Shown here one piece after another: positions 1-64,000 of a DNA stretch of 64,000 bases; position 1 is the stretch's first letter; each line of letters begins with the position of its first letter. The DNA is from a virus. The notes under the pieces are model-generated. The model searched no databases, was not told the origin of the DNA, and saw nothing but the letters and a program-made list of their open reading frames with translations. Made by a program: the position numbers and the translations under genes. The DNA lies in the IMG/VR virus record IMGVR_UViG_3300027985_001833, positions 14,539 to 78,538 of that record. The stretch is one strand, 5' to 3'.

Positions 1-485
1 GCAAAATCACCTGTTTCACAATATCCTAAATTCCACACTTTTGCCGTCTCACGTTCAATTTTTCTGTCTGCGAGATATTTTGGGAATCTCCAATTTTTAC
101 CATCCCAAATTTTTTTCATTTTCTTTGGCAAATCGCACTCAACTCGGCATTTATTTTCAAACTCTTGTTCTTTTCCGCCAATTTTTTTTATTACATCCAA
201 AAGTGTTAAGGGCGTTTTACGCCTACGAAATTTCACAATTTTAGTCAGAAGAAATGAACGCGCCTCTTGCCAAGTAATTTGCTCAATTTCTGCTATCAAT
301 CCTATTGCACGCCTGCCTCGAAAATTACATTTGAAACAAATATAATTTCCTGTTTTCATGTCGACATAAAAAGCGCCCCAACGATCACAAACAGGACAAA
401 CCGCTGTGATTTGCTTAGAGCCAGTCACTGATGCTCCATTCAAATTATTTTTACAATACGATACGATATCAAAATCACCCAGCAC
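1..485 (-). CDS. DNA primase, N-terminal part (Zn-binding domain); runs off left edge
   Basis: Manual translation, not in ORF track: GTG at 485, open to position 1; MLGDFDIVSY...CPVC..FYVDMKTGNYICFKC...KYLADRKIERETAKVWNLGYCETGDF; Cys4 zinc ribbon plus YL..R.I...LGY; lies downstream of DnaB. Confidence 0.8.
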   Translation of the reverse strand, partial: MLGDFDIVSYCKNNLNGASVTGSKQITAVCPVCDRWGAFYVDMKTGNYICFKCNFRGRRAIGLIAEIEQITWQEARSFLLTKIVKFRRRKTPLTLLDVIKKIGGKEQEFENKCRVECDLPKKMKKIWDGKNWRFPKYLADRKIERETAKVWNLGYCETGDF

Positions 486-657
486 TATTCCACCCGATTG
501 ATTGGCTACACCAATGTTTCACATCAGCATAACAATCATAACATAATTTAACGCCGCATCTATCGCATACATACAACGCAATATTTGATTCCAAATTACC
601 ACAACAATTACATTCAAATACATCGTCATTATTTTTAATCATATTGCAATCACACAT
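475..657 (-). CDS. small Cys-rich zinc-finger protein
   Basis: CNCC, CDRC and CYDC motifs; RBS-like GGAGG upstream. Confidence 0.55.
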   Translation of the reverse strand: MCDCNMIKNNDDVFECNCCGNLESNIALYVCDRCGVKLCYDCYADVKHWCSQSIGWNSAG

Positions 658-663
658 ACTTTG

Positions 664-1011
664 TCATTCCTCCAACTTAGCGCCTTTTTTCAAATTACAA
701 ACCGAACAAGTTAATTGTAAATTATCCATATCATATAGATTCCCGCCTTTTGATATGGGGCATATATGATCAACATGATAGCCATTACGGGCTCTCTCGT
801 TTAATTCACATCCACAAATCTTACAAACTCCTCCATCACGCTTGAAAACACGCTTACGTATCTTGCCCCAATCTGTTTTATCCAAAAAAATTTTAACACA
901 TACATCCGAACAAAATGTGCGCCTTCTTTTAGGCAGGTCACCTTTGCAAAATCTACATTTGCCTTTAATATATGGATAAACAATTTTACTATCAAACCTA
1001 TTACACGCCAT
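664..1011 (-). CDS. HNH endonuclease
   Basis: RDGGVCKICG...HVDHICPISKGG...NLQLTCSVCNLKKG; N-terminal CRFC...FCS zinc motif. Confidence 0.92.
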   Translation of the reverse strand: MACNRFDSKIVYPYIKGKCRFCKGDLPKRRRTFCSDVCVKIFLDKTDWGKIRKRVFKRDGGVCKICGCELNERARNGYHVDHICPISKGGNLYDMDNLQLTCSVCNLKKGAKLEE

Positions 1012-1130
1012 CCAACTCCTCCTCTCGGCCCAAACCGATTAAAGAAATAAATTCACATGATTACCATTATTTAGTTCATATTTTTATCATCAATTAAGCA
1101 CTTTATTCTATCTGTGAATTCCGCAACTCA

Positions 1131-2501
1131 TTATTGCAGTTCACGTATAAGCATTTTTGAAAAATCTGCATCCATGGGAACAACGACACGGGCTTCTCCG
1201 TCGCGGTATTTCGCCAAAAAAAGCTCACGATACTTGCTAGTTGACGAAATGACGCCCAACATTTTGTCATTTTCATCTTCTTCATCATCGTCCAATTCCA
1301 CCTTGGTGCTTCTTGTATTTTTTTTAGGATCATTGATTGAAATAACCGTGTCGGCCAAACGTGATTTATCGTACGACTCAGATGCAGATTCCGCCGTAGC
1401 AACAAGCTCTGCCCATTCTCTGCCTGCATGCGTGCTACTCCACACTACGTATCCATCTGATTCAGCAAGCGCCTTTAAATCACGATATACAGCTGCTTGA
1501 GACAAACGATACGATTCATACTTCCCCACGGCGCTCATGTGATCGCCTGAATCCATCATTATGGCCGTTGGTCGAAACTTGTGATTGTGCCAAAGATCAT
1601 CCAAAATTCCTTTCAAGATATTAATATTACAAGCCCCAACCGGCATGGAAACAATTTTAAACAAATTTTTCCACATCTTCTGTGCCTTTTTCCGTCTATT
1701 CTCAATTTCTCTTAATTCACTTGGCGAAAAATCAAATGATTTGAATTTTCGATATTCCATCTCAAGCCAACGAGAATCTTGTCTCATAGCAATCTGTCGA
1801 GCAGGCATTTCAAGCGCCACATACAACGTTGGAAATCTGTTTCTAACCGAGTTGAACGCAAAGTTACTAAGTAGAGCAGATTTGCCCATCCCGGTAGTCC
1901 CGATGATCAAACCCAACTCGCCCACCTCAGCACCGCCAGACATGATGGAATCAAATCGCTTCACCCCGGTCGGAATCTTGATGAACTCATCGGGATTCCG
2001 TCTCTTATGCTCCCTTTCCCGTTGCCGTTCCTCAAAATCCTCAATCCAATGAATAAGTGAATAATCACTAGCCCGGCTATCAGCTTTCACCAACCGGTTC
2101 AATGCAGCATATGTTTTCTCAACATCCCCAGACTCCAACGCTTCAGCCGCTGCCTCCATCGCCAGTTGCGCGTTGACCGCCCTGACAAATTTTTCAAGTT
2201 CGTCCAAAGTGGCTCGTGCCGCTGTTGGTTTCTTCCTGAACAACCTTTGGGCCAACTCCAAGGGTGCAATTTGATCCTCTGTATCGATGTATTCGCTCTT
2301 GATTTTCGCTGCCATCAAAACAGGAGTCACTTGTTCTCTGTATTTATCCCATACCCCTTTAATTGTTTTCCACACAAAAGAATGTTGCGGCGTACTAAAA
2401 TGATGCGCATCGAGAATCCTGGACGCTTGTTGTAAATAAGACGCGTCCTGCAGCGTTTTCGCAAGCACTTCATCTTCAAAACGTTGATCAAATGCCATCA
2501 A
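1131..2501 (-). CDS. dnaB: DnaB-like replicative DNA helicase
   Basis: IPTG..FD...GG...GELGLIIGTTGMGKS Walker A, YVALEM, Walker B MMD, C-terminal LAKYRDG. Confidence 0.93.
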   Translation of the reverse strand: MMAFDQRFEDEVLAKTLQDASYLQQASRILDAHHFSTPQHSFVWKTIKGVWDKYREQVTPVLMAAKIKSEYIDTEDQIAPLELAQRLFRKKPTAARATLDELEKFVRAVNAQLAMEAAAEALESGDVEKTYAALNRLVKADSRASDYSLIHWIEDFEERQREREHKRRNPDEFIKIPTGVKRFDSIMSGGAEVGELGLIIGTTGMGKSALLSNFAFNSVRNRFPTLYVALEMPARQIAMRQDSRWLEMEYRKFKSFDFSPSELREIENRRKKAQKMWKNLFKIVSMPVGACNINILKGILDDLWHNHKFRPTAIMMDSGDHMSAVGKYESYRLSQAAVYRDLKALAESDGYVVWSSTHAGREWAELVATAESASESYDKSRLADTVISINDPKKNTRSTKVELDDDEEDENDKMLGVISSTSKYRELFLAKYRDGEARVVVPMDADFSKMLIRELQ

Positions 2502-3211
2502 TACCCCATCTCTTTTGACATCCTAGTTCCCAATTCCAGCCTAAAATCACCAGGAGATAATTGCACGATTTTCGATTTGCCCGCCATCATAGAGCCTACG
2601 GTTGAACCATAAGCACTTTTCAACCCATCTATCGATAAATTCGTGGCAATCAATACCGGTCCATTTTCATCATATCTTTTTCTAAGTATTCGCTCAATCT
2701 GCGTATCAGTATACGTTCGTTCTCTGCTTTTTCTTTTTTCCTTGCCCAGTTCGTCTACGAATAAAAAATCGCTCGTAAGCATCCATTCCAACTGCTTCTT
2801 GATTTCAACATCATCGAATCCAGCTTTTATATTATATTCCAAATCCAGCACATTCGTGTAATATGCCGTCCTTCCACATTGAATTGCGACATTCAAGATG
2901 TATGAACCAAAAAACGATTTACCACACCCGTTATCGCCTGTAAGCACCAATCCATATCCACGTTTCAAGGCCAAGTTTATTGAATTTGCATATTTTACGA
3001 TGATTTTTTTAAACACGCCCCTATTGTATTTCACCATTTCGCCCCGTGTGATTACAAAATCACGTGGCAAACAAGCCGTGTATTGTTGGACGGCAATATT
3101 AAATTTAATATTGCAATCGCACCTTGAATTCGCGCCGCCGCATTGACAACTCAACAGATACTTTTCTCTTGCTGCCCTCTCAAACGTAGCGATATCATTA
3201 ATTGTTCGCAT
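2498..3211 (-). CDS. DnaC/IstB-like helicase loader ATPase
   Basis: GLVLTGDNGCGKS Walker A, FLFVDELGKE Walker B, RY...P.LIATNL; N-terminal CxC..CxC; overlaps dnaB start. Confidence 0.88.
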   Translation of the reverse strand: MRTINDIATFERAAREKYLLSCQCGGANSRCDCNIKFNIAVQQYTACLPRDFVITRGEMVKYNRGVFKKIIVKYANSINLALKRGYGLVLTGDNGCGKSFFGSYILNVAIQCGRTAYYTNVLDLEYNIKAGFDDVEIKKQLEWMLTSDFLFVDELGKEKRKSRERTYTDTQIERILRKRYDENGPVLIATNLSIDGLKSAYGSTVGSMMAGKSKIVQLSPGDFRLELGTRMSKEMGY

Positions 3212-3357
3212 CTCTAACCTTTGTTATTCCATCAATCAGTATACGCCAATATTACGCCTTGATCATTTTCGATCAAAATCACATTTTGCATCTGCTTCTG
3301 TTAACTCTATTTCCATATCAACACTTAGAGATATGAAATAATCAATCGCTAATATCA

Positions 3358-4170
3358 TTAATTACACAAATCCTTATATAGAGTTTTGGCTAGATACTTA
3401 GCCGCTTCAATAATTTTGTCATCGATAAAAACATCGCACCCCGATGCCAAAGCCCTGGCTGCTATTTGAACTGATAACAACTCTCTGTCATTGAATCCGA
3501 AATCGCCGTGCCTTGATTTCGAAAGTCTTGGTCTAATTCTGGGGTCCAATTTATTCAATTGAGAATAATCACTTCCAAATATGTTTTCAATCACATCTTC
3601 AGCCGGTCGCTCAATTTCATTATCATCAGCTTCAGCCGCAGTGATGATAGCGTATTCACTAGTCAAGAAAGATAGTGGTGGAATTTTCATCCTTGCTCCA
3701 TCATATAAATTAAAGACCCTATTGTGCCAATATTGAAACAACTCAATAGGCAATAATTTTCGCTCTAAACAGGTTATAACAGCAGACACGATACGTTTTT
3801 TGTCACCTTCCCTAACGGTGAATTTACGCACTCTTTCGCTTGATTCGCCATTGGCCCTCATAATTGCCTTCCTGTATCGCGTGTATAAACGAATAAATTC
3901 TGAACGAAATTTTTTTGTGATTTTTTCTTCGCAATCTTTATCTAATTTGATTATTAGCAATATTTTTTCGCGTTGATTATCATCCAATTCAAACGAAATA
4001 ACCGGGTTGCCGCGCTTGTCTAAATCTTGCCAAGGCAACGCAGGATTACAACTAATTTTACTCCCGCCTCTTTTTTTGCGTTCGGCCCAACCCTTTTTCA
4101 ACGCCTCACTTTTACATTTTTTGTTATCATTTCGCGTTTGCAACATTGCCTGTAAATTGATCTTGGCCAT
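3358..4170 (-). CDS. hypothetical protein in replication module (possible initiator/organiser)
   Basis: 270-aa basic ORF upstream of the loader; no motif recognised. Confidence 0.5.
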   Translation of the reverse strand: MAKINLQAMLQTRNDNKKCKSEALKKGWAERKKRGGSKISCNPALPWQDLDKRGNPVISFELDDNQREKILLIIKLDKDCEEKITKKFRSEFIRLYTRYRKAIMRANGESSERVRKFTVREGDKKRIVSAVITCLERKLLPIELFQYWHNRVFNLYDGARMKIPPLSFLTSEYAIITAAEADDNEIERPAEDVIENIFGSDYSQLNKLDPRIRPRLSKSRHGDFGFNDRELLSVQIAARALASGCDVFIDDKIIEAAKYLAKTLYKDLCN

Positions 4171-4196
4171 TTTACACTAAACTTTCTTTTTATCAA

Positions 4197-4312
4197 GGGG
4201 GGGATTATGGGGGGGATTAATTTTTCTTTTATACCCTTAACTCTAAAGCTTATATTTTTAATTACAGACCTTCTTTTGCACATACTATTTCCCCTTACGG
4301 GGAAAATAGTAT
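4197..4312. repeat. G7-ATTA(T/A) tandem repeat plus imperfect hairpin; possible origin element
   Basis: GGGGGGGATTAT GGGGGGGATTAA at 4197-4220; ATACTATTTCCCC-TTAC-GGGGAAAATAGTAT at 4282-4312. Confidence 0.4.
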
Positions 4313-4399
4313 ATACAAAAGAAGGAAAAATTGAGAAATCACAATTTTTCTTGTATTTTTTTTCACATATTTTTTTCTGGATGAAAATCAATTTATTTT

Positions 4400-4681
4400 T
4401 TACAACCTTACAAATCTATTGAAACCAATTATAGCTGCTCTTTTAATCAAAACAACAGTTGTTTTTTTGCCCAATCCATTGTTTTTACATTCAACGTAAT
4501 TCAACAACTCCAATTCGCGAAGCATTTTATTACAAGTTGATAACGGAATTCCAATTGCGGCAGCTACATTGGCGCGACCAATCAATTGATGATCTCTTAA
4601 CATCATCAATCTAATCCAAACCGCAAAAACGTTTCCACCCAATTCTTCAAATGCATCTTCAATTTTGATGTAATTCGTCAT
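4400..4681 (-). CDS. winged HTH DNA-binding protein
   Basis: GRANVAAAIGIPLSTCNKMLRELELLNYVE HTH plus wing. Confidence 0.75.
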   Translation of the reverse strand: MTNYIKIEDAFEELGGNVFAVWIRLMMLRDHQLIGRANVAAAIGIPLSTCNKMLRELELLNYVECKNNGLGKKTTVVLIKRAAIIGFNRFVRL

Positions 4682-6114
4682 ATTGTTTTCACCTTCAAAA
4701 TAAATGATGCCTCGGATTTGTAAATGTTCAACCTTCCTTTGGAGTGCTGGGCAAAATAGTGGTTGGTCATGTCCATAAAATCTATGAAAATGGCTTGTCG
4801 TTTGTTCTCGTGCGTCGTAAGATTTCTCATTCGTTGTTTTGTTGCCTTGACATCTGCGCCGCCTTCAGCGTTGATAACGCACACAATCTCAGGTATGTCA
4901 ACGCCTTCGCCAAAAACTGTTCCAACTATTACATTGACTTCGCCATCCTTGAAGCTTTGAATCTTTTCCCTTCTCTCGACCACGGTATTTTTTCCAGTTA
5001 TCTTCCAATGGTCTATATTCATTTTACCAAGCAACTCTGATATTTTTTGAACTTGATTCAATCGATTGGTGACGATAAGAACATTATCACCGGCGTCCAG
5101 TCTTTCCATTGTGATCTTGGCAATCATCAAATTCCTCACGGGATTTTGATATATACATTCATTTGCCAATTCACCACTCCACGAATAACCAAACATATCT
5201 GGGGATTCTACTTTGTACAATTGAACGATTGGTTGTTGTAAATAGCCTTGATCAATCAACGTTGAAGGCGAGATTTTATACAATATGTCGCCGCATACCG
5301 CCCTTAGCCAGATGACTCCCAATTCGTTTTGTTTATCATCCTCGAATTCGACTGTTGCGGATAGGCCAATGATGTGTGGCGCATCCATGTCGAACGCTAA
5401 ATCTTGCCATGAGTCTGCTACTAGGTGATGTGTTTCATCGAATATCAATAGCGGATACTGCTTTTTCATCGTTTTGTATCTAGGATCATTTTTCTTTTTC
5501 GCTCTTGCCAATGATTGAACTGTCGCGACCGTGATGTTATGTTCGTACCAATGCGAATCTCCAATCATCCCAACATCAGTCATCAAAACATTTTCAAGGG
5601 ATTCTTTCGTTTGATGCAAAAGCAATTGGCTGGGAACCACGAAAAGGGCTTTTGACCTTAACTTTCGAATGATGCCAGCCGCAGTTATGGTCTTTCCACT
5701 ACGGATGGGCATTACCAATATGCCCCTGGCCTTTGGTTTTGTTCTTTTTTTAGATGTTGTTGCGGCGTTGATTGCTTCTACCTGATATGGTCTAAGCTTT
5801 ATTTTATCATTCCAACCATAGGATTTTTTTTGTAATTTTTTCGGTTTGGTTTTGAGATTTTTTATCTTATATTCCACTTCATCTTTTTCAAATAGACGAA
5901 TGATGTCTTGTAACAAACCGGATGGACATCTGTATCCGTGCTTGTTACTGAATTTCAAAAGTCGTTTTCTGCCATCCCAAAAGCCCTTTTTAAAAGATTT
6001 GGTGAATTGACAGCCGGCAACTTTGTAGCTAGTAACGGAATTGATGTTTCTAATGAGACTTCTGGATGCGCCCTTAATTGTTACAAAATTATTTTTTAAA
6101 ATTAGCGTTACCAT
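4678..6114 (-). CDS. superfamily 2 DEAD/DEAH-box helicase (UvsW/XPB-like)
   Basis: LRPYQ Q-motif, MPIRSGKT, DETHH, GLSAT, GEGVDIP, QRMR. Confidence 0.93.
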   Translation of the reverse strand: MVTLILKNNFVTIKGASRSLIRNINSVTSYKVAGCQFTKSFKKGFWDGRKRLLKFSNKHGYRCPSGLLQDIIRLFEKDEVEYKIKNLKTKPKKLQKKSYGWNDKIKLRPYQVEAINAATTSKKRTKPKARGILVMPIRSGKTITAAGIIRKLRSKALFVVPSQLLLHQTKESLENVLMTDVGMIGDSHWYEHNITVATVQSLARAKKKNDPRYKTMKKQYPLLIFDETHHLVADSWQDLAFDMDAPHIIGLSATVEFEDDKQNELGVIWLRAVCGDILYKISPSTLIDQGYLQQPIVQLYKVESPDMFGYSWSGELANECIYQNPVRNLMIAKITMERLDAGDNVLIVTNRLNQVQKISELLGKMNIDHWKITGKNTVVERREKIQSFKDGEVNVIVGTVFGEGVDIPEIVCVINAEGGADVKATKQRMRNLTTHENKRQAIFIDFMDMTNHYFAQHSKGRLNIYKSEASFILKVKTI

Positions 6115-6164
6115 AACGTATTATACGTGTTGTAAATTATAGTATATGAATTTTTTTAAAATTA

Positions 6165-6644
6165 TTAGTGAATTATTATGAATATGGATAAAATGATTGC
6201 CTCTATTCCCGCCAAGGTCCAAGGGACCCATTTATATTTATTTTTCTTTTCCATTTTTAAAATTTGGTCATTCCTTTTGTTATAAAGTTCTGAATAAAAA
6301 TCACTTTTTGATTTGTTGTTTAAAGCCATAGTTTTCCATGAATTTGCGTTTTTTTCTGAAAGAATTAATTCTTTTTTCAAACTTTTAATTTCTTGCTCCA
6401 AACTCAAGGAATATGACCATAGTAGGTGATAATCGATAATAATGTGGGACAATTGAACGGCACCATCTTTATCAAATCCCATGAATTTTTCACCAGAACA
6501 TGTTGTGATCAAAAGTGCTTCAGGTTCTGTGAGGCGATTGCTAGGTCTTTTTGCTTCTGTTTTTGTTGAAAACGTTGACAACATCGTTAATATCGTTAGC
6601 GTTATCAATATTGATGTGTTTTTCTTGATTTTTTTCAAATTCAT
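6165..6644 (-). CDS. exported coiled-coil protein with C-terminal membrane anchor (spanin-like partner?)
   Basis: N-terminal signal-like stretch, coiled coil, C-terminal WVPWTLAGIEAIILSIFIIIH; overlaps upstream gene by ~100 bp. Confidence 0.45.
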   Translation of the reverse strand: MNLKKIKKNTSILITLTILTMLSTFSTKTEAKRPSNRLTEPEALLITTCSGEKFMGFDKDGAVQLSHIIIDYHLLWSYSLSLEQEIKSLKKELILSEKNANSWKTMALNNKSKSDFYSELYNKRNDQILKMEKKNKYKWVPWTLAGIEAIILSIFIIIH

Positions 6645-6945
6645 GTTTTCTTTCCTTTTCGAGTTTATTTCTTTTTTGCTGTTCTATTTTTTTTAATTTT
6701 TCATTTTCTTTTATTTTTTTTGTCAATTCGTTTTCTTTTGTTTTATATTCGTTTTCGATGAAGGAAATAGCATCTCTTGTGGTTTCGTCATCGTGCATAG
6801 TAGAGACCATGGTAAAGGTTTTATTCAGCAGCAGCCATGCTCCTGACACGGCTATCAGTATTATAAGTGCAATCCACGCTATAGCCTTTTGCCATGATGA
6901 TAATTTTTTATACCACATTAAAATTGATGATGGAGTGAATTCCAT
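6541..6945 (-). CDS. putative i-spanin (Rz-like)
   Basis: single N-terminal TM (AIAWIALIILIAVSGAWLLL) then charged coiled coil; follows holin-like gene. Confidence 0.55.
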   Translation of the reverse strand: MEFTPSSILMWYKKLSSWQKAIAWIALIILIAVSGAWLLLNKTFTMVSTMHDDETTRDAISFIENEYKTKENELTKKIKENEKLKKIEQQKRNKLEKERKHEFEKNQEKHINIDNANDINDVVNVFNKNRSKKT

Positions 6946-6960
6946 TTTAACACCACTTTA

Positions 6961-7290
6961 TTATTCTGGAGTTGTGGATTGTTTTTTGCCTTCAAGTTTG
7001 GAAAGAAAAATTGGACCAAGTATTTTTCTGGATACATGTGCTGCTAAAGCAGATAATAATCCAAAAACAATTACAATCCCGATTTCACCATCTGGCCTAA
7101 TCCCTGGCACAAAGGCGCCGCCCATGCATAAAGCTAATGATAAAAATAGACCAAAATTTTTCCAAAATTTAGTCTTATTGAGACTGCTATCTTTGTATGG
7201 TAGTTTACCTGCAATTAACATAATGGTAATTACGCAACCGGCCAATTGGGCCATTTCCGTGGTTACTAGTGTGGATAATAAGCCTTCCAT
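6961..7290 (-). CDS. putative holin
   Basis: 109 aa, three hydrophobic segments, charged C-terminus; downstream of tail genes. Confidence 0.6.
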   Translation of the reverse strand: MEGLLSTLVTTEMAQLAGCVITIMLIAGKLPYKDSSLNKTKFWKNFGLFLSLALCMGGAFVPGIRPDGEIGIVIVFGLLSALAAHVSRKILGPIFLSKLEGKKQSTTPE

Positions 7291-7294
7291 TTGT

Positions 7295-7591
7295 TTACCT
7301 TTTCTCTTTTTCTGGATTTAATTCCATGTTTTTATTTGTCACCAATAAATTAATGATTGTATTTATGCCGCCATCAAGAGATATTAATTTTGTTTCTTTT
7401 TCTAAAATTAATGCCTTTAATTGTTTTAATTCTGTTTTTGTTTTTTCAAACAATTGAACGTTAACTAGCAACGATGGAACAACACTTTTTTCAAAATTAC
7501 TCGATGGTTGTTTTTTGCCTGAAATGATTTCATCGATATATTTTTTGATTTCTTTTTCATCCATTGTTACAAATTTTGCGGCGTCTTTCAT
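7295..7591 (-). CDS. hypothetical coiled-coil protein
   Basis: likely start ATG at 7591 overlapping the previous stop (ATGA); C-terminal coiled coil. Confidence 0.5.
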   Translation of the reverse strand: MKDAAKFVTMDEKEIKKYIDEIISGKKQPSSNFEKSVVPSLLVNVQLFEKTKTELKQLKALILEKETKLISLDGGINTIINLLVTNKNMELNPEKEKR

Positions 7592-7794
7592 ATTTTTTCG
7601 TGCTCTTTTATGAGGGAAACGGCTTCCATCCAAATGGTGTTTACGGATTTGTTCTCGTCCAATTCATCAAATTCTAATTTACAGGGATTTTCAAACATAT
7701 TACCATCTACAACACGATATTCGGCCCAAGCATTGTGTATGCCGCGAGAATCTCCTGTTACAACTATTCTGAATTTTTTTTGTAATTCTCTCAT
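7588..7794 (-). CDS. small tail-fibre-associated protein (paralog of 7804-8019)
   Basis: shares GD...AxYRxVxGN...S.N..W...IK..E.I with its neighbour. Confidence 0.55.
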   Translation of the reverse strand: MRELQKKFRIVVTGDSRGIHNAWAEYRVVDGNMFENPCKLEFDELDENKSVNTIWMEAVSLIKEHEKI

Positions 7795-7803
7795 GGTGCA
7801 CCT

Positions 7804-8019
7804 TTATTCAATCCCTTCGTTTGATTTTATTTGATTGTGAATATTTTTCCAAAATTCGTTTAAAGATGTTGATGTATCCGGATCGTCAATAACCACATTC
7901 AACACTTTGCTAACTGCATTGCCTGAAACTATACGGTATGTGGCGTACACCCTAGGCGGGTATGATTTTTTTGGATCGCCGCTCAAAAACAAAGTGACAT
8001 CTTTTAGTTTTTTACTCAT
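7804..8019 (-). CDS. small tail-fibre-associated protein (paralog of 7588-7794)
   Basis: same motif pattern; RBS GGAG. Confidence 0.55.
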   Translation of the reverse strand: MSKKLKDVTLFLSGDPKKSYPPRVYATYRIVSGNAVSKVLNVVIDDPDTSTSLNEFWKNIHNQIKSNEGIE

Positions 8020-8024
8020 TTCAA

Positions 8025-8585
8025 TTACTCCTGTTGTCGATAGGCCGACATTGGTATGTTTTTTGATTCTTCCAATATATTTGGCACAATATCAAAGTGA
8101 CACCAAATTTGATAACCATTTAATCTTGCTTTTTTAATCCACATTCTGTCTGGAGTCAACCAATCCCCTGTATATTGCAGCGGTACATTTCGAAATACAA
8201 CTGTTTTTATCAATGAACATCCCCAGCCGATACTAGCAGATTCTCTTGTGTCGGGCAATTTTTGTAATCCTTCACCATGACCTCTGCCTGTTAATAATAT
8301 ATCTTTATCGGACAATATCATTTTTATGAATTCGTTTGATTTTAAAATTACATCGGCATCCAATATCAATACGTGTGTGAAATTATTTGCTAATGCCCAA
8401 TCTATGCATTGGCTTATGGCTAAAAAATTGCTACCAAATTTGGAATCATGAAATTTCGTGGTGATAAAAAATTCCGTTTCGCATGGAGCCTTTAATAATT
8501 CACATATACCTTGTGAATATTCTTGGAAATATTTGGTTTTTTTAGGCCACCAAGCAGTTGCTATCAATATTTTATTTTCTTTCAT
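8025..8585 (-). CDS. GT-A fold (GT2-like) glycosyltransferase
   Basis: ILIAT start, FTHVLILDADV DxD motif, IGWGCSLIK..VF, G(Y)QIWCH. Confidence 0.75.
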   Translation of the reverse strand: MKENKILIATAWWPKKTKYFQEYSQGICELLKAPCETEFFITTKFHDSKFGSNFLAISQCIDWALANNFTHVLILDADVILKSNEFIKMILSDKDILLTGRGHGEGLQKLPDTRESASIGWGCSLIKTVVFRNVPLQYTGDWLTPDRMWIKKARLNGYQIWCHFDIVPNILEESKNIPMSAYRQQE

Positions 8586-10734
8586 TGTTTACACTTGATT
8601 GATTGATGTTTTTGATTTGTTCTCTTAGCTCTTGAGTTTCTTTTTTGTGCAGCTGATAGAGTTGTTTAATCGCGCCCAACAAAAACATAGTTGAATCGCT
8701 CAAATCTAAAAAGTGATCGCCTTCATCTGGATCTAATGCGCCTTTCATTGGCCAAGGTATCGTGGATTCATCACCTTTATTCACGTCATATGTTTTTCCG
8801 CCTTTTTCAATTTTCACAACTTCATTTGTTGGTTGATAATTTTCAATTAATGCTAAATCATCATAAGTATCAAACGTAGTCAATGAATTTTTATACATCA
8901 AGTTGTTCGCATATACATAATCCCAATAATTCGTAGCGCTGCCTAGATTGCGTGCTGCTGCTGCATATGGTATGAAATCCGAAATAGTGGTCCCTTGTAA
9001 ATTAAAACCATCTGTATAAATAGTGCCATCTATGTACAGATCATCCCATTCATAAGATGCCCCGCCTAGATTGTATATTCCATCCGTTGTTGGAACAAAA
9101 TTGGCTGCGCACCCTTCGCCTGCATCTATGGATAAATTCAACGTGTCCACGTTTGCCACACCGTCTATGTATAAATTTTTCCATTGTGCCGTTGCGGCTC
9201 CAAGATCATAAATGTCATCGCCATCTGGTGTCAGGTTAGAAACCACACCGCCACCAGCTCCGCTGGCGCAATTCAATCTATCTATGTATGCTGTACCATC
9301 TATATATAAATCTTGCCATTCATAAGATAAACCACCAAGATCATATAGTCCATCCGTAGTTGGAACAAAATCGCCTGCACACCCTTCGCCTGACGCATAT
9401 GACAAATCCAAAGTGTCAATATGCGCTGTCGCATTTATCCATATTTCATGCCATTGATATGTTGTGTTGCCTAGATCATAAATATCATCTGTAATCGGAA
9501 CAAAATGACTGCCAACGCCTTCGCCGCCAACATCCGATAACACTAAACCATCTATGGTTGCAGAACCATTCAAATATAAATTTCTCCATTGATATGTTGT
9601 GTTGCCTAGATCATAAGCATTGTCAAATTTGGGAACAAAATGGCTGCCAACGCCTTCGCCAGATGTTGTAGAAATGGTTAGCGAATCAGTTGTAAGATTG
9701 CCATCAAAATATCCATCTTGCCATTGAAAAATGCTGGAGCCTAGATCATATGCATCATCGACATTGGGCACCAAAGCAGTTTCCACGTTGCCACTGACGA
9801 TTAAATTTTGTACACCAACTGTTCCTGAAAAATGGCCATCTTTCCACCTTTTGGTGATTGTTCCTATATCATAGGCATCATCTGTTTTGGGATAAAAATC
9901 CTGCCCCAAACCATCAGCAAATATATCAATCCACGATTGGCTAAAAATGATTTGTCCACTTGTATCAAATACGGTGGGCGGGTTCCCTGCGCCAGCACCA
10001 GTAACTGTGCCAACATAAGCATGCTCAGCAATCGTTGCACCAGAATATCTTTGTATACGCGGACCCAATAATGCCACTTTATATTCCGAAGCTGTGGTGC
10101 TTGCCGTGGATTGGCCCAATATACCGGTCGTTGTGATTTGGTTTACGCCGCCGCTCCATTGGACAGTGCATTCCTCGATTGCAATGGATTTATTGATTGC
10201 ACCTGTTGCCGGATTGTTCATCCACACTAAACACTTTCTGCCTGCATTCGATACGCTATTTTCTGTTACATTTGTAACATTAAACGTTAGTGTTCCACCA
10301 TTATCAACAACGCTATTTGGTTGAGATGATACCCCAATTTGATCCTGCCAAGATACATATTCAGGCTGACCATAAACCGGATTGATTTGAACATCAGTAG
10401 GTATGGCGGCGTATTTTATGTGGACATGATATATTACACCGCTAGCGTTTTCAAAATATAAATTGGTATTTTCAACATAGGACGGATTTACGTCTAAAAA
10501 ATGACCAACTCCGTCACATGCCAAACTCAAAGGATCGATCTTAGTCACTTGAATTTTGTCCGCACCATCAGCCGCAATGGTGGCCCCGAATCCTAACCAC
10601 CCTGAAGAACTGTAATTTTTAGAATTCATTTCATATATTTGATCATTTAAATAATTAAAAAATCGCGTACTAAAATCAGTAGTGCCTATGATTCGCTTGG
10701 TGGTAATTGCCAAATATTCTTTTCCAGTTGTCAT
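8572..10734 (-). CDS. tail fibre with internal repeats and C-terminal chaperone-like domain
   Basis: eight PxxDxxYDLGxxxxxWxxxYxxG repeats (~45 aa); C-terminal LLGAIKQL coiled coil; follows baseplate genes. Confidence 0.8.
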   Translation of the reverse strand: MTTGKEYLAITTKRIIGTTDFSTRFFNYLNDQIYEMNSKNYSSSGWLGFGATIAADGADKIQVTKIDPLSLACDGVGHFLDVNPSYVENTNLYFENASGVIYHVHIKYAAIPTDVQINPVYGQPEYVSWQDQIGVSSQPNSVVDNGGTLTFNVTNVTENSVSNAGRKCLVWMNNPATGAINKSIAIEECTVQWSGGVNQITTTGILGQSTASTTASEYKVALLGPRIQRYSGATIAEHAYVGTVTGAGAGNPPTVFDTSGQIIFSQSWIDIFADGLGQDFYPKTDDAYDIGTITKRWKDGHFSGTVGVQNLIVSGNVETALVPNVDDAYDLGSSIFQWQDGYFDGNLTTDSLTISTTSGEGVGSHFVPKFDNAYDLGNTTYQWRNLYLNGSATIDGLVLSDVGGEGVGSHFVPITDDIYDLGNTTYQWHEIWINATAHIDTLDLSYASGEGCAGDFVPTTDGLYDLGGLSYEWQDLYIDGTAYIDRLNCASGAGGGVVSNLTPDGDDIYDLGAATAQWKNLYIDGVANVDTLNLSIDAGEGCAANFVPTTDGIYNLGGASYEWDDLYIDGTIYTDGFNLQGTTISDFIPYAAAARNLGSATNYWDYVYANNLMYKNSLTTFDTYDDLALIENYQPTNEVVKIEKGGKTYDVNKGDESTIPWPMKGALDPDEGDHFLDLSDSTMFLLGAIKQLYQLHKKETQELREQIKNINQSSVNNERK
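8900..9900 (-). repeat. ~135-bp coding tandem repeats in tail fibre
   Basis: ccattgatatgttgtgttgcctagatcata recurs at ~9451 and ~9586 (135-bp period). Confidence 0.8.
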
Positions 10735-10742
10735 ATTTTCTC

Positions 10743-12620
10743 CTATGGGTTTATGTCAATCAATTTTATATCGCCTGGAATGTTAAACGCTTCTACCTCA
10801 TCTATCTGCACAGTGCTTCCAGGCGAGTGTATGAAACCGATTGAACCTTGCAAAAATGTTGAATCATTTACCTGCGCTATTAAATTATTGTCCACGTATA
10901 CGCTTAATTGCGTTGTTCCATTGTAATTATAAGCATGCATTCTTAATCCATACCACACATTTTCTTGCAAAATTCCCCACGGCGAATAAGAAACTGTTTG
11001 CAAAGATATCACACTAGAACCAGATTTTTTGGCCAACTTGATTTGATTACGATTGACGTTGATCAACGCAAGAAATCCATCGTATGTATGGCTTAAAAAC
11101 GGAGATACGTGTGTGACATATACTCCCATGCCAAACTCGACACCATCCCCTTTGATTCTTGAATATGCTACATAATCTTGCCATTGATACGAAGTTGGCC
11201 AATTTAATCTGATTATTCCGAAATAAGTGCTGTTTTCCATTTTGCCAATCCCGTCTTCATATATCAACTCATCGTCTATGATTCCAGGATCATACAAATC
11301 AATCCAATTTTCGGCATCGTAGGTGAATCTTTCTAAAATTTTCAGATAATGTACGGTTATTCTTTCACCAACAGGCCTTGTTAATTTCATAATACTTTCC
11401 ACTAATTGTCTATTTAGGTAACCATCATCTGTTATTCTCAAATTTGAGTGATATTCTGAATCCCCCACGCCAGGTATATCAATGATATGCGGGTCTCTTC
11501 CCTGATGTTCTTCGCCAAGCTGCGTAACATCAATTATCCATCTGAAATCAAACCAATTCCAAATTCGACAAGGCGCTTGAGTTAACAATTCCAATATGCT
11601 AATTGTTGTGCTTTCCACGCCTCTATCTTTCCAAAAGGCTATGGAAATTGATATTAATTTTCTGAGTGTATCGTAATCTAGTTGATCAGTAATATCAGAT
11701 AAATCATCCGTCCAACCAACAATATTTTTCATGTGCTGTAATAATCTATCTGGTATAGCGAGGATGTTCCAAAGATTTTTTAATGAAAATATAGAAGTGT
11801 GCGTGGTTTTCCAAATTTCTTGAAAACCTTGTAAAAATCTTTTTAAAAATAAACCATTTTGTAAATCTTCTAATCGTATGGAATTGGTAAGAAATCTATA
11901 CATTTCTAAATCAAGAATTTCAACTTCAATAACCGTTTCATATCCCAAAAATTGCGAAGTTGAGCCCGTTATAAGTTGATTAAATGCCAAATCTTGGAAT
12001 TTATCGCTTCCTGGTTGAGTAATTGTCACCGTGTACAATTCACCAGGTGTTTGGTTTGAAGTGATTATTGTAACGATTTCACTATCAACGTTTAAAACAT
12101 CAACGGCAATTAATCCTTTGTCAAATGAATAATTATTAGCTTCTCTGATGGCCCGTTCATCCAACATTGGTTCGCTGAAATTGATTTTAATTAAATTTGA
12201 ACTTATTGATTCGACCGTACTGATGGTTGGAATTTCGCCAATGCCTGTGTAAATTTGCGGTGTTGATCCCAAATCTATTGGCATCAATTCGGGATCGGTG
12301 GGCCCATTAACAGTAGCAATTGCCAATTGATACAAACTACCAATGGTATGTTCGGTGCAATTTATTTCAATCCAAGTCGGTTCTATGACATTTTCTGTTA
12401 TGATGCTATTTATTATTGGCTGAACGTCATCAGTTGTAGGACGTATAATTGTGTAATTCGAAATTTTAGTTAATGCGTCGTTCTTCAACATACCTCTGTC
12501 AAAAACAACACGAATTTTTTTTTCGTATGGTGTGACAGAAAGTATACCAACTTTCCCAGCAAGATGCGCAAAACCATTCAATTCAATGTTTGCTAAACCC
12601 CAACCAAAAATATCAGCCAT
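10743..12620 (-). CDS. baseplate wedge/tail protein (P2 gpI-like) with Ig-like and lectin-like domains
   Basis: central IPDRLL..M...VGW...LRKLI......W..RG; two N-terminal Ig-like repeats (F++PM); C-terminal concanavalin-like G.IGF...V.IDEV. Confidence 0.72.
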   Translation of the reverse strand: MADIFGWGLANIELNGFAHLAGKVGILSVTPYEKKIRVVFDRGMLKNDALTKISNYTIIRPTTDDVQPIINSIITENVIEPTWIEINCTEHTIGSLYQLAIATVNGPTDPELMPIDLGSTPQIYTGIGEIPTISTVESISSNLIKINFSEPMLDERAIREANNYSFDKGLIAVDVLNVDSEIVTIITSNQTPGELYTVTITQPGSDKFQDLAFNQLITGSTSQFLGYETVIEVEILDLEMYRFLTNSIRLEDLQNGLFLKRFLQGFQEIWKTTHTSIFSLKNLWNILAIPDRLLQHMKNIVGWTDDLSDITDQLDYDTLRKLISISIAFWKDRGVESTTISILELLTQAPCRIWNWFDFRWIIDVTQLGEEHQGRDPHIIDIPGVGDSEYHSNLRITDDGYLNRQLVESIMKLTRPVGERITVHYLKILERFTYDAENWIDLYDPGIIDDELIYEDGIGKMENSTYFGIIRLNWPTSYQWQDYVAYSRIKGDGVEFGMGVYVTHVSPFLSHTYDGFLALINVNRNQIKLAKKSGSSVISLQTVSYSPWGILQENVWYGLRMHAYNYNGTTQLSVYVDNNLIAQVNDSTFLQGSIGFIHSPGSTVQIDEVEAFNIPGDIKLIDINP

Positions 12621-13021
12621 TATTGAATCCTCAATCTAGTGGCCAAAATTCTGTAAGTGTCACCGTCAGGAATATTAACGGTTTGCGGTGTTCCAGAGCC
12701 ATTGTCCAATATCCCAAATAATTTGGGGATTCCCGAATCCCAAATAACCCAATGTGTTAATCCATTCCAATTAGCGCCGCTTGGTGTCCAATTGTATTCA
12801 ATTCCATTTGATTTTATGCCGCCTGATGCTGGTGGCCAGTTGGTGCTATTATTTGTTATTGATAATCTAGCATAACCGCCACCGGTGGGCTCTGTAATAT
12901 TGCTACCATCCGGATTAGGCGTGGTTGAAGAAAGCCCTAATTCAATAGTCACGCCTAATTTTGTGGCCGATGATCCTAACATATCGTCTAATATTGTATT
13001 TTTAAAAACAGTGAAATACAT
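12620..13021 (-). CDS. baseplate/tail structural protein
   Basis: LGLSST.P...G....EP.GGGYAR..I....W...SGG..SN motif typical of phage tail proteins. Confidence 0.7.
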   Translation of the reverse strand: MYFTVFKNTILDDMLGSSATKLGVTIELGLSSTTPNPDGSNITEPTGGGYARLSITNNSTNWPPASGGIKSNGIEYNWTPSGANWNGLTHWVIWDSGIPKLFGILDNGSGTPQTVNIPDGDTYRILATRLRIQ

Positions 13022-13029
13022 CGCTACCT

Positions 13030-15195
13030 CTATGATGGTGTTATTACGGTTATGTTCAGCGTTCCAAGTATTGGCAACTCTCTTGGTTGTAATTGCACCC
13101 CGCTACTACCGGGGACGGAAATTTCAACTTTGGTTATGTTGTCTTCATCTACAGCAAAAATCTCATGATTTAGTCTAGATACTTCAATTAATTCACCAAA
13201 ATCCCACTCGTATGCGACCCCATCATCTTTCAAAGCATTAGGTTGTAATATTTGTGTTAATTTTGTTTCAATAGTGCTTTTTTCTATGTTGCCATATACG
13301 ATTGCTGTTATATCGATGCTTCTTTGGTTGTAATTCACTGCTACAACTTGTTGATTGGCCACGATTCTTTGCGGCAAAGGTGGATTGGCATATTTATCGC
13401 CGTTGAAATATTCTTCAATTGCTAACAATTGAGCCGATGATGCCAATCCGCCGCCCTTGGCCATAACAACTAATTCAACGGTTTTTGGTCCATACCCCTC
13501 TTCGATTGCAAATGCCCTTTCAAATGGATTAGAACCATCGGTTCCTTCATAATCCTTGGCCATGGCAATAACGTCATCTGGCCCAATAGCAACATTTTTT
13601 GTTCTGATGGATGCCGGTCCTTCGATTTTAACTCTAGCCAATGAGGTTTCGCTTGCCCCGTCTGCCTCTGCCCAACCAGTTGCTTGTCTTGGATTTTTGG
13701 CATTATCGATAAAAGTTAATCCGGTTTTATCAATTGTAATTGTATTTGCTCCAACATTTCCATCTGCACCACCTCCATATCTAAACGATATGATTATGTT
13801 GCCAATTCCAATTGGGGGTACGGCACCCTTTTCGTTTCCGCCGAATATTATAGTGGCAACATCATTTTCACCTAAAATTATCATGTAATGTTTGTCTGTG
13901 GGCGATGAATCTAAAAAATTATTTACTCTTGCCCATATATCACCACCAACTGTTACAATTTCGCTTCCCCACAAAAAATTCTCCTCACTTAATTTAAATT
14001 GTTGATCGGACAAACCGGTTGAATTAAACGGTGAATCTGTTTTTGTTCTGCCTTGTGTAACTAATTTTTTCACATATTGCTTCCCAGCGTCCATTTTTGT
14101 GTATTGAAAAATTGGCGCTGTAGGCGTAGTGACAGTTGTGATTCTATATCTTAGCCAAAAAGCATTTTTATTATCGATTTCAGTTGAGATCCAATCTTTA
14201 GTTAAAGTTTGCGGTAACGTAAATGTTACATTGCCATTTTGTGTTAAATTTTGAGTATTATCTATGACTTCTAATATAGTCCAATCAGAACCAATAGTGT
14301 AATCAGTTGGATTTATAGATGGCGATATTTGACCCAATAATGCACTTGTAGTTGCGATATTTGCTGTGCCGCTCCATGCACTAAACACATCTTCAAATGC
14401 TGCCGATGAATTGAGTTGTATTCTGATTTTAGTTCCTTGTCGATTGCTGGAACCAAGTAATGATGTTAAATCAAATTGAAGCGTAGTGCCAAGATCTGTA
14501 ACTGATGTTGGCGAAGTTTTGCTCCAGTCTCCATCGTAAAATTCCCACACTCCAATTATATTCGCTGCTGCTGTGGTTAAAACCACGCTTAAAACATCCC
14601 ACAATACTTGTTTGTGGCCAAAGTAAATAGCGTCTTTCGAATCAGGCGTTGCCCATGGCGTAAAATCATCAGCAGGTGTTATTGTTGAATTTGCTTTTGC
14701 GGTATAATCTGTGAATACTCCGTTTTCATCTGCCAATACGTAACTATGTTGATCAGTTCTGTCGATAGTAAGTGAGGTCAATGCTTCATAATAAATTGGA
14801 TCAGAACTATCGGTTTTGGTTGTTGCTATTTGAGCGCGTTCTGGAATGATTTCAAAAGAAGTCGTGAAAACTTTTGATAATTGATAAATAATATCGGCTT
14901 GGGCTGGTGATGCTGGTCTCATTTCATAATCGATCAATCTAAGCATGTTTCTGACTGTTTCAGTTAATTGTGCTGTTGGCAATGTGTTTTCGTTGGCTAC
15001 CATATCAATTAAACAATTATTCAAGTGTGAAACTAATGCCATCATTTTCATAAATTGAATTGAAGGCTCAACATCTGATTCATCAGTTAATTCTGGTACA
15101 TATTCTCTTTTGTATTTGATCAATGCTTCCAATATGTTCGGATAGTAAAATGCTGTGAAATCGAAACTAGGTATTGTTACTATTGCACTGGTCAT
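13030..15195 (-). CDS. baseplate J-like wedge protein
   Basis: PELTD...EP, NE..LPTA, GGG..GNVGANTI, NP..ATG...A.ET, A+..DD; large central insertion. Confidence 0.88.
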   Translation of the reverse strand: MTSAIVTIPSFDFTAFYYPNILEALIKYKREYVPELTDESDVEPSIQFMKMMALVSHLNNCLIDMVANENTLPTAQLTETVRNMLRLIDYEMRPASPAQADIIYQLSKVFTTSFEIIPERAQIATTKTDSSDPIYYEALTSLTIDRTDQHSYVLADENGVFTDYTAKANSTITPADDFTPWATPDSKDAIYFGHKQVLWDVLSVVLTTAAANIIGVWEFYDGDWSKTSPTSVTDLGTTLQFDLTSLLGSSNRQGTKIRIQLNSSAAFEDVFSAWSGTANIATTSALLGQISPSINPTDYTIGSDWTILEVIDNTQNLTQNGNVTFTLPQTLTKDWISTEIDNKNAFWLRYRITTVTTPTAPIFQYTKMDAGKQYVKKLVTQGRTKTDSPFNSTGLSDQQFKLSEENFLWGSEIVTVGGDIWARVNNFLDSSPTDKHYMIILGENDVATIIFGGNEKGAVPPIGIGNIIISFRYGGGADGNVGANTITIDKTGLTFIDNAKNPRQATGWAEADGASETSLARVKIEGPASIRTKNVAIGPDDVIAMAKDYEGTDGSNPFERAFAIEEGYGPKTVELVVMAKGGGLASSAQLLAIEEYFNGDKYANPPLPQRIVANQQVVAVNYNQRSIDITAIVYGNIEKSTIETKLTQILQPNALKDDGVAYEWDFGELIEVSRLNHEIFAVDEDNITKVEISVPGSSGVQLQPRELPILGTLNITVITPS

Positions 15196-15206
15196 CTATT
15201 TTGCCT

Positions 15207-15587
15207 TTATGCCTTACTACCATAGTTTTTTTCAAATTCATTTATTTTATCGCTTTCGATGTTCAAATAACGAAAACTAAGTGTTATGGTTCCATCGCTA
15301 TCATCGTAATTCCATTTCATAGTATCTCCTAATAATTTGAAACGATTTTGAGCTTGGAAATTTTTAAAAATACGTTTAATTCTATTGGTAATTTGCGCCC
15401 TAATTGAATCATCTGCAATATCAAATATCATATTTTGCCCAAGTGTTATATTTTGCATATAAGCGTTTTCATTGTCTCCATCGCCTAAGGCCAACGCGAT
15501 TATTTTTTTATCTTGTTCGTCGCCATGGACCAATGCCAATCCGCCATTTGGTCCAACGCTTATGGGAACTTTTAATCCTGTTGGCAT
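15207..15587 (-). CDS. baseplate wedge/sheath initiator (gp25/GpW-like)
   Basis: position before baseplate J; degenerate G....+FD...I...I pattern. Confidence 0.65.
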   Translation of the reverse strand: MPTGLKVPISVGPNGGLALVHGDEQDKKIIALALGDGDNENAYMQNITLGQNMIFDIADDSIRAQITNRIKRIFKNFQAQNRFKLLGDTMKWNYDDSDGTITLSFRYLNIESDKINEFEKNYGSKA

Positions 15588-15596
15588 ATTGATCTC

Positions 15597-16091
15597 CTAT
15601 AGAATTGGCGCATACACGCCGCTAGGTGGCGGAGTCATAGTCGCGATACCACCTAATTGCAACGAGTGCAAAGCCTCAGCCACGGCAGCAGTGGCTGATT
15701 CAATATCTAAGTTGTTAGATATATTTGCTGCAAAAATCGGTTCTAGTGTTGTTGCTATAGTTGTTAAATTTGGTGGAGGCATAGCGATCATGATCAATGG
15801 AGTGGTGACCCATATGGTTGGCGCCGATGCAATGACCGTATTCCAGAATGCAACAATTCCGGCTTGAAGTATTGCACAACCATTTGGCGCTGAATTTATC
15901 CCAACCATTGCTGCTTTCATAGACGTTATGGCACCAACCAGAGAATTTGGAGTCACAGAAATGCCTAAAACTGTAGATTCATTGAAATAATTTTCCCAAG
16001 CTGTTGACCAATTGGCAATGCCTTCTGTTTCTGTTGCCACTGGAACCATTATTTTTAATTCATTTGCTAATGTTGTATGTGTTAATGGCAT
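15597..16091 (-). CDS. baseplate-region structural protein
   Basis: likely start MPLTH at 16091; lies between spike and gp25-like genes. Confidence 0.5.
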   Translation of the reverse strand: MPLTHTTLANELKIMVPVATETEGIANWSTAWENYFNESTVLGISVTPNSLVGAITSMKAAMVGINSAPNGCAILQAGIVAFWNTVIASAPTIWVTTPLIMIAMPPPNLTTIATTLEPIFAANISNNLDIESATAAVAEALHSLQLGGIATMTPPPSGVYAPIL

Positions 16092-16092
16092 A

Positions 16093-16824
16093 TTATTTAA
16101 CCTTTGTAGTGGTGCTAATATTGTTAATAGGCAACAAAACAATTGGCGCCCCTGTTGGCCCGAATGGTCCTGGATGCGTATGGACATCGTAAGTAATTTT
16201 GAAATCATCTCCTCTTATCAAATAATTATCTGCTCCATTCCCTAGATTGACGTCATCTGAATTTGCTGAAATTTTATTGCTTTCCATGCTAATGGCTTGA
16301 TCTGTTGCATTTAATTCAACGAATGAGCCATTAGCGTCGGTCAGTAAAATCGAACCATCTTCGTTGAATGTTAAAAATGCTGTTTTTTCATTTTGTCGCC
16401 AAGATATGTGAATTTTTTGCTCACCATTTGTATCATCGAAATAAATAATGTGTCCTGATGGCGTGGCGAATCCTCTTCGTTTTCCATAATTGTCGATAAA
16501 ATCTGCCGGAATGGGTCTTGATTCGTTTTCACCATACGTCTCTTCATCGGTCCAATGCCTTTTTCCGGTCCAATATATATCTAATCCATCAATCGTGGAT
16601 TGTCCAAATATTTCATCCGTATCTGAATCGCTTGCAACTTCAATTTCTACAATTTCACCAACATCGGGAATATGAAACCAACCCCAATCAAATTTAGGTA
16701 ATACCCAATCGGGCAATTCGGCATTTTCATCTCCCAAAAGGCCAGCGCAGGCGACTTTGATTCTGCCTCTGTATTCTTCGTCTGAATTTGAAGTCACTAT
16801 TGCGTCGTATTTTTCTAATTTCAT
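16093..16824 (-). CDS. baseplate central spike (gp5/GpV-like)
   Basis: D.E.RGRIKV..W..P...GWFHIPDVGE.V OB-fold; TPSGH.I.FDD beta-helix; C-terminal HTH metal-binding tip. Confidence 0.9.
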   Translation of the reverse strand: MKLEKYDAIVTSNSDEEYRGRIKVACAGLLGDENAELPDWVLPKFDWGWFHIPDVGEIVEIEVASDSDTDEIFGQSTIDGLDIYWTGKRHWTDEETYGENESRPIPADFIDNYGKRRGFATPSGHIIYFDDTNGEQKIHISWRQNEKTAFLTFNEDGSILLTDANGSFVELNATDQAISMESNKISANSDDVNLGNGADNYLIRGDDFKITYDVHTHPGPFGPTGAPIVLLPINNISTTTKVK

Positions 16825-17948
16825 TATGGTACCACTTTCCTGCCGTTAAATTCGCAAATATACCCATCAGAATTGCTTAATGTGTGTCTAACCTTGGAGA
16901 AATAGTATCTGCCATTATACGCAGCAGAAATGCCGTCTATGCTATGTATTTGTCTTGCCATCAACGTTTCCAGCCCTATCGTCCTCCCCTCGGATAGGAT
17001 GAAATTCTCTCTTTGTCTTCTGAACCATTGCGCAACCCACGTCTCAACATCGGCTTCGGTTCTGAATCGCTTATCGCTGATTACTTCAAATGAATAATTT
17101 CCAAAAAATAATTGTATGGCAGATGCCGTAGTGTATTCACCCAAAACCGGTTCCAACGGATCGATTGCAGCATCCATCTCTGGTGTTTTATTGTTTTTTT
17201 CTTCGATGTCAACTTTAATCACTCTGCCAGTTTTGACATCTTTTACCACAGCGCTGATTTTTGTTTTCGCACCTTTGATTAATAATTCTGGTCTGAATTG
17301 GAGTAAAGATGATAGATCCCCTTGGTTGTAAATGAAATTATATTCCTTTTCTTGTACTAATCCTTTAGGGCTTTTAAAATGCAAGGTCCAAACTCCATTT
17401 TCATCGCCATCCACCCAAAAAATATATCCAGTTATGTTGGCTAACCCTTGAATAAACGCATAATCAGTTATGCCGGATTTTTGAATAAATCTTTTTGGTT
17501 TTTCTGTTGTATCATCGATATCAGATTTGAATCCGTATTCGCCTGCCACTATTTTTACTGCATCGCTGTATTTGCTGTCCTTGTAAACTCGTTTTTTTGA
17601 TTCTTGTGGCTCATTATCCATGTTGGCATCTTTGGTGTAGCCTGACACCGTTAAGGTTGGTATCCCCTCTTGTGGATAAGATGGAACTTGTTTGAACAAA
17701 ACAACCCTCCCTACGTGACGCAATGGCTCTTTATATCCGAAATACAAACTCATTTCATTCCCTGGCTGAAATAGTTTTGCATCGGATAATATGTTATCTG
17801 GATTGATACACACTAATCGAGCAACATCTGCCATGCCATCAGCGCTTTCATACTCTACCCGTTGAATAAATTTATTAACATTTTCTGTTAAATCTTTATT
17901 TTCAATTGTTAACGCATATTTGGGTGCAAATGTAAAATCATCCATCAT
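16824..17948 (-). CDS. baseplate hub (GpD/gp27-like late control protein)
   Basis: YFGY, Q...TDY.F+..LA...GY.F, G.YY...VRH. Confidence 0.88.
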   Translation of the reverse strand: MMDDFTFAPKYALTIENKDLTENVNKFIQRVEYESADGMADVARLVCINPDNILSDAKLFQPGNEMSLYFGYKEPLRHVGRVVLFKQVPSYPQEGIPTLTVSGYTKDANMDNEPQESKKRVYKDSKYSDAVKIVAGEYGFKSDIDDTTEKPKRFIQKSGITDYAFIQGLANITGYIFWVDGDENGVWTLHFKSPKGLVQEKEYNFIYNQGDLSSLLQFRPELLIKGAKTKISAVVKDVKTGRVIKVDIEEKNNKTPEMDAAIDPLEPVLGEYTTASAIQLFFGNYSFEVISDKRFRTEADVETWVAQWFRRQRENFILSEGRTIGLETLMARQIHSIDGISAAYNGRYYFSKVRHTLSNSDGYICEFNGRKVVP

Positions 17949-18757
17949 TATTCACCATTGGAAATTATATGCGAAACATAATTTCTATTTCTTCTATCCA
18001 AAACCATCAACATCAATTCACGTTGAGGTGTGCTTTTTTTATTAGTTATGTTTTGAAAAATTATTGAGCCAGGAGCAATTATTTCTCTTCTTAATGTGGC
18101 TTTTGATGGTAATTTGATAATATCTGCCGGTTGAATGTTTAATTTTGTTGGATGTCTTTTTCTGATTATATCGCCCATTTCAGCAGAACCGTATTCACGA
18201 TAGGTTAACATTTCGTAATAATCACGTAATGCTGCCCTATGATATCTAGTTTCGCCAGATGTACTTGCCGCCAATGAAAAAGGTTCATATCTTGTTAAAT
18301 TAATAGTGAGTTTTGCTCTTCTAAATTTGCCTAATTTGGTTGGTTTATCATACGCAATATTGCCTAAACTGGTTATAATACACGAAGCCATACCCACCAT
18401 TCCATCGCCAACGGAAAATGATAATATTGGTGGTCTGCCTAAATTTTCATCTCTCTGTTTCCATGATTTAAGCGTATCTAGATCATCTTTAACATCACCA
18501 ACGAAATCAAAAACAGTTTTACCTGTAAAACCGCTATGATTAAACATAGTGGCCACAAATGATATCGTATCGGCTTCGCCGCTTAAAAATTGAATTATGG
18601 GATTTTGTCTATTTAACGATGTTTGGATAGAATATTTATTGCTAGTTTCTTCTTTTAATTCCTCTGGCGGAAATTGACCTTGGATGATAGACGGCGGCGT
18701 AACGTCCTCGTTACTAAGATACCATACATTTTTACTTAATAAATCTAACAATCCCAT
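17948..18757 (-). CDS. tail tube initiator (GpU/CIS-tube) with LysM-like C-terminal domain
   Basis: QF.SGE..TISF, RPP.L.F..G, RA.+.I.L..Y; YG......I......I.P...I.LP. Confidence 0.75.
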   Translation of the reverse strand: MGLLDLLSKNVWYLSNEDVTPPSIIQGQFPPEELKEETSNKYSIQTSLNRQNPIIQFLSGEADTISFVATMFNHSGFTGKTVFDFVGDVKDDLDTLKSWKQRDENLGRPPILSFSVGDGMVGMASCIITSLGNIAYDKPTKLGKFRRAKLTINLTRYEPFSLAASTSGETRYHRAALRDYYEMLTYREYGSAEMGDIIRKRHPTKLNIQPADIIKLPSKATLRREIIAPGSIIFQNITNKKSTPQRELMLMVLDRRNRNYVSHIISNGE

Positions 18758-18758
18758 A

Positions 18759-21371
18759 TCATCCTGCTTTTAGCATTGCACCATGTTCTAACATCACTCT
18801 TCTTTGATACGGTGTTGTTTTGAATCCAGCTCTATCGCTGATTTCTTGACGATGCTTACCTGATGCTATGTTTAAATCTTCACCGCTTACAGATAATTTG
18901 TTTTCAATATTCAACGTCTTTTTATCCTCCACAGTCACATTTGCAACAACTTCTGGAGATGCTTGTTTGGCTTTTGTCGTTGTTAGTTTTTCAGATGTTT
19001 TCCCTAATTGCTCTACGGCTTGTAAATTCTTAGCTTTTTTGATTTTTGGTGGTTGTTCTGCTGGTCCGCGACCAACTGCCCCAAATACTAATCCTGTCAC
19101 ACCTTCTTCGGCAAATGTTTGAAGTCCTTTGGGTAATTCAATTCCAATCACTTTTGCCAATTCAATTGCGCCTTTGATGATTGAACGAATTGGAAACAAT
19201 ACCATATCCAATAGAGCTGTGCCTAGACGAGCTAATCCACTCAATATATTTCCACCAAACATATCCTCGATTGCCATAACCACATTTGATACCGCAATAG
19301 CAATGCTTTCAATCATCCAAGTAACAGAATCCCATATCCTGCCAATAACAGTTCCTATCGTTATCGCAATTGAAGCAATTATTGGTATGGCATATTCTAC
19401 AAATTTTCCAATTGCTGTGGCAATTGCACCTATTATGGCCCCGACGACTCGCCCAACCTCTTTCCAGCTAATTTCTGTTTCGCTCAGTCCTCCGAATATA
19501 AAATTGAATAAATCACCTAATACTAATTTGATATTGGTGACTATGTTATTCCATATTTCTCCCAAGGCCTCAATAGCAGGCGCAAAACCCTCTTTGATTC
19601 CTTGCCACAATGGTTTTATAGCATTTTCCCAAACATCCAAAATCCAAGTTTTTATATTCCCCCAAACTCTTGTTGCTGTATCTATGAGAGATTCATTTTC
19701 ATTTTTTAAAAGCTGATATGCCAGGAAAATCGCGCCAATTGCTATCAAAACAGGCCAAAATATTGTTGATAAAATAGTAGCCACTCCAGATATAACAGAT
19801 ACAATTCCGCCAATTACAAATTTAACAGCACCTAGGCCTAAAATTAATGGTACAATAGCAGCAGCAGCTACGGCAAATAAAGTGGCAAATTTAACTATTT
19901 TCTCTAATCCATCGTCGCCAAACGTATCTTTCAACCATTTTCCTGCTTGTTTGATACTATTAGTGACCCAACGCCAAGCTTCTTTGATGGTTGTGCTTGC
20001 AGCCATAAAACCTTTAGCTATTGATAGCGCTGTATCTCTGCTTGATTCACTAATAGCATTTTCGCCTTCGATCAAACCATCCCACACTTTTTTAAACGAT
20101 TCCTCATCATAATTATTCAATTCATCAAATAAAAAAAGTATTGAATTCAAACCCTTAGACATTTCTTGGAACGTCCCCTTAACTGGAGACAATAAACCTT
20201 TAAATAAACTAATGGATAAACCTTCAAGAGATGACATCAATAATTTTGAAGCACCCCAAACATTATCTAATCTACGCCTTGCCATTTCGCCAGCAGCACC
20301 TAGACCGCCAAACGCTTCAGATGAATTTTTGAGTTCTTGTTCCAACGTATCGAGCGATTGTTTGCCGGCTGTCATTAATGCGCCCATGGCCCTTCCGCCT
20401 CGAACCCCAAACATTTCTTGTAATATGGCAGCCTTTTGAGTAACAGAACTTATTCCGGATAATTTTTCAGATAATTGAGCAACAATATCGCTCACTTTGT
20501 TTAGAGAACCATCACTTTTTTCCAATTCGATATTCCATTTATCTAAAATGGCTTGAGATTTTCCTGATCTTTTTGCTATTTTTAACATCATGTTTGAAAA
20601 TGATGTACCGGCCATTGATCCTTTCAATCCTGCATCTGACAATTTGGCAAATATGGCTGTGGTTTCTTCAACAGACATATTCATTTGTTTGGCTTGAGTA
20701 ACGCCGTACGTGAATGATTCACCCAGCGCTCTGATGTCTGTTTTTGCGCTGGCCGAGGCGAGTGCCAAAACATCGGCAACGTGGGTCGCCTCGCCAAATG
20801 ATTGCCCCATCCCCTTGACAACCGTTGTAACAATATCGGTGGCAGACGCCAAATCTAAGTCATCAGCAGCAGCAGCATTGACCACGCCTTGTAAGGATGA
20901 TAAAATTTGTTCTGTGTTGGCACCGGCTCGACCTAAAAATTCTTGTGCTTGGGCATTTTCTGTTGCGCTGAAAACTGATACGATGCCCATACGTTTGGCT
21001 TCTTTTTCAAGCTTGCGCATATCTTCAGATGATGCAAGCGTTACGGCACCAACCGTTGACATTTGTTTTTCAAACTGAACGGCTTGATTCACACCGCCAG
21101 CCAAGGCCAATGTTAACGGAGCCGCACCCATTGTGACATCGCGCAACCCCATGCCTATTTTTTGAGTACCTGATGCTAAATTAGCGCTCATTGTCTTGAG
21201 TTTGGCATTGAGCGATGTGATGTGGACACCAATGCGACCAAGCGATGGCGGAACTTGATCTGTTTGCGCTACGAATCTACCAAATTCATCTTTAGCGCGT
21301 TGAACAGGTTGGACCGCTTTAGATGTATCAACGGTTATAATCCCGCCCAAACCTATTTTTTCAAACGCCAC
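18759..21371 (-). CDS. tail tape measure protein (TP901 family core)
   Basis: FE..MS.V.AV, FSA.E.AQA...L..AG, ADVLA.AS, G.KGS.AGT; helical W/F repeats; 870 aa. Confidence 0.95.
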   Translation of the reverse strand: MAFEKIGLGGIITVDTSKAVQPVQRAKDEFGRFVAQTDQVPPSLGRIGVHITSLNAKLKTMSANLASGTQKIGMGLRDVTMGAAPLTLALAGGVNQAVQFEKQMSTVGAVTLASSEDMRKLEKEAKRMGIVSVFSATENAQAQEFLGRAGANTEQILSSLQGVVNAAAADDLDLASATDIVTTVVKGMGQSFGEATHVADVLALASASAKTDIRALGESFTYGVTQAKQMNMSVEETTAIFAKLSDAGLKGSMAGTSFSNMMLKIAKRSGKSQAILDKWNIELEKSDGSLNKVSDIVAQLSEKLSGISSVTQKAAILQEMFGVRGGRAMGALMTAGKQSLDTLEQELKNSSEAFGGLGAAGEMARRRLDNVWGASKLLMSSLEGLSISLFKGLLSPVKGTFQEMSKGLNSILFLFDELNNYDEESFKKVWDGLIEGENAISESSRDTALSIAKGFMAASTTIKEAWRWVTNSIKQAGKWLKDTFGDDGLEKIVKFATLFAVAAAAIVPLILGLGAVKFVIGGIVSVISGVATILSTIFWPVLIAIGAIFLAYQLLKNENESLIDTATRVWGNIKTWILDVWENAIKPLWQGIKEGFAPAIEALGEIWNNIVTNIKLVLGDLFNFIFGGLSETEISWKEVGRVVGAIIGAIATAIGKFVEYAIPIIASIAITIGTVIGRIWDSVTWMIESIAIAVSNVVMAIEDMFGGNILSGLARLGTALLDMVLFPIRSIIKGAIELAKVIGIELPKGLQTFAEEGVTGLVFGAVGRGPAEQPPKIKKAKNLQAVEQLGKTSEKLTTTKAKQASPEVVANVTVEDKKTLNIENKLSVSGEDLNIASGKHRQEISDRAGFKTTPYQRRVMLEHGAMLKAG

Positions 21372-21569
21372 TTAGCTTTTCACTTTCTTTTTCATCTGTT
21401 TCAATTCGTTTTCTAACTGCCTGCCTAATCTATTCAGGTACCATATTCTTTCATCTGATGGCATCAAATTAATATCGTTATAAGTAATACCTTTCATACC
21501 ATAAGTGAGCAAAAATGTCTGTTCATACAAATCTTCAATCTTCCCTAGCGGGAAGAATCGCCGAAAAAA
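21372..21569 (-). CDS. -1 frameshift extension of tail assembly chaperone (gpGT-like)
   Basis: slippery T-TTT-TTC (plus strand gaaaaaa 21563-21569); -1 frame reads RRFFPLGKIEDLYEQTFLLTYGMKGITYNDINLMPSDERIWYLNRLGRQLENELKQMKKKVKS*, ending at the TMP start. Confidence 0.8.
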   Translation of the reverse strand, partial: FFRRFFPLGKIEDLYEQTFLLTYGMKGITYNDINLMPSDERIWYLNRLGRQLENELKQMKKKVKS

Positions 21570-22351
21570 CTATCATGTCTCCAATCTATTGTTTTAACAA
21601 TATCGGCTTTACATTTTTGACATTTGGCTTCAATCATCATAATTGGGCCAAGAACGTTATCATCTATTTTTCTAATTAGCGTTTCTATGTCAAATTTCGA
21701 TAATTCATCCAATTCATTTGATGTAAGCAGCGTTATTTTATCATCGCCCTTGATGCTACGAATTGAACCTCTGATTGCCTCATCTTTGGCGGATGCATTT
21801 CCTGTTCCTTGGTCTGTTGCCCCTTCGATGACGCTCCACATAGGCAATCCCATCTTGAAACCAGTTATTTTCTTATTCCTGATATGGATTGGATATTTTA
21901 AATCATACTCCCAGGCCATATCGTCTGGATGTTCTGCGGTGGTGACCTCTAGTGTTTCCAAATCACCATTAAAATCAAATTGATTTCCGCATCTAGGGCA
22001 AGTGATAATCATCCCCAAAATATTGCCCATGTTTTGCATTCGTAATGCACAATAAGCGGCAAAAACATCCCCCATGAACATTTGTGAAATTAAAATAATT
22101 TTTTCTTCTAATTTCATCACAGAGAAATCATAAGGGCCAAGCTTGTCGCACATTGTTGCTAAAACCATAGATACATAACGACCAATGTTTGCACCTTGAT
22201 TCTCGCTTCTGATGCGCCCCAACTCTTTTTCCTCTTTCATCCTCCAAGGTCGAAATGAGAAATTTTTATGATATTTCTTGTCTGAACCGAGAATGCCCAT
22301 TGGAAGATTGTTGCCTAATTCTTTCAGATTTGTTTTCTTAATCACGGTCAA
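21545..22351 (-). CDS. tail assembly chaperone / baseplate hub assembly protein
   Basis: between tube and TMP; LPMG, FRPW..KEE, two CxxC (CPRC, CQKC), ends SFF. Confidence 0.75.
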   Translation of the reverse strand: MTVIKKTNLKELGNNLPMGILGSDKKYHKNFSFRPWRMKEEKELGRIRSENQGANIGRYVSMVLATMCDKLGPYDFSVMKLEEKIILISQMFMGDVFAAYCALRMQNMGNILGMIITCPRCGNQFDFNGDLETLEVTTAEHPDDMAWEYDLKYPIHIRNKKITGFKMGLPMWSVIEGATDQGTGNASAKDEAIRGSIRSIKGDDKITLLTSNELDELSKFDIETLIRKIDDNVLGPIMMIEAKCQKCKADIVKTIDWRHDSFFGDSSR

Positions 22352-22398
22352 CCTCCATTTACCTAAGCTATGTTAGGACTAACCGGTAGTAATGTATA

Positions 22399-22848
22399 TT
22401 ATACAGCTACAATAGTGTCAATACTAAGTGTATATTCAAGTGTGGCCATTTCGCCTTCGTTGCCCATTTCACCATCAGGAGTCACTCTTTTTGAAACAAA
22501 CACACCGTCTACGGTATAGGTGGCAAGGGTGTTACCAGTTCCGGATGTCCAAATCAACACACCAGTTTTTTTGTATGTTGGCGAAACCGGATCCTTGCCC
22601 TCCTGGAACCAACCCTCCATGGCCATACGCTCAACCGTATGGTGCATAGGGATAGTGACAACTAATTCAGATGGCGCACTTTCGCCACCACTAGCCTTTG
22701 TTCTATCTGGCAGTTCAATTGTGTTTAATTCCTCTTCCATCCCGCTAGCAGCTACAGCGGTCAACGGCGGTAAACCAATAATACTCAATGAATATTTACT
22801 AAGTGGGATGTGATCCGGTTTAATTGCGCCTTTCATTTTTACCTCCAA
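22399..22848 (-). CDS. tail tube protein
   Basis: 149 aa after sheath; SG+E, W+.E, E.A.+E.TL pattern of gp19-like tubes. Confidence 0.8.
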   Translation of the reverse strand: MEVKMKGAIKPDHIPLSKYSLSIIGLPPLTAVAASGMEEELNTIELPDRTKASGGESAPSELVVTIPMHHTVERMAMEGWFQEGKDPVSPTYKKTGVLIWTSGTGNTLATYTVDGVFVSKRVTPDGEMGNEGEMATLEYTLSIDTIVAV

Positions 22849-22857
22849 ATTGATTAT

Positions 22858-23304
22858 TTAAGCTTCTATGCTCACTGATTGCAATTTCACGCTCGCTATC
22901 AAATCAACGCCGCCTGTCGGAGCAGCAGAAACTACCAATTCTAGCAAATCTCCCGCCGCCAGCTCTGTGCCTAACGCCGTTGTGGACTTTTTCGTTCCAT
23001 CAGCTTCAGTATTGGCTGTGGTCAACTCGCCTTTTGAAACTCCATTAATGTGAACCTGGACGGTGGTTGAATCTGCTGTTCCAGTGGTGCCAATGCTAGT
23101 TCTTAATCTGCCCAATTTACACGGCGCATCCACAACCATAGCGCTAATTGTTGCGGCAGCGATAGTGGCCTGATACGCATTGAGAGACTCAGAATGATTT
23201 TCAACCAATGCTTTTAAGACACCATATAGTCTATCGCTGCCATGAGACTCATCCATTCCAGCGCCAGCATCACCAATCAATTTTTTCAAAATCTTGAGTG
23301 TCAT
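22858..23304 (-). CDS. virion structural/decoration protein
   Basis: Ala/Thr/Gly-rich beta-sandwich (LAAGD.L.L.V) between sheath and tube. Confidence 0.5.
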   Translation of the reverse strand: MTLKILKKLIGDAGAGMDESHGSDRLYGVLKALVENHSESLNAYQATIAAATISAMVVDAPCKLGRLRTSIGTTGTADSTTVQVHINGVSKGELTTANTEADGTKKSTTALGTELAAGDLLELVVSAAPTGGVDLIASVKLQSVSIEA

Positions 23305-23355
23305 TTCAAAATACTCCTTTTGTTTAAAATCTCATCACAAGAGACCATGTAATTA

Positions 23356-25638
23356 TTAACCAGCACTATCAAAGATGCCTTGTTTCCCTATGGTTATCAC
23401 AAAGCGTTCAACCGTGTCGGCCAGCCTTAAACTGATTTGGGCATGCATATCGCCCGCTGTCATCGTTATATCAGTGTTATTTTCATTATCAATTTTGATT
23501 ATTACAGCATCAGTAAATTGATCGCCTCTGAGCGCTCTTTTTCGCCGCCATTCTGGCAGAAAGAATGATGTTAAAGCAACTTTTGCCAATTCTCTGGTTA
23601 CAGCGTCATTGATAGCAAACACAATCCAATCGAAATTTTCTTGAAGTACGTGCTCATAATAAGACATCTGCTCGCGTTGATGTTTCCACATCCAAGTTGG
23701 ATCAACGTGTAACATCCTATCGCCCCATATGACAAAGTTGCCATCTACTTTCTTGATTGTGGCTATGCCAACAGGATTCAGCAACTCTTCATTGAGAATG
23801 GTTTCGCCTGTGGTCAACTCCAAAATTGCCGGTAGGGTGGCCGATGTTCCGGCTTGCGCCTTGTGATAACCGTCCCAATCAGCAGCCATTCTGGCCTCAC
23901 GACCATGAATCATACCAGTAAGTGACACCAATTTGCGCTTGCCTTCTGTTCCGCCAATTGGATCAGCAACATAGCCATACGAGGGCATGGCCATGACGGC
24001 AAAATCATTTCTGCCAAGCGTGTCATTTACCAATGTGATTGCGCCATTTTCAGTCAAAGTGGCACTGGGCAACTCATATCTATATTGATAATTTTTTGCT
24101 TCGGCATATGCCACTGCTGCCTTTTGTACTGCCGTTGCCGTAACTCCTGGGGTAGCCATTTTGACTAAGCCCATGTTGCGTCCAAAAATTCGATTGAATG
24201 GCGAATTACCAACATCCCAAGCTTGATTTAAATAATCAGAATCTGTAATATCTGCAACTCCATCAATTCCACCAGCCAAAGATTTTTCTGCTTCGACCAT
24301 AAAATAATCATCGGTTGCGCCACTGGCAGTCAAATCCGAACCCGCCGCAACCGTAATAGTTTTGTGATCATTATCAACAATACGGTATTTTTCCAATTTG
24401 CTGTTTGGTTTGTCAGGATACAGATAGCCGCCAATAAGTTGATCGACGATAAACGGTTTGTAATTGATCACCAATGTATCCGTCGCCACAAGTGGCGTGG
24501 CGCCTGCGGCCACGGTGAATGGCGGACTAAAAAGCTCATTATTCGGCGTGAACAAGCTGTCAAGCGTAACGGCACCTAAAGCACCATACTTATCTGATAC
24601 AGCATCACCGGCTGTGGGAGAAGTCATGGTGATTGTAATTTTTTGTGGCTTGTGATAGTCCGTGGTAGTTCCTAAAGTGAATGTTGGATTGCCGCCACTT
24701 GGGGAATTGATAGTGAAGTCGTGAATAACCGATGTAAGCACGGTTGTGGTAACCGTTGCAATTTTTCCATAATGGCTGGCCGGGCGGACATCGGCGGTGT
24801 GAAAACCCGTCCACAAATCTTCAACAAAAATTTCATAATTGCTATCATCATTATTGATAACATTCACCCAATATCGTTTATCGGTTGGATTGGTGGATAG
24901 ATTAGGATATTTTTTAATAAAATTACCATTTACAAACACAGATAAACCAAATTCAACATCAGGTTTTTCTTCCCCATCGTGAATCATATAGCTGACATAT
25001 TTGGTCTCGTTTTCCAATATTAAATAATACCGCAAGCTACCAGCGCCGCCACCGTGATCGGTTAGCATTGTTTGATCACTAGCAACCATAATGATGCCTG
25101 CAGCGGTATTGCCCACGATGGGATATTGAACGTTTGGAACTTGTTGAAGGACAACAACACCATCTTTCCATTGATCGGTGGCAAACGTGGATAATCCTGT
25201 ATCTAGAGTCGTTTCAGCAAGATCACCAATATCAGCCAAATCTGCTGTGTAAATTGCCTCTTTGCCACCCCAACGGCCACCATTGTGCGCCCGAATTGTC
25301 CCCATAGGTGTGAGCAAATCACCATATCTGGCGTACAAAGTTGCTGACGCTTGAACTTCGTTGCCATCTGTCACACGAATCAAAAAAAGTCCTCCTGCTC
25401 CGTTGGCTATGTCAAAATAATGACGCGCACAATCCGGTAGCAAAGATTCGCTGACATAATCTCCACATTTTTTAATCAAATCAGTTTTGCTAGTAACGGT
25501 TATCAATTCGCCAATTGGGCCTTTTTCCAAAATACCGGCATAACCGGCCCAACCCAATGCTGCCGGAGATATGCTTTTTTGACCTTCTTGCTCCAAGATA
25601 ACCGTTCCAGCCCCACGCGTTGGACCAAATCTTCTCAT
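23356..25638 (-). CDS. contractile tail sheath protein
   Basis: G..EKGP, G...+.+RV, LAGG.DG, SLTG..HG, LNP.GI..I, IWGDR, W.VF..ND, ERF. Confidence 0.93.
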   Translation of the reverse strand: MRRFGPTRGAGTVILEQEGQKSISPAALGWAGYAGILEKGPIGELITVTSKTDLIKKCGDYVSESLLPDCARHYFDIANGAGGLFLIRVTDGNEVQASATLYARYGDLLTPMGTIRAHNGGRWGGKEAIYTADLADIGDLAETTLDTGLSTFATDQWKDGVVVLQQVPNVQYPIVGNTAAGIIMVASDQTMLTDHGGGAGSLRYYLILENETKYVSYMIHDGEEKPDVEFGLSVFVNGNFIKKYPNLSTNPTDKRYWVNVINNDDSNYEIFVEDLWTGFHTADVRPASHYGKIATVTTTVLTSVIHDFTINSPSGGNPTFTLGTTTDYHKPQKITITMTSPTAGDAVSDKYGALGAVTLDSLFTPNNELFSPPFTVAAGATPLVATDTLVINYKPFIVDQLIGGYLYPDKPNSKLEKYRIVDNDHKTITVAAGSDLTASGATDDYFMVEAEKSLAGGIDGVADITDSDYLNQAWDVGNSPFNRIFGRNMGLVKMATPGVTATAVQKAAVAYAEAKNYQYRYELPSATLTENGAITLVNDTLGRNDFAVMAMPSYGYVADPIGGTEGKRKLVSLTGMIHGREARMAADWDGYHKAQAGTSATLPAILELTTGETILNEELLNPVGIATIKKVDGNFVIWGDRMLHVDPTWMWKHQREQMSYYEHVLQENFDWIVFAINDAVTRELAKVALTSFFLPEWRRKRALRGDQFTDAVIIKIDNENNTDITMTAGDMHAQISLRLADTVERFVITIGKQGIFDSAG

Positions 25639-26891
25639 GTTATCCTCCTTATTTCCACGTTAACATCGCCTGTGATTTTAAACTCATTCACGATGTATAT
25701 ATTTCTATCATCTCTTTGGTATCTTAACGTATTTTTGATGCTTATGTTAAGTAATCCTGTTTTCAAATTATCTTCCGATGTTTGTGTTGATCTAGGTTCG
25801 TAATTTTTTGTAATCACTACATCGTATTTTTCATCCAAGGCTACAGACGTCAATTGTTTATTATTGGCGAAAAATCTCTCGATTTCATTTCCTAATCGTA
25901 ATTGATCTTTCATCAAAGCCGTGATTCCAACCAAAGATATATCTATGGTTGTTTGATTTGGACGTATAATTTGTATAGCGGTTTTAGCATCTTTGTTTCT
26001 TACAGCGGTATTTTGACTTAATTCAACTGTATTTTTTTTTACAGCAATTATGTGAATAGCTGGAACTTTGTCTATTTCGATATAATTGACATCCGTGGAT
26101 AATGCCACCATCGGTTTGTAAACAAATTTGATCCAAATCAATTTACCAGCATCAACAGATGAATTCAATGTAATTATTTTTGTAGTAGGGTTATATGATT
26201 GAAATAAATCAATAAATTGATTTGGATCGTCTGTTTTGTTATAAACACTATCTATTTCGACAATGTCATATGGAGTTTCTAACGGATAATCATTTTCCAA
26301 ATCTATGACGGCAGTGATAGAATTCAATTCAACAATGAAATCACTAATTGGCCTAATACCATTTTTCAACGCTGGTATCAATGATCTAACGATTAAATCC
26401 TCTTCAAACTCCACATTTGAATTGTAAGCCACTAATATTTCAAACACGTGAGGTGTTACACTTTTATTTGTAGTGACCAAATTGATTATTATTTGTATTT
26501 TTCGCTCTGTTGCTGAAAATAACGATATGTTGGCAGCCACTTCTGTTTCTGTATTCCAATTGCTGGTATTTATTTCCCAAAACGTACCATTCCACCAATA
26601 TTCATTAGCGCCATCTGATAATCGAAATCCTAAGCTGGATAATGGTGTAATTCCGTCTTCATCTTTTTGATGATACGCAATTACATCAAAGCCAATCCAT
26701 TGTTTCACAGACAAAGGGTTGGCTATCCAGGTTTTTACATATAAATCAGATATTATTGGGTATTCACCATCTATGGTTGATAATTCTAAACGATTTTTAT
26801 TTGGATTTAAACGAGTGTTTGCGCCAAGCGTTATTTTAGTCCTATTGGATTCTTCAAAAATAAATCGTTTGAAAATTGTTTTTAATCTCAT
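25635..26891 (-). CDS. tail completion/terminator protein with N-terminal accessory domain
   Basis: immediately upstream of sheath; 418 aa. Confidence 0.5.
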   Translation of the reverse strand: MRLKTIFKRFIFEESNRTKITLGANTRLNPNKNRLELSTIDGEYPIISDLYVKTWIANPLSVKQWIGFDVIAYHQKDEDGITPLSSLGFRLSDGANEYWWNGTFWEINTSNWNTETEVAANISLFSATERKIQIIINLVTTNKSVTPHVFEILVAYNSNVEFEEDLIVRSLIPALKNGIRPISDFIVELNSITAVIDLENDYPLETPYDIVEIDSVYNKTDDPNQFIDLFQSYNPTTKIITLNSSVDAGKLIWIKFVYKPMVALSTDVNYIEIDKVPAIHIIAVKKNTVELSQNTAVRNKDAKTAIQIIRPNQTTIDISLVGITALMKDQLRLGNEIERFFANNKQLTSVALDEKYDVVITKNYEPRSTQTSEDNLKTGLLNISIKNTLRYQRDDRNIYIVNEFKITGDVNVEIRRIT

Positions 26892-27520
26892 ACTGTCCTT
26901 ATTATCTTGATAAATGCATTTCCAAACGATTTATTCATTTGTTGTTTCACCAATCTCATCACTTCAGGTTTGTCAAACGTATCATATATAAATGGCCTAG
27001 CTGGTATAACGATGGCCTTTGTAGATTTTTTTAATGGCAGCCATTTGTTGGGCATTTGATCATACAATTCTCTGACTGCTCCTGTCAATTCGTTTGGATC
27101 CATTTTGCCTTGAGAAACTTGCCAAAGTGCCAAAAACATACCTCTCATTTTGTCTGTTACTTTGATTTCTGTTCCTTGGTGTATTGTAATAGCAATACCG
27201 TATTCGGCATCATTTTTCATAACTCCAACAAAACCTTCCAATTTAGAAACATAATGAGTAACAGAGCCAAATAGTTGAGCACCTGCTCTATAACCAATCA
27301 ACGGCTTTGAATCACCTTTGATTAGTGCTGTCAATGGAGCGTTAGTTGCGAAATTGCCCTCTTTGATCGTTTCCCTGATCTTTGCCACTACTATCAAGCA
27401 ACTTAATTTAATAGCGATGTGCATTTGCTGATCGGCTATTGCTTGAAAGTGTTTTGGATTCAACGCCATTTCAAATTTCTTCCAATTTTTGTCTTTTTTA
27501 AATGTGAAATTAGACATCAT
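26888..27520 (-). CDS. neck / virion morphogenesis protein (HK97 gp10-like)
   Basis: NAPLT...KG.SKPL, IHQG, IPARPF. Confidence 0.75.
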   Translation of the reverse strand: MMSNFTFKKDKNWKKFEMALNPKHFQAIADQQMHIAIKLSCLIVVAKIRETIKEGNFATNAPLTALIKGDSKPLIGYRAGAQLFGSVTHYVSKLEGFVGVMKNDAEYGIAITIHQGTEIKVTDKMRGMFLALWQVSQGKMDPNELTGAVRELYDQMPNKWLPLKKSTKAIVIPARPFIYDTFDKPEVMRLVKQQMNKSFGNAFIKIIRTV

Positions 27521-27939
27521 ATATCTAAACGTTGACGAGATGGTTGGTTGTCTTCAAAATATGCTTTTACCATTGTTTTGCCAAAACCTGGATAATGGCC
27601 ACACGGCGTTAATTTCACGATATATGCATCGGTGTTTTCGCCATCAATCGAAATCAATCTGTCGTTTAATTTCAATGTTATTGGTGATGGTGCTGCTGCT
27701 AAATCAACGTATCTAAACAATACATACCCATCGGCTTTTTTTTGGATGCCGCCGATGGTCATTTTCATCTCTTCGCTATTTGCCCATTTCACTTGACCCT
27801 TAACTGTTTGAATAATATTTTTTACTGTTTGTTGTACAGGTTCTCTTAGATCGTCATCATATTGCGTCGAACTAATATTGTGCGTTTGTATGGACACAGG
27901 GACAGGATGTAATAAATTAGGCATTGGCATGGCGATCAC
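27517..27939 (-). CDS. head closure / head-tail joining protein
   Basis: YDDD.REP, beta-rich 140 aa; position. Confidence 0.6.
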   Translation of the reverse strand: MIAMPMPNLLHPVPVSIQTHNISSTQYDDDLREPVQQTVKNIIQTVKGQVKWANSEEMKMTIGGIQKKADGYVLFRYVDLAAAPSPITLKLNDRLISIDGENTDAYIVKLTPCGHYPGFGKTMVKAYFEDNQPSRQRLDI

Positions 27940-29024
27940 CTTATGCTTGAATTAATAGGATATGCCATCGCAAGCGGCCCCTTGAACAATTTAATAATGC
28001 CTAAAACTTCAGCGTCGTTTGTGATGCCTGATAAACCTGATTGCTTTGATTTTGTCTCTCCGCCAATTTGAGCATATTTCACCTTATGCCCATCAGTCCA
28101 TTCTTCCAACAAAGCCCCAACTAATGGTGGTAATGATGAATCAGAATCTCCGTAAACAGGATTAGTCAATTTTTCTATCACCAATTTTAACAAAGCTCTT
28201 TGGATAAGTTTTGGTGTATTTCCTGCTTCATCAAGATATCCGAATGTACCCTTGACTTCCTGATTTTTCGTTCCTTGCCTAAATATCAATTGTCCTTGAC
28301 ATTGAGCAAATATATCAGATGTATATGTATTAATCAATTTTATTCTTGGATTTTTTCTATCATCGGGATACGAAATTGAATTATATACCTTGTAATAGTC
28401 CGTGCTTAATTCATTGCTTGAATCATTTAATTTTACATGATCTATGGAAATAATTGGCACACCAAGTGGCAAAATCACAGAATCTGTTCCGTCCAATTTC
28501 ATGGTAATGGCGACCGGACGAAACCATTGTCTACAAGCTCTATCCAAAAAAGTCTGCCATATTTCAATGGTGGAAAGGATCAAAGAGTCTGGATATTTAA
28601 TAACATCTGTCAAGCCCGCATTTCTTACATCGTAAATTGTAATATAAGTATCACTGGTCGAGCCTCCTGATTGAACCAGAACTTCAAAATCTTCTTGTCC
28701 TGATTGATATGGCGCGCCGGAACTTATTTTCCATCTCCATTCTATGCGGTGAGTCCCAATTGACGCCGTTAATTCCGGCGTGAACCCTCTTGCGTTGGAA
28801 TTATCATATGCATAATATGCACCAGTCGAAAATTTTCCTGGCGCGTTGGTCACATCTTCATACGTCCCTGGAGTAATAGGGAATATTTGCACACCTGGCA
28901 ATCCTCCAGTGATATCAAAAATACGATATTCAACGGCATAAGCATCGGTGCTTATGCCATTAACGGTGATAAACCAATTGATTATCGATGTTGTGTTCTC
29001 CTGGCCTCTTGCTAATGCTGGCAT
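27936..29024 (-). CDS. head-tail adaptor/connector with N-terminal Ig-like domain
   Basis: YIT+.DVR, +DRACRQWF, V.GTFGY...TP..I..A..KL. Confidence 0.75.
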   Translation of the reverse strand: MPALARGQENTTSIINWFITVNGISTDAYAVEYRIFDITGGLPGVQIFPITPGTYEDVTNAPGKFSTGAYYAYDNSNARGFTPELTASIGTHRIEWRWKISSGAPYQSGQEDFEVLVQSGGSTSDTYITIYDVRNAGLTDVIKYPDSLILSTIEIWQTFLDRACRQWFRPVAITMKLDGTDSVILPLGVPIISIDHVKLNDSSNELSTDYYKVYNSISYPDDRKNPRIKLINTYTSDIFAQCQGQLIFRQGTKNQEVKGTFGYLDEAGNTPKLIQRALLKLVIEKLTNPVYGDSDSSLPPLVGALLEEWTDGHKVKYAQIGGETKSKQSGLSGITNDAEVLGIIKLFKGPLAMAYPINSSIR

Positions 29025-29032
29025 ATCAACTC

Positions 29033-29317
29033 CTAATCAAACAAGACTCCTGCCCAAAAGCTTTTTTTAATTTTAATTGCGGCTTCAATTGTAGTTTTAA
29101 AACCGTGTTCTTTCAACCATGTGCGAGCTTCATACACGGTCCATTTTGATGATTCAAATCTTATTGACTGCATCTCTACAATTCTCTTCCCGGCATCAAT
29201 TTTAATCCCCCAAATAACATCAACGCCATCTGGAAATCCTTTGGGTCTATTTCTGCGAAATTCTTTATAATTATTTGGAGATTTTTGACGCGCAGCGTGT
29301 TCATTTGGAAATGGCAT
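29033..29317 (-). CDS. small PxPNEHAAR-type phage protein with scaffold-like C-terminal peptide
   Basis: MPFPNEHAAR...QSIRF...WT..EAR.WL..H; ends KIKKSFWAGVLFD. Confidence 0.7.
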   Translation of the reverse strand: MPFPNEHAARQKSPNNYKEFRRNRPKGFPDGVDVIWGIKIDAGKRIVEMQSIRFESSKWTVYEARTWLKEHGFKTTIEAAIKIKKSFWAGVLFD

Positions 29318-29354
29318 TCAATCACCTTAATATCTTTTCTGTGCATTTTAGATT

Positions 29355-29660
29355 TCATGGTAAAATTCCATTAGGATCAAATGGAGACCCTGTGACGCTA
29401 TCTAATCCAAGATGCTGTGAATCTTTATCTTGATAAAATGCTTGTAAAATATCGCCAACCAGCGGGGCTTCTATAAATTCAATAGTGCCATCGTCTATTT
29501 CCGTCCAACCCGCTCTATCATCTGTATTTTCGTACACTTGGCCATTCCATACGATTTTAATGGTCCCAGATACGTATTTAGATGCTGTCTGAAAAATTCG
29601 ATTGACACCATCAATAACCCCAATTAAATCTTCAATTATTGAATTATAATAATCAACCAT
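29355..29660 (-). CDS. virion structural protein (single beta-rich repeat unit)
   Basis: G.IDG.N..F...G...V..NG...I.F..AP..GD.L...Y pattern. Confidence 0.6.
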   Translation of the reverse strand: MVDYYNSIIEDLIGVIDGVNRIFQTASKYVSGTIKIVWNGQVYENTDDRAGWTEIDDGTIEFIEAPLVGDILQAFYQDKDSQHLGLDSVTGSPFDPNGILP

Positions 29661-29661
29661 T

Positions 29662-29988
29662 TTATTTTTTCAATTCAATTGTCTTCAATGATGATTGAAT
29701 ATTATTTAATTTTTCATCGATATTTCCGGAAGCGACTTGATCTTGGATTTTGGCCACCTTTGATTGCAATTGTGTAAACTGATACACCGCCGTAATGGCC
29801 GATGCTAAGAGCAACGCTAATAATGATACAAATATTGTTTTAAAAAATTTCCAAGAACCTAACTCGCCAATAATTGATTGAATGTTTTCTTGTAATTTCA
29901 TAATAGTCATTTCGATTCTATTGAAATCAATTTGTCTGATGCACCTATGTTTTATTGCATCCATCTCTGCCCTCTGACCACCCATCAC
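29662..29988 (-). CDS. single-TM coiled-coil membrane protein (holin/XhlA-like?)
   Basis: coiled coil, TM (IFVSLLALLLASAITAVY), coiled coil. Confidence 0.45.
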   Translation of the reverse strand: MMGGQRAEMDAIKHRCIRQIDFNRIEMTIMKLQENIQSIIGELGSWKFFKTIFVSLLALLLASAITAVYQFTQLQSKVAKIQDQVASGNIDEKLNNIQSSLKTIELKK

Positions 29989-29999
29989 AGACCCTTTCT

Positions 30000-30899
30000 T
30001 TACGACATATCCTTGTATGATTCATAACAGTGAATTGCCATTCCTGCATATGAATCGCCCTTGGGATCATTAAATTCAACAGAAATTTTTGTAAACTCAA
30101 TTTCCATTTGCGATTTAGTCTTACCAAAATAAGTTATCCAAGATGGTGTAATATTTTTTGTTTCTGCGCACACCCAAACGAATTTCCTACATTGATAAAA
30201 TTCGTTTGCTTTTTCTATAAATGATTTCGCTTGGTCAATTTGGCCAATTTGGCCTCCAATGGTTTCTGCAACATTGCTGTAAGAGCCAATAAATGCCTCA
30301 TCGACTGTTTTGAGCAAATGTTCGCCGTGATAACCTAAGAGTCCATCATATTCAATTTTTTCATCAAATGGTGAATCTTGACCATCAGACATCGACCACC
30401 AAGGTATCCAACAACCAACAGGAATTTGTAATTGCATTTTAGTGGTTTCAATTAATTTACAAAACGATGGAATGTATTCATGCAAATCTGGAAGTGGAGA
30501 AAGGGTGAAATATTCCACATCGTACAAAAATCCATCAAAAGCTTCTTCAGGATGGATTTTGTTAAACATTTGAATAGGCGTTATGATATTTTTTTTCACC
30601 CATTTTTGATTAATTCCCCAATCAGAATTTCCAGCCATTGCATACACTTTAATTCCTTCATTTTTTAGCTCTCTAATAAGCAATTGCAAATTATCAACAT
30701 TGGACGTATCCCAATTTGTAAATCCCAACCAATTATACATATTCAACAAAATACAATTGATGTCTTCATTTTTACAAAAAGCAACCAAAGAATCCATTTC
30801 TGCGGATTCATCGACTAAATTTTTGTTCCATACGAACATAGCCCTATTCAAATCATAATTATGCGGTGTAATTCTAGACATTTCATCTCCCTTTTGCAC
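30000..30899 (-). CDS. TIM-barrel glycoside hydrolase-like protein
   Basis: AMFVW, GIKVYAM.G...W, FDGFLYDVEY (GH18-like DxE), G+AIH.Y. Confidence 0.6.
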   Translation of the reverse strand: MQKGDEMSRITPHNYDLNRAMFVWNKNLVDESAEMDSLVAFCKNEDINCILLNMYNWLGFTNWDTSNVDNLQLLIRELKNEGIKVYAMAGNSDWGINQKWVKKNIITPIQMFNKIHPEEAFDGFLYDVEYFTLSPLPDLHEYIPSFCKLIETTKMQLQIPVGCWIPWWSMSDGQDSPFDEKIEYDGLLGYHGEHLLKTVDEAFIGSYSNVAETIGGQIGQIDQAKSFIEKANEFYQCRKFVWVCAETKNITPSWITYFGKTKSQMEIEFTKISVEFNDPKGDSYAGMAIHCYESYKDMS

Positions 30900-30983
30900 T
30901 ACAATGCATCGTCAGATTCCTAATTCCCTTATGCCTGTCTTGATTTGTCATTATTTTCTCTCAATCCATCTCGCTTGTTATTA

Positions 30984-32030
30984 TCAATATGATCTCCCTC
31001 CAATTATATCCACGTAATCAATTTTACAATCTCTAACCGCCGTGCCTGCTGATCTGGCAATTTGGGCTCTAAAATACATTGAGCTGGTGGGTATGTTGGT
31101 TGTGTGTTCCACAATTTGGTCTTCATCAATAAAAAATTTAATACTCGATGCGGATATTTGTATGCCAAAATGGTGCCATGCCGTATCAAGCGCTTTAGAA
31201 CTCGTGTATGATGTGGACACGCCGCCTGACGAATTCCTACACACCCAGTAACCGGCAGCGGTGTCGGCGACGAATTCTATTTTATTGTTGGAATCATCAT
31301 AGAAGCCAATATAAGCCATGTGATCAACAGTGTGATCTAATTTAAAACCAGTTTTTAACGTGATATTGTAAGATGCCTTAAAGTTTTTTAAGGCATCTGT
31401 TAACGTTGCGTAATCACCAGAAGTTTCACCACTTCTAATTCTAATTTGTCCATGTTCGCCAGAAATGGCAGATACTTCAGAATTGGTACCATAGTTATCA
31501 CTTGTCCATATATACCAATTCAAATCAACGCCAATAAAATCATCAAATATTTTGAAATAATCTGATGGTTCAATGTATTTGATGGTTTTCCATCTAACAC
31601 CATCGGATTCAGATGAATCAACAACCAACATCTGCCCGTCAATTGTCCCGATAGCCCTCCTGGCAATCGTATCATTGGCAGTGCCCACGAACAAATCGCC
31701 CTTGGCGTTTGCTATTGATTTCATAAGAGCGCCAGCAGAATACACATTGCTGGCATCCGTAACGTCTGCACCTGTTTCTATTCCGTCCAATTTCGCGATT
31801 TGTTCAGCGGTGGCCAGGCCTTTTTGCGATGAAGATGCGTTTTGAATATCGTCTGTACCATTAACGTGCGTGGATGCATGATTTCCCGGCGTGGCGCCTG
31901 CGCCTATTTCGGTTTCTGTGCCGGCATCGTCCTTTGAATACCATTTTTTATCCGTTTTAGGATACAATTTAGTGTATCCAATTGATGGAGTGTCTGCAGA
32001 CGATACGTTGCTAGTGTTGATTTCGCCCAT
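30984..32030 (-). CDS. virion fibre protein with C-terminal lectin-like domain
   Basis: HASTH..G.D, KLDGIE.GADVT, AKGDL.V stalk motifs; FDDF...WH...FFID...IDY concanavalin-like head. Confidence 0.7.
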   Translation of the reverse strand: MGEINTSNVSSADTPSIGYTKLYPKTDKKWYSKDDAGTETEIGAGATPGNHASTHVNGTDDIQNASSSQKGLATAEQIAKLDGIETGADVTDASNVYSAGALMKSIANAKGDLFVGTANDTIARRAIGTIDGQMLVVDSSESDGVRWKTIKYIEPSDYFKIFDDFIGVDLNWYIWTSDNYGTNSEVSAISGEHGQIRIRSGETSGDYATLTDALKNFKASYNITLKTGFKLDHTVDHMAYIGFYDDSNNKIEFVADTAAGYWVCRNSSGGVSTSYTSSKALDTAWHHFGIQISASSIKFFIDEDQIVEHTTNIPTSSMYFRAQIARSAGTAVRDCKIDYVDIIGGRSY

Positions 32031-32407
32031 TATATCACCACCAATTTACCGTTTAGTTGCAATGTTCCTTCGATTGTTGCTTTGTTATAAATTACGTATT
32101 GATAACCATCCGGAACAAGATAAATTATGCCACCGGGAACCTTTTCAGGAGAGAAAAACAATGTAGACAAATTGACTCTGTTTGGATGGATTTGATCAAA
32201 AAATTGTAAATTACCATTATCGCGACAGTAGCCTACGGTTTCATCTCGCTCGCCGCTCTCTTGCACATATCCACCAGCGCTTTCAATAGCATCCACTTCA
32301 GGATCAATTGGGGTTGGCGAACCATAAACACCAGTGTGTGAATCCTGTCCGCCCAACTCTGTGCATTCTGTTTTGATTACTTGAACTCTGTCTACGCCGA
32401 TAGCCAT
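32030..32407 (-). CDS. virion structural protein
   Basis: C-terminal VP.GYQ......IEG.L.+NG.LV beta motif; position in appendage block. Confidence 0.5.
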   Translation of the reverse strand: MAIGVDRVQVIKTECTELGGQDSHTGVYGSPTPIDPEVDAIESAGGYVQESGERDETVGYCRDNGNLQFFDQIHPNRVNLSTLFFSPEKVPGGIIYLVPDGYQYVIYNKATIEGTLQLNGKLVVI

Positions 32408-32410
32408 TGA

Positions 32411-33679
32411 TTATGCAGCCTTGCGTCCAACGTAATATGGATGCACTTCAAGATCAGTAGCGTTTTTCGCTGTTCCAACAAAAATCACATGGTTTCCAGC
32501 CGAGATAGAACCATAGGCAACTAACCCACCAGTGTCACCAACGAAATATCGATCACCAACGGTTGCACCGCTGATCACCCCGACCGCTACGCCACGACGA
32601 ATACAGGTCCCGGTTGAACTAGCTGAAATACCACCAGATTCTTCAACTACCGCCATACAATCAACTTTGCTATTAACGCTTGCTTGACATTTTTGAACTT
32701 CATCGTTTGCACCTCCCCATTCAACCGGATCACCTTGTGCTAAAGATTCATATGCAGTCAATTCGTCTTCAAGTCTATTTGCTGCTGTTGCTGAGTGCGT
32801 GTGAAGCGAATCTGCGTTTGATGATGAACCTGCAGTTAACGTATTTAGATTAGCAGCGGTCACATTTGCACTAACCGCGACACTATTAATCTCAAACAAC
32901 GATGGCAAACCCTGAACGCTCAATCCGCTTGCTCCCTTTGCCAAGGTTGTGCCGTCGAGTTGGACTGAAAGCTTATTACTATCGAAATATAAAGCTGGAT
33001 TGGTTGTCGCTAAATCAACCGATATAACACCAGATGAAATATCAATGCCATTTCCACCTGTATAAGTTCCTGGACCTTGTGTTTGAGTAAAATCAATGGC
33101 CGTTGTATCTACGGTTATTGGATCATTGGTAACAACGGTCCAAGTCGTGTTATCAAGCGTTGTACCCTCGGAAACCCATGTGTGTGCACCCGCTGTCACT
33201 TCGCTATCGTTGTCGAAATCCACGGCTCTAGTCAATATCCATGGAGTTCCTGCATCGCCAACTTGTGTCAACGTATAAATTCCATGATCCACATGGGCCC
33301 CGCCTGAATTCTCATCTTTGACCAAAAATCTATCATTGAGCGATAATGACACGCCATCAGAATTGGATGAACTCCAAGCCCCATTGGCATCAGCAGTAAG
33401 AGTTTTCCCTACGCCTGAACCTGAAGCCGTGTACGATGGCAGTGCGCTTGTGGTTGCTGCTCGAACCGAAGCTTTCGGCGTGGCACCGGCCGCAACGGCA
33501 TCTACGTATTCTTTTGATGCTGCTGCCGTGGCAGAGGGAACTGATGGAAGCCCTGTGATTTCATTTGAATTCATCGTGATGTTCCCAGAGACATCAATCC
33601 CGCCAAATTGCACCGTATCATTGGCGGCCATCTCTTCGCCACCCCATTCAGTCAAAAACATGGGTTTACGTAATGCCAT
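32411..33679 (-). CDS. head fibre/decoration protein
   Basis: ITGL..P....AASKEYVD, K.SVRAATT, DR.LVKD...GIY...W.LTRA.D, V.EGT; C-terminal capsid-cement-like domain. Confidence 0.75.
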   Translation of the reverse strand: MALRKPMFLTEWGGEEMAANDTVQFGGIDVSGNITMNSNEITGLPSVPSATAAASKEYVDAVAAGATPKASVRAATTSALPSYTASGSGVGKTLTADANGAWSSSNSDGVSLSLNDRFLVKDENSGGAHVDHGIYTLTQVGDAGTPWILTRAVDFDNDSEVTAGAHTWVSEGTTLDNTTWTVVTNDPITVDTTAIDFTQTQGPGTYTGGNGIDISSGVISVDLATTNPALYFDSNKLSVQLDGTTLAKGASGLSVQGLPSLFEINSVAVSANVTAANLNTLTAGSSSNADSLHTHSATAANRLEDELTAYESLAQGDPVEWGGANDEVQKCQASVNSKVDCMAVVEESGGISASSTGTCIRRGVAVGVISGATVGDRYFVGDTGGLVAYGSISAGNHVIFVGTAKNATDLEVHPYYVGRKAA

Positions 33680-33723
33680 ATTGTTTCCTCCAATTTTCGA
33701 TCAATATCAAGTTAGTTTCTTTT

Positions 33724-34107
33724 TCATACATCGTCAACTATGGTAATTATACCAGTTTCGTCGTCATACGTCGATTTTTTAAAATCAATATCGTATTTTT
33801 TACCTAATTCGATAAATAATTGAATTTGTTGTTGCTTATATTCCTCAGCTCTTTTTTCTGCTGCCAAGGCTTCTTGACGTTGCGCTCTACAAGCCAATGT
33901 TGCATTAATTTCTATTTTCTCTGCTTCTAAGTGGCATTTTTGAGCATATCTGATCCTTTCTTCCGCTTTAATCCTTAAAAATTCAATTTCAAGTAGATCT
34001 TGTCTTGATAAAATTTTTAAATGTTGCGCCATTGGTACTTCATCTAAATTTTTCACCTTTTCAACCGTTAAAATTTGTTTTTTATTACCTTTTGATTTTG
34101 GCATCAT
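33724..34107 (-). CDS. coiled-coil protein (fibre chaperone-like)
   Basis: central coiled coil, C-terminal KY.ID....YD.ETG.I. Confidence 0.45.
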   Translation of the reverse strand: MMPKSKGNKKQILTVEKVKNLDEVPMAQHLKILSRQDLLEIEFLRIKAEERIRYAQKCHLEAEKIEINATLACRAQRQEALAAEKRAEEYKQQQIQLFIELGKKYDIDFKKSTYDDETGIITIVDDV

Positions 34108-34715
34108 AAACTCCGTTTCACCATTTTTGTTTCATTAGTTAACCATAATACATCGCTGGCTACAGGTTTGCCTATTCTTTGAACCATAACATATCCGTCA
34201 ACTCCAATTGGTGGCAATCCCGATTGAATACCTGTTGTCCACAGATGATACGACGGTTTTGTGTAATCCAAATCTGTAAATATGGTACATGGTCCAAGCA
34301 TTTGTATTACGCCCACTGTTGGTGTGGATTTCGAAACCAATACTCCGATTGCGGGCATTTTTGTTTCATCCATAGGATTGGCTTTTTCAATCCTCCATTT
34401 TCCATTTATACGATCACCACGAACGCAAACAAAATCCCCTATGGAATCACTACTCAAACAAGCAACTGGGTGATAAGCCACTCCAAATAATGCAAACAAC
34501 GATGCATCGCCGCCATGGATAGATGCTGGATCATCGTGCCAATTTCCTATTCCATTGCCATGAATTATGCGTTTTAATTGACTTAAAAGTGCATGATTAA
34601 AATCTTTGAAATCAGTTGAAGTGGATTCAATATTTGCTATCTCGGATGCAGTTTTCTGATCATCAAACTCATCTGGTTTGGCAATTTGTTTGAGTCTTTG
34701 TAATGATGGAGACAT
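34104..34715 (-). CDS. putative capsid decoration protein
   Basis: C-terminal GD.V.V....KA.....MPAIG+...Q.IG cement-like pattern. Confidence 0.55.
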   Translation of the reverse strand: MSPSLQRLKQIAKPDEFDDQKTASEIANIESTSTDFKDFNHALLSQLKRIIHGNGIGNWHDDPASIHGGDASLFALFGVAYHPVACLSSDSIGDFVCVRGDRINGKWRIEKANPMDETKMPAIGVLVSKSTPTVGVIQMLGPCTIFTDLDYTKPSYHLWTTGIQSGLPPIGVDGYVMVQRIGKPVASDVLWLTNETKMVKRSL

Positions 34716-34718
34716 ATT

Positions 34719-35195
34719 TCACTCCACAGGATTATATCGTTGTTTGCCTATTTTATTCAAAGATATTCGGATAGCAGGTTGATTAGCGTGCGCCATAACC
34801 ACCATTTGCATATCGCCAAATGAGCAGACAATTTTCTCTCCACCGCGTAATCCTATGGACTCATTAGCTGCTAAAATTTGTAATTTATATTCAACATTAC
34901 CGAATACAGATGGTTTAGACAACGAATATTGGACACCGGCCTTGCATCCAATATCTTCGTTTGTACATCCGCAATTAGCGCAATGCACCTCTGCAACCTT
35001 GCCACAATGATCACATTTGGCTTTCACATTACATCTTTGGATAATTGTTATCCCGGTTATTGTGGATTGAAATTTTGGATCTGATAATTTTGGAAACCAT
35101 TGTTTGGCGGTTTTTTCATCATTTAAATCTATTCTAACAGTTTGACCGTCTGATGTATGTATTTTGAACACATTGCACCTCGTTGGGTCTACCAA
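34719..35195 (-). CDS. hypothetical protein with zinc-ribbon insertion
   Basis: CDHCG...CANCG. Confidence 0.5.
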   Translation of the reverse strand: MVDPTRCNVFKIHTSDGQTVRIDLNDEKTAKQWFPKLSDPKFQSTITGITIIQRCNVKAKCDHCGKVAEVHCANCGCTNEDIGCKAGVQYSLSKPSVFGNVEYKLQILAANESIGLRGGEKIVCSFGDMQMVVMAHANQPAIRISLNKIGKQRYNPVE

Positions 35196-35219
35196 ATAAG
35201 GCGTGCAACTGAATTTGAT

Positions 35220-35537
35220 TTATTTGCTATCTTTTTTTTCTAAGGATTTTGGTTTGTCGTTTTGTTTATTCGATTTGTTTTCAACAATCAACCCTTTTTC
35301 TTGTGGTGATTTTTTGATTACAATTTTTTCAATAACCAAAACTTTAAACAAGCCAGAAACGTTATTTTTCAAAAACTCCAATTCTTTTGCTCCGATAAAT
35401 TTAACCATTCCTGGAGCAAAATGCAACGCGCCCTTTCTTGTGGTTATTTTTGTTGGAAATTCCACTTGGATGGGTGGTTGGCCTGGTTGATATTGAATTG
35501 GTATTTTAAATTCCTTGTCTCTTCTGTCTTCATTCAT
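35220..35537 (-). CDS. hypothetical protein
   Basis: co-oriented ORF overlapping upstream gene; Lys-rich tail. Confidence 0.5.
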   Translation of the reverse strand: MNEDRRDKEFKIPIQYQPGQPPIQVEFPTKITTRKGALHFAPGMVKFIGAKELEFLKNNVSGLFKVLVIEKIVIKKSPQEKGLIVENKSNKQNDKPKSLEKKDSK

Positions 35538-35901
35538 TTTGCGCCTCCATGATATCAGAAATCATATCATTTTTCAGCTCCGCGCCATCAAAAAAAAGGC
35601 CATATTTTGCACCCAATTTAATCAAATCTGCTTTTTTCATAGACTTTAATCTATCTGCTGATAAAAAATCATCCTTGTGTTGGCTTTTTTCGTCAGCAGA
35701 TTTTTCTTTGTTGTTTTCTATTGGCACAAAAATGGTTTTTTCTGGCTTTGACACGTGCCTAGTGACACTAAAATCACTCCTGCCCTCAAAATATTGTATG
35801 TCTTGTTCGTTTGTAATAATTCGTAATTGATTTAAAACAAATTTGTATTCAGCGTAATGATATGAACAACCTTGAATTAATTTCACGCTAGCAGATGCCA
35901 T
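35530..35901 (-). CDS. Rho-N/HeH-domain protein downstream of capsid gene
   Basis: LKSMKKADLIKLGAKYGL......KNDMI..I. Confidence 0.65.
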   Translation of the reverse strand: MASASVKLIQGCSYHYAEYKFVLNQLRIITNEQDIQYFEGRSDFSVTRHVSKPEKTIFVPIENNKEKSADEKSQHKDDFLSADRLKSMKKADLIKLGAKYGLFFDGAELKNDMISDIMEAQNE

Positions 35902-35948
35902 CTTTGGACCTCCAATTAATGGCTAATATTTTTGAATAAAATAACAGA

Positions 35949-37148
35949 TTAAACGCCAGTTCCAATGTTTTTTACATTCACAATAGCGGATGCCTCTTCG
36001 AAATTAGCATCTGCTTTTACTGTGATTGCGTATTGATTGACACCTTTGAAAATATCCCTTCCGCGTTCAATTCTTACATCGCGCCCAATTGCCACGATGA
36101 AATTACTCTCATGCGTGAGTATCATTTTAGGACTAGCGCTATAGGTCACTTTTACAGTATCGCCATCACCAATACTGCCACCAGCATCGCGAGCAATTGT
36201 CCCGGCGCTTGCGTCTAAAACATAATCCGTACCACTAACATACGGAGTTTGCGGCGGATATTTTGCCAAGGTGCTTGGCAAAACTACTACATCAGAGACA
36301 TTAGCGTTTTTAAGTGTAACAGCAGTGGTTCCATTCAGTTGAACGTGCTCAACGTATGTAGGTTGAAGATTCCAAACAGGAACCTCGATGATTGGAATAC
36401 CAAACGGCTTAACAAGCATGCCTTCTGCAGCAGCATCGCCAAGATTTGATGCCCTAGTGGCCATCTTTTCATAGTATAACTGTGCTAGATCGGGAGACAT
36501 AAAAAAACGCAAATTTTTCTTATTACGTCTGAATTTGGTTGGCATGGCGCGAATGGCCTTACCAAAAATACCAAGGCCGATATTCGCTCCTGCGGCGTCA
36601 ACTTGATTGCCTGATTCAGCAAGATATTGCCATCCATTCAAAAGGGCCAAATAGGTGTCCTTGATATATTGCGTAGTGCTTCCTCCATCAACAATATCAC
36701 CTTCAATTGCCGCAGGACCCAAGGTGTTGCCGAGAATATACAATTCTTCAAGGTCATTTGCCAATTGTTTAGCAAACATTTTGATGATATGGTCTTCTAC
36801 GTCATTCCCTTCCACATTGTGCTCAACAAAAGTGTCTCCAATTTCAACAGGGACCATAACCTCTTTGGGTTGCAGGGTAACTCTGGAAGTGGTAATGCCA
36901 CGTCGCAAACCAGGATCAACTGCCTCTTCTTTTGGCATTGCTGCTCGTTGGCCAATACCAATTTTTTCTACGTAAAGTTTTTCATTGCGAAATCGAACAG
37001 TTCTTGCACTTTTGGAGAGTACGGTCTCTTCAAAAACATAATCAAGAAATTTTTCGGCTTGCGCTGGATTCAATTTCCCTGCTGTTGCTAAAGATTCAGC
37101 AGTAATAACGGCTTTTTGAATCAATTCTTCGTTGCTAATTTTGTTCAT
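35949..37148 (-). CDS. major capsid protein (HK97 fold)
   Basis: G.LNP.QA..F+, +E.N+EG, A...ANDLE.L...G, MP.KF; follows protease/scaffold. Confidence 0.92.
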   Translation of the reverse strand: MNKISNEELIQKAVITAESLATAGKLNPAQAEKFLDYVFEETVLSKSARTVRFRNEKLYVEKIGIGQRAAMPKEEAVDPGLRRGITTSRVTLQPKEVMVPVEIGDTFVEHNVEGNDVEDHIIKMFAKQLANDLEELYILGNTLGPAAIEGDIVDGGSTTQYIKDTYLALLNGWQYLAESGNQVDAAGANIGLGIFGKAIRAMPTKFRRNKKNLRFFMSPDLAQLYYEKMATRASNLGDAAAEGMLVKPFGIPIIEVPVWNLQPTYVEHVQLNGTTAVTLKNANVSDVVVLPSTLAKYPPQTPYVSGTDYVLDASAGTIARDAGGSIGDGDTVKVTYSASPKMILTHESNFIVAIGRDVRIERGRDIFKGVNQYAITVKADANFEEASAIVNVKNIGTGV

Positions 37149-37184
37149 TTTGTTTTGCTCCTTACGATTGCAAATTTATAATCA

Positions 37185-38351
37185 TTAATTAAAAAGCACT
37201 CCGCTCCATAGTGATTTTGTTATTTTCTTATCTTCACTGTCAGTTTCATTATCTCCAATTGATCTGGGAGCAGCTTTAGTCATCATTTCCTCCACACGTT
37301 TATCAATCTTTTCTACACGTTTGGTTAGATTCTCAACCAATTCATCCAACTTGGTCGCCGTTGGGTTGCTATTTTCATTTTTTTCTGTTTTTTCAATTTT
37401 ATCTATTTTGGCCACAGTTGCTGACTCGGTTGTTTTTTGAGTAAGCGTCGAAAGCATTCCTTGAATTGATTCAACTGCTTTGGTTAGATTCTCAACTCTG
37501 TCCGGGGACAATGCTTTAGCACGGGTAATAGCGTTTTCAAGTTCGTCCAAGGTGGAAAGTTTATTGCATTGGACTTCAACCTCATTTTCAATAACTTTTT
37601 TTTCATCCCCAATCGTTGCGGTAGATTCATCCTTTTTATCAGCGTCTAACGATTTAGCAATTTCCGAAACGCTGTTTGCAACTTTTTCCATAGCTTTTAA
37701 AACGTCTTCATTACTTGTTGCTTCAATAGTTTCATCACCTTTGTTTTCATTTTTTTCAATAACAGTAGCAACATCTTTCACTTCATCAGATTGTTTTGTT
37801 TTGTCCATTGGCTTTTCCTCCATTGTTTTGCTCTTAATTACATCAAATAACATAAGATTTGCCGGCATATCCACTACGGATATTTCCTCTACGAAAATTT
37901 CCGTCAATTCTCTTTTGGGTTGTATATCTGTACTTTTTTCCAACATTTTGGCTCTTGCTCTACCGCCGATGGAAAATCCTGTAATTGCGCCATCCTTAAT
38001 CTTTTTCCAAATATCATCATCCAACACTTTGACTTGTATAATCCAACTGCCTTTTTTGATCTTTTTAGTGCCTATCGCAATATCTGATTTCGTAATATAT
38101 GATTGCCTTAGTTGAAAAGACTTATCGAATAATGAATGTTGAACTCCTAATTTAGTTAATTCATTGTATTTAGTTAAAAAATTTGCTCCCGCTTCTTCGA
38201 TCACCCCTTCCTTGATTATTATATCACCATGTGCATCCACTATATGCGGAGCTAACACAACTCCTTCAATAATTCTTGCGTCTTTAGATTTTTCAATTGG
38301 TATATTCCAAGCAACATTTTCATCATGCTGATCATAAATATTTAATGACAT
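37185..38351 (-). CDS. prohead protease (XkdF-like) fused to scaffold
   Basis: G.VL.P...DAHGD, QH, GSW, W.KIK.G.ITGFSIGG, EISVVD.PAN; acidic coiled-coil C-half. Confidence 0.9.
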   Translation of the reverse strand: MSLNIYDQHDENVAWNIPIEKSKDARIIEGVVLAPHIVDAHGDIIIKEGVIEEAGANFLTKYNELTKLGVQHSLFDKSFQLRQSYITKSDIAIGTKKIKKGSWIIQVKVLDDDIWKKIKDGAITGFSIGGRARAKMLEKSTDIQPKRELTEIFVEEISVVDMPANLMLFDVIKSKTMEEKPMDKTKQSDEVKDVATVIEKNENKGDETIEATSNEDVLKAMEKVANSVSEIAKSLDADKKDESTATIGDEKKVIENEVEVQCNKLSTLDELENAITRAKALSPDRVENLTKAVESIQGMLSTLTQKTTESATVAKIDKIEKTEKNENSNPTATKLDELVENLTKRVEKIDKRVEEMMTKAAPRSIGDNETDSEDKKITKSLWSGVLFN

Positions 38352-38454
38352 CCTAATCTCCCGAAGAATAAATGTCTGTTGTTTAGATTACCTTATGTTT
38401 GTTAATCAAGGAAGATTTTCAGAATACGCTGGATGATCATCAATTACCATAGAA

Positions 38455-39540
38455 CTACTTGCCCAAACTAGTTACATCAACATCTATGGTGCATCTGCAT
38501 TTATAATGATACGGTGGCAAAGCCAAACCAGCTTTGACTAAAGCAGCTGAATCCTTGATACCAATTTTCCCAGCAATATATCCTGGCGTAGAAGAAATTG
38601 CCATTATCTGCGCAGCCGTCATCCAGGGTTGAATTTGTTTAACATCTTCAGGTTTTTTAGCGGCAATTATTGCGTCCATTTGATATAAACCATCTTGAAC
38701 AGAGAACGTCTTACCCTCTAAATGACCACAACGCGGACAAGTTCTGTTATCTCCAGGATTTACAATTGTATATTGCGTGACTCCAACTTCTTGAAAGCTA
38801 CGCAATTGGGAAAACACCCTGGATGTGGTGGTCACATTTGCTGCAAATCCTTCAAAATATTGCTTAGCTGTACCGTTGAAACCGCCTGGAACGCTAATGT
38901 TCTGTGATACCTCTTTGAGTCTCTCTTGCAACAGCTTGCCCGCAAGGGCGGTATTTTTACCCGCTTCCAAAACGGTCTCTTTGACAGTCGTAACAACCGT
39001 GGCCAATACGTTTTCGTCATAATGTGAGCCAATCCAATACAATTGATGTTCTTTAATTGCTTCAATAGCTCCATAATCAATCAAATCATAAACCGGCAAG
39101 ATGCTCGCCTTGGCTTTGGCAACCGGTTCAAATTTAGGTGTTCCGTATCTCAAAGAACTATTGATTGTTCTGGTTGCTTTTTTGTATCCAACATCCCTGC
39201 CTAATCGATAAACATTCTTTAATTCTTGAGTAACAACTTTGGAAACAGGCGCGGCCCAAGAGTTGTATATCTTGTTTAATTCTTCTATTATAGCATTAGA
39301 TTTTTTGCCATTTTTTACCATCGAAGAAGCTTTGTTGATGGCTCGTGCGGAAACTTCGTTCCATTTGTTATTCATATATGAACGCATTCGCTTTTCTTTT
39401 CTTGCCATAGATGATAACTCAGAAATTTTGAGCGCTTTAGCGATCATATCGTCAAATAAATACGAAGCAATATAATTTTGCTCCAAATTATTCATGATCG
39501 TGTGTTTCGTCCATATCGCTAGACCACTTTTCTTCCACAA
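38455..39540 (-). CDS. head morphogenesis protein (MuF/SPP1 gp7-like)
   Basis: D.RTC..C..L.G..F and PPYH..CRC. Confidence 0.88.
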   Translation of the reverse strand: MWKKSGLAIWTKHTIMNNLEQNYIASYLFDDMIAKALKISELSSMARKEKRMRSYMNNKWNEVSARAINKASSMVKNGKKSNAIIEELNKIYNSWAAPVSKVVTQELKNVYRLGRDVGYKKATRTINSSLRYGTPKFEPVAKAKASILPVYDLIDYGAIEAIKEHQLYWIGSHYDENVLATVVTTVKETVLEAGKNTALAGKLLQERLKEVSQNISVPGGFNGTAKQYFEGFAANVTTTSRVFSQLRSFQEVGVTQYTIVNPGDNRTCPRCGHLEGKTFSVQDGLYQMDAIIAAKKPEDVKQIQPWMTAAQIMAISSTPGYIAGKIGIKDSAALVKAGLALPPYHYKCRCTIDVDVTSLGK

Positions 39541-41161
39541 AAGTTCTGGCTTTCAACAAGAAATCGATAAAAGCATTATCATCGTTATCATTGTTATACA
39601 ATGACTTTAAAGCTGTTATTTGTTGGCCTGGCTCCGAAGGTTCTGCTAAATTTTTCACAGCTTTTGCCATAGTCATCGAAAACGGAACATCAGGGTTAAA
39701 ATCATCAGGAAATGGGGGCAATTCCATTCCAAGTATATCTTGTAGCAAAATCCTTGCTATTTTAGGAGTCATACCACCGGTCTTTTCTGCTCCAGCAAGA
39801 ATTTTAACCAAATTTTGATTATCTGTTGTATTTGGCGTATTTGTTCTAAAAGTGTGATAAATTATACCCATATGCGGAAACATAATTCTATTTATGAATT
39901 CATCTTCAGAATTTCTTTCTGGTGAAAAAATTTGTTCGTCGGCCAAAATCCTGCTGCTATCCGCCGTGGCTCTAGTATAATCGTCTGCGTTTCCAACAAA
40001 AATTGGTGGCAAACGAAAAGATCTTCTGATGTTTTCCTTGGCATTTTTACTATAATTTTGAAAAAGTGCATCTTTGTGTTGATTATTTGTCAACGGTTTG
40101 ATATCTATTTTCATTTGTCCACCGTCTTCGCCTTCAACCAAACCTTCCGCCTCTAATAACAAAAATTTACTATAATCGTTTGAACCTTTTATTGATTCAG
40201 CATATTCTTGAATCCTTTGTATCGAGGCTTCATTCAATTGACCGTTTGAGACTGCAATAATCATCGATGGAACGTTGTTGTTCTTGAATGTTATAAAATT
40301 AATTTCTTCTGCTGCTCTCAAACCGTATATGGATAACAATTGCCCTATGATTCTAGGCAATCCATATGGTGTTCGTGGTGAATAAATTTTTCTATGGACT
40401 ATTTCAGTGGCTCTTTTCTCCATTGGCGTATTATCATCATATTCACCGGTATCACAATTCATGATTCTAGGATCACCAAATTCTTTGAACCATACAGTTT
40501 TATAACTTGTGCTGGTTGTGATATTACTTGTAGTCCTAAAATTTCTTGATTGAACATATTTTCTGAATTTTCGAGCTTGCTTAATAGTTTTTAATTTCAC
40601 AGAGCCATCTGTTTGAAGTTCAAGGATTGGACGATCATATGTGTAAGGTGTTTCTTCTAATTTCCCCAACAAAACTTGATAACTGGGTATGTGAGCAAAT
40701 GATTGAACGTTATTTATACCATCTCTTATCACCTCATAGTATGAATTGCCTGTAGACTCCAAGTCCTTTCGCAATTTCCTCCTGAAATCGGTATAAGATT
40801 CATCAGTACAATATCCAAAAAAATTATCCAAAAAAACTTTCTCTTCTGATGCTAATTTGGCAAGTTTTTTACCATTTTCCGGGACAATTCTGGAAACAAA
40901 TCTGTATCCGAATCCAACGATATTCACCTCCATGGCATCGAGGCAAGGCGTCAATTCGGTGTTTTGTTCTTGAAGCGTGGCCAAAGTCAGCATATCAAAT
41001 GGCGGCGGAATCACCTTCCCTTCGCTAATTAATGTGGCAAAGGGCTCATCTTCAATTTTTTTGCTTTTTCCAGGCGAGGGAATGGGTTCACTAGCCTTAT
41101 TGATATCTACAATTGTGGTTTTTATACCACGCAACAATTTTTTGTCCATATCACCCTCCAA
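39488..41161 (-). CDS. portal protein (PBSX family)
   Basis: PPFD, D.E.TGN.Y.E+.R, YGLP, F.NN.VP, FRLPP..+G, +F.PE. Confidence 0.93.
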   Translation of the reverse strand: MEGDMDKKLLRGIKTTIVDINKASEPIPSPGKSKKIEDEPFATLISEGKVIPPPFDMLTLATLQEQNTELTPCLDAMEVNIVGFGYRFVSRIVPENGKKLAKLASEEKVFLDNFFGYCTDESYTDFRRKLRKDLESTGNSYYEVIRDGINNVQSFAHIPSYQVLLGKLEETPYTYDRPILELQTDGSVKLKTIKQARKFRKYVQSRNFRTTSNITTSTSYKTVWFKEFGDPRIMNCDTGEYDDNTPMEKRATEIVHRKIYSPRTPYGLPRIIGQLLSIYGLRAAEEINFITFKNNNVPSMIIAVSNGQLNEASIQRIQEYAESIKGSNDYSKFLLLEAEGLVEGEDGGQMKIDIKPLTNNQHKDALFQNYSKNAKENIRRSFRLPPIFVGNADDYTRATADSSRILADEQIFSPERNSEDEFINRIMFPHMGIIYHTFRTNTPNTTDNQNLVKILAGAEKTGGMTPKIARILLQDILGMELPPFPDDFNPDVPFSMTMAKAVKNLAEPSEPGQQITALKSLYNNDNDDNAFIDFLLKARTFVEEKWSSDMDETHDHE

Positions 41162-42665
41162 TTAATCCTGGTTCTATTGTTCTTTTTTTACGTTTTTTTC
41201 TCAATGATGCCGTTATTGCAATATTGTATGCATCAAATAAATCTTTTGGGCCATTGGGGAAAAGAACAAATCTTTCAATTGCAATATGCACTCTTGGCGT
41301 TTTTACAAAAAACACTTTTTTGTCTTCAAAATCAGACGATAATTTCCAAGCACTTGTAATTTTGTCTTTTAAAGTTGTAATCGGCATAACTGGTACTCTG
41401 ATTTTGTTTTCTATTGCCGTATTTTCTGCATTATGGTATTCTTCTTCATATTTCAGATTTTGTATTTGTGCTTCTTGATATGCATTGGATTCAATGCCTA
41501 TTCTGATCGGATTGAATCTTTCATTGAAATCTAATATTTTCTTGGTTTGCGTATTGAATCTATAATGCCCCTCTAAATAATCTAAAAAATAACGATTAAG
41601 TTGTTGATCAATTCCAACTGCTACAATTGCAAACAAATTAGCAGTTTCTGATTGTTTAATTGCTAAATCAACGCCAACATAAATTCTTAGATCTTTTGGG
41701 ACATCAGAAAATTCTATTAACTGACAATCATCATATTGAAATATTTCGCCCTTCATGGCTTCGGTATCGCACATGTATTGTGTATTAAATATGATTAATC
41801 CAGATTTTTTTCTTTTTTCATGAAACCATTCAGGCGGATATTTTTCGTGCCAAGGCGATTGCCCTTTTTCATTCAAAGCTTTGATCACTTGGTGGTGATT
41901 TTCCAATTCACCTTTAATAAGATGTCCATACAAATCTTCGTAGTGATATCTAGTACCCAATCTGTGAAATTCGCCTCTGTGTTCTACTTCTGGATCAGGT
42001 GGTTCCAAAGTTGGTTCTAAAGTTTTGTAATACCAAGTTTGCGTCTTTTTACGCATGTGCTCGGTTCTTGAATTTTCTTCATCGATCAAGTCATCACCAA
42101 TTATAACGTCATAGTGCTTGCTGACAATAGTTGCGTCCACACCAACGCAAGTAACTGATGCTTCTTTGGCATTATGCGTCCTTGGCAACACCTCAATCTC
42201 TTTGTTATCCCACTTGTTAACCTTCCTTGGATCATAATATTCACCAAATATCTCAGTTAATAATTCATTGGATTCGAAATGGCCCTTAATTTCTTTCAAA
42301 AAACCTTCTGCATTTGGTGCCGTTTTACTAGCAATCAAAATCCTGATATTTGGATTTTTTAAAAGTAGATGAATAGTTTTAGCTACTGTGCATGTAGTGC
42401 TTTTTCCGGCGCCACGAAACGCTAATTGCAAATTATCTGGATGCTGAAATTGATAAATCATCATAGATAGGTGATATGGCTTAACGATGTAATTCAAAAT
42501 CTGTGTAGCCAAAATATCTATTCTGTTGTGTTTTAAAACTTGTTTACGAATCCATTGTTTTTTTAATTTATCACAATCCTTGATATCTCTGATGATTTCA
42601 GAACGCTCTTTGCGACCTGTACGGATGTGGTTTTCTAAATCAGGATCAAATAACACAGTTTGCAT
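41151..42665 (-). CDS. terL: terminase large subunit
   Basis: AFRGAGKST Walker A, DVIIGDDL Walker B, GTRYH..DL, YVGVDLA and D.FDA nuclease motifs. Confidence 0.95.
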   Translation of the reverse strand: MQTVLFDPDLENHIRTGRKERSEIIRDIKDCDKLKKQWIRKQVLKHNRIDILATQILNYIVKPYHLSMMIYQFQHPDNLQLAFRGAGKSTTCTVAKTIHLLLKNPNIRILIASKTAPNAEGFLKEIKGHFESNELLTEIFGEYYDPRKVNKWDNKEIEVLPRTHNAKEASVTCVGVDATIVSKHYDVIIGDDLIDEENSRTEHMRKKTQTWYYKTLEPTLEPPDPEVEHRGEFHRLGTRYHYEDLYGHLIKGELENHHQVIKALNEKGQSPWHEKYPPEWFHEKRKKSGLIIFNTQYMCDTEAMKGEIFQYDDCQLIEFSDVPKDLRIYVGVDLAIKQSETANLFAIVAVGIDQQLNRYFLDYLEGHYRFNTQTKKILDFNERFNPIRIGIESNAYQEAQIQNLKYEEEYHNAENTAIENKIRVPVMPITTLKDKITSAWKLSSDFEDKKVFFVKTPRVHIAIERFVLFPNGPKDLFDAYNIAITASLRKKRKKRTIEPGLIGG

Positions 42666-43039
42666 TATGAAGGGTGAATCACATTGAAACCTGAAACATA
42701 AATATCAACGGTACTTGTTGCAACCGCAGTAACTGAAACAAACATAATTCTACCACGAGGTTCAACCGTGAATTCATAGGCAATGCCTGCCCCAACACCC
42801 GTTTTGGTTATAGCAGTATGTTCTTGTATGAATTTGCCAGCAGCATCGGACCACCAAAGGACAGCAACGTTAGCATTAACACCTGCTTGTGGAATCACCT
42901 GAATATGAGCGTACTCGTAATTAGACATATTCATGCCTACTTGTTTATTATTTATCGTTCCAGAATCCGGTACGCCGATGGCCAACCTGTGCGCAACGTA
43001 ATCGGGTGCTTTTTGAGGCGATGATGTTGCGTATGTCAT
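42665..43039 (-). CDS. hypothetical beta-rich structural protein
   Basis: jelly-roll-like composition; abuts terL start. Confidence 0.5.
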   Translation of the reverse strand: MTYATSSPQKAPDYVAHRLAIGVPDSGTINNKQVGMNMSNYEYAHIQVIPQAGVNANVAVLWWSDAAGKFIQEHTAITKTGVGAGIAYEFTVEPRGRIMFVSVTAVATSTVDIYVSGFNVIHPS

Positions 43040-43069
43040 TTTTGCCCTTTCATCAATTAATTGACTATT

Positions 43070-43369
43070 TTACTCCTGGGCAAACCAGTGAAATTTTTCA
43101 CCTGAAACATTTAAATCCGTATCTGCTCCTAATTTAAAGCCATCAGACAATGGCGTGATACCACCACTAGTGATGAATGCAGTTGTGCCTGCTGCAATTG
43201 TTTTCATACCGCTAGCGTCGGCCATCGAAGCAGTCCAAAATGCCATACAGTCACCTGTTTCATTAAAAATTTCAACTTTTTTTGGTCGAAATCCAACAGT
43301 TCTGATAGAAATTTCCGCTCCAGTTCCAAAATGTGCGCCTTCTCTTGTCCTATTCACACCTGCTCCCAT
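43070..43369 (-). CDS. putative decoration/structural protein
   Basis: G...GTGA...I..+GF.P..V, GF.+G.D..+N..G...+W.A; strong GGAGG RBS. Confidence 0.6.
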   Translation of the reverse strand: MGAGVNRTREGAHFGTGAEISIRTVGFRPKKVEIFNETGDCMAFWTASMADASGMKTIAAGTTAFITSGGITPLSDGFKLGADTDLNVSGEKFHWFAQE

Positions 43370-43391
43370 TGTTCACCTCCATGTTGTGAAT

Positions 43392-43464
43392 GAATCCTTG
43401 ACGGCTAATATATCTGGGCAAAATGTTAGCCTGTGACATAACGTCACTAGGATTCTGTATCCTA
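43392..43464. other. intergenic multi-stem (three-way-junction-like) structure
   Basis: GAATCCT/AGGATTC encloses GGCTAATAT/ATGTTAGCC and GTGAC/GTCAC hairpins; competing TAGGAT/ATCCTA. Confidence 0.45.
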
Positions 43465-43532
43465 AATACGTATAAATCATAATCTCTATGCACTAAACAG
43501 TCTAGTTTTTTCGATTGCAAAACCATGAGTCA

Positions 43533-44183
43533 TTAATTGTGTTCAATTTTTCTTACTTTTGTTCTTTTGTTCTTCTTTTTTTTGATGATTTTGGATTTGT
43601 ACGTAATTGATTTGTTTTCATTTTTGTCTTTGTTTTCTTTATTCAAATCAAGCGCCGGTCCATCATACAGATGATCATTCGGGGATGGCAATGCTGTTAT
43701 ATCAACCACCTCTGTTCCTGAAACTAAACTATTCAATTCTTTTATTTTTTGTTGCATCAATTCATTTAATTTACTATCTGTCAAATCAGCAATGAGCACA
43801 CCGAATAATGATTCGGTTTTGGCTGGTGCTTTTTGAATCAAACCTGTGTCTTGCCCCTTGGTAAAAATCCTATCTATGATTTCCGATCTTGTTCTGATAG
43901 CACCAACAGCGGCGTTTGATGATTTTGGATCATCTTTATATATTTTAATCATTTTTGTCAAATCATTGATATTTACCATCTGACTAATCATGTATTCCAC
44001 ATATACATGTTCAATTGGCATGCGTCTCAATTCATCGGCTTTAAAATCCAGCATCTCGGATTTCAATTTATGAATTTCTTCCAAATCCAACCCAAGCTCC
44101 GATGCCGCCTCTTCATCGCTATAACCAGCGGTTAATGCATTGAACAATATAGATATGGCATGAATCAATTCTTTTTTTTTCAT
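43533..44183 (-). CDS. putative terminase small subunit
   Basis: N-terminal HTH (GYSDEEAASELGL), helical oligomerisation region, basic tail; upstream of terL. Confidence 0.65.
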   Translation of the reverse strand: MKKKELIHAISILFNALTAGYSDEEAASELGLDLEEIHKLKSEMLDFKADELRRMPIEHVYVEYMISQMVNINDLTKMIKIYKDDPKSSNAAVGAIRTRSEIIDRIFTKGQDTGLIQKAPAKTESLFGVLIADLTDSKLNELMQQKIKELNSLVSGTEVVDITALPSPNDHLYDGPALDLNKENKDKNENKSITYKSKIIKKKKNKRTKVRKIEHN

Positions 44184-44185
44184 TT

Positions 44186-44668
44186 TTACTTTTCTTTGCT
44201 TTTAAATAAATTGATTGTTTTATTCCTAAAACCACGATTTTTCATTCGTTTTTTTGCTCTAAAAATCGCTAACATTTTTCGTTCTGACATCCTGTTTAAC
44301 CAATTAGCACATTCCACAGTTTCTAGCCAATCAATTTTTCCAGCAATATCATTAAACCAGTTTACATAATATTTAGATTTCGTTTTTTTCACAAAATCTT
44401 TATACAACATTTTGTGAAATTTTTTATGCTCTTTATTGCCCCATTGAACCATAAATTGTAAATTAGCAATGACTTGGTCCAACGTATATCGCTCTATGCA
44501 ATACGGTTTCAAACAATCAACAAACAAGGTTTCAATGTTATTGCCACATATAAATTTCCAAATCCTGCTATTTACACAATAAACAATAACATAATCAGAC
44601 GGATCTTCGGTGAATATTTTTTTGCCGTTTATCAGTATTTCTCTTTGTTTCATGGCCAATCGCATCAA
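44186..44668 (-). CDS. hypothetical protein
   Basis: co-oriented, tightly packed ORF. Confidence 0.5.
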   Translation of the reverse strand: MMRLAMKQREILINGKKIFTEDPSDYVIVYCVNSRIWKFICGNNIETLFVDCLKPYCIERYTLDQVIANLQFMVQWGNKEHKKFHKMLYKDFVKKTKSKYYVNWFNDIAGKIDWLETVECANWLNRMSERKMLAIFRAKKRMKNRGFRNKTINLFKSKEK

Positions 44669-45168
44669 AAACGTATTGACTTTTCGTCGATGTTTCCTGC
44701 ATAGATGTCTTCGCCTCTGATTTTAGCCTGAAAACCTCTAGCAAAATAAATTCCAAATCCACCCAACATCCAAATTGGTGCAATAAAATAAACGAAATTC
44801 CAAAATGTTGATGTGATCAACGACAACATCGTTATCATTAATGCTATTATCGTTGAAAATAATTGATTCCCTTCCCATTGTTCACAATGGATATGCTCAT
44901 GACGTTCGATATTGGTGTCCAGACCATTTGCTTTGGTAGCGTATTGTTTATAAAGAGCAACATGGCCAAGATTTATGCCATCAAACTCATATTTTCCAAA
45001 TTTAAACAAATAATTTTTGTTTTTACGTTCGCATTGAAGTACCAATCCTTCGATATGAAGATTTTTTCCAAAAAATGGTCTAAATACTAATACAACAAAC
45101 AACCAAAGGACAATATCAATTTGCCACGTCCATAATAAAGTCAAATAATAATAATATGGAAATTTCAC
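44665..45168 (-). CDS. membrane protein with HExxH zinc-peptidase-like motif
   Basis: GINLGH...RHEHIHCEQW flanked by TM segments; C-terminal Y..N..E. Confidence 0.6.
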   Translation of the reverse strand: MKFPYYYYLTLLWTWQIDIVLWLFVVLVFRPFFGKNLHIEGLVLQCERKNKNYLFKFGKYEFDGINLGHVALYKQYATKANGLDTNIERHEHIHCEQWEGNQLFSTIIALMITMLSLITSTFWNFVYFIAPIWMLGGFGIYFARGFQAKIRGEDIYAGNIDEKSIRF

Positions 45169-45380
45169 ATCTTGCTCCTTTCACAATATCTAATATTTTT
45201 TTCACCTTCTAACCCCGCCCCACGCTGTGACACCTTTAAATCCACATAATCATATAAATCAGAAATATGCTGGGAAAAAAGTAATAAAAGTTTTTCTTCA
45301 CGTTCATTCAAAACCATATTGCCTTTCGATAAAAGACCTTGCTTGATTTCGCTTTTTATTTGCTCTGCCTCTTTTTTCAT
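45165..45380 (-). CDS. hypothetical protein
   Basis: RBS AAGGGG; overlaps next start. Confidence 0.5.
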   Translation of the reverse strand: MKKEAEQIKSEIKQGLLSKGNMVLNEREEKLLLLFSQHISDLYDYVDLKVSQRGAGLEGEKNIRYCERSKM

Positions 45381-45404
45381 CTAATTCCCCTTACAATTCT
45401 TTGC

Positions 45405-45487
45405 GCCGATGGCAGGAACCGCCCCTGCTCATTATCCCAGCTGCACCGTTGCTCGGCTGCCCTTGGCATTTTATGGCTGGCATCGGC
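45405..45487 (-). ncRNA. candidate structured ncRNA (83 nt, multibranch)
   Basis: GC-rich intergenic island: GCCGATG/CATCGGC closing stem, CCAGC/GCTGG, GCCG-AGCAA-CGGT, GCAGG-7nt-CCTGC. Confidence 0.5.
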
Positions 45488-45511
45488 TGATTTGTGTCAA
45501 ATCGAATTCCT

Positions 45512-45862
45512 TTATTGTAGAAAATCTAACCAATCATAAAAATCCTTTAAATCATAAAATATTGCTATGTTATGTTTTTTTGCATATTCTATTTCGCCCA
45601 AAGTACCTGCCGACATTTCCCAACCTTTCACGACCACCATAGCATCACAGCGACTTAGCATATTTAGGGTCGCTTCGATCCAAAAACCCTCACTCAAAGT
45701 GCCTGACATATATCTGCTAATTGTATGGGGACATATCGCCACCGCTCCATGCGAATACACTTGAAAACTAATTTCTTCTGCTGCCCTGATATTTTTTTCG
45801 ACCATCCAAGCGTTGCCAGCCCTATATGGTCCGGCAATATATATCATTTTCATTTTTTTCAT
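45512..45862 (-). CDS. nucleoside 2-deoxyribosyltransferase-like (DUF4406/DUF1937-type) protein
   Basis: IYIAGPY, CPH, L.RCDA+....GWE.S.G...E+.YA. Confidence 0.82.
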   Translation of the reverse strand: MKKMKMIYIAGPYRAGNAWMVEKNIRAAEEISFQVYSHGAVAICPHTISRYMSGTLSEGFWIEATLNMLSRCDAMVVVKGWEMSAGTLGEIEYAKKHNIAIFYDLKDFYDWLDFLQ

Positions 45863-46080
45863 TTTGTATCTTTTTTCCTTACCATAAATGTATCAGTCAT
45901 TTTGTTTCTTTTTTCTTTAACGTAGACAAATGAATCAAAAAAATCAGATACGAAACAAAATTGCTCGTGCCCTCTTGCTCTGCTAATCCTCCCCATCGAA
46001 ATAACCTTAAGTACTCTTTTGATGACATCATACAACCGCATGCCGTCATCGTAATGTATTATTATCTTCTTTTTAGCCAT
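45859..46080 (-). CDS. hypothetical protein
   Basis: GAGG RBS; G+IS......FCF. Confidence 0.55.
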   Translation of the reverse strand: MAKKKIIIHYDDGMRLYDVIKRVLKVISMGRISRARGHEQFCFVSDFFDSFVYVKEKRNKMTDTFMVRKKDTK

Positions 46081-46137
46081 GAAATCAATCCTCTGTGTTC
46101 ACCTACCCATCTTTTCGGCTTGTTCACGCATCATTGC

Positions 46138-46998
46138 CTATGAATAAAATTCTACAAATTCTGTTTTTATTTGATTTACTAATTCACCAATGGCGATTTC
46201 AATAATCCAACCGCCAACATGCGCTGCTAAACCTTTGCGCTTCATGAACGGGGTTTGCTCCTGAAAACAACCTGCCTGTAACGCTTTGACATTACGATAC
46301 CTTGGCATGTATTCGGCTTTGTGAAAATGCCCGATGCCAAGTATGTGTGGTTTCTGGCCGCCCTCCCAAGACTCAATAATTTTTTGAGATTTATACGAAA
46401 GTGCGTACGCAGTGCCACCATCAGGATGAACAAGTGCAATGCGCACATCTGTTGTCGGTAAATTGACCGCTATTTGACCAAAATCAGCACCGACGAAAAA
46501 AAAATTTTTACAACATGCTTCAATCTGCGGACCAACGGCTAATCCTATTTCTCTGGTAAAACTGGCATCGTGATTGCCTGTGATGAAATACGTCTTTGCT
46601 TTGGACGGAAGTTTTTTGATCAAAGTTGATAATACGTCCATTTGTCTATCAAAACCAACTTCACGCAATTCAAACGTTTGCCCTCTATATATGCCATGGC
46701 CATCTAAAATATCGCCAGCACAATAAAAATCCCTTATGCCTTGTCTAAAGGCGTATTCGTAAAACGATACCAATGCGCTCTCGTTGCGATATAGCGAACC
46801 AATGTGCCAATCGCTAGTTAATGCTAATTTATATGATTTTCCTTTAGCAGCTATTTGGTATTTTTTTCCAGGTTCTGTTAATGCAAAGACTTTTTGCTGC
46901 TCTATTCGTAGCTGTTCTTGAAGTGCTCTATATTCCCCTTCGGTTATCGGTTTCTTGAATTCTGTCAGTTTGCGTTTTCTTGTTTTTCTCTCCGCCAT
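46138..46998 (-). CDS. calcineurin-like metallophosphoesterase
   Basis: SDWH, AGDILDG, GNHD, HP, GHFH. Confidence 0.92.
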   Translation of the reverse strand: MAERKTRKRKLTEFKKPITEGEYRALQEQLRIEQQKVFALTEPGKKYQIAAKGKSYKLALTSDWHIGSLYRNESALVSFYEYAFRQGIRDFYCAGDILDGHGIYRGQTFELREVGFDRQMDVLSTLIKKLPSKAKTYFITGNHDASFTREIGLAVGPQIEACCKNFFFVGADFGQIAVNLPTTDVRIALVHPDGGTAYALSYKSQKIIESWEGGQKPHILGIGHFHKAEYMPRYRNVKALQAGCFQEQTPFMKRKGLAAHVGGWIIEIAIGELVNQIKTEFVEFYS

Positions 46999-47292
46999 TT
47001 AACACATCTCTTTTAATTTTTTTGCAACAGATTTAGAACCTGTCCATATGAACCGCCGACCGCATGCCACACGATAGTCTTCAAATCTACGCGCATATCG
47101 TGAAATTGCATAAATACTCAAATCGTAATTCTCCACAAACTCTCTTTGCCACATCCAGCAATCACCAAGATCTTCTAACGCGTCCTCAATTTTTTTCATC
47201 GCAGGTTTGCTAAAAGTTGGCAATTCATCAACCGTCTTTTTCATAATTTTTGGTTTTCTTGCTCTTGGCATGCGTAATCCTCCATTCTTCAA
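46999..47292 (-). CDS. hypothetical protein coupled to the phosphoesterase
   Basis: abuts downstream gene; GGAGG RBS before MPRARK. Confidence 0.55.
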   Translation of the reverse strand: MKNGGLRMPRARKPKIMKKTVDELPTFSKPAMKKIEDALEDLGDCWMWQREFVENYDLSIYAISRYARRFEDYRVACGRRFIWTGSKSVAKKLKEMC

Positions 47293-47323
47293 TACGCATC
47301 ATGACTAAATTTTCAAATAACAA

Positions 47324-47350
47324 TCATTATCTGTTTGATACAGATAATGA
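47324..47350. terminator. perfect 11-bp hairpin (possible terminator or operator)
   Basis: TCATTATCTGT-TTGAT-ACAGATAATGA in AT-rich intergenic gap. Confidence 0.4.
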
Positions 47351-47547
47351 AAAAATCGATGTTAGAATATTTATGCTTCATAAGCCATATACTATTATAT
47401 TATACGGCCACATAAATTATTAACAAACGATTGCGCATTGCCAATAAACGAAAAAATATTCAATATATTCTTTTCACCAATATATAATGATCACTTAGAT
47501 ATCAACGCATATTTATTTGCTAAAATAAATAATTATTTTTTTGATAT

Positions 47548-47931
47548 TTAAACATCAAATCCGTTTTGTTTTTTTTCTTCGCATGTGCAATTATCACACC
47601 CCGTACATTTCTTTGATTCTGATAATTCCTCATTGCAATTGCATATTCTATTTTTCAACACAATTGTTTTAAGGAATTTCCATTTCCCATCGCAAATTAC
47701 ATCCATCGCGGCAGTCATTATTTTTGATTGCTCAACGCCGGTCTCAACCTCCAACAATACATTATCACTTATTAATTTATAAATTCTACCTGCATTCGTC
47801 GCAATTAATGCTTTCAATTCATTCTTTCTATTGGGCATCGCATCCAATTCACTTTGATAAGTTTTGTTATCATTCAATAAACGAAAACATTCGACCGCGT
47901 TTTTCATTATTTGAGTAAATTTATCACTCAT
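47548..47931 (-). CDS. hypothetical protein with Cys-rich C-terminus
   Basis: CNC...CTGCDNCTC. Confidence 0.5.
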   Translation of the reverse strand: MSDKFTQIMKNAVECFRLLNDNKTYQSELDAMPNRKNELKALIATNAGRIYKLISDNVLLEVETGVEQSKIMTAAMDVICDGKWKFLKTIVLKNRICNCNEELSESKKCTGCDNCTCEEKKQNGFDV

Positions 47932-47965
47932 TTTACACTCCTTGTTAAATTCTTAATGCTGAAGT

Positions 47966-48175
47966 TCAATGTTTCTCTATCAAAATTTTTTTGGTTGGAC
48001 GAAGATCAGTAATTTCAAAATCATATTCACTATCAACCACGGAACCAGATAACACTATCAACGCTTGATCATCTTTATTTGTCCAACATTTTAGCAACAT
48101 TGTTTCATGCTCTAACAAAATATCGCCTTCCATCGGGATAGTGATAACATCATTTTCATTTTTGATAATTGTCAT
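47966..48175 (-). CDS. hypothetical protein
   Basis: GGAG RBS, co-oriented. Confidence 0.5.
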   Translation of the reverse strand: MTIIKNENDVITIPMEGDILLEHETMLLKCWTNKDDQALIVLSGSVVDSEYDFEITDLRPTKKILIEKH

Positions 48176-48437
48176 TATATATCTCCACTGCTTTTATTTT
48201 AGCATTCATCAGATTGGAAGCTTGAAATTCATAATTTGTTTTTTCAACGTCATATACAATTAACATGAAATTCACTCCATATACACCATGCCTTTTTAAA
48301 ATAGCCTTTGGTTTTTTTTTCAATATCCAAATTGGTGAATTGCCCCAACCTTTATTAATTCTCTTCCATGCACCACACTTCTTCATAATTATCTTTCCAT
48401 TATCAACACAACTATATTTTTTATTAACACCTAACAA
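48156..48437 (-). CDS. hypothetical protein
   Basis: co-oriented ORF; start uncertain. Confidence 0.45.
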   Translation of the reverse strand: MLGVNKKYSCVDNGKIIMKKCGAWKRINKGWGNSPIWILKKKPKAILKRHGVYGVNFMLIVYDVEKTNYEFQASNLMNAKIKAVEIYNDNYQK

Positions 48438-48455
48438 AGGAATTTATGAATTCAA

Positions 48456-48761
48456 CTATACCGGAACGAATCTTTCTTGGTGACTTTTTTTCAATACAAG
48501 CATAGTCAACTTAATTGCCACAGGATTGTCTGCATTTTTTCTATATACCTCTAATACAGTTTTACCACCAAAGACGATTTCTTCCAACATTAACATTGCC
48601 TCGTTAAGATTTTTTTGTTTAACGTAAAGTTTACAAATAGCAACTCCTTCATCGCCAGATTGACTATCAAACGATTCTTCAAAATTTCTCAATGCAGATA
48701 TTATTTTTTGAATTTTCAAAAACGTACCAATTCTTTTCATTCTCAATTGAGTTCTTGTCAT
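48456..48761 (-). CDS. hypothetical early protein
   Basis: AAGGAG RBS directly below promoter repeat copy 1. Confidence 0.55.
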   Translation of the reverse strand: MTRTQLRMKRIGTFLKIQKIISALRNFEESFDSQSGDEGVAICKLYVKQKNLNEAMLMLEEIVFGGKTVLEVYRKNADNPVAIKLTMLVLKKSHQERFVPV

Positions 48762-48806
48762 TTCATTCTCCTTGGTTGATTATCTATTTGTTATCCACCT
48801 TTTAAC

Positions 48807-48860
48807 AATATAACCTCCAATTGAATGAAAGTAAAGAGATAATTACAAAAAAAGTTGTAA
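48807..48860 (-). promoter_or_regulatory. repeated early promoter plus operator, copy 1
   Basis: minus strand TTTACT-17bp-TATATT; palindrome TTACAA-AAAAAG-TTGTAA (plus strand) at 48843-48860. Confidence 0.8.
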
Positions 48861-48894
48861 GTTTTTTTTAAAAACCTCCATCAAAAATAAAATA

Positions 48895-49155
48895 TTATGA
48901 TTCACCACAATCACAATCAGAGCAACAACGTCTATCACATCTTGATGATTTTGGTTTTAAAAAAACCGAAATCTCGGGCTCTTTAAAATGTTTGAAAGAG
49001 CCCGTAACACAACGAGTATTCACATCTTGTATACTTATATTCCTAACGCCTGATGTACACTTACCAAACAAATATTTGTAATAAATACAATTTCCGCACA
49101 CACACTCTCTCTCTTGCCCTTTTTCATTTTCATTTTCATTCTTCATTTGATTCAA
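48895..49155 (-). CDS. small Cys-rich protein
   Basis: CGNCIYY...C; CCSDCDC. Confidence 0.5.
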   Translation of the reverse strand: MNQMKNENENEKGQERECVCGNCIYYKYLFGKCTSGVRNISIQDVNTRCVTGSFKHFKEPEISVFLKPKSSRCDRRCCSDCDCGES

Positions 49156-49326
49156 ACTCCTTAAAAATTACAGTTTTGTTTTTTTTAATAAGCTCTTTAA
49201 ACACTAATTCCAACGCCGGAGCAGTACTTTTACTATCAAATAAAAATGAATTTAAATCATTTAATTCTTTTTTTTGACCAATTGTCAACTTTATTTTCAT
49301 TAATTTTCCTACGAGAATTTAAATCT

Positions 49327-49518
49327 TCAATTGATAATTCGCCTAATCCGCCCTTTTAACCATCGCTTAATAGATGCATTTTCACGTTTTCTACGAATTT
49401 TATAATCTTCAAAATTTTCATCCAACTGACGTTTTGGTGGACCAATTTCAAGTTCCATACTTGTTGATTGAGTCAATATTTCAGTCCTATCTACCAATGG
49501 CATTATTTTTTCTTGCAC
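49327..49518 (-). CDS. hypothetical protein
   Basis: PKR...E.FEDYK.RRK motif; GGAGG RBS. Confidence 0.55.
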   Translation of the reverse strand: MQEKIMPLVDRTEILTQSTSMELEIGPPKRQLDENFEDYKIRRKRENASIKRWLKGRIRRIIN

Positions 49519-49529
49519 ATCGTCCTCCT

Positions 49530-50504
49530 TTATGGCATTATAGCGGTATCGCCAATAAATAATTCCCTAGGCCAATGGCGCATGGCATAATTCCTGGTGC
49601 GTTGGTATCGTCCACCTTTGATGCCGCGATGCCACCGACCATAATTAGTATTGCCTAATTTTCTCAACAATATTTTTGGAAAAACATCACTGCCCATAAT
49701 CCCTGTTGCACCTAATTTTTCCACCTCATCGACTGCGCTGCACAAAACGCGTAAAGCTTTGCCCGGCGCATTGACCGAATGCGACCAGAAAACACACATT
49801 GCCAAATCCCAACCAAATCCAAGTTCTGTACAACTGACTGTTGCTAAAGATTTGGGATAACATGCACTTTGAATAGTATTCGATTGCCAAAATTCATGTT
49901 TGCAAAATCTTAATTTTGTTCGTTCTGCACGTTTAATGAAATATTCTTCACCAAATCTTAATTGCACATCAAAGGTCTCGTGGCAAGAAAATAAATTGTG
50001 AAAAATCGTTACCCAATCTTCAGCGCGACGACGTTTTGAGCCCGACGTTGGCATAATACCGTCGAAAGAACCTGTAAATATATCACGTATTTGTCGACCA
50101 GTTGCCAGCTTGCCGGTTTTTGCTATTAAACATTTACCATGAGGCGATAACACCAAGCCGTCTTCTGCCATAAAATCCTCAACGATACCCTTACGGTAAC
50201 ACAATTTTGATCTTGGCATCTCTGGAAACGCCCAAATTCTATTTAGTAATTTCCACATTTCGCCTTGATCATTTTTCTTTATGTTATCGTCAAGCATTTT
50301 TGGATATACGGCTACAGCTTGGTGTATTCCAACCGTCATACCGGTTCCATCATAATTCATCACAGAACCAAATTTTCCATTTGATTCAACCATGGCTGTA
50401 AGGTATGATGCCCATCGAAGATGATCAAGCGTTGATGGCATTTCTAATTCAAAGATGCCATCAATTTTCACTCCTGCATATTTTCCGAATTCAATTCTTT
50501 TCAC
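49530..50504 (-). CDS. lysozyme-fold peptidoglycan hydrolase (candidate endolysin)
   Basis: ES.G.F..V..YD..G.TVG..Q catalytic-loop pattern; later S.SVN.P and RY. Confidence 0.6.
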   Translation of the reverse strand: MKRIEFGKYAGVKIDGIFELEMPSTLDHLRWASYLTAMVESNGKFGSVMNYDGTGMTVGIHQAVAVYPKMLDDNIKKNDQGEMWKLLNRIWAFPEMPRSKLCYRKGIVEDFMAEDGLVLSPHGKCLIAKTGKLATGRQIRDIFTGSFDGIMPTSGSKRRRAEDWVTIFHNLFSCHETFDVQLRFGEEYFIKRAERTKLRFCKHEFWQSNTIQSACYPKSLATVSCTELGFGWDLAMCVFWSHSVNAPGKALRVLCSAVDEVEKLGATGIMGSDVFPKILLRKLGNTNYGRWHRGIKGGRYQRTRNYAMRHWPRELFIGDTAIMP

Positions 50505-51252
50505 AACATTCCTCCTTGTTATTAATTACTCTAGTCAGTAAACCTTTAGGAATCACCGGATTGTAAATCTGGATTTCACCCTTTCCTTCGCACACCCAAC
50601 ATTTTTCATAACTTGGTTTATTCTTGTTTTCCTGGAGATTGTTGCCTATTCCGTTGCACACTTTACAGTTATTTACTAAAATAAAATTACCATTTGGTAA
50701 TTTTATTTTTCTCGGATGCGGCATTGTGGCAGGAAACGACTTAAAAGGTTTGTATCTTGGATAAAATTTGCCTGAACCGCCACATAAATTGCACTTTCCG
50801 ATCACTTTTTTAGTTGCAGAATGCATATAATTTCCTGTTCCATGGCATTTTTTACAAGAATAATAATGAATTCCGCTTCCATTACAAATTTCACAATCAA
50901 CCATATTTTTTTCACTATAAAATATTTTATAACCTTTACCGTTACAAATTTCACAATCCACAGCATTAATCATAGGATCTAATCCACCACCTAATTCAGA
51001 TAAAAGCACGCCGCAAGTTGTTTTGATCTCTTCAGCCTTCAAACCTAATTCATGAGTAACCAATTTTTTCATCAATCCATAGGCCTTTTTTAGTGCATCG
51101 AATTGTTCATTCGAACCACCATGATCAGGATGCACTTTAAAAGATTGTTTCCTGAAAGCTTTTTTCAATTCACCAATCGTAAACGATTCATTCAATTCCA
51201 AAAATGATCGAGCCTCATTTTCTAACATAACTTCCTCCATTGAATTTACCAA
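50491..51252 (-). CDS. J-domain protein with DnaJ-type zinc fingers
   Basis: LKKAFRK....HPD.GG..E.F..L..AY; six CxxCxGxG motifs. Confidence 0.88.
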   Translation of the reverse strand: MVNSMEEVMLENEARSFLELNESFTIGELKKAFRKQSFKVHPDHGGSNEQFDALKKAYGLMKKLVTHELGLKAEEIKTTCGVLLSELGGGLDPMINAVDCEICNGKGYKIFYSEKNMVDCEICNGSGIHYYSCKKCHGTGNYMHSATKKVIGKCNLCGGSGKFYPRYKPFKSFPATMPHPRKIKLPNGNFILVNNCKVCNGIGNNLQENKNKPSYEKCWVCEGKGEIQIYNPVIPKGLLTRVINNKEECCEKN

Positions 51253-51352
51253 CCATGATTGACGCCAATCAATTTAAGCAATGCAATAACGTCTAATGTT
51301 TTTAATTTATGTGCAATTGCAGCCTAAAATGAATTTTTGTATCACAATTATC

Positions 51353-51380
51353 TTTACCGTATCCAAAAATACACTATAAT
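51353..51380 (+). promoter_or_regulatory. sigma70-type promoter of lone plus-strand gene
   Basis: TTTACC-16bp-TATAAT followed by AAGGAG RBS. Confidence 0.6.
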
Positions 51381-51414
51381 AAACCCGTCAAAACACAACA
51401 CAAGGAGTAAAAAA

Positions 51415-52323
51415 ATGGGAACAGGACACGTCAACATTTGGCTACGAAATGCAATTTGCGATGTAATCCCTGATTGTTGGAGAACTGATCTAGTTATCCA
51501 AGGATGTAACGGAAATTACCTCGTGAATACATGGCCGAAAATTATCGATCAACTCAAAAAACGATATTCAACCCCTGCCACTGTGGCAGATGTTGATTCT
51601 TGGCCACTAATCACAGATCAAGGCGGCAAAACTCTCACACTAAATTATGGTACATCAAGTGAAGAATCTGTGATTTTTGCATCACCCGCTACATCGCAAT
51701 CAGAAATATTTGATCAAATGGCAAATCAACTCACCAAATATGAAGTGAAAATGGTTGATAACCGCATTAGAATTTACACACTTGAAAGAGGTCCTGGTGC
51801 ATCCATAACAATCTCTGGCGATGCCAACGTAGCTTGGGGTGCGCCCCAAGCAGGCGGCGGGTGGAAGGTCCTTAGTCATTTTTATCAAAATGCCCAACGC
51901 ATTATGCTCATGCCACCTAACGGTGAATTTATCGATGACATACATGTTGACATACCGCCAGGATGCTATAAAATTTGGACTAGAGTTTGCCACGGCGCAA
52001 ACGAAGAGACTAGTGTTAATTGCGTATATGTCGGTTGTGGTGGCGAAAGCTGTGTTTGTTTGATGCTACCTGCTGTCAAAACTTGTTCCGGCCAAGTTCT
52101 TTTCCCGTTGATGAAACAGCTTGTCAAAGAGCAAGCGCTCAATGGCGATGATGATCGATTAGCTGTGATGCGGGGCATTATGTATGCCGCGCATTTAGGC
52201 AAAAATGCCGTTATCGTAGCACTAGATCAACAAATTGCAGAAGCGCAAGAAAAAGGCGACACCGAGCTAGAAGCCGATATCCAAGCCCTCAAGACTCTTG
52301 CGCAACAATTGCCTGAGTGCTGA
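51415..52323 (+). CDS. Cys-rich hypothetical protein (moron-like; only plus-strand gene)
   Basis: ATG at 51415 with AAGGAG RBS and own promoter; ~302 aa; no long competing minus-strand ORF. Confidence 0.8.
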   Translation: MGTGHVNIWLRNAICDVIPDCWRTDLVIQGCNGNYLVNTWPKIIDQLKKRYSTPATVADVDSWPLITDQGGKTLTLNYGTSSEESVIFASPATSQSEIFDQMANQLTKYEVKMVDNRIRIYTLERGPGASITISGDANVAWGAPQAGGGWKVLSHFYQNAQRIMLMPPNGEFIDDIHVDIPPGCYKIWTRVCHGANEETSVNCVYVGCGGESCVCLMLPAVKTCSGQVLFPLMKQLVKEQALNGDDDRLAVMRGIMYAAHLGKNAVIVALDQQIAEAQEKGDTELEADIQALKTLAQQLPEC

Positions 52324-52381
52324 TGATCAACGCAACCCAAACCGTAACGACGACAACAAACAGCATTCGTTGTTTTCTTCA

Positions 52382-52957
52382 TCATTCGTCTCCATAATTT
52401 TCTAAAAACAATCCTTTGCCCTTAGATAAATCATAACCCCACATCCCCAACGCCATACCAAATACGCAACCATAATTTACAGCAATAACAGGACCGCCAG
52501 AAAATCCAGGTACAAAATCGTTTTCAAATTCCAAAAACATAATTTGGTGATCATTTGAAAAATCTTCCACAACTTTATTGAAAATTGTTGTGCGAATTTT
52601 TCTTTTGAATCCTGGATACCCAACGACATCCACTTCAGCGCCAACGCTTGGAATATTTTTACAAACAGGCAAAAAATGTTCAGTAATTTCCTCATCAAAA
52701 TAAATTTCACAAATATCTGCATCTTCATCGCAATCCCACGTATGCGAGGTTTTATTCACGCCCGGACCTACCACGGTTAGCACATTATCCTTTGTTTTAG
52801 CAACAACATGATACGCCGTTAATAAAACATCAGATTCAACAAAAAAACCAGTTCCACATACGGAATCAGACTCCAAATAATTCACACAAACCTTATGAAT
52901 ATCTGAATATTCACAACCTATCAACAATACAAAAAACAAAAATACAAATGATTTCAT
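52382..52957 (-). CDS. trypsin-like serine protease, predicted lipoprotein
   Basis: lipobox-like LLIGC; GTGF, LTAYHV, DADI, PGFSGGPV (H-D-S triad). Confidence 0.85.
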   Translation of the reverse strand: MKSFVFLFFVLLIGCEYSDIHKVCVNYLESDSVCGTGFFVESDVLLTAYHVVAKTKDNVLTVVGPGVNKTSHTWDCDEDADICEIYFDEEITEHFLPVCKNIPSVGAEVDVVGYPGFKRKIRTTIFNKVVEDFSNDHQIMFLEFENDFVPGFSGGPVIAVNYGCVFGMALGMWGYDLSKGKGLFLENYGDE

Positions 52958-53361
52958 ATCACACCTCTTTTGCTCTTAACCATTCTAGCAATTCTGTGTT
53001 TATCAAGAAATAATTCGATTGCAGTGAATTTATGAGATGGTAAATTTCTTTGCTCCAAAATAAATCCATTGTCATTAAACCAACAAATCCATTTATACAA
53101 TTGTTCAATGGATTTAACGCTGTGTCCCAAAACCGCGACGCAAGGATGTTTGTGATACGCATCCTTTGGAGACCAAACTACGCCGTTGAGATCAATACGC
53201 TTATATTTTTCATCATACCATATGTAATCTGGATACACAGTGTTTGCAATTATCCCTACGCAATCTCTACCAAAGCCGCAAGTGCCTTGAAGTTCCAGCA
53301 CTGCCCCGTTGCGATTTGCCCAATCCCTCATCCACCCAATCTTGTCTTCAATTTTCATCAT
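52954..53361 (-). CDS. hypothetical phage protein
   Basis: G.CGFGR.CVG, P.DAYHKH.C.AVLG. Confidence 0.6.
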   Translation of the reverse strand: MMKIEDKIGWMRDWANRNGAVLELQGTCGFGRDCVGIIANTVYPDYIWYDEKYKRIDLNGVVWSPKDAYHKHPCVAVLGHSVKSIEQLYKWICWFNDNGFILEQRNLPSHKFTAIELFLDKHRIARMVKSKRGVI

Positions 53362-53455
53362 CTTCCCTCTTCACCTAAATCATAATCCAACCTCGGCACA
53401 CCTCGATGTTGACGTTACAACGCCCTTATTCCATGATCACACGCACTACCAACCT

Positions 53456-53659
53456 TTAATCAACCAACCGAACCGATTCTGGTTCCACTATCCAATTCGC
53501 AAAAGTACCCTGTTTAGGGTTGTAAGATTGTGCCTTCCAACCTGCGTCGCACTCATAACAAAAAACTATTTGAATATTGTCTGAATAACCAACTACAGAA
53601 TGCGTCGCGTGAGCAATTTTAATCCTTGATTCGATTTCATTTTGAATTACGTTTTTCAT
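53456..53659 (-). CDS. hypothetical early protein
   Basis: AGGAG RBS below promoter copy 2; CYEC. Confidence 0.5.
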   Translation of the reverse strand: MKNVIQNEIESRIKIAHATHSVVGYSDNIQIVFCYECDAGWKAQSYNPKQGTFANWIVEPESVRLVD

Positions 53660-53679
53660 TTTGCTATCTCCTACTTAAT

Positions 53680-53732
53680 AATATAATCTAAGATTGAATA
53701 AAGTAAAGGGGTTCTATCAAAAAAAGTTGTAA
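53680..53732 (-). promoter_or_regulatory. repeated early promoter plus operator, copy 2
   Basis: TTTACT-16bp-TATATT; TATCAA-AAAAAG-TTGTAA at 53715-53732. Confidence 0.75.
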
Positions 53733-53771
53733 GTTTTTACTTATTGTCATTATACATTTCAAAGTGAAGGA

Positions 53772-54029
53772 TTATCTGATTGCCAGGGGTGCACCAATGC
53801 GCAGATCACTAGGGAACAATATTTCAATTGAACTAAATATGACTCCATCCTTATCATAACAATATGCTGGTCGATGACCAACCATTTGGCCTTCTATCGT
53901 GGCACAATGAAAATCATCAACAAAAAAAATTTTCTTCAATTTATCCATCTGATATCTAGTCAAAACACCATTAGTGCTGACATTGGTTGTCATTTTTGTG
54001 CCACGAAAATTTTTAAACACTATCTTCAT
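53772..54029 (-). CDS. hypothetical protein
   Basis: co-oriented ORF. Confidence 0.45.
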   Translation of the reverse strand: MKIVFKNFRGTKMTTNVSTNGVLTRYQMDKLKKIFFVDDFHCATIEGQMVGHRPAYCYDKDGVIFSSIEILFPSDLRIGAPLAIR

Positions 54030-54049
54030 TCAATTATTCTTTCTGTTTT

Positions 54050-54508
54050 TCATTCCTGATTGCCTATGATGCCCAATTTTTCGTAAGGTCTCAAAAAATA
54101 TGATTCAGCTATGCTTGCTTCGCGCATTGCCAAGGAGTTTTCCTCATCTTGACATCTAGCTGCACAACAATACCCGATGGATTTGCCAGCAGCTTCAACT
54201 GCTGGCCTGATAGCGCCGCACGCACAATGCTGGATAGCGCACCAAACGCAATGCGCCGCTATGGCATAGTAGTAAATAGCGCGATTTCCTATGGTTTTAT
54301 CATATACGTAATCACTTCCGGCAGCCTTGACTGCTTCAGTGAGTAACTGCGTATATGTTCTATCGATTTGATTTATTTTGTTTGAAGCTAATCGTTCTTT
54401 TGTTATTGCTAAATTCGCCGACAACTCTTCGGTATCGCGACCAGCCTCTTCATACATAACTAACAACGATTCAGCTAAATCCAAACACAACTTATTGTAA
54501 TTCACCAT
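54050..54508 (-). CDS. hypothetical helical protein
   Basis: Ala-rich helical ORF with GAGG RBS. Confidence 0.5.
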   Translation of the reverse strand: MVNYNKLCLDLAESLLVMYEEAGRDTEELSANLAITKERLASNKINQIDRTYTQLLTEAVKAAGSDYVYDKTIGNRAIYYYAIAAHCVWCAIQHCACGAIRPAVEAAGKSIGYCCAARCQDEENSLAMREASIAESYFLRPYEKLGIIGNQE

Positions 54509-54728
54509 CTTCCTCTATTTTTTCTACCCACATTATGGGTTTCGATATATTGCCACAAACAGGGCACTCTGAAGGAACACAAGTGCCCAATTCCAAGTAC
54601 ATTTCATTGCAACAACTCCAAACAACAAATTCTCTTTCCAACAACACGCTTGACATATTTTCTCCTTTTTAACACTATCTAGCATAACTCCATTAATGCC
54701 ATACGGCAAGTGCTTTTAACACATCCCA

Positions 54729-55034
54729 TTAAATAAATCTATAAGATTTACTTTCCCAATAATATTGCCAACATTCAGAACACAAATCGTCAATTAATTT
54801 TTTGCATTCTTTGCCGCATTCTGGACAAATATGACAGTGTAAATCTTTTGTTGTCTTTTGATCAATCGTTTTTTCAAGCAATCCAATATCACATTGCCTT
54901 ATGTGCACTTCTTTTTCCATCCCCACCCCCTTTTTCTTTTCCATAAGTCTACGCAAAAAATTTAATTCTGACATCAAAGCCACGAACCTTCTCCCAGGAA
55001 TTGAAACAAATCTTTCTCCATTTTCGTTCATCAT
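54729..55034 (-). CDS. zinc-finger protein
   Basis: CHICPECG...LCSEC. Confidence 0.5.
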   Translation of the reverse strand: MMNENGERFVSIPGRRFVALMSELNFLRRLMEKKKGVGMEKEVHIRQCDIGLLEKTIDQKTTKDLHCHICPECGKECKKLIDDLCSECWQYYWESKSYRFI

Positions 55035-55063
55035 GCTCTCCGGCCTTTCATCGTTTTTTTTAA

Positions 55064-55273
55064 CTACTTCTGTCCCATCACTACATATTTCTTGGCCTTC
55101 AACAATGCCCGTATAAAATCCTTTATATCCTTTGATCTTATAAAAAGTTTGTGCCCTTCGTACATGACAAATACATTATCATTACCTCTGAAAAATCGTA
55201 TTTTTACCTCGCCGAAATTATATTCATCCATATTCGCTCCTCCATAAAATTGTTTTATATCGCTTATCATCAA
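55064..55273 (-). CDS. small protein, paralog of 63091-63348
   Basis: YNFG.V.I.FFRG.D.V+VMY.GH...KDI.DFIRA shared. Confidence 0.65.
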   Translation of the reverse strand: MMISDIKQFYGGANMDEYNFGEVKIRFFRGNDNVFVMYEGHKLFIRSKDIKDFIRALLKAKKYVVMGQK

Positions 55274-55695
55274 ACCTGATGCACGTTAAAAGGATTGTAT
55301 TTATTTAATTCTATTTTATGCTTTTTCAAAGCTTTAGATATTAATTTATTAAACACTTTCAACGAAACATCGTCTTCGTCGTTACCATATTCAGCACACC
55401 TTGATATCATAGATTCACGATAAAGCATCATTTTGGGTGGTAAATATTCATTCATCAAACATTGACGACAAAGCCCTTTATCAACTTGCGGCCTATTGCA
55501 ATCGACACCAATACAAGGTTCGCCATTCACATAATGTTCAAAGCAAATAACTCCGGGATCATCGGGGCCATCCATAATCGCTAAAATTGATGCCTCGCAC
55601 CCACTACAAGCACATTGCAACCCGTCCTCCATTTTAACTTTGTCAGCATCCAACCATCTCTTCTTTTTTTCTGATTTTGTATCCATTTGTTTCAC
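55270..55695 (-). CDS. Cys-rich hypothetical protein
   Basis: CACSGC, C..H, C...C...GLC..C. Confidence 0.5.
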   Translation of the reverse strand: MKQMDTKSEKKKRWLDADKVKMEDGLQCACSGCEASILAIMDGPDDPGVICFEHYVNGEPCIGVDCNRPQVDKGLCRQCLMNEYLPPKMMLYRESMISRCAEYGNDEDDVSLKVFNKLISKALKKHKIELNKYNPFNVHQV

Positions 55696-55708
55696 CTAAC
55701 AGAACCAA

Positions 55709-56065
55709 CTAAATTTTTGATAGCCTTTTAAAACATTTTGCATAAAATTCGTCTGTGTGCTCAGAATAAATCAAATCCGATCTTATCACTGATATTTTAA
55801 TGTCATACGAATTCCAACGGGTGCATTTGCCCCTATAATATGGTGTGCGCCACCTTGAATCCACCCTAAAACCACGTTTGTCCAATTCATCCAACACCAA
55901 TTTGTGATACCTATACAATTTATAAGGCCCATTAGCCCACACATATCGAATATCTTCCCGTCCTCTACCCCACCAAAAACCTCGCATTTTGCAGCAATCA
56001 CTGTGCTGCACTTTCAAATTCTGATTTGAAATATATCTTATCAATTTTTCATGCCAAAGCCACAT
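55709..56065 (-). CDS. pyrimidine-dimer DNA glycosylase-like protein (TIGR02328-like)
   Basis: M.LWH..LI.......L..QH..CC.+RG..W, YH.LV..E+..RG+, W..P.YRGK, Y.EH. Confidence 0.75.
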   Translation of the reverse strand: MWLWHEKLIRYISNQNLKVQHSDCCKMRGFWWGRGREDIRYVWANGPYKLYRYHKLVLDELDKRGFRVDSRWRTPYYRGKCTRWNSYDIKISVIRSDLIYSEHTDEFYAKCFKRLSKI

Positions 56066-56094
56066 CTCTCGCCTCCGATGCTATCATTTTCATT

Positions 56095-57393
56095 TCATTC
56101 CTCTCCCGTGCCATGGTGGCTACTTTCCCAATTTTCACACCCACCATAGTATTTGTCTATTTTCAGCGCAACATCGCACCCGGCAGTTTTGTGAAATACA
56201 AAATTACAAAAATTTTCATCTCGATATTTACAATCATAACATGTATAGTGCACTTTAAAGCGGTCCAAAATGTATCCCATCATTAGCAAAAAAGCTTTTT
56301 CCGTTTTATCGTCCACCAATAATTTACCATATTCGTCATCATGAATTATTTTGCATTCCGATTTTTCTATAACTTTATCCCAACCTATAATCTCGCACAA
56401 ACACCTCCGTTGCTCTATGTTTTCCCAGGTAAAACAATCACTAATATCTATATTCCCCCTATCTATTATCCATTCTTTTGGCACAATGGTGCCATGCCAT
56501 GCATAAATTTTCATGCCGTACTTGTATTCCAACGCCGCAGTCGACTCGTTATGTAACCTGTTATTTTCGTCTCTATATATTTTGCATGGTTTGGGCGTTA
56601 TTATTGCGTAATTATCAAACGGCCACCACCATCCACAATATTTAGCAGTATCAAATAATCCATTTAGCTTACTACAACAATCCAGCTCACAAATGTCCAG
56701 AAAATAATTATAGAAGGAAAACCATCCCGAATCATGTGAGCCATATCCACATTTATTTAGTTGTTTTTTAATCTGATCCTGATCCATGACCTGATCCATG
56801 ATCTGAGTCTTAATCTGATCCCTGATCTGATCCATGACCTGATCTCCAACCGGATGCCCTACTTGATATATGACATGAGACCAGACCCCAGAACTAATCT
56901 GATCTCTAATATGAGGCCAGATCTGGCCCCACGTCCACATCGGATTCCAAATCTGATCTCTAACTTGATTTCCTATTTGATCCTTGACCTGATACCAGGC
57001 CCCAGAACTAATCTGATCCATGACATGGGCCTCGATTTGAGACCAAACCTTAAACTCGATCTGATTTGCTACCCGATCTACTACCTGATCTGCTATTTGA
57101 TCTGCTACCTGATCCCAAACTTGATCCTTAACCTTATTCCCGACCTGGTTTCTGACTTGATCCTGATCCGCATCCATATTAGATAGCATACAAGCACCAA
57201 TGCAGCCTTCTAAAGGATCATTTAAAAATATAAAATATTCTGGCTCTTTCAACCCAGCCCATTTATATGCCAATTTTACGGCATTCTTGGCCTTCTCTTT
57301 GTCTAATGGATCAGTATTAAGCCCTATTCTCAACCATTTATCTCTATATGCTGACAATTGTGATACTTGCTCTTTTGTTAATTTTTCTATCAT
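56095..57393 (-). CDS. Q/D/V/W tetrapeptide-repeat phage protein (DUF6745-like)
   Basis: MIEKLT.EQ...Y..KW...G; (DQ+x)n repeats; G.HD..W..FY.YF, CGWWW, RLH...A+.Y..G...Y.WHG, N.EQRR. Confidence 0.78.
   Translation of the reverse strand: MIEKLTKEQVSQLSAYRDKWLRIGLNTDPLDKEKAKNAVKLAYKWAGLKEPEYFIFLNDPLEGCIGACMLSNMDADQDQVRNQVGNKVKDQVWDQVADQIADQVVDRVANQIEFKVWSQIEAHVMDQISSGAWYQVKDQIGNQVRDQIWNPMWTWGQIWPHIRDQISSGVWSHVIYQVGHPVGDQVMDQIRDQIKTQIMDQVMDQDQIKKQLNKCGYGSHDSGWFSFYNYFLDICELDCCSKLNGLFDTAKYCGWWWPFDNYAIITPKPCKIYRDENNRLHNESTAALEYKYGMKIYAWHGTIVPKEWIIDRGNIDISDCFTWENIEQRRCLCEIIGWDKVIEKSECKIIHDDEYGKLLVDDKTEKAFLLMMGYILDRFKVHYTCYDCKYRDENFCNFVFHKTAGCDVALKIDKYYGGCENWESSHHGTGEE
56765..57170 (-). repeat. 12-bp-period coding repeats (GATCAG-rich)
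   Basis: repeated ctgatc/ttgatc units on the plus strand encoding DQ. Confidence 0.75.
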
Positions 57394-57422
57394 TTATCCT
57401 CTTTTTCAATGCTTCAAACAAT

Positions 57423-57671
57423 TCACTCGGTTTTTTCATTCTCAACCCCTGGTTCTTCTTTTTCATATATCAGCTTATATTCAAGCTGAGGTGGAAATAT
57501 AGAAACTGGTTCATTGTTATCAATATCTAATAACTTATAATCTTTCCCTTGATAAGTCACAACGGAATTATTCCAACTGTAATCAATTTGGATCCCTAGC
57601 TCATCTGCATACGCCAACAATTTATCCAATTTTTGAATCAAAGGATGGTTGTTTTTTAATATCATTCTCAT
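57423..57671 (-). CDS. hypothetical protein
   Basis: AGGTG RBS; co-oriented. Confidence 0.5.
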   Translation of the reverse strand: MRMILKNNHPLIQKLDKLLAYADELGIQIDYSWNNSVVTYQGKDYKLLDIDNNEPVSIFPPQLEYKLIYEKEEPGVENEKTE

Positions 57672-57808
57672 TTTATCACCTTTTTAAATTCGCCAAACTA
57701 AATTTTTCGACATTTGCCATCATACGCATAAAATACAAACGAGAAACATGTCCTGCCTCCTTTAATAAATGATCAACTTCGTCCATCCCCGTTATCCTCT
57801 TATTTAAT

Positions 57809-57862
57809 AATATAACCTACAATTGGAACAAAGTAAAGAGATAATTACAACTTTTTTTGTTA
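57809..57862 (-). promoter_or_regulatory. repeated early promoter plus operator, copy 3 (core inverted)
   Basis: TTTACT-17bp-TATATT; TTACAA-CTTTTT-TTGTTA at 57845-57862. Confidence 0.8.
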
Positions 57863-57959
57863 TTTTTTTCATCTCGCTACCCTTATGGAACCCTATTGGC
57901 AACGATCTTAAGCGCATCCATATGCGGCCACTGTTTCATAGTGCACCAATTGTAAATTA

Positions 57960-58196
57960 TCAACCATCGTTGGGCAAATCAATTTGTTGGCACGCAGCTT
58001 CATCGTATTCATTATCTATCATATTCATACACTGAAATACCAACGCAAGAATCGTCGCGATCACCAATACCAATTGAGTAGCGGCGGCAAGACAAGAATC
58101 AGCTTGGCACAGCACCGTTATCCAGCATACCAACGCAATACCCAATACGATCAATACATAAATTTCCATCCCAATCACCCCTTTCTTTCTGAACAC
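57960..58196 (-). CDS. small two-TM membrane protein
   Basis: two hydrophobic helices. Confidence 0.5.
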   Translation of the reverse strand: MFRKKGVIGMEIYVLIVLGIALVCWITVLCQADSCLAAATQLVLVIATILALVFQCMNMIDNEYDEAACQQIDLPNDG

Positions 58197-58239
58197 CTAC
58201 CATCGATCGACTAGCGCTTATGAATCAACGCAAAAGGCA

Positions 58240-58440
58240 TCATCCTAGCACACGAATGTGACTCAGTTGAGTAGTTTTAGCGCAACGTTTTCGCTGTTTA
58301 GCAATATAAGATAAAACAGACTGAGACAAATCATTTTGCTGTTTGCTTAAACCAGCCTCCCAAATTTGACGTTTTTGTTCATCCACTTTTTCGTATTTTT
58401 CCAATTTTTCCAAACATCTAATTTGAAGATGTGTTTCCAT
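58240..58440 (-). CDS. hypothetical protein
   Basis: probable start METHLQ at 58440 overlapping the end of the DHH gene. Confidence 0.35.
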   Translation of the reverse strand: METHLQIRCLEKLEKYEKVDEQKRQIWEAGLSKQQNDLSQSVLSYIAKQRKRCAKTTQLSHIRVLG

Positions 58441-59290
58441 TTTTATTTTTCCATACAAATGGCAATTTGCCGCATTGAAACCCAGCCACCTGTTTGTGGC
58501 CACCGCCCCCAAATATTTTAGCCGTTTCAGATACATCTATCCCATCTTTAGTAGTGTACAGCGAAATGGTCCACAAACCATTTCTGAACCCAAACGCGAT
58601 CATCACATCGTACTTTGTTTCATCCCAAACACTTTCAAACATCTTAGTACTGGCCAACATCCTGTTTATCGCAATGCCTTTTAAACCAGCTATTGATGTT
58701 TCAAAGGCGCAGAATTTTGCATATTTTTTATTGTCCTGATCTACATATTTTAAAATAGTTTCTCCCTCGTTCAAAATGTTATGCGGGAAAGAATAAAACA
58801 TTTTGTCCCAGTTAAAATTACCACTGGGATCTGTATCGTAAAGACGCATGCCATATTGAAAAGGGAGTGTCTTGGCATCCTTGTGATCCCATACATCATA
58901 CCTGCCCAACAAATACACTGACTCAGGGATAGTTTTATCCTCAAAAAAATATTCCCATGCCAATTCGCAAGCGGCCTTTTCTGTGTTTCTAACGCCTTTT
59001 ATTACATTTTTGAATTTGTCATGCTCTTTAATTGCTGAAATATGGTGATCTATCCAGACAAATGAATCAACAATGGTATTAAGCTTGATCATGTCATCAA
59101 ATGGCTGCAGTGAAAAATCAAGCATTATTACGTGCTCACCTGATGACACGAGATGCCACGGGAATTTATCTCCATAGTTGATCCCGTACATTGTGATTCT
59201 GCCTTCAAAAGAAACAATTTTAGCATATTTTTTAGCCACCGCGCCCGAACAATGACCGTCAAGATCAGCGCTATGATAAAAAATAATCAT
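58418..59290 (-). CDS. DHH/DHHA1 phosphoesterase
   Basis: YHSADLDG, LDF, IDHH, RYD.W, GGGGH..AGF. Confidence 0.92.
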   Translation of the reverse strand: MIIFYHSADLDGHCSGAVAKKYAKIVSFEGRITMYGINYGDKFPWHLVSSGEHVIMLDFSLQPFDDMIKLNTIVDSFVWIDHHISAIKEHDKFKNVIKGVRNTEKAACELAWEYFFEDKTIPESVYLLGRYDVWDHKDAKTLPFQYGMRLYDTDPSGNFNWDKMFYSFPHNILNEGETILKYVDQDNKKYAKFCAFETSIAGLKGIAINRMLASTKMFESVWDETKYDVMIAFGFRNGLWTISLYTTKDGIDVSETAKIFGGGGHKQVAGFQCGKLPFVWKNKNGNTSSN

Positions 59291-59311
59291 TTTTATTTCT
59301 CCTCTTGTTCC

Positions 59312-59494
59312 CTATTCATAATCAATAAACACTGTGACACATGACACAAACGGCACCACTATACCTATTCCTTTTAAAATCTCTTGCCTATAAGGCTCTC
59401 TGAAATCTGATGCTATAAACTGTACTAAGTTGATAAACCAGCATATAATAATTAATATCGTAATAATTCCTGTTTTTGTAGTTTTCATTCTCAT
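59312..59494 (-). CDS. small membrane protein
   Basis: W..N..QF...DF..PY..E+++GIG; two TM segments. Confidence 0.6.
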   Translation of the reverse strand: MRMKTTKTGIITILIIICWFINLVQFIASDFREPYRQEILKGIGIVVPFVSCVTVFIDYE

Positions 59495-59498
59495 TTTA

Positions 59499-59735
59499 TT
59501 ACCTTTTTGAATTTATCTCCATAATTGATCCCGTACATTGTGATTTCATTTTCAGAACAAACAATTTTAGCATATTTTTCTCTTTTAACACCTCAAGAAT
59601 CTTTTTAAATGATTTTTTTGCCTTTTCTATATCAATTTCGCTTTTTATAAGTTCTTCTTCAACTTCAACCTCCGTGCCGTCATCAATATCGTCTAAATCA
59701 GACAACATGCATTCAATAAATGTTTTTTCTTTCAT
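59499..59735 (-). CDS. hypothetical protein; 3' end built from an out-of-frame DHH-gene duplicate
   Basis: acidic N-terminus; 59509-59579 matches 59162-59232. Confidence 0.45.
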   Translation of the reverse strand: MKEKTFIECMLSDLDDIDDGTEVEVEEELIKSEIDIEKAKKSFKKILEVLKEKNMLKLFVLKMKSQCTGSIMEINSKR

Positions 59736-60133
59736 TCTTCAACCTCATTCTGCACATTGGACAATTTCAACAAACCCATATTCTTTAGATATTTTCCCCT
59801 TGGCCATCCCTATTCTTATTAGACAGCAAGCCTCATTGCACTGAAAATAGTATTCGCCTGTCATGATTTTGCCGTTTGATTTCGATCAAATCCCCTTTGC
59901 GATACGACGTTGAAATTGTAGCGCATCAGCAATTCCTCATTCCCAACGGAACGCAACGTTCAAGAAATTGCTTTCAAAGTTCAAACGCTTCACCGCTTTT
60001 GATAAGTTCCACCATCTTCTCCACAACGCTTTTCGATATGACTCTGATTATCGTTGCCATTCCACTCTCCTATTTTTGCTGCCCACTTCATTCTCTTTTT
60101 ATTTAAGCCTAATCCAATCGCTTATGAACTAAT

Positions 60134-60706
60134 TTATTCTCCTTTCAAGATGGCGACGATTTTGAGCATTTGCTCTGGTGTCACGTTAGCTGTAACTTGG
60201 ACACGAGCTGGAACCGGCGAAATCCTTACGGTGTATTCCGGCGTGACTGCGTAACCTCCGAATTGATCTTTCAATCCCAATTCATCACACATTGCCACAA
60301 ATACGCTTTCCGCGTCGAATTTCTTTTGTCTGCTTTCTTCATCGTGCTTTTTCTGTGCTGCGGCGAAGTGAATCGCACTTTCAATACGCTTAATCGTCTT
60401 GGGATTTGCGAATCCAACCTTTGGCTCTGGGTAATTTTTGCGCCCGTGGCCGTTGTATGTGGTATCGACCATGCTCATTCTGAGCTTTCCGGTATAACCG
60501 GAATGGAACGCATTGCCGCCCTTGTGCTCAACCGAAAAACGCAGACCGATATACACGCCGTCCACCTTCGTGATTCCTGCCACACCCGCTGTCCCGTCTT
60601 GTTCAACCGCGCGTCCCTTTTCCTCTAACATTTTGACCAATTGGGACGTGACATCTTGCGCCTTTTTCTGTAATTCGATGACTTTGTCTTGCTTTGATTT
60701 CAACAT
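60134..60706 (-). CDS. hypothetical early protein
   Basis: AAGGAG RBS below promoter copy 4; higher GC. Confidence 0.6.
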   Translation of the reverse strand: MLKSKQDKVIELQKKAQDVTSQLVKMLEEKGRAVEQDGTAGVAGITKVDGVYIGLRFSVEHKGGNAFHSGYTGKLRMSMVDTTYNGHGRKNYPEPKVGFANPKTIKRIESAIHFAAAQKKHDEESRQKKFDAESVFVAMCDELGLKDQFGGYAVTPEYTVRISPVPARVQVTANVTPEQMLKIVAILKGE

Positions 60707-60750
60707 TTTACTCTCCTTTTCGTTTGATTACCTTGTTCCCTTCTCTTAAT

Positions 60751-60802
60751 AATTTAAGCCTTGATTGAAAGAAGTAAAGAGTAGTTACAACTTTTTTTGT
60801 AA
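60751..60802 (-). promoter_or_regulatory. repeated early promoter plus operator, copy 4 (core inverted)
   Basis: TTTACT-16bp-TAAATT; TTACAA-CTTTTT-TTGTAA at 60785-60802. Confidence 0.75.
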
Positions 60803-60815
60803 GTTTTTTATTTTT

Positions 60816-61061
60816 TTAGAGACGAAAACCGCGATATTTCCCGCCGCCCTTACGGCGTTTGGCTTTCCTTGTCTGCTGCTTGACCGCTTTAACATCTTCA
60901 ACGCAAAGGCAGCATATCCAACCAGCATCTTGTGTTTCGCTCCACCCGCCTCCACGGAAAAAATGCGCCGCCTCCTTTTGATTCAGGGCTCTGGCCCGCC
61001 ATTTATTGGTACAAATTCCACAAACCACCAAGTACTCTTTGAATATTTTTCCTTTACTCAT
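60816..61061 (-). CDS. small zinc-binding protein
   Basis: CGIC...GW.....W.CCLC. Confidence 0.55.
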   Translation of the reverse strand: MSKGKIFKEYLVVCGICTNKWRARALNQKEAAHFFRGGGWSETQDAGWICCLCVEDVKAVKQQTRKAKRRKGGGKYRGFRL

Positions 61062-61132
61062 TTAAAATCCCTGCTTCTTCAAAGCTCCAAACAATTTCAA
61101 CAAATACTTTCCATCGATATCTGCCATTTCAA

Positions 61133-61402
61133 TCACTCCTGTTGAACGGGTGGCGATTGAAAAGAGCCAGCCTTGAACCCCCTGTTCTTGATTATGAACG
61201 AAACAATGGCCTTGTGATGGTTAGTTGTGGCCGGACGAGTTGATCCCAGGGTGAATTGATTAATGTGATCGGCCTCAACCAACTCAACAAGGTCCGTTTT
61301 GAATTCCGTCTTTCTCGCATAAAGTTCTGCCTCTTGAATGATTTCGAATTCTTTTCCATCGGACGTACGGTAAACAGACACCTTTTCGATTTTCACCTTC
61401 AT
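61133..61402 (-). CDS. hypothetical protein
   Basis: Y.TSDGK.F....A..Y motif; AAGGAG RBS. Confidence 0.55.
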   Translation of the reverse strand: MKVKIEKVSVYRTSDGKEFEIIQEAELYARKTEFKTDLVELVEADHINQFTLGSTRPATTNHHKAIVSFIIKNRGFKAGSFQSPPVQQE

Positions 61403-61571
61403 CTAGGCACTCCTTTCGTTGCCCTTACGAACAGCCAACTTGTTGGTGCTTATGAATCTAATTTTTCATTGCTTCCTTAAAAATCTTCCAGTTTCAATTC
61501 CTGCTCGCCTCTTATGAATATACATTTTCGTTTCTCCTTTAAATAATTTTAGTCATTGTTGGCACGCAGCT

Positions 61572-61835
61572 TCATTGTTGCTTCGGAAGGTAATCTTTAC
61601 AATTACCTTCCATATTGATATCTTCGCACAAGGGAATGTTTTTCGCTGGGATTACCTCCCCAGTGACATAGTTTATTTGATCTTTGTGATGCGCTATGCA
61701 TCCATACTTGGTGACTGGCCCACCGGTGCGTATGTTCCCCTTCTGAACTTTTTTGCAATTAGAGCAATTAACACATATTGTCACGTTTTTCATTTTTCCA
61801 TCTCCTTTTTTTGTTTCTCTGTCCTCCATTTGCAT
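61572..61835 (-). CDS. small Cys-rich protein
   Basis: C.NC..C, N.VTG, C..IN..G.C..Y. Confidence 0.55.
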   Translation of the reverse strand: MQMEDRETKKGDGKMKNVTICVNCSNCKKVQKGNIRTGGPVTKYGCIAHHKDQINYVTGEVIPAKNIPLCEDINMEGNCKDYLPKQQ

Positions 61836-61911
61836 ACCGCGCCATATGATGCTTGAAAGTAGAAGACAACTTATTCACTTGTTAATCCCCTGCTCATTCG
61901 GTCACCACTCC

Positions 61912-62556
61912 TTACATCTCAGACACCACTATTAACCATCGCACCCGCCATTGGCCACAAGCCTCATGACATTCTTCTGGCCGAAACATCACTTTGACAT
62001 ATGGGCCCAATGAGTCACCAGCCCCGAGAGCGTCTACGTTGGGTACCACGTATATTCCTGGGTGACATTTGTCATCGCCAGTCGAAAACCACGGGGCTGT
62101 CCGTAATTCACCCACCTCGTACTCTGGTGTGCCCAAACGTGGAGAATCTTTTGTCCTATATCCGACACACCACTCTGTGTTGTTACTGTCACGTATGGTC
62201 TCAAATTCCGCTGTCTTACCATTAGGGGCTCTCATCGGATCTAGTATTGTGTCGGTTAGATCGGCCCCGGTTAAATCTGCCCAGACTAGCCTAGTATTGT
62301 CTAGTCTGGCCCCGGTTAGATCGGCCCCAGTCAGATTAGCCCTCAGCAGCCAACTCCTAGATAAATCGGCCCCAGACAAATCGGCCCCAGCTAGATGAGT
62401 CCAGGACAAATTTGCGCCACTCAAATTAATTCCCCTAAGATCAAGACTTCTAAGATCAAGATTTCTAAGATCAAGACCTTTAAAATTTCGTTCACCATTA
62501 GCGTACCTGATTTTCAGTTCTTCTCGTGTCATTTCATTCTCCTTGGTTTGGTTCAA
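61912..62556 (-). CDS. pentapeptide-repeat protein
   Basis: Y..GER.F...DL then A(D/N)LxG repeats; C-terminal CHPGIY domain. Confidence 0.9.
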   Translation of the reverse strand: MNQTKENEMTREELKIRYANGERNFKGLDLRNLDLRSLDLRGINLSGANLSWTHLAGADLSGADLSRSWLLRANLTGADLTGARLDNTRLVWADLTGADLTDTILDPMRAPNGKTAEFETIRDSNNTEWCVGYRTKDSPRLGTPEYEVGELRTAPWFSTGDDKCHPGIYVVPNVDALGAGDSLGPYVKVMFRPEECHEACGQWRVRWLIVVSEM

Positions 62557-62586
62557 AAAGGCAGTGTTACCCTGCCCGTCTTGCCC

Positions 62587-63087
62587 TCATTCGCCTTTGG
62601 CCAAATGCTTGAAGCAGGCCAAATCCAGCGCCTTGGGATCACTGATTGCCCAACTGAACCGGCCTTCTTTTTCTATCCAGGGTTGAACCTCAATTCGGTC
62701 GTGAGCGGTAACCCCGCCTGCTCGTTCGAGTTCAATATCATCGCTGATGTTCTGGTATTCGGGACCGTCCACGTCCACGTCGGGCTTGGTGGCGTTTTTG
62801 TATTTAATACACTCCTTGATATATTCTGATAATGTCAACTCTCTCACAATTGTTATCTCCGAGCATACACTCTTGTCACCGCCGTGTATTATCTCCCCAC
62901 CCATTTCTACTTCAAAAAATCTCGCCTCACAGATATTATAATATCTCGTGCAATCCATTGGGTCGCGACAAGCATGAAACCCTGATTTGCAAATTTCTAT
63001 CTCGCCCTCATATTTGTACGTTTCCCCAATTTCATATTGATGACCACGGCACATTACACTCTTATCAGTCGTCTTGTATGCTTTCAT
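62587..63087 (-). CDS. conserved phage protein (YK..D...CRG.QYE.G..Y / C..GFHAC family)
   Basis: N-terminal motif CKSGFHAC.DP.D...YY....RF.EVE, K.V...I.I+REL. Confidence 0.7.
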   Translation of the reverse strand: MKAYKTTDKSVMCRGHQYEIGETYKYEGEIEICKSGFHACRDPMDCTRYYNICEARFFEVEMGGEIIHGGDKSVCSEITIVRELTLSEYIKECIKYKNATKPDVDVDGPEYQNISDDIELERAGGVTAHDRIEVQPWIEKEGRFSWAISDPKALDLACFKHLAKGE

Positions 63088-63090
63088 CTA

Positions 63091-63348
63091 CTACTCCTTT
63101 ACTTCTCCTTTTTCTACCACTTCAAAAGCCCTAATAAAATCAGCTATATCTTTTCTATCAACTAAGAATTGGTGACCTTTATACATGACATACACATCAT
63201 CATCGCCACGGAAAAAAATTATTTCTACGTTCCCAAAATTATATGTTTCCAGTCTTTCCTTGATATCTTCCCATTTTGCCATATTTATTCCTCCTATTTT
63301 TTCGACATGACTACTCTCGTTATTTCTCCTCATAATCTTTGCAGTCAC
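63091..63348 (-). CDS. small early protein, paralog of 55064-55273
   Basis: shared YNFG...FFRG motif; below promoter copy 5; internal GGAGG RBS before MAKWED. Confidence 0.65.
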   Translation of the reverse strand: MTAKIMRRNNESSHVEKIGGINMAKWEDIKERLETYNFGNVEIIFFRGDDDVYVMYKGHQFLVDRKDIADFIRAFEVVEKGEVKE

Positions 63349-63377
63349 CTTTTTTGTTTTCTTATCTCTTATTTAAT

Positions 63378-63431
63378 AATATAACCTACGGTTAGATGAA
63401 AGTAAAGAGATAATTACAAAAAAAGTTGTAA
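63378..63431 (-). promoter_or_regulatory. repeated early promoter plus operator, copy 5
   Basis: TTTACT-17bp-TATATT; TTACAA-AAAAAG-TTGTAA at 63414-63431. Confidence 0.8.
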
Positions 63432-63646
63432 GTTTTTATTTTCAATTTCAATTCACAAACAAGATTTTTTCCACTTCTCAAAAATTTGGGTGCATTTCTT
63501 ACCAACCAGAAATTGGTACCAGATGCCCAGACGCACATAGTTTGATGCACAGTGGGGGTGTGGAGTTTCAACGCCCAACGCCCAACCCTACAAAACATCA
63601 CGGCATTCAATTCGCCCTGGAACCAACTTGCCCCGCCTCGATACGC

Positions 63647-63762
63647 CAAGCATCAAGCACCAAGCACCAACAATCGCCAATCCCAAACAACCAACCGGCC
63701 TATCGGGATAACTCAACCTTTTCAATTTCAATCATTTACAAGCACCAAGCACCAACAATCGC
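63647..63762. repeat. 24-bp direct repeat built on CAAGCAC heptamers in non-coding DNA
   Basis: CAAGCACCAAGCACCAACAATCGC at 63654-63677 and 63739-63762; extra CAAGCAT at 63647. Confidence 0.8.
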
Positions 63763-64000
63763 GTGCCCCGGAAGCTGTCAAGGTAATCAATTAAGTTTCA
63801 ATTGGGTTGTCAACTGTAGGCCATCCTGCCATCACCACTATCTCACTCTTACACTAGCCTCGCTCAAAGCCAGTTTTTTGATATTTTTGATTATCCATCG
63901 TCTCCCGACGATGATTTCCAATGTCGATCTATGATACACAGTGGGACAATTATATGCGTTGGGACTATGCACTACTGTTTTACCTGACGGCGTAGTGTGA

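What the first reader, a model, noticed from the sequence alone, without database searches (positions are those of the whole stretch)
29033..29317. Putative capsid cargo-addressing system: a small protein carries the scaffold's C-terminal peptide
Seen: this 94-aa protein ends KIKKSFWAGVLFD and the protease/scaffold 8 kb away (37185-38351) ends KITKSLWSGVLFN, 9 of 13 residues identical at the extreme C-termini. The codons differ, and the conserved Ser is AGC in one and TCA in the other, so the match is at protein level and not a recent DNA duplication. I saw no other ORF here with this ending. Known: scaffold C-terminal peptides bind the inside of HK97-fold shells (P22, herpesviruses), and encapsulins load cargo via terminal peptides. 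Inference: the phage reuses its coat-binding tag to load a basic PxPNEHAAR-domain protein into the prohead, as an internal or ejected protein or as an assembly modulator. This is my best candidate for an undescribed system, and the tag could be engineered.
Basis: partly seen in the sequence, partly recalled or inferred. Interest (0 to 1): 0.78.

Follow-up and report, generated by a model that had tools for sequence, protein, structure and literature searches.

The report
Scaffold-tail address tag on phage protein
A small phage protein ends in the same short peptide as the phage's own head scaffold, and related uncultured phages repeat this on up to three kinds of accessory protein, so the peptide is probably a natural label that loads proteins into the forming capsid, though loading itself is untested.

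Summary
Both genes lie on the minus strand. The 94-aa protein (29033-29317) ends KIKKSFWAGVLFD. The XkdF-type protease-scaffold fusion (37185-38351) ends KITKSLWSGVLFN. No other frame in the 78.5-kb phage record has this ending, and the codons differ.

The pattern recurs. In about 30 dereplicated related uncultured phages, the scaffold and one or two accessory proteins end in [KQ]-x-[FLM]-W-x-G-[VIL]-[VIL] at the extreme C-terminus. All of them share the window's capsid protein family. The accessory proteins fall into three families:
- the PNEHAAR domain,
- a second domain that I call X,
- a zinc ribbon.

Tails within one genome are modestly more alike than tails between genomes (p = 0.002-0.03).

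The PNEHAAR domain is a compact, basic, BRX-like fold followed by a disordered linker and tail. In half of 140 representative proteins it is fused to one of five prohead protease families. This argues that it acts inside the prohead.

My best reading (about 0.55) is a scaffold-mimicking capsid-addressing tag. Binding and packaging were not tested, and a single-chain AlphaFold trial did not dock the tail. It is a new variant of a known principle (T4 CTS, SaPI1 CpmB, encapsulin cargo peptides). This scan has already noted analogous tags in other viruses.

The parts
29033..29317 (-). Gene for the 94-aa tagged accessory protein (P0001). It has a PNEHAAR / BRX-like domain, a linker and a scaffold-like C-terminal tail.
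   Evidence: Translation. 22 homologues with E down to 1e-31. 79 viral loci. Shine-Dalgarno-like AAGGTGA upstream.
29087..29317 (-). PNEHAAR domain (residues 1-77). It is a compact four-strand sheet plus one helix, and it is basic (pI about 10).
   Evidence: AlphaFold2 pLDDT is above 90 over residues 11-80. The best solved-structure match is the plant BRX domain 6l0v (Foldseek prob 0.95; VIA Z 4.9, rmsd 2.6 over 51 residues). Pfam BRX matches 68 of 140 family representatives. pI.
29036..29068 (-). C-terminal tag KKSFWAGVLFD (residues 84-94), preceded by a short disordered linker.
   Evidence: pLDDT is 42-57. The tail is conserved in homologues while the linker varies from 11 to 39 residues.
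37185..38351 (-). Gene for the 388-aa prohead protease-scaffold fusion (P0002).
   Evidence: Pfam Peptidase_S78_2 (XkdF), residues 21-133, E 2e-27. phrog_3017 'head maturation protease' over residues 18-386. The C-terminal 248 aa are acidic (pI 4.7). In relatives this part is a separate ORF between the protease and the capsid gene.
37188..37220 (-). Scaffold C-terminal tail TKSLWSGVLFN (residues 378-388). This is the peptide copied on P0001.
   Evidence: The same motif ends the ORF directly upstream of the capsid gene in most of the 80 related loci.
35949..37148 (-). Major capsid protein (HK97 fold), the presumed receptor of the tail.
   Evidence: phrog_1623, E 2.5e-73. The AlphaFold2 model matches phage capsid proteins (phiRSA1, SPO1, P4 procapsid, P22) at Foldseek E about 1e-10, prob 1.0. 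The same family is present in every tag-bearing phage examined.
38455..39540 (-). MuF-like minor head protein (context, head module).
   Evidence: Pfam Phage_Mu_F, E 9.7e-7.
39488..41161 (-). Portal protein (context, head module).
   Evidence: Pfam Phage_portal, E 1.5e-13; phrog_12.
41151..42665 (-). Large terminase subunit (context).
   Evidence: phrog_38, E 1.4e-70.
23356..25638 (-). Tail sheath (context). P0001 lies in the late structural operon between the head genes and the neck and tail genes.
   Evidence: phrog_23, E 9e-25. A Neck1-like gene lies at 26888-27520. L003 shows the same gene order.

Best explanation
The last roughly nine residues, [K]-x-[F/L]-W-x-G-V-L(-F-D/N), form a modular address peptide. 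On the protease-scaffold fusion this peptide is the extreme C-terminal end, which in other phages is the part of a scaffold that contacts the inner face of the HK97-fold coat. The 94-aa protein carries a copy of it on a flexible linker. It is therefore drawn into the assembling procapsid by the same contact as the scaffold, or by co-assembly with the scaffold. What it delivers is a small, basic, BRX-like PNEHAAR domain. Other phages bring that domain into the prohead by fusing it directly to the N-terminus of their prohead protease or of a protease-capsid polyprotein. Shown here: the shared tail, its conservation and modularity across genomes and cargo families, its co-occurrence with one capsid family, weak co-variation, the disordered tail, and the protease-fusion contexts of the domain. 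Inferred only: that the tail binds the coat or scaffold, that the protein is encapsidated, and what the domain does once inside.
For: (1) The tail is unique to these two ORFs in the window and in the whole 78.5-kb record, and it is maintained at protein level with different codons.
(2) It recurs. In the first locus set, 25 of the 27 regex hits among 11,847 ORFs are scaffolds, PNEHAAR proteins or two other small proteins. A DNA pattern for W-x-G-hydrophobic-hydrophobic-stop gave 12 hits against 1 control in five whole related records, all on the coding strand, with 2-3 real tagged ORFs per genome.
(3) In the 80 capsid-centred loci, most ORFs directly upstream of the capsid gene end in the motif. 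The extra tagged ORFs belong to the PNEHAAR family, to 'domain X', to X+PNEHAAR fusions in either order, or to a zinc ribbon.
(4) The tail stays at the extreme C-terminus while the linker varies from 11 to 39 residues, and AlphaFold2 predicts it to be disordered.
(5) Tails within a genome are more alike than tails in shuffled pairings: BLOSUM 15.19 versus 12.81, p = 0.0024; identity 3.19 versus 2.89, p = 0.029; 29 genomes, 37 cargo tails. In the window, both tails carry the unusual two-residue extension F-D/F-N.
(6) Every tag-bearing phage examined has the window's HK97-fold capsid family. Relatives whose scaffold ends differently (...FESVKDF) have the PNEHAAR domain fused to the protease instead of free and tagged.
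(7) Of 140 representatives that hold the domain, 70 are fused to a prohead protease: S78_2 28, S78 23, DUF2213 11, Mu gpI 7, ClpP 1. In Synechococcus phage S-CBS3 and the Roseobacter CRP phages the domain lies inside protease-capsid polyproteins.
(8) Precedent: the 16 C-terminal residues of the 80alpha scaffold bind the coat, and SaPI1 CpmB copies them (PMC5644958).
Against: There is no direct evidence of binding or packaging. A single-chain AlphaFold2 model of scaffold tail, natural read-through linker and capsid protein left the tail at pLDDT 33-38, so no docking was predicted. This is a weak test, because it used one subunit, a short linker and no capsomer. Fine co-variation is modest, was not significant in the first eight-genome test (p = 0.065), and the genomes are related. 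Co-occurrence with the capsid family is confounded, because all head genes are inherited together, so the partner could instead be the portal, the protease or the scaffold itself. Cultured Bacillus elements whose scaffolds carry the same tail (BMBtp14, PBP180) have no second tagged ORF. The window has only one cargo, of unknown function.
Confidence: 0.55

Rival explanations
1. Assembly modulator. The small protein competes with the scaffold for the same coat site and tunes nucleation, capsid size or scaffold exit, as SaPI1 CpmB does. It is not carried as cargo.
For: This is the only experimentally established case of a small protein that copies a scaffold C-terminus (PMC5644958). Shared tails imply a shared binding site.
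Against: The gene sits in the phage's own late operon, in conserved synteny, and not in a satellite. Its body is a globular beta/alpha domain, not a helical dimer. Half of the surveyed representatives of that domain are fused to a prohead protease, which is an odd body for a size-determining competitor. Unrelated domains such as the zinc ribbon and domain X carry the same tail.
Confidence: 0.15
2. The tail has another shared partner. It could be a docking or recognition element for the prohead protease, the portal or a host factor (for example a C-terminal degron), shared by proteins that must be processed or removed together.
For: Only co-occurrence was tested, and all head genes are co-inherited. 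The single-chain model did not dock the tail on the capsid protein. Hydrophobic C-terminal ends can act as protease recognition signals (general knowledge).
Against: In the window the protease itself carries the tail, as a fusion. The tail sits where coat-binding elements sit in studied scaffolds. No conserved cleavage-like motif is shared upstream of the tail: scaffolds have GGTD...K, cargoes have LE.A...K.
Confidence: 0.15
3. Receptor rather than cargo. The BRX-like domain binds the W-x-G-V-L peptide by strand addition, as plant BRX binds the LAZY C-terminal motif. The small protein would then cap or chain scaffold tails, or its own tail.
For: The best structural and Pfam relative is the BRX domain solved in complex with a C-terminal peptide.
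Against: AlphaFold2 leaves the protein's own tail undocked. Scaffolds with this tail exist in Bacillus elements where tblastn found no PNEHAAR domain. Tagged proteins without the domain exist. Most domain-bearing proteins occur in phages with other scaffold tails.
Confidence: 0.08
4. Chance resemblance, or a recent duplication of a DNA segment, with no function.
For: The match is only 13 residues long.
Against: The next-best tail among 1029 frames scores 12 against 68-70. The codons differ. The motif is conserved at the same terminal position in dozens of genomes.
Confidence: 0.01

Closest known systems
SaPI1 CpmB, which mimics the 80alpha scaffold C-terminus (PMC5644958)
   Same: A small protein unrelated to the scaffold ends in a copy of the scaffold's C-terminal coat-binding peptide, there a helix-and-hook with the RIIK motif. 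The similarity is confined to about 16 terminal residues.
   Different: CpmB is encoded by a satellite, is a helical dimer, and redirects capsid size by competition. Here the gene belongs to the phage's own late operon, the body is a globular BRX-like domain that is elsewhere fused to proteases, several cargo families carry the tail, and the motif (F/L-W-x-G-V-L) is unrelated in sequence.
T4 capsid-targeting sequence of IPI-III and Alt, and the P1 DarB N-terminal signal (PMC9024508, PMC7411985, PMC3012670)
   Same: A short transferable terminal peptide shared by unrelated proteins addresses them to the prohead interior.
   Different: Those signals are N-terminal, and the T4 CTS binds the scaffold core and is clipped by the prohead protease. 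Here the tag is C-terminal, copies the scaffold's own end, and cleavage is unknown.
C-terminal targeting tail of the HK97 prohead protease gp4 (Duda, Oh and Hendrix 2013, cited in PMC9024508; the paper is not held, so this rests on my own knowledge)
   Same: A C-terminal tail brings a non-coat protein inside an HK97-fold shell.
   Different: That case involves a single protein. Here the tail is shared by scaffold, protease and separate accessory proteins.
Encapsulin cargo-loading peptides (PMC11664910)
   Same: A short C-terminal peptide follows a flexible linker on diverse cargo proteins and binds the lumen of an HK97-fold shell.
   Different: Encapsulins have no scaffold, protease or DNA packaging, and their consensus peptides are different. 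Here the tag equals the scaffold tail in a DNA-packaging phage.
Nested-gene shared C-termini (lambda C/Nu3, Mu I/Z, herpesvirus UL26/UL26.5; my own knowledge)
   Same: Protease and scaffold share one coat-binding C-terminus.
   Different: There the sharing comes from in-frame overlapping genes. Here the copy is in a separate gene 8 kb away with different codons.

Membership tests
T4-type capsid-targeting sequence (CTS) | The signal is an N-terminal propeptide of about 10-20 residues. | tested here: not met
   The shared peptide is at the extreme C-terminus in every case.
T4-type capsid-targeting sequence (CTS) | The signal is removed by the prohead protease after loading. | not testable with these tools
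   No cleavage data exist, and no shared cleavage-like motif was seen upstream of the tail.
T4-type capsid-targeting sequence (CTS) | The signal is sufficient to load a foreign protein into the head. | not testable with these tools
   This needs a reporter-fusion experiment.
Scaffold-mimicking protein of the CpmB type | The C-terminal residues copy the scaffold's C-terminal coat-binding peptide. | tested here: met
   9 of 13 residues identical, at both extreme C-termini. This recurs in about 30 genomes.
Scaffold-mimicking protein of the CpmB type | The protein is encoded by a satellite or pirate element and acts against the helper phage. | tested here: not met
   The gene lies in the phage's late structural operon, with the same gene order in L003.
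Scaffold-mimicking protein of the CpmB type | The body is a helical dimerising domain that redirects capsid size. | tested here: not met
   The AlphaFold2 model is a four-strand sheet plus one helix. An effect on capsid size is not testable here.
Encapsulin-type cargo-loading peptide | A short terminal peptide follows a flexible linker on diverse cargo proteins. | tested here: met
   The tail is disordered, the linker is 11-39 residues, and there are three cargo families.
Encapsulin-type cargo-loading peptide | The shell is HK97-fold. | tested here: met
   The capsid model matches phage HK97-fold capsids at E about 1e-10, prob 1.0.
Encapsulin-type cargo-loading peptide | The peptide binds a pocket on the luminal face of the shell protein. 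| tested here: inconclusive
   The single-chain read-through model left the tail at pLDDT 33-38. Multimer modelling was not available.
Nested-gene shared C-terminus (lambda C/Nu3 type) | The two proteins share the C-terminus because one gene lies in frame inside the other. | tested here: not met
   The genes are separate and 8 kb apart, and only 27 of 42 nt are identical.
Pfam BRX domain (PF08381), for the body of the 94-aa protein | A sequence match reaches Pfam's gathering score. | tested here: inconclusive
   P0001 itself has no BRX hit. 14 of 22 close homologues match at E <= 1, best 3.7e-5. 68 of 140 representatives match at E <= 1e-3, best 8e-8. One homologue scores 27.3 bits against the cut-off of 24.5.
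Pfam BRX domain (PF08381), for the body of the 94-aa protein | The fold is the BRX fold. | tested here: inconclusive
   6l0v is the top meaningful hit in both searches, but weakly so: Foldseek prob 0.95 with E 0.33; VIA Z 4.9, rmsd 2.6, 51 of 61 residues.
XkdF-type prohead protease (Peptidase_S78_2), for the 388-aa protein | The Pfam match is above the gathering score. | tested here: met
   96.1 bits against a cut-off of 24, residues 21-133.

The most novel reading that the evidence does not exclude
A whole clade of uncultured tailed phages uses a natural, modular C-terminal cargo-loading tag, (K)-x-(F/L)-W-x-G-(V/I)-(L/I), copied from the scaffold's coat-binding end. This would be a phage counterpart of encapsulin cargo peptides. 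In addition, the PNEHAAR / BRX-like domain it carries would be a general peptide-binding docking module of the prohead interior. Five unrelated prohead protease families, and a few enzymes (LigT-like, pyrophosphatase, UDG, methyltransferase), would have acquired it independently. The 94-aa protein would then be a two-headed adaptor that anchors a further partner to the coat.
Probability: 0.3. Interest if true: 0.78.

Novelty: new variant of a known kind. Interest (0 to 1): 0.6.

Why it matters
If the tail is a true address peptide, it gives a nine-residue, C-terminal, naturally modular handle for loading proteins into an HK97-fold phage head. It would also show that phages evolve cargo loading by copying their scaffold's end, the trick so far known from a pirate element (SaPI1) and, by analogy, from encapsulins. 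Separately, it flags a large phage domain family that I found in no paper searched: 3,708 cluster representatives, BRX-like, and in half of 140 surveyed representatives fused to a prohead protease. The role of that domain in head assembly is unknown and is now testable.

Tried and rejected
- Plus-strand reading of the given coordinates gives only stops; the genes are on the minus strand.
- Megablast of 13 kb against cultured phages found no match.
- Pfam and PHROGs on P0001 itself gave nothing.
- The first eight-genome co-variation test was not significant (p = 0.065). Only the larger set reached p = 0.002-0.03.
- Cultured relatives whose scaffolds carry the same tail (Bacillus phage BMBtp14, PBSX-like PBP180) have no second tagged ORF. 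Streptomyces phage Jay2Jay has only a degenerate, internal version of the tail.
- Archaeal XkdF viruses psiM2 and HHTV-2 end differently, so the tail is not universal to XkdF scaffolds.
- The genome-contig scan found only three MAG loci, all long fusions without the tag, so no cultivable host was identified.
- One of the 12 DNA-pattern hits (in G007) was a 5-codon artefact.
- The single-chain AlphaFold2 read-through of scaffold tail plus capsid protein did not dock the tail.
- No homologue of domain X is present in the window.
- The HK97 protease paper (PMC3709472) is not held.
- Literature searches for XkdF scaffolds and for BRX domains in phages found nothing relevant.
- Scaffold and capsid genes lie in the same frame in the window, but also in 15 of 52 relatives, which is about chance. 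I therefore make no read-through claim.

Full report
**Observation**

The coordinates are right, but the genes are on the minus strand.
- window:29033-29317:- encodes a 94-aa protein (P0001), MPFPNEHAAR...KIKKSFWAGVLFD.
- window:37185-38351:- encodes a 388-aa protein (P0002) ending KITKSLWSGVLFN.

Nine of 13 residues are identical and both tails are at the extreme C-terminus (BLASTP E 3e-4). Of 1029 stop-ended frames of at least 30 aa in the window, only these two have such a tail; the next-best BLOSUM score is 12 against 68-70. The full 78,538-bp virus record, of which the window is bases 14539-78538, contains exactly two such ORFs.

The codons differ: Ser is AGC versus TCA, Leu is TTG versus CTT, and 27 of 42 nt are identical. 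The similarity is therefore held at protein level.

**Context**

The neighbours form a standard head module, all on the minus strand:
- large terminase, 41151-42665
- portal, 39488-41161
- MuF-like protein, 38455-39540
- P0002
- capsid protein, 35949-37148

P0002 has an XkdF-type protease domain (Peptidase_S78_2, residues 21-133, E 2e-27), followed by about 250 acidic residues (pI 4.7). In related phages that acidic part is a separate ORF between the protease and capsid genes, which is the scaffold position.

An AlphaFold2 model of the capsid protein is HK97-fold. Its best matches are phiRSA1, SPO1, P4 procapsid and P22, at E about 1e-10.

P0001 lies 8 kb downstream in the same late operon, before a Neck1-like gene and the tail sheath. 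L003 has the same gene order.

**The body of P0001**

AlphaFold2 with 22 homologues (mean pLDDT 86.6) gives two parts:
- Residues 1-77 form a compact four-strand sheet plus one helix, with pLDDT above 90.
- A disordered linker and tail follow, with pLDDT 42-57.

The domain is basic (pI about 10).

tblastn against cultured phages hits only internal segments of large 'major capsid protein' polyproteins of Synechococcus phages S-CBS1 and S-CBS3 and of Roseobacter phages CRP-821/822/823/831. In S-CBS3 gp04 the domain (residues 125-196, 47% identity, E 9e-21) sits in front of an S78 protease and an HK97 capsid domain.

A profile search of 1.8 billion cluster representatives finds 3,708 proteins at E <= 1e-3, mostly with the domain at the N-terminus of 300-900-aa proteins. 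Of 140 representatives scanned, 70 carry a prohead protease domain from five families: S78_2 28, S78 23, DUF2213 11, Mu gpI 7, ClpP 1. A few carry LigT-like, pyrophosphatase, UDG or methyltransferase domains.

Pfam BRX (PF08381) matches 68 of the 140, best E 8e-8. The plant BRX domain bound to a C-terminal LAZY peptide (6l0v) is the top meaningful hit in two independent structure searches, but weakly so. The domain is thus a BRX-like module. Its frequent fusion to prohead proteases suggests that it acts inside the prohead.

**Recurrence of the tag**

Among the 79 viral loci found with P0001, every short free-standing homologue of the close subfamily ends in [K]-x-[F/L/M]-W-x-G-[V/I/L]-[V/I/L].

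In the eight records where the scaffold could be located, it ends in the same motif. Examples:

| Record | Scaffold tail | Other tagged tails |
|---|---|---|
| L005/L006 | KKEFWDGVI | small protein EKTFWDGVI; third ORF (zinc ribbon) KKGFWDGVI |
| L007 | KGLWNGLL | KGFWKGII and SKSFWNGVI |

A regex for the tail hits 27 of 11,847 ORFs, and 25 of those are these proteins. A DNA pattern for W-x-G-hydrophobic-hydrophobic-stop gives 12 hits against 1 control in five whole records, all on the coding strand. One of the 12 was an artefact.

A second scan centred on the capsid protein gave 80 more loci, with 53-70% capsid identity. Most ORFs directly upstream of the capsid gene end in the motif. The additional tagged ORFs fall into these groups:
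- the PNEHAAR family,
- a second family, 'domain X' (42 members in the loci, most with the motif or a degenerate form),
- X+PNEHAAR fusions in either order.

The window has no domain X gene.

Bacillus phage BMBtp14 and the PBSX-like element PBP180 have the same capsid family, and their protease-scaffolds end SLWDGVL and PIWDGLL. They have no second tagged ORF. Archaeal XkdF viruses end differently.

**Co-variation**

I defined cargo by homology rather than by the motif, and dereplicated to 29 genomes with 37 cargo tails. Scaffold and cargo tails of one genome are more alike than shuffled pairings:
- BLOSUM score 15.19 versus 12.81, p = 0.0024.
- Identities 3.19 versus 2.89, p = 0.029.

The first eight-genome test gave p = 0.065. 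In the window, both tails share an unusual two-residue extension (F-D and F-N).

At the level of presence and absence, relatives whose scaffold ends ...FESVKDF have the PNEHAAR domain fused to the XkdF protease rather than free and tagged. The genomes are related, so these p-values are indicative only.

**Mechanism**

The best-supported reading is that the tail is the scaffold's contact peptide for the coat (or for the scaffold lattice), and that copies of it on flexible linkers address accessory proteins to the procapsid interior. Three things argue that the peptide is a self-contained module: its conservation at the very end of the chain, the variable linker (11-39 residues), and its presence on three unrelated bodies. 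The protease-fusion contexts of the PNEHAAR domain argue that its place of action is the prohead.

That scaffolds bind the coat through their C-terminal residues, and that a foreign small protein can copy them, is established for 80alpha and SaPI1 CpmB (PMC5644958).

Not shown: binding, encapsidation, cleavage, copy number, and the function of the domain. I tried the one structural test open to me. The scaffold and capsid genes happen to lie in the same frame, so I read the last 38 scaffold residues through three stops into the capsid protein and folded that chain with 83 aligned rows. The capsid part folded confidently, but the tail stayed at pLDDT 33-38. This neither supports nor seriously weakens the idea, because only one subunit was present.

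**Rivals**

- A CpmB-like assembly modulator.
- A tail with another shared partner, such as the protease, the portal or a host protease.
- The BRX-like domain acting as receptor for the tail.
- Chance, which searches exclude.

The evidence for and against each rival is given in the Rival explanations section.

**Comparison and novelty**

The principle of a short shared terminal peptide that sends proteins into an HK97-fold shell is known from several systems:
- the T4 CTS and P1 DarB (PMC9024508, PMC7411985),
- the HK97 protease tail (cited there; the paper itself is not held),
- CpmB,
- encapsulin cargo peptides.

This case differs from each in at least one defining feature. It is C-terminal rather than N-terminal. 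It is encoded by the phage rather than a satellite. It involves several cargo families rather than one protein. It operates in a phage that has a scaffold and a protease, unlike an encapsulin. I found no paper on this motif, on XkdF scaffold tails, or on BRX-like domains in phages.

Earlier unchecked notes of this scan report analogous scaffold-mimicking tags in magroviruses and other phages, so the general phenomenon has been met before on other DNA.

I rate the finding a new variant of a known kind, of solid but not exceptional interest. The comparative evidence is good, the window itself holds a single cargo of unknown function, and the key step is untested.

Noticed in passing
window:29087-29317 (-), and proteins P0024-P0170: The PNEHAAR domain is a large phage family that I found described in no paper searched: 3,708 cluster representatives, BRX-like by Pfam and by fold. 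It is fused N-terminally to five different prohead protease families. It is occasionally fused to LigT-like phosphoesterase, inorganic pyrophosphatase, UDG and D12 methyltransferase domains.
   Followed up: partly
L007:19037-19882, L100:15072-15824, L105:16966-17514 and 39 other ORFs in related loci: A second tagged family, 'domain X' (N-terminal V-H-K-A..L..G-E-S motif, 120-260 aa), lies a few kb downstream of the capsid gene. It often has a double-Trp tail, G-W-x-x-T-x-K-x-F-W-x-G-V-L. Some members add an N-terminal module with L-P-D-x-A-F-A ... L-P-H-H. It has no Pfam match and no homologue in the window.
   Followed up: partly
L005:16166-16417 (= L006): A small protein of about 76 aa has two CxxC pairs (zinc-ribbon-like) and carries exactly the tail variant (FWDGVI) of its genome's scaffold and PNEHAAR protein. 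P0020 is a PNEHAAR protein with a Cys-rich extension in place of the tail.
   Followed up: no
L060:2438-3346, L066:2071-2979: In relatives with the same capsid family but a PNEHAAR-XkdF protease fusion, the scaffold ends N-P-F-x-S-x-F-E-S-V-K-D-F. This may be an alternative coat-binding tail.
   Followed up: no
Scaffold ORFs of L100-L179, about 12-20 residues before the tail: An acidic motif, (E/D)-G-(E/D)-G-G-T-D, is conserved just upstream of the scaffold tails and is absent from the cargo proteins. It could be a protease cut site or a hinge.
   Followed up: no
L085:19971-21248 (Streptomyces phage Jay2Jay gp54): The protease-scaffold of this cultured 133-kb phage ends G-S-K-W-G-G-H-F-L-S-V-S-D-I-K. 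This is a degenerate tail-like W-G-G motif eight residues from the end, and the phage has the same capsid family.
   Followed up: no
window:37149-37187 (-): The protease-scaffold and capsid genes are in the same frame, separated by 13 codons that hold three stops (TAA, TGA, TAA). 15 of 52 relatives are also in frame, which is about what chance gives, so there is no sign of programmed read-through.
   Followed up: yes
window:32411-33679 (-): A 422-aa protein between the head and neck genes matches tail-fibre and head-decoration PHROGs (phrog_8745 E 3e-29, phrog_2647). It may be an Ig-like decoration or fibre protein.
   Followed up: no
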